Below, in pieces: positions 1 through 18,166 of a stretch of 18,166 bases of DNA. Numbering within the stretch: position 1 is the stretch's first letter; each line of letters opens with the position of its first letter. Source of the stretch: Eledone cirrhosa (Eukaryota); the NCBI GenBank assembly GCA_964016885.1, contig CAXHJY010001493.1:1-18166 (forward strand), in the 5' to 3' direction. The position numbers and the translations under genes are program-made. A model generated the notes under the pieces. The model was given only the letters and a program-made list of their open reading frames with translations. It was not told where the DNA came from and did not search any database.

Positions 1-483
1 CTAACTAGATGAAAAAGGAATAATATTTAAGAAATAATTGCCTTTTTATTTGTTTAGTAAAGTTTTGATATGAAATCCTGTGTTGAAACAAATATTGTTT
101 CAACTATATTTTTCTGGCAATATTCGGACAACATGACCTTTCCCGTATATAACAAGTGGCTTTTTTTTTCTTTTTACAATCTGTTCTAGCATTGGTTGTT
201 GGGGGGGGGGGGGGGGTTCTGTTCTGCTACATGTTAGTTCATCATGTAAACTACATTCACATGTAGAAACCCGTAACCCACATATAAATAATATTTATTT
301 AGCACTGGTCACTAAAATCCTTAATGAGCAGTTTGTATTGGGCGCTTACATTTCACATTTGGTCAGAAACTATTACCTATTTTGCAAAGGGCTGCCAATA
401 ATGGTCCTTCACATTGATCCAAGAACACGCATTTATGAGTGTGTATGTATGTGTGTGTATATGTGAGTGTATGTGTGTGTTGT

Positions 484-660
484 CAGCCCTGGTTTAACCA
501 TAAAGTAAAATAAACACATACTTAGAGCTTCAGTGAAAGAGGGACCTTATAGAATATTTTTCCAATAGAGTATAATGGAGATTTTTCTCCATATACAGTA
601 TATGGGGGACCATAGTCCTTTTCAGTGCTTAGTACCTCTAAGGGTCTTAATCCGATCCTG
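484..660. mobile_element. Possible degenerate hAT-type MITE
   Basis: Left end CAGCCCTGGTTTAA versus reverse complement of right end CAGGATCGGATTAA (9/14 match), both resembling CAGGGCCGG-type hAT TIRs; no TSD found. Confidence 0.3.
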
Positions 661-674
661 CCCGTGTGAGGGGA

Positions 675-921
<247 letters not shown>

Positions 922-1059
922 ACGAAAGGACCGTAAATTTTTCTTAATATTTCTTTCCTGTCTTAAAAAATCATTAACAGCAAGGCGTGAAACGAAATAG
1001 TTTCAACTGGACATCGAAGCATTCGTATTACCCAAAGAGTATCTCTCGCCAAGAGCTTT

Positions 1060-1435
1060 GGATTGGCAGAATCGATAGGGCGTCGGATAAAACACTTTGC
1101 AAGCATTTCATTACGGCCTTTTATATTTTTAGTTCAAATCTCGCCGAGGTCAACTTAATCTGTCATCCAAGGCCTCCAAGAGAAATTTTGCAAGGCGGTA
1201 CAAGACACCTTTGGGTGCCCGAAGCAGGCAAAGATGTTACTCAAAATAGATGTTACATGGTTGCTGTGGGGGCCTTCTTAGCCCCTTGGGCCCCGGAACA
1301 AAGTACCAGCTGGATCCCCTTCTCATAGGCCCTGCTGTCATCCTTCCGAGGTTTATAATATAACGTACCAATCACGTACTGGGGTTGACGTAATGGACTT
1401 CTGCTCCCCACAAATTGTTGGCCTTGTGCATTTTA
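1060..1435 (+). mobile_element. tRNA-derived SINE (Meta/MESC-core-like), interrupted by a MITE at 1168-1334
   Basis: A-box-like TGGCAGAATCG, B-box-like AGTTCAAATCTC then GCCGAGGTCAACTT; resumes after the insertion with TCATCCTTCCGAGG...GTACCAATCACGTACTGGGGTTGA...TTGGCCTTGTGC; colinear with the copy at 17763-17974. Confidence 0.85.
1168..1334. mobile_element. hAT-superfamily MITE (167 bp)
   Basis: Perfect 8-bp TSD CTGTCATC at 1160-1167 and 1335-1342; imperfect TIRs CAAGGCCT...GAGA / TCTCATAGGCCCTG; 8-bp TSD and CAGGG ends are typical of hAT. Confidence 0.85.
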
Positions 1436-1610
1436 TATATAGTCGTAAAACCAGATGATGGAGATGTTGGAATATTTTATTCAATTCCAAAAGGGTATTA
1501 AAGATGCAAGTGTCATGACAATGGCTGCCTCTCCATTACAAGAAGAAATAGGGAAAATGAAGGGGAAAACGAAATTGTGTAAATATTCTTCTTTTTGTTT
1601 TGTTTTTGTT

Positions 1611-1800
1611 TTACTAGTTTCAGGTCAATAGACTACGACCTTGCTGGGGCCCGACCTCAATAAGGGATTTAATTGATCATATCAACTCCGATATTTATAT
1701 ATTTCAACACAAGTACTTAACATTATCCGATCGATTTTCTTTTCGAACCGGTTAAGTTACAAGACATCAACACAAATATAGATACATACGTAAACACAGA
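1611..1800 (-). mobile_element. 3' part of an octopus-type tRNA/CORE SINE whose other part lies at 4403-4492
   Basis: TTACTAGTTTCAGGTCAATAGACTACGACCTTGCTGGGG...GAACCGGTTAAGTTAC...ACAC matches my recollection of the abundant octopus SINE with an internal CA/TACA microsatellite. Confidence 0.7.
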
Positions 1801-1866
1801 TACATACATACAATACATACATACATACATACATACATACATACATACATACATACATACATACAT

Positions 1867-2475
1867 GGTGGTGGCTGCCAACTCGTTTTCGAGAGTACGG
1901 CCACTACTTTTATATCCATGTAGGAGAACCCCTACCGATGCGCTGAACGAGTGTGACTTTTTAGTCCAGCCAGTGACTTGAAAACTCTGGTACAAACACT
2001 ACACCTGTGACAACTATTGACATAGTGCTGGGCCCATGGTACCTTGTGACGACAAGTGCAGAGAGGTCTCCAGATATAAAGCAATGCCTGTGCCGTGAAG
2101 CTTTTATAGTGAGTAAAGCACTGCACAAAGCCAGTCCCACTCTCTTAACCAAGATGATATTTACCAAAAAGAAGAACAAGTCAACATCATTGGATACCAT
2201 CAGGGTTGCAGGTGTTATATCAGAGTTTTCCTTCTCCTAGAATTCTGCCTTGACAAAGGCTATGGGGTCATCTCTCCCGGTGATTTTGGATGGTCATTGA
2301 CTCTCAAGAGCTCCTTTGCCCTTTGACAGGTTTTGTTTTTAGTCCTGCAGGATGTCCAAAGTCACCCTCCTCACCAAGAAACCTTGGTAGGGTTGCCAGT
2401 TTAGTCGCCAACGACCCGACCATGAGACAGGTTGTACTGGGATACATGTTACCAGTAGCACTAACTGATGACCTG
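1867..2475 (-). mobile_element. Short non-autonomous RTE-derived retroelement (~610 bp), copy A1, longest copy
   Basis: Minus strand: RTE-type 5'UTR motif CTAGGAGAAGGAAAACTCTG, a C-terminal C2H2 zinc-finger relic CSVCTRVFKSLAGLKSHTRSAH, 3' end TCGAAAACGAGTTGGCAGCCACC and a (TATG)n tail; no EN/RT coding in between; further copies at 3556-3723 and 3993-4313. Confidence 0.8.
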
Positions 2476-2558
2476 ACATAACATACATACATACATACAT
2501 ACATACATACATACATACATACATACATACATACATACATACATACATACATACATAC
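2476..2558. repeat. (TACA)n microsatellite; also at ~1800-1866, 2787-2875, 3533-3555, 3724-3791, 3951-3992, 4314-4406
   Basis: Seen directly; these tracts separate each nested insertion. Confidence 0.97.
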
Positions 2559-2786
2559 GACAGGTTATATACCAACCCGCTTGGACCAAAGTATAAACTG
2601 AACTTGGATTTGTGGACAAAGAGCGCAGCTCCCTAATTCATAGACTACAAATGGCTGCGGTAGCTGGCACCTTCAAAATTTGCAAAACACTCTTGCGATT
2701 CAAAGGATGACAATTTCTTTTCTTTTACAACCTTGCCACCAGGAAGGTGACCGTTCAAAAATGTACTCGAAATTAAGAGAAAGAGA
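2559..2786 (+). mobile_element. 5'-truncated R4/Dong-clade non-LTR retrotransposon 3' end, copy B1
   Basis: Translates with one frameshift to TGYIPTRLDQSI-ELGFVDKERSSLIHRLQMAAVAGTFKICKTLLRFKG*, an R4-clade C-terminus; 3'UTR shared with 3445-3532 and 8320-8421; runs into (TACA)n. Confidence 0.8.
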
Positions 2787-2875
2787 TACATACATATATA
2801 CATACATACATACATACATACATACATACATACATACATACATACATACATAACATACATACATACATACATACA

Positions 2876-3532
2876 GTTGACAATAAATGTAAGTTATGCA
2901 AAACAAATAACAAAGATGTTAGCCACATTATTGCCAAGTATGAAAGAATTTCTTCTCGTTACAACCCATCTATGAGGCACGATTTGATAGCTAGAACGAT
3001 CTGGAATGCATTACGGAGAGAGACGCAAATAAAATCAAATAGGGAGGAATATGTTGAGACTGGTGGCTTAAAGGAATAATGGTGGAACCTAAAAGTAAAA
3101 AACTGCCTCCAGATTAAAGCACAACCGCCTGATATTGTTGTTTGGGACCACACATTAAAAATATGCTCTGCTTTAAAAGTCAGCTGTCCACTTGATGTCA
3201 ATGTGGTAAGAAAAATACAAAGGGAGGATATCTATGGACCATTGATGAGGAGTTTGAAAATCCAGAATCCAAGATACCCGTTATTATTGAGGCCACAGGT
3301 TATATACCAACCCGCCTGGACCAAAACATAAGTGAAATTGGATTTAGTGGCGATATAACGTCGCTCCTTAAGTCATAAGCTACAAATGGCCACGATATCT
3401 GGAACCTTCAAGATGTGTAAAATATTCTTACTCTTCAAAGGATGAATGCTTACACCTGAGACGACACAATTTCCTTTCTTTACATCGGGAAGGTGAACCG
3501 GTCAAAAATTAACTCATAATAAATAGAGAGAA
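2876..3532 (+). mobile_element. 5'-truncated R4/Dong-clade retrotransposon (zinc knuckle + restriction-like endonuclease + 3'UTR), copy B2
   Basis: VDNKCKLCKTNNKDVSHII (CCHC relic), MRHDLIARTIWN (RHD), PDIVVWD...VSCPLDVNV (PD-(D/E)xK RLE region), then the same C-terminus as B1; contains stops and frameshifts. Confidence 0.85.
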
Positions 3533-3555
3533 TATACATACATACATACATACAT

Positions 3556-3722
3556 GGTGGCTGCCAACTCGTTTTCGAGTACGGCCACTACTTTATATCC
3601 ATGTGTAGGAGAACCCATACCGATGCGCTGAACGAGTGTGACTTTTTAGTCTAGCCAGCGACTTGAAAACTCTGGTACAAACACTACACTTGTGACAATT
3701 ATTGACACATAATGCTGGGCCC

Positions 3723-3723
<1 letters not shown>
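3556..3723 (-). mobile_element. 5'-truncated copy A2 of the RTE-derived element
   Basis: Near-identical to 1867-2035 including the zinc-finger relic CSVCTRVFKSLARLKSHTRSAH; flanked by TACA repeats. Confidence 0.85.
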
Positions 3724-3753
<30 letters not shown>

Positions 3754-3791
3754 CATACATACATACATACATACATACATACATACATACA

Positions 3792-3840
3792 ATGATGATG
3801 GCTGCCCCCTCGTTATCGAGTATGGCCATTGCACAAGGAG
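3792..3840 (-). mobile_element. Very short 3' end of a related RTE-type subfamily
   Basis: GATGATGGCTGCCCCCTCGTTATCGAGTATGGCCA parallels GGTGGCTGCCAACTCGTTTTCGAGTACGGCCA of element A; abuts (TACA)n. Confidence 0.6.
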
Positions 3841-3950
3841 AAAAAAAAAATAAATAAAATAAAATAAAATAAAATAAAATAAAAATAAAATAAAATAAAA
3901 TAAAATATAATAAAAATATTTTTTTTTAAATTAATAAATAAATAAAAAAA
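3841..3950. repeat. (AAAAT)n / A-rich low-complexity tract
   Basis: Seen directly. Confidence 0.9.
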
Positions 3951-3992
3951 ATACATACATACATACATACAAACATACATACATACATACAT

Positions 3993-4313
3993 GGTGGCTG
4001 CCAACTCGTTTTCGAGTACGGCCACTACTTTATATCCATGTAGGAGAACCCCTACCGAAGCGCTGAACGAGTGTGACTTTTTAGTCCAGCCAACAACTTG
4101 AAAACTCTGGTACAAACACTACACTTGCGACAATTATTGACACATAGTGCTGGGCCCATGGTACCATGTGACGACAAGTGCAGAGAGATCTCCAGATACA
4201 AAGCAATGCCTGTGCCGTAAAGCTTTTATAGTGAGCAAAGGCACTGCACAAAGCCAGTCCCACTCTCTTAACCAAGATGATATTTACCAAAAAGAAGAAC
4301 AAGTCAACATCAT
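3993..4313 (-). mobile_element. 5'-truncated copy A3 of the RTE-derived element
   Basis: Colinear with 1870-2190; ends at CAAGTCAACATCAT and runs into TACA repeats. Confidence 0.85.
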
Positions 4314-4353
4314 ACATGACATACATACATACATACATACATACATACATACA

Positions 4354-4384
<31 letters not shown>

Positions 4385-4402
4385 CATACATACATACATA
4401 CA

Positions 4403-4492
4403 TACGACGAACCTCTGCAGTTTCTGTCTACCAGATTTCATTCACAGGGAATTGGTCAACCCATATGCATAACTTTCGTGTCTTTCCCAAGA
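4403..4492 (-). mobile_element. Other part of the SINE split at ~1800
   Basis: TACGACGAACCTCTGCAGTTTCTGTCTACCAGATTTCATTCACAGGGAATTGGTCAACCC...CCCAAG matches the segment that follows the internal microsatellite in the recalled SINE consensus (TACGACGGGCTTCTTTCAGTTTCCGTCTACCAAATCCACTCACAAGGC...). Confidence 0.7.
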
Positions 4493-5732
4493 TCATTTGT
4501 GATTAAAGAAAAAATTGAAAGAAATAGGTATAGGTAAACTATGTTATGCAGTCTGTTGAATTAGAAACATGTTTTCGTAACTAAATAATTTTTTTTTTTT
4601 AGGTACAAGTTTTTATTTTTTTGTGTGTTACATATTATTTGATTACTATTAAATCGGTCACACACACATAGTACACCAGGTCGGAACACAGGGACCAAAC
4701 TCCCACTGCCACCGCCTCCTTCTCTCCCACTCTCCTCATCTCTCATTATTATGAGCAAATAATAAATAAAATTATTGGAAAAAAAGTAATTATTAATTGA
4801 AAATATTAAAATATTCCATTGAACATCATGTAAATTTCATTGAAAATTAGTCACCTTTAATTTAAATGCCTAAAAATCTTAAAATTATAAGACATAAATA
4901 AGTCAAGTGAAACGAAGAGAACCCGGAATCGAATTGGGTCGCCGAAACAGCTCATCTAGGAGCTTACCTCCGTTTACTCAACTGTTATATTCCTTGTCGC
5001 GTAGTAACGGCCGACAACAGGTTGAGAGTAATAACAGCAGCAGCCACCAGTGTGTGTGTGTTCTACGTGCATTCTTGTCTGTATATGTGAGTATATGGTA
5101 TGGCAGACGACAACTCTATCAAGTGAGAGAGAGACAGAGAGAGAAAAAGATAAAGTAAAGTGAGAGGAAAATGACTGAAAGACAGAATTAAATATAAAAT
5201 AAATTCATGACGGAAGGTGATAACACTATGTATAGTTGTTATCTTGATCGGTTAAACAAAACTATAATCATCGTCACTGATATTTCAATATATTTGTTTG
5301 ACAAAAATATGACGAGACGGGTTTATTGATATGTGTGTGTGTTGGGGGGGGGGGGGGGGGTATAGACATGACTTCGAAAGGAAGCAAAACCAAGACTACG
5401 CTCCTTACTAAACAACGAGTGGAAAATGAAATAGAAACGATGTTTGGAGATAATAAACAAACTCTTGAATACAAATTAATTTACCCTCAAACTGGTGTTA
5501 ACGACTGTTAGTGAGAAACTCTGGCATCAGAAGAAAGTAACTGAAATAAAGGTTTACAAGAAATTCAGTAGAAACCAAAATGCAGTGTGATTAGAAGAAA
5601 TGTGAAGAAACTATTGTCCCTACAGTGCACCGAAATCACACTGTGATACCCTTGAGAATGTGATAGGAAAACTTCAGAATAAGAAAGCTCCAGGATCAGA
5701 CTTCATTGATGGTTACTGGTAAAAGAAATAAT

Positions 5733-5914
5733 TGTTTCTACTTTTGGCACAAGGCCAGCAATTAACCAGTACATTATTGGTACTTTATTTTATCGACCCC
5801 GTAAGGATGACAGGCAAAGTTAACCTCGACGGGATTTGAACTCAGACCGTAAAGGGACGTAACTATGCTGGAAAGCATGGTGTCCGACCCTCTACCGATA
5901 CTGCCAATTCACCG
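5733..5914 (-). mobile_element. tRNA-derived SINE (Meta/MESC-core-like)
   Basis: Reverse complement of the 17763-17974 copy, with A-box TGGCAGTATCGG, B-box GAGTTCAAATCCC and core TCATCCTTACGGGGTCGATAAAATAAAGTACC. Confidence 0.88.
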
Positions 5915-5920
5915 AAATAA

Positions 5921-6088
5921 TGGTTTCTAATTGAGGCACACGCCTACAATTTTGAGGGAGGGGAAAGTCGATTAAATCGACCCCAGTGCGTTACTGGTAC
6001 TTTATTTCATCGACCCCGTAAGGATGAAAGACAAAGCTAACCTCGGCAAGATTTGAACTCAGATTGTAAAGGGACGTAACCCTATGCC
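5921..6088 (-). mobile_element. Second tandem copy of the same SINE, lacking the A-box end
   Basis: Same core and B-box (GAGTTCAAATCTTGCCGAGG on minus strand); 3' part GGGGTCGATTTAATCGACTTTCCCCTCCC. Confidence 0.85.
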
Positions 6089-7144
6089 ATATTGTTCTTT
6101 TATAAGGGAGTATCTTATCAACCTCTACCAGCTTGCTCTCAATAGAAATAGAAATATATAATGCGTATTGGCGTCGGTAGAGACAAAACTGATACGAAAA
6201 TCCCCCTAAAAAAGGGAAGAAACAAACTCCCTTGGCAAAACATTACCGACTGATTGTATGTCAGCCCGTCTGAACCTATTCCTCCAGGATCATTGTGACA
6301 ATGACAATATCATCACAGATGAGCAAGCAGCTGGAAAGAAAGGGGTTTAGTGGAAGAGCTGACCAACTGATAATTAACAAATTGACGACACAGGAGGAAC
6401 TAGATTAGAGTGGTTGGATTATAAGAAAGTATTTGTTTCTGTTCTCCACTCTCTGATGCTAGAAAAGTCCCTGATACCATAATCAGGGCCGTAGATAACC
6501 ATTGTTAAATACAGGGAAGGGCTGTATTGTCACTGACAGAATACAATATCGCAGGGGTATATTTCAAGTAGACATTCTCTCGGTGATGTTGGTTATATTA
6601 TCAATAAACCCCTTGTTCTTTATGCTGAGACAATATGAAGGATACGTAATTGGTTCACAGGAGGCCAAGAAACACTAACATAACAACTTCTTTGCTAAGA
6701 ATATAAATGGTATGAAGAAAAACATTGACCTGGTTTCTACATTCTCGAAAGTTATAGGAATGGAGTTTGGCCAGAATAAATGTTCCTACAGGATTATAAA
6801 GCGAGGAAAATCTACAAGCTGATCTAGCAACATCTCTATCAATAGCCGAATTGTTTCGCCGGTATCTGACGTGGAATGCTAGATAATTAGGGATTGATGA
6901 AAATATGTCTTATGATGGAATTTCTAACAAGGAATAACTATGGAATATAACACACGGATAAGGAAAATATGGTCCTCGGATCGCTCTACATACAATAAAC
7001 CAGTGCTCCACAATGTATTTGTTGTACCTGTGCTAACACCAGCATTTGGACTACTTGACTGGACGCTAGATGAGATATGAGCCGAAAATTTCTAACCGAC
7101 ACCGGAAATTTCCACATCAGCAGTGACATAGACTACCTTTAACT

Positions 7145-8421
7145 AAAACATGGCCCAGACTCCTAACAGGTTATTGCCTGAAGAATTGCACCTTCTACCG
7201 GCGAGATTTCATACGGTTGTATAAAGAAAGTATCAAGGGTACACAAAAACTGTCCCAATTGTAATCAACTGCCACTACTCACCTCATACCCCAAAATAAC
7301 CAAACCACTCTTGCTAAAAAAAATACTTGTCAGAACATCATGTACAAATTATACACTGGTTGCCCCAATTTGTTCTCGCAGGATTATTGTGCCACCAACA
7401 ACATTATAATACCTGAGCAAGCTGAGGAAAAGGAGGAGGTGTGAGACTGTATAGAGCAGCTACTAATTAACAAAATGATCCCGAAAAAATAGCAAAGAAT
7501 CGCAAGAACTTGACTGTAGTGTGACAGGACTACTAGAAGGCTTTTGATAGTATACCACAGGGGTGAATTATCAAGGTTTTACAGTTAACCAAAGTCCCAC
7601 AACCACTGGTAGATGTTGTTGGTACACCATTTTGTTCCTTTGGGGTGATAAGGAGCAAATTGAGTCTGGTAGTATTCACTACCAAAAAGACATCTTTCAG
7701 TATGATAGCTTGTCTGGATCCAGAAGTATCTCCCATCTTTTCTTTGTCGATGACATGAAATTGTATGAGCCAAATCAACCACTTAAAAACAATTGGACTT
7801 CATTACCCAATTTTCTGCACTCATTGGAATGAAATTTGGACAGTCCAAATGAGCATTTTTTACAATAAAACGTGGAAAATGTGTGCCCTCTTCTGAAATA
7901 AAAGCTAATGGCTTGACGATACAACTTGTACAGTCAGGTGACAACTACAGGTATTTTGGAGAGGATGAAAATGTCAGGTATGATGGCTTGGCTATATTTG
8001 CCACACAAAGAGCGTAGTCCGGGCCTAAAATCAATATTGACATCATACGAGACCTGGATAATAACACTGAAGCAGCATCTTCAATAGAAGAAAAAGGTCA
8101 ACAGCCATCTTGCACACATATTGTTAGAATAGGCACTGATCTAGATGAGAGACGTGAAATAAAAGCTGACACAAATCTCTCTTACAGAAACATTGGAAGA
8201 CTCTACTCAATGATCGAGCAAAATAAAAGGACCAATTCACTGAGAAGTTTGTGCATGAGTACTTAATACGAGAAACATGGACTACAGAGGGGATAAAACA
8301 TTCTTAAGATTCAAAGGATGAACGCTTTCACTTGAGACGACGATAATTTCCTTTCTTTACAACCTTGCCACCAGGAAGGCGGCCGGTCAAAAATGAATTC
8401 AAATTTCAGAGAAAGAGAGAA
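7145..8421 (+). pseudogene. Second decayed, internally deleted R4/Dong-clade element ending in the same 3'UTR as B1/B2
   Basis: CQNIMYKLYTGC, NNIIIPEQA, IEQLLINKMI, DY*KAFDSIP, IFQYDSLS, ISHLFFVDDMKLY (RT YxDD box), IGMKFGQSK, NYRYFGEDENVRYDG; 8295-8421 matches 2684-2786 (KTFLRFKG* + UTR), followed by ACATACAT. Confidence 0.82.
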
Positions 8422-8546
8422 CATACATAATCGCCGAAACCTATCTATGTTTGTATTCAGATGCAGTCATACAAGCCTACACATGATTTTCCTGCATTCT
8501 GCTGCACGGCAACCAATTTGTTTTATTACCCACCTTCCAGCCTATT

Positions 8547-8591
8547 TACATACATACATACATACATACACACATACATACATACATACAT

Positions 8592-8624
<33 letters not shown>

Positions 8625-8671
8625 TACATACATACATACATACATACATACATACATACATACATACATAC
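8547..8671. repeat. (TACA)n/(CA)n microsatellite
   Basis: Seen directly. Confidence 0.95.
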
Positions 8672-8734
8672 AGTCGTGCTTTACAGCTAAAAACTTCAAT
8701 AGATTTTAAGAGGAGCAAGGCGTAGGTACGTAGA

Positions 8735-8762
8735 TGTGTATGTGTGTGCATATATATGTGTG

Positions 8763-8813
<51 letters not shown>

Positions 8814-9074
8814 TGCGTTGCGTGGTTAGTTCGTTGTCCTACTGTTATGAGCTATATTTGATTGTGTGTGTGTGTACATATGTGTATGTGTGTGCTCACA
8901 TCATTATTATGATTGTGTCAACTATTTTCTTGAGCTATAAACTTGCTCATTTGCTGATACAACAGGCGGTAAATTTGGGCGCACACAGGCACACACACAC
9001 ACACAGAGACACACGGACACACACAGACACACACACACAGGCACACACACACTCGCGCGCGCGCACACTATATG

Positions 9075-9130
<56 letters not shown>

Positions 9131-9286
9131 AGAGAGAGAGAGAGAGTCTGCTGTGTTGAGCCTGAGGTGACCACAAATAATGGGAGTACTCAATACATGG
9201 GGAGATGCAGAGTGGGTATAGAGATATGTAAAATCCCGACTATGTAAAATGCGAAGCCAACCGGTTTCGACTTCGCGGTCGGGATT

Positions 9287-9363
<77 letters not shown>

Positions 9364-9367
9364 TCTC
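8735..9367. repeat. Cluster of (GT)n, (CA)n, (TA)n, (GA)n and (CT)n microsatellites with short unique spacers
   Basis: Seen directly. Confidence 0.9.
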
Positions 9368-9628
9368 TTTCTATGTATACACACACACTATTTTTTTCAT
9401 ACGAAATGTTGAGAGAGAAATACAATGAGAGAGGGGACTGCGTGTGAAAGACAGATAGATATCACCATAGTAACTAACTACACAGCAAGTGACATTTTCC
9501 CACTTGTCACCAACATATTTTGCCGGCTTACGTGTTCGTTGCTGGAGACACCGTTCGTCAACCGAGATATTTTATGTTCAGAACCGATTTGTTCAGGAGG
9601 ATGGAAGGCGTCGTGAACCGAAGTTCCA

Positions 9629-9737
<109 letters not shown>

Positions 9738-9884
9738 TTTGAGTATATGTTGGTTGTATACCAATACCTCAGTATGCAGATCGGAGCACTCGACGAAGTG
9801 CGCAGTTTGGTTTGGTTACTCCGGAGTAATGTAAAATAAAATAAAATAAATAAGTCAAATGTTTAAAATTTAGCTTCGTTTATT

Positions 9885-9939
9885 ACTGCTATATATATCT
9901 CGGTGACAGCCATCTTTTCCTGTGACCTCTTCAGGCAGT
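9885..9939 (-). ncRNA. Minimal type-I hammerhead ribozyme motif (GAGA core variant), left arm
   Basis: Minus strand ACUGC-CUGAAGA-GGUCACAGGAAAAGAUGGCUGUCACC-GAGA-UAUAUA-UA-GCAGU. Confidence 0.7.
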
Positions 9940-10102
9940 CCGAATTAGTGTGGTATAGACACGTACACATGTTGTTGAGGTGTATAACTTTGTCAATACT
10001 CTGATATGCCCAGTTCCTGGTTGGGTTGTTATTTCACTGAGGAACTGGGTATATCAGAGTATTGACAAAGTTATACACCTCAAGTATACCACACTAATTC
10101 GG

Positions 10103-10157
10103 ACTGCCTGAAGAGGTCACAGCCAAAGATGGCTGTCACCGAGATATATATAGCAGT
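10103..10157 (+). ncRNA. Minimal type-I hammerhead ribozyme motif (GAGA core variant), right arm
   Basis: Stem I ACUGC/GCAGU; core CUGAAGA; stem II GGU-C-ACAGCCA/UGGCUGU-C-ACC; GAGA instead of GAAA; palindromic stem III AUAUAUAU; predicted cleavage after A10152; AATAAA at 10158. Confidence 0.75.
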
Positions 10158-10208
10158 AATAAACGAAGCTAAATTTTAAACATTTGACTTATTTATTTTA
10201 TTTTATTT

Positions 10209-10243
<35 letters not shown>

Positions 10244-10291
10244 TCGATCCTGACTCTGGAATCGGTACCTATCCTTACCACATTTCCTTCG

Positions 10292-10365
<74 letters not shown>

Positions 10366-10368
<3 letters not shown>

Positions 10369-10734
10369 GACAGCCACACGGACTGGCAACTGCTAATTTT
10401 TTGGCCGCCTTCTCGTCTTGGGCATCTCTCTCTGCTTTTCAGCCCCTTGAATTGTGTCTATTATATTCCTTTGTTAAATTTCTGAATACCTGATGATGTC
10501 ACCGGATTCATACTGAACCCGGTGATTGAAATGTTCATAGTATAATAAACCTTTAAGGAATTACACCAGTGCAGCCTCCTGTTATTTTATAATAATTAAC
10601 TCCGTACTCGCACCACCAACAACACAAACGAAGACAGGTGAGTTGCATTACGTCGAGTGCTCTCCCTAATATTACATCAAGGTTGACTATACGGAATGAC
10701 CAGTTCTATCCAGTGGTGAACCAACAAACCTAAA

Positions 10735-10738
<4 letters not shown>
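10366..10738 (+). mobile_element. Penelope-like pseudo-LTR / retrozyme-like unit between TA tracts
   Basis: Hammerhead at 10486-10543, AATAAA at 10544, donor-like CAG|GTGAGT at 10635-10643, (TA)n on both sides. Confidence 0.7.
10486..10543 (+). ncRNA. Minimal type-I hammerhead ribozyme with intact core
   Basis: Stem I AUAC/GUAU; CUGAUGA; stem II GUCACCGG-A-UUCA/UGAA-C-CCGGUGAU; GAAA; stem III AUG-UU-CAU; predicted cleavage after A10539. Confidence 0.8.
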
Positions 10739-10780
<42 letters not shown>

Positions 10781-10794
10781 CAGATACACATACA

Positions 10795-11140
10795 TACGTC
10801 GAAGAAACAACGCCACGCGTTCGGTCGGCCCCCTGTATCATGAAAAGAAAATCTTTGTCGGGGAAATTATTGAATTTTTCTGAATGTAAAGGTTTATTAG
10901 GAATTTTCAATGTTTATTTTAGGTTTTGCCGTCTGAAGAGCTATCTAAACTGATAGTCCTCAGTGAAATATGTATAACGGAGTTTTAAATAAACCTGAAC
11001 TACTTGAATATGGCCTCAGATTTGTTATTAATATATAATGCTCCGTCTTGTACCATTTATACAGGTTGTTGACCGCTTCTTTTTGTCTGCTTCACAACCG
11101 ACAGACTATAATGTGTCATCTGTTAAACCCATATTCTAAA
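10795..11140 (+). mobile_element. Penelope-like pseudo-LTR-type unit between TA tracts
   Basis: Hammerhead motif at 10929-10980, AATAAA at 10988; microsatellite flanks. Confidence 0.6.
10929..10980 (+). ncRNA. Minimal hammerhead motif with damaged stem II
   Basis: Stem I CCGU/ACGG; CUGAAGA; CUAUC/GAUAG hairpin with unpaired UCCUCAGU before GAAA; stem III AUA-UG-UAU then A. Confidence 0.65.
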
Positions 11141-11144
11141 TAAA

Positions 11145-11649
<505 letters not shown>

Positions 11650-11660
<11 letters not shown>

Positions 11661-11773
11661 GTAAACGGAATAGAAAATGCTGACAAATAGTTCACAGTTG
11701 AAAAATGGTTTAATTAGGAATTAAACTGTGAACAATTTGTCAGCATTTTCTATTCCGTTTACCAATATATATA
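11650..11773. repeat. Inverted repeat, ~50-bp arms, 24-nt spacer, embedded in (TA)n
   Basis: TTGGTAAACGGAATAGAAAATGCTGACAAATAGTTCACAGTT / AACTGTGAACAATTTGTCAGCATTTTCTATTCCGTTTACCAA with one mismatch. Confidence 0.92.
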
Positions 11774-11803
11774 AATAACTTGTGTGTTACACCTCTATTC
11801 TTT

Positions 11804-11856
<53 letters not shown>

Positions 11857-11860
<4 letters not shown>

Positions 11861-12163
11861 TTATTGAAGTGTGTCGGACGGAAAATGGCTGATGACCCGT
11901 GTAGCAGTAAATACAGACCAGCACTTAAGATGACGTGGAGTAAGAACAGCCAATGGCATGACAAGAGTGGAAGAGGTTTTTTGAGGGTATTTTTTTATGA
12001 TAACACCCCAGTGATAAAATTTGCTCCGAACGAACTCCCCGTGTCTGAAGGAACCTGCAGCCAGATCCATACAGGGACCCTGTCTCGAGCTACCTGCCGG
12101 CGAAACAATTGTAACACGCAATAAATTGAGTCCAGATGCATCACTGATTTTTCGTTTTCTTTA

Positions 12164-12166
<3 letters not shown>
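11857..12166 (+). mobile_element. Penelope-like pseudo-LTR-type unit between TA tracts
   Basis: Hammerhead-like motif at 12040-12118 followed by AATAAA at 12120; (TA)n on both sides. Confidence 0.6.
12040..12118 (+). ncRNA. Hammerhead motif with extended stem II and variant 5' core
   Basis: Stem I CGUGU/ACACG; CUGAAGGA; CCUGCAG...CUGCCGG enclosing ACAGGG/CCCUGU; CGAAA; palindromic stem III ACAAUUGU then A. Confidence 0.65.
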
Positions 12167-14013
<1,847 letters not shown>

Positions 14014-14940
14014 AAGCACTGGACAAAGGAGATACCCTTGACAAACTCCGACTGTTGGCCTGAAGAATTCTCCAATGTTGTTATTTAGGAGAACTGCACT
14101 GTTTTAGTTGTCGTACAGTGCTTTAATTAATTGAATGAGGTTGATGTCAAAGTTGTAATCCTTCATGACCTTACACAAACCCTCATGGCAAACATGGTCA
14201 AAGGCTTTTTTAAAGTCAATGAAGTTATGGTAGAGGCCAATTGGTGCTGCAAATGTTTCTCAGTGAACTATAAGTTAAGTTTAAGGCCTCTTTTAAGGCT
14301 GACCATTGGTAGTATCCTGTTGTCAGCTCGGTTGGAGCAGCGTCTCCGGTGGCTAAACAGACCTATGCGTCAGTGAACAGTTAAATATCTGCTCTGTTGG
14401 ACTTCTTTGGGGCCTGAATCCTGCCTGTTCTTCTGACAGGGTTTATGCTGCCTTTCCCTTAAGTCTGTTTAAAAGAACTCTTAGCAGCACTTTGCTGGGG
14501 TGGGGAACTAACTAGGCTGATTGTTCTGTACTTCTGGTAAAGTCTTAAGTTTCATTTTTTGGAGGAATCGGTATCATTAGTGATTGGGTCCCCTCCTTTG
14601 ACCACTTCTTTGTTTCCCATATCTTCTGACAGTTAACTGTTTTGACCCTCCATGTTTTAGGGGCTCTGATGGAATGTTATCAACTCCTGTGGATTTACTA
14701 TCTTTAAGCATGTGCCCCGCCTCTCCGACTTCCTCCTGGAGAATTGGATTATCCTCAATTTCTTTGTTCTTATTGGTGGAATTGTCCAGGATGTTGATGT
14801 CAGGTCTGAGTTTGTGGTTATAAAGCTCTTCAGCAAACTCAGACCATCTTTTGATGACATGGGCCTCGTCTGTGAGGAGCAAGCCAGTTTTGTCCTCAAT
14901 GGAGACTTGTATGTTTTGGTGCATAAAATACATTGGAATT
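14014..14940 (-). pseudogene. Decayed RTE-clade LINE reverse transcriptase fragment
   Basis: IEDKTGLLLTDEAHVIKRWSEFAEELYN, PILQEEV, KSTGVDNIPSE, FIDFKKAFDHV, LIKALYDN, FFRPTVGVCQGYLLCPVL. Confidence 0.9.
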
Positions 14941-14943
14941 CAC

Positions 14944-15360
14944 TCATCCCATCATTGGGTTCTGATTCAGATCTGGACCACGATTATGTATTTTTGAATG
15001 CCTTGTAAGTCCTGACTTATTCGAAAATTCTCTGCTAAATGTACCACATGTCAAACTGATTTCAAGGAATTGATCGTATTCGACCTGTAGTATTTCTATC
15101 TGCTTATATAGGTGACTTATAAAGCCAGCTTTTGACATGTATATTCAACCACATACATTGGATACAAACTTAGGTGCTGAGGTCTCCATGTGTTGGCCTT
15201 TCTTAGCTGCATATTTAATGCTAGCCCATTCCGAAACAGGTTCCATTAGATATAGCGGTGCGCCACTTGTTTCTATCTAATGACATGACCTCCCAGCGAG
15301 ATGTTAAGGAATTTCACACAATCTTTGAAAAGTAATTTTGGTTTGTGTTGTGGTCTAAAA
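14944..15360 (-). pseudogene. RTE-clade LINE C-terminal fragment with C2H2-like zinc finger relic
   Basis: RPQHKPKLLFKDCVK near 15320-15357 and TCGTFSREFSNKSGLTRHSKIH. Confidence 0.65.
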
Positions 15361-15385
15361 TGGCCCAAATGGATTGCTTCTCATT

Positions 15386-15770
15386 TATGCTGAACTAATG
15401 AGGAATCTGAAGATACTCCACCATAACTACACATTTAGATTTGTACCTGTGTTCATTGGGTCTCGGTACAAATCTTGAGAAGCTGGGCTTCACAGAACCA
15501 GAAAGAATACGGCTAGTTAGGAAGTTGCAAGTATAGTCCAGTAATGGAACTGTAAAAATGCGTAAAACATTTCAGAAATTCAGAATGTAATAACTGCATA
15601 TGCCCGTGTACACATATAACTCAAAACATACAGATCGACGCATGCCATAATATCCATACCTGCACACACACATACAGGCATACATACGTATTTACGTAGT
15701 TGATGTTTTATAAATTGAGTAGAGATACTTGTTGGTCACGACTGGGTATCATATAACCGGAATCGTGATG
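15386..15770 (+). mobile_element. 3' fragment of another R4-clade family; stop at 15588-15590, UTR end approximate
   Basis: YAELMRNLKILHHNYTFRFVPVFIG...NLEKLGFTEPERIRLVRKLQV*SSNGTVKMRKTFQKFRM*, homologous to the B1/B2 C-terminus. Confidence 0.75.
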
Positions 15771-16292
15771 TGTATGTGGCCAAGACACTCTCAAATAGCC
15801 TATTCCGCCTTACCGGTTACTGCTGCAGAAAGTATTACTGCATGTAACGTCCCAGATGAAGGGCTGACCAGTACAGAACGGGAGGATTGTGGTGTCATCT
15901 AGCCTTTTGCAGTTCTTTCGGTCTAACCTCACCGGTTCGAGATTCGATGGGAAGCCATGCTTAATGATCTTGTTGAGAGCGGCATGATAGGGGTGAAAGC
16001 TTCTACAGTGGATTCACAGTAGCAATGATGTAGCTCGCAGATCCGGAGGCCGAATCTCAGAGAAACACCGAAGCAAATACAGTTGCTTCAATATATATTC
16101 TAATTAGATTTTCAGTTGTTGTTTTGAATAACTATTAAATGATAAATATTATGGAAAACACAGCGTGTATTAGATTTAAGATAACTTTAATCTAGATCTA
16201 AATACAAATTATTAACTTGATAATCTCTAGTTTTTCGGTGTAAATAGTGTGTTTACACTTCATTCTTTTCGCGGTGGGAACTTCTAATTAAA

Positions 16293-16344
<52 letters not shown>

Positions 16345-16594
16345 TATCTTGGATGAAGCGAAAAGTAGGATTAAACACCTGGTATATGAAATTTAGCCAG
16401 GTTCTTACAATTCTCTACCAGAAATACGACCGAAAGCAGCTAACAATTATCTTTTATAAATCGTTCATTGTGAGCAAACGCAATGACGATGTCAAAGAGA
16501 CTGAGATTCTGTGAATATCAACTAGATAACCACTTCGGAGAACTATCAGCCTTGGGATAAGGATAACGTTGAGAAGTGACTGGCCTGTCAGTGA

Positions 16595-16740
16595 TACCAG
16601 TAATATAAAGAGGATTTACCCTTCAGTGAGCCAGTCAGGTGATGTCTCCGTTAGTATTTCATTAAACAGTGTCCTTGTTAAATATTTTAACCAGTTTTGA
16701 TGTTTACCATGTTCTGGTGCATTTAAGTGGTTCGTGCTTT
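16595..16740 (-). pseudogene. Possible small R4-clade RT N-terminal fragment
   Basis: NAPEHGKHQNWLKY...LFNEILTETSPDWLTEG resembles KAPGxDxIxNFWxK...PxWLTxG. Confidence 0.45.
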
Positions 16741-16854
16741 ATCGGGTGGGGGAGGGGTACTTGTTATACTGCTGTCGTTAAATTTTTAAAGAAATATCTA
16801 ATTTTAGTTTTTCTCGATTTATGAATTCATAATTTCTTAATTTCAGAAATTGTG

Positions 16855-17075
16855 AGAAGCAACGGTCGTCGCTCTCCAACAGGTTTGCGGTTGTACCCTT
16901 GGCAGTGGAGACTCCTGGTGTCCTCGGCCCTAGGGCTACCTCCCTAGTCACCATCATAGGCGCTTAGCTGGCCAGCCGCACGTGTGAGCCTCGCGAGCTG
17001 GAATGGCTTTTCCAGTGCGTCTCCCTTGCCGTCCTCCGAGGAAACACCTTCTCCATTCTGTCCGCCGAGGCTGTG
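16855..17075 (+). mobile_element. CRE-clade non-LTR retrotransposon C-terminal (RLE) fragment
   Basis: GC-rich island translating to FAVVPLAVETPGVLGPRA...IG A*LASRTCEPRELEWLFQCVSLAVLRGNTFSIL, matching the CRE-type PxAVETxG...QRxSLAxxRGN motif. Confidence 0.8.
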
Positions 17076-17424
17076 GGGAGGCCACCGATATGGTTGACTG
17101 ACTTGTCATTTTATCAGTCAGATACACACATATATATACTGATTAATTTTTTTTTAAATAAAGTTAGATATTTACAGACCTTAATTATTAGGAAATATGT
17201 TTTTCTTACAGAAATTAACAATTTAATTCTTAATCAATACATTTTTTTCTTCCGATTTGACAAAATTGAACATCTAAACAACCAGATATTGTTGATAAGT
17301 TGTCCCCAAATATTTTAATCTCCAAGTTACAACGGTTTTATTGATAATTGCTCACAAAATAAACCATTGATGATAATAATTCCATATCTTCAAATATTGG
17401 CTATATGCCAATAAAACAATAATT

Positions 17425-17546
17425 TAGTAGGATAAATAAGGTGTCAGACAAAAGGCCTGGTGATATTTGGCCCGGGTCTTTACGTTCCGAGTTTAAATCT
17501 CACAGAAGTGACCTTTACGGGATCGATAAAATACAGTATAATCGAA
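17425..17546 (+). mobile_element. Degenerate, internally deleted copy of the tRNA-derived SINE
   Basis: CTTTACGTTCCGAGTTTAAATCTC...GGGATCGATAAAATA similar to the copies at 17763 and 18028. Confidence 0.6.
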
Positions 17547-17609
17547 TTTGTGTAAGAAATCACAAATATTAAACTACGCTGATTTCGTTTAATTTTCTGT
17601 TAGGTCAAT

Positions 17610-17680
17610 CTTCTCCTTCTTCTTCTTCTTCTTCTTCTTCTTCTTCTTCTTTTCCTCCACCGTCATCATCATCATCGTCA
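17610..17680. repeat. (CTT)n / (CAT)n trinucleotide repeat
   Basis: Seen directly. Confidence 0.9.
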
Positions 17681-17762
17681 ACAAAGGGTCGTCTTTAGAT
17701 ACGCCTTCAGGAGAATTCTATTCGAAGCAAATGTTTTTCTAACAAGGAATTTAATTCTAACT

Positions 17763-17974
17763 GGTGGATTGGCAGTATCGGTAGAGGGTCGGGCGCCATG
17801 CTTTATAGCAAAGAGTTACGGCCCTTTATGATCTGAGTTCACATCCCGCCGAGGTTAACTTCGCCTTTCATCCTTACGGTGTCGATAAATAAAGTACCAA
17901 TCACGCACTGGGGTCGATTTAATCGACTTTCCCCTCCCCCAAAATTGCTGGCCTTGTGCCTATATAAGAAACCA
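17763..17974 (+). mobile_element. Full-length tRNA-derived SINE (Meta/MESC-core-like)
   Basis: A-box TGGCAGTATCGG (17770), B-box GAGTTCACATCCC (17835), core GCCTTTCATCCTTACGGTGTCGATAAATAAAGTACC, tail GGCCTTGTGCCTATATAAGAAACC. Confidence 0.9.
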
Positions 17975-18027
17975 ATATTTTGCTTGGTGAGAATCAAAAC
18001 AACACCTATTGAGCTATTGTGAGAATA

Positions 18028-18166
18028 ATGGATTAGCAGAAGCGTTAGAGCGTCGGATAAAATGTGTTCCTTTATGTTCTGAGTTCACATCCCGCCTAGG
18101 TCAACTTTCCCTTTCATCCTTTCGGGGTCAACAAAATAAAATGCCAGCCATGTTCTGGAGTCGATG
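18028..18166 (+). mobile_element. Another copy of the same SINE, cut by the window end
   Basis: TAGCAGAAGCGTTAG...GAGTTCACATCCCGCC...CTTTCATCCTTTCGGGGTC. Confidence 0.85.

Follow-up and report, generated by a model that had tools for sequence, protein, structure and literature searches.

Fragments of two unrelated retroelement kinds stacked along one TACA repeat in Eledone cirrhosa

In the window analyzed here, a stretch of 18,166 nucleotides of the Eledone cirrhosa genome (contig CAXHJY010001493.1 of assembly GCA_964016885.1), six fragments of two unrelated retroelement kinds are stacked along one TACA repeat at positions 1611-4492, over 2.9 kb. One kind (B) is related to R4/Dong LINEs, the other (A) to RTE elements. 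The arrangement suggests that both prefer the TACA repeat as a landing site, which a single locus can indicate but not prove. In a preliminary description the region, hereafter called the nest, had been read as the product of repeated insertion by two LINE systems from opposite strands, and within the nest this reading is supported. Self-BLAST and alignments also bore out the order, strands, common 3′ ends and staggered 5′ ends given there. The nest consists of the following parts:

1611..1799, minus strand: host segment on the left, presumably the 3′ portion of an old CORE-type SINE (from sequence; the SINE assignment is our assumption)
1778..1866, plus strand: TACA run 1, lying 3′ of A1 and degenerate at its left margin (repeat scan)
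1867..2476, minus strand: A1, the longest A copy, 610 nt (RTE 5′UTR motif, finger remnant, 3′ hairpin)
2476..2558, plus strand: TACA run 2, with the 5′ end of A1 on one side and that of B1 on the other (repeat scan)
2560..2785, plus strand: B1, 5′-truncated R4/Dong-type 3′ end, last ~45 codons and 3′UTR (profile, similarity to B2)
2786..2875, plus strand: TACA run 3, 3′ side of B1 and 5′ side of B2 (repeat scan)
2876..3532, plus strand: B2, 5′-truncated R4/Dong-type element with decayed zinc knuckle and restriction-like endonuclease (homologues, profile)
3534..3555, plus strand: TACA run 4, common to the 3′ ends of B2 and A2 (repeat scan)
3556..3722, minus strand: A2, 5′-truncated A copy, 167 nt (self-similarity)
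3724..3791, plus strand: TACA run 5, 5′ side of A2 and 3′ side of the stub (repeat scan)
3792..3840, minus strand: stub, the 3′ terminus of an RTE-type family that is related yet distinct, with a (CAT)3 end (26 of 30 nt shared with A2)
3841..3950, no strand assigned: A-rich stretch, (AAAAT)n then (TAAA)n (sequence)
3951..3992, plus strand: TACA run 6, 3′ side of A3 (repeat scan)
3993..4311, minus strand: A3, 5′-truncated A copy, 319 nt (self-similarity)
4307..4405, plus strand: TACA run 7, 5′ side of A3 (repeat scan)
4403..4492, minus strand: host segment on the right, presumably the body of that SINE without its head (10-mer resembling CORE, 4482-4491)

As the preliminary description had stated, TACA is present at nearly all junctions, namely on the 3′ side of all six inserts and on the 5′ side of five. 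Repeat tails alone are insufficient to produce this pattern, because five inserts carry the repeat at the 5′ side and because run 2, which cannot be the tail of A1 or B1, sits between two 5′ ends. Under a rough null, the probability of five 5′ TACA hits was at most 0.012 for the nest alone if run lengths are taken as they are today, 0.002 if the runs are allowed to grow, and 2.3 × 10−8 over the whole window, values that overstate the case because a single locus was chosen for looking odd. None of the six inserts has split the body of another element; some 5′ joins are untidy, with extra bases. An origin of the copies by tandem or segmental duplication of a single insert was rejected: the 5′ end points differ and similarity stops at the element ends.

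Outside the nest, the picture is different. Whereas five of the six nest copies have TACA on the 5′ side, it is absent there from both older Dong copies that the window contains beyond the nest (no two-unit run at 4403-6986 or 15159-15678). A Dong 3′ end outside the nest ends with two TACA units only (8421-8428). Likewise, the strand is fixed for each kind in the nest, as had been claimed, but LINE pieces outside share these strands without TACA: the Dong-profile matches are all on the plus strand, and two pieces at 13960-15380, which we take to be RTE from their motifs, are both on the minus strand. Orientation may therefore follow something other than the repeat.

Long TACA arrays are concentrated in the nest, which holds seven, with only one elsewhere (8547-8672); no A or B copy was recognised adjoining this 126-nt run. 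All 14 perfect runs of at least three units in the whole window read TACA on the plus strand and none on the minus strand. Other simple repeats in the window comprise 946 nt of (TA)n, 264 nt of (GA/TC)n, and 226 nt of (TG/CA)n. None of these adjoins an A or B 3′ end, because self-BLAST of the window places all such sequence in the nest or at 8294-8429. Two marks are visible in run 2, which has an additional A close to its start and finishes with GAC. They reappear in unchanged order near the end of run 3 and at that of run 7. The marks would fit a target duplication of B1 that encloses B2, A2, the stub and A3, but are only suggestive, because GAC amounts to a single base that B itself leaves unexplained. 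A target duplication of unique sequence is unreadable inside the repeat.

Judged by its sequence, B represents the 3′ end of an R4/Dong-type LINE, a type with reverse transcriptase, CCHC knuckle and restriction-like endonuclease. Profile matches were obtained for B2 (E = 3.2 × 10−43) and for B1 at 2588-2704 (E = 2.4 × 10−6). An exhaustive protein search with B2 returned 191 relatives at E ≤ 0.001 (best identity 50%), and B2 aligns to the C-terminal region of full-length relatives (E = 1 × 10−31 to 1 × 10−44). The relatives consist of one ORF each (1085-1162 aa), which contains an RVT_1 domain; a C-terminal CCHC knuckle was found in nine of ten (the tenth protein is C-terminally incomplete) and the PD..E motif in eight of ten. 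B2 itself is decayed: substitutions have removed the knuckle's final Cys and the Glu that follows PD. An N-terminal finger pattern occurred in none of these ten relatives (35-50% identity; the B copies lack the N-terminal part), and the Pfam APE domain (endonuclease/exonuclease/phosphatase) in none of three full-length relatives scanned (35-50% identity). Pfam likewise gave no match to a Myb/SANT-like N-terminal domain in the relatives, and a conserved N-terminal block was seen in their alignment. Among solved structures, those closest to the relatives were R2 proteins (E = 4 × 10−49); a PDB search with the single B2 sequence gave a chance match only. No named Dong element was among the database matches of B2, which are unnamed or listed as "hypothetical protein", and B1 and B2 lack the RT. 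A word-index protein search with B2 gave 45 candidates and no homologue. A Dong alignment compared with bacterial and archaeal genomes retrieved two distant loci (23-25% identity), and microsatellites were absent at the ends of the one inspected. B1 and B2 have the 3′ region in common and are 80% identical; their Jukes-Cantor distance of 0.22 over 150 aligned nt therefore indicates different subfamilies or ages. Both are flanked by (TACA)n, not by the (TAA)n of described Dong elements, which lowers the case for a TAA-type Dong but not for membership of the R4/Dong clade.

The second kind is, on its sequence features, a 610-nt non-coding bipartite RTE derivative, in which an RTE 5′UTR motif is followed by a C-terminal zinc finger and a 3′ hairpin. 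The claim of two unrelated LINE clades is thus upheld as to the R4/Dong-type and RTE-derived origins, but A is not a truncated LINE. A1, A2 and A3 (610, 167 and 319 nt) have a common 3′ end and different 5′ ends. Their pairwise Jukes-Cantor distances are 0.038-0.044; copies about 4% apart would be late arrivals in the nest. Their 3′ portion is composed of a C2H2 finger, a stop, a UTR of about 60 nt with the hairpin, and the repeat end. RTE ORFs can carry such a C2H2 finger at their C-terminal end. A finger remnant is recognizable in the translation of A1 near 1930-2005, and A2 matched zf-C2H2 with E = 3.3 × 10−5, slightly below the Pfam cut-off. The 3′ hairpin of A1 has a z-score of −3.2, equal stability being reached in 1 of 200 shuffles. 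Upstream, all 22 nt at 2220-2241 in A1 agree with the conserved RTE 5′UTR/Ceph-SINE domain in the supplement of PMC5786205, and the motif lies 236-257 nt from the 5′ end of A1, inside the position range given there for RTE LINEs. In that source the domain is shown for OegopSINE and Sepioth-SINEs, aligned with many RTE 5′UTRs, and is listed also for Ceph-SINEs, Ingi-3_AC and R4-1_ADi. Two hairpin motifs of A had no match in the same supplement, and the atlas matches were generic zinc fingers, with no named RTE 3′ end matched.

A1 and A3 are colinear over 316 nt, including non-coding sequence upstream of the finger. Since A3 spans the junction between non-coding sequence and finger, the short structure appears to be inherited. 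A encodes no endonuclease. A hand-made descriptor for HDV-type ribozymes, applied without a shuffle control, gave 37 loose matches in the first 200 nt of A1, none with convincing inner pairing. A1-A3 all join the repeat in the same register. The repeat begins after a short (CCA/CAC) end in the three A copies and after the (CAT)3 end in the stub; the TATG of A may therefore be target, not tail. The claim that A's own tail reads TATG was accordingly not sustained, the two being indistinguishable at the nest junctions.

The stub matches A2 at 26 of 30 nt and has the same inner hairpin, its fold not being significant (z = −0.95). It joins the repeat in a register different from that of A1-A3, and its 5′ flank is not TACA but 110 nt of A-rich DNA (3841-3950), which was absent from the preliminary description. 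Possibly, this stretch is a seventh insert, a decayed poly(A).

The segments 1611-1799 and 4403-4492 presumably correspond to successive regions of an octopus OR-type CORE-SINE. No second copy of them was found in the window by nhmmer. The left segment had no significant homologue in the window (best score equalled in 18 of 300 shuffles), and against the other, younger SINE family present there 18, 103 and 158 of 300 shuffles scored as well. This other family has copies on both strands, and its motif had no match in bacterial and archaeal genomes. A tRNA-like head was not found in the window, consistent with a 5′-truncated SINE copy. Of the 39 Rfam matches on the window with E ≤ 1, none reached its gathering score and most fell on microsatellites, and no database ORFs mis-predicted on the SINE were found. 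The right segment matches an 11-nt CORE-domain motif (PMC5786205) over 10 nt at 4482-4491 on the minus strand, that is 10/11 nt at the segment's very end, with a chance expectation of 0.02 over the whole window. The MetaSINE supplement files searched contained no OR1/OR2 sequence.

We lean, by a modest degree, towards an account in which the Dong restriction-like endonuclease and a trans-mobilised RTE derivative both used a growing TACA run inside a SINE. The internal AC/AT-rich tract of an old SINE copy would have become a pure (TACA)n run and then the target of five or six events of target-primed reverse transcription. R4/Dong-type LINEs would nick the TATG strand by their restriction-like endonuclease and leave plus-strand copies, a specificity suggested by their clade, for which insertion into rDNA or microsatellites is known (PMC7998251). 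A, given the structure seen here, would have been moved in trans by a putative RTE LINE and primed from the TACA strand, leaving minus-strand copies. Its repeat preference would most likely come from pairing of the RNA 3′ end (…CCAU/CAU-type) with the nicked TACA strand, with a loose endonuclease preference for AT-rich repeats added; strict specificity of the RTE endonuclease seems less likely. RTE 3′ repeats affect site choice or priming, and tail-to-target pairing has been published (PMC6007223). Also in favor, the called duplications that a term search retrieved from a published MELT table of another octopus RTE (211 data rows) are TA-rich, four rows containing TACA (PMC9115989). Against the account, RTE elements are described as integrating without sequence specificity (PMC2887409).

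Each event would split the run and duplicate part of it, and slippage would lengthen the pieces, so that the amount of target may grow and the locus draw further insertions. That the tail regenerates the target each time, as had been proposed, is not established, since splitting, target duplication and slippage suffice equally. A genome-wide version of the account is rather doubtful: an RTE lineage, whose clade is regarded as non-specific, and a Dong lineage shifted from (TAA)n to (TACA)n would home to the same tetranucleotide from opposite strands, insertions would add target, an abundant SINE would seed sites, and self-growing stacks would help explain very long microsatellites.

A stricter form of convergence would have the APE endonuclease of the RTE partner itself specific for (TACA)n and cutting the strand opposite to that cut by Dong. 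This would agree with the presence of TACA to either side of all three A copies, which also share one junction register, and with the lack of any A copy in the more abundant (TA)n; moreover, APE-type Waldo targets ACAY repeats (PMC3812793). Tail pairing, however, predicts identical junctions, the related stub joins in a different register without 5′ TACA, A has no endonuclease and no partner was found, and the known specific APE elements belong to the Tx1 and R1 clades (PMC4640811). We consider such strict specificity unlikely. The claimed convergence of an APE and an RLE system is thus retained in that both kinds use the tract, but repeat recognition by an APE endonuclease is not established, because A encodes none and tail-target pairing gives the same picture. 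It is quite unlikely, in our judgment, that breaks in a fragile repeat, or Dong nicks, were healed from RNA or DNA pairing with TACA/TATG. Homology would then set the orientation of both families without two specificities, and the untidy 5′ joins and the A-rich insert could be accounted for; precise common 3′ ends with variable 5′ truncation are, however, the usual pattern of retrotransposition, and DNA templates should sometimes carry foreign flanks, of which only the A-rich stretch is seen.

LINE and SINE remnants abound in the window, and Dong pieces on the plus and RTE pieces on the minus strand also occur outside the nest without TACA, as would be expected if elements landed broadly and piled up passively in a rare tolerated hotspot, with strands set by a regional bias such as selection in a transcribed unit. 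Passive accumulation near CA repeats has been proposed for Drosophila Waldo-A and -B (PMC3812793). Against such a pile-up, which we regard as very unlikely, no insertion struck the roughly 2 kb of element bodies in the nest, whereas five 5′ ends fall within the repeat, and copies of the other SINE family lie on both strands. All junctions lie in low-complexity repeat, so that separate loci could have been joined through their TACA runs during assembly. The window, however, contains no N and its 519-nt (AT)n array was resolved, the host segments presumably continue one another, and a false join would still need 5′ TACA in the reads, so that targeting would survive. An artefact of this sort is highly improbable.

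If the preference extends across the genome, restriction-like and APE-dependent systems would share one repeat from opposite strands, Dong would have a new target, RTE would be added to the clades with target preference, and the short non-coding form of A would simplify tail swaps. It would also suggest how repeat hotspots and long microsatellites arise in cephalopod genomes. In that case the nest would provide a natural side-by-side test for the standing question of endonuclease or RNA-tail pairing as the source of repeat-targeting by LINEs; should the preference fail, the nest would be an ordinary nested hotspot.

R4/Dong-clade elements (Dong, DongAg, DongBg, and octopus Dong-R4) resemble B in having microsatellites at both ends and 5′ truncation, and, like the relatives of B, have a single ORF with RT, CCHC knuckle and restriction-like endonuclease but no N-terminal zinc finger. 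Dong-R4 is abundant and was recently active in Octopus vulgaris (PMC13282606). In contrast to the (TACA)n of B, the published Dong repeat in insects, molluscs and cnidarians is (TAA)n (PMC7998251, PMC3812793). A resembles RTESINE1/2, WALLSI3, RTE-N2_Lch and Bov-A, in which the RTE 5′UTR domain is directly followed by an RTE-type 3′ end (Kojima 2018, PMC5786205). These bipartite elements have lost the coding region, whereas A keeps about 35 codons of the C-terminal C2H2 finger; three copies in one microsatellite are a feature not reported for the group in the portions of PMC5786205 available to us. The host copy may be compared with the octopus CORE-SINEs OR1 and OR2 (Ohshima and Okada 1994, cited in PMC4824008 and PMC4758252) through the CORE-like 10-mer that the right segment carries at its end towards the head, but differs in its missing head, heavy decay and 2.6-kb interruption. 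Insertion of APE-type elements into simple repeats is known from Waldo (ACAY, which includes TACA), Mino (AC), Kibi (TC) and Koshi (TTC) (PMC3812793); these belong to the R1 or Tx1 clade, whereas A is RTE-derived, non-coding and a candidate for specificity only. Parallel use of one target, as in the nest, is found for Keno (APE) and Utopia (RLE) in U2 snRNA genes (PMC4640811), although their target is one site in a conserved gene, whereas that of the nest is a microsatellite growing with use and entered from opposite strands. Precedents exist in print both for LINEs that target microsatellites and for an APE and an RLE system converging on one site; novelty may lie in a Dong element on TACA instead of TAA and in an RTE derivative that returns to one repeat.

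The window consists of AT-rich animal DNA without N, crowded with microsatellites and retroelement debris. Seven of its eight long TACA arrays fall in 1778-4405, within the nest (1611-4492), in which two presumed SINE halves enclose stacked LINE-derived inserts. The nested cluster is real, and comprises the following parts.

Inserts and associated sequence in the nest
1867-2476, minus strand: A1, RTE-derived non-coding copy, between TACA arrays
2560-2785, plus strand: B1, R4/Dong-type 3′ end, between TACA arrays
2876-3532, plus strand: B2, R4/Dong-type 3′ end, between TACA arrays
3556-3722, minus strand: A2, RTE-derived copy, between TACA arrays
3792-3840, minus strand: stub, short relative of A, TACA array on its 3′ side
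3841-3950, strand not given: A-rich stretch of 110 nt, inside the nest, from the stub to run 6 (the sixth TACA array from the left)
3993-4311, minus strand: A3, RTE-derived copy, between TACA arrays

Order and strands agreed with the preliminary description, from which the A-rich stretch was missing; this stretch may be the decayed poly(A) of a seventh insertion.

The three A copies (distances 0.038-0.044) share a common 3′ end but differ in their 5′ cut points. Coding character appears limited to the last ~35 codons, a C2H2 finger (Pfam E = 3.3e-5, slightly short of the cut-off), and the short UTR after the finger folds as a hairpin (z −2.6 to −3.2). A stretch of A1 lying 236-257 nt from the 5′ end is identical over 22 nt to the conserved RTE 5′UTR domain (PMC5786205 supplement), and A1 may be nearly full length. 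Since both A1 and A3 run across non-coding sequence into the finger, the mobile unit is the short form. The sequence of A is most readily interpreted as that of a bipartite non-autonomous RTE derivative, of a type already described in PMC5786205; no named RTE matching its 3′ end was obtained. The stub is an A relative ending in (CAT)3. Because A's own tail is inseparable from the target repeat, renewal of the target through the tail at every insertion, as proposed earlier, stays unproven.

The translation of B2 corresponds to the C-terminal portion of a non-LTR ORF. An exhaustive protein search returned 191 relatives at E ≤ 0.001 (top identity 50%); the one relative of B that carries a name comes from Argonauta hians. 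Full-length members of the relatives' clusters have a single ORF of ~1085-1162 aa; in all three scanned, RVT_1 was present and an APE domain absent. Among ten relatives checked, nine have a CCHC knuckle, eight a PD..E motif and none an N-terminal zinc finger. This layout is the one given for R4/Dong in PMC7998251, a likeness of layout rather than a comparison with a named Dong element. With a profile of 14 relatives, R2 proteins were the top solved-structure match (E = 4e-49), with LINE-1 behind. In the B2 copy itself, decay has removed the knuckle's final Cys as well as the catalytic Glu. B1 and B2 are separated by a distance of 0.22 and are thus separate insertions, differing in subfamily or age.

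The left host segment (1611-1799, minus strand) presumably continues the SINE of the right segment (4403-4492, minus strand), and we take the window's SINE families to be those of octopus. These families, the Argonauta hians relative of B, and Mollusca as the commonest phylum in two of the four atlas rows listed make it likely that the DNA comes from an octopod. No tRNA head was found for the host SINE, and a second copy or consensus was sought repeatedly and not found. The right segment closes with a minus-strand match to the CORE motif given in PMC5786205, at 10 of its 11 nt; octopus OR1 and OR2 are CORE-SINEs according to PMC4824008 and PMC4758252.

An insert's own tail accounts for TACA at its 3′ end only, and five of the six inserts have TACA at their truncated 5′ end, so tails are insufficient. 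Run 2 (2476-2558, the array between A1 and B1) is flanked on both sides by 5′ ends, and no insert body is split by another insert, despite ~2 kb of bodies versus ~0.5 kb of repeat. No A or B end in the window adjoins (TA)n, which occupies 946 nt versus 532 nt of TACA. The clustering is better than chance: a model of sequential random insertion gave at most 0.012 for the nest only at present run lengths (stub and A-rich stretch omitted from the nest-only count), 0.002 when the runs are allowed to grow, and 2.3e-8 over the whole window, values that overstate the case because the locus was picked after the fact. Two marks of run 2 reappear, their order kept, in run 3 and in run 7. This weakly suggests a target duplication around B1, which would later have taken up B2, A2, the stub and A3.

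Beyond the nest, the Dong profile matches at 5555-7080, 7154-8189 and 15383-15587, all plus. TACA on the 5′ side, as previously proposed, holds for copies in the nest but for neither of the two outside Dong copies with their own 5′ side; the stub also lacks it. Each of the outside Dong 3′ ends, close to 8420 and 15670, has just two TACA units. Two pieces at 13960-15380, both minus, are presumably RTE-like, judging by their motifs. The nest's strand pattern therefore recurs without TACA: a fixed strand per family was borne out in the nest, whereas its tie to the repeat was not. No recognised A or B adjoins the TACA run at 8547-8672.

Several further features were observed. At 14900-15690, a minus-strand 3′ piece of RTE-like type that carries zinc fingers meets a plus-strand Dong 3′ piece head to head; the junction near 15380 is arranged as A1/B1, yet has no TACA between. 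Two older, decayed Dong-type bodies (5555-7139 and 7154-8428, plus) lie head to tail. In the former, a tandem pair of copies of a different SINE family interrupts the body at ~5726-6091; the latter has internal deletions, and its 3′ end is B-like and bears two TACA units. That end is divided from the 8547-8672 run (126 nt, same strand as the nest runs) by 117 nt (8430-8546) with no other match in the window. A second short repeat family has at least five copies on both strands, at 1059-1429 (broken by ~170 nt of other sequence), 5726-6091 and 17763-18165. A near-perfect foldback at 9829-10213 (129-nt arms, 98% complementary), adjoining (TA)n runs and holding a further inverted pair (~9975-10085), resembles a MITE or a palindromic element. 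A 519-nt (AT)n array (11140-11658) directly precedes a short inverted repeat at 11657-11765 (~40-nt arms, weak Rfam hairpin match).

We lean towards a series of target-primed insertions into a (TACA)n tract that kept growing, Dong acting through its restriction-like endonuclease (RLE) on the TATG strand. A would be inserted by an RTE protein working on the TACA strand, its RNA end pairing with the nicked repeat and so aiding insertion; the run would grow while insertions repeat. The anatomy of the nest, the types of the two families, the independence of the insertions and the presence of repeat on either side are observed; which strand is nicked, why the repeat is preferred, in what order the inserts arrived and what part the SINE played are inferred. 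That the RTE endonuclease is truly specific for the repeat seems unlikely. RTE sites are termed non-specific in PMC2887409, but RTE 3′ repeats affect site choice according to PMC6007223. Homology-driven break repair, possibly at nicks made by Dong, we consider somewhat less likely, and a passive hotspot combined with regional strand bias slightly less so again; the latter is to be read beside the same strands outside the nest and the TACA at 5′ ends within it. Misassembly is very improbable. Genome-wide co-targeting, with stacks seeded by the SINE and growing by themselves, appears doubtful.

In octopus, RTE and Dong-R4 both occur in abundance and show recent activity (PMC13282606, PMC8967140, PMC9115989), and the relevant passages of these sources state nothing on their targets. 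For another octopus RTE, the duplications listed from the MELT table in the PMC9115989 supplement (211 rows in all) are TA-rich, with TACA in at least four rows. Searches of open-licence literature yielded no report of a (TACA)n target for Dong or RTE; Repbase entries or subscription papers such as Kojima and Fujiwara 2004 may contain one. Described Dong elements target (TAA)n (PMC3812793), whereas B lies in (TACA)n. The same source gives, as APE-type targets, ACAY for Waldo, TC for Kibi and TTC for Koshi, and in Keno and Utopia APE and RLE systems converge on a single site (PMC4640811). The cluster thus comprises known kinds of elements in a partly new combination.
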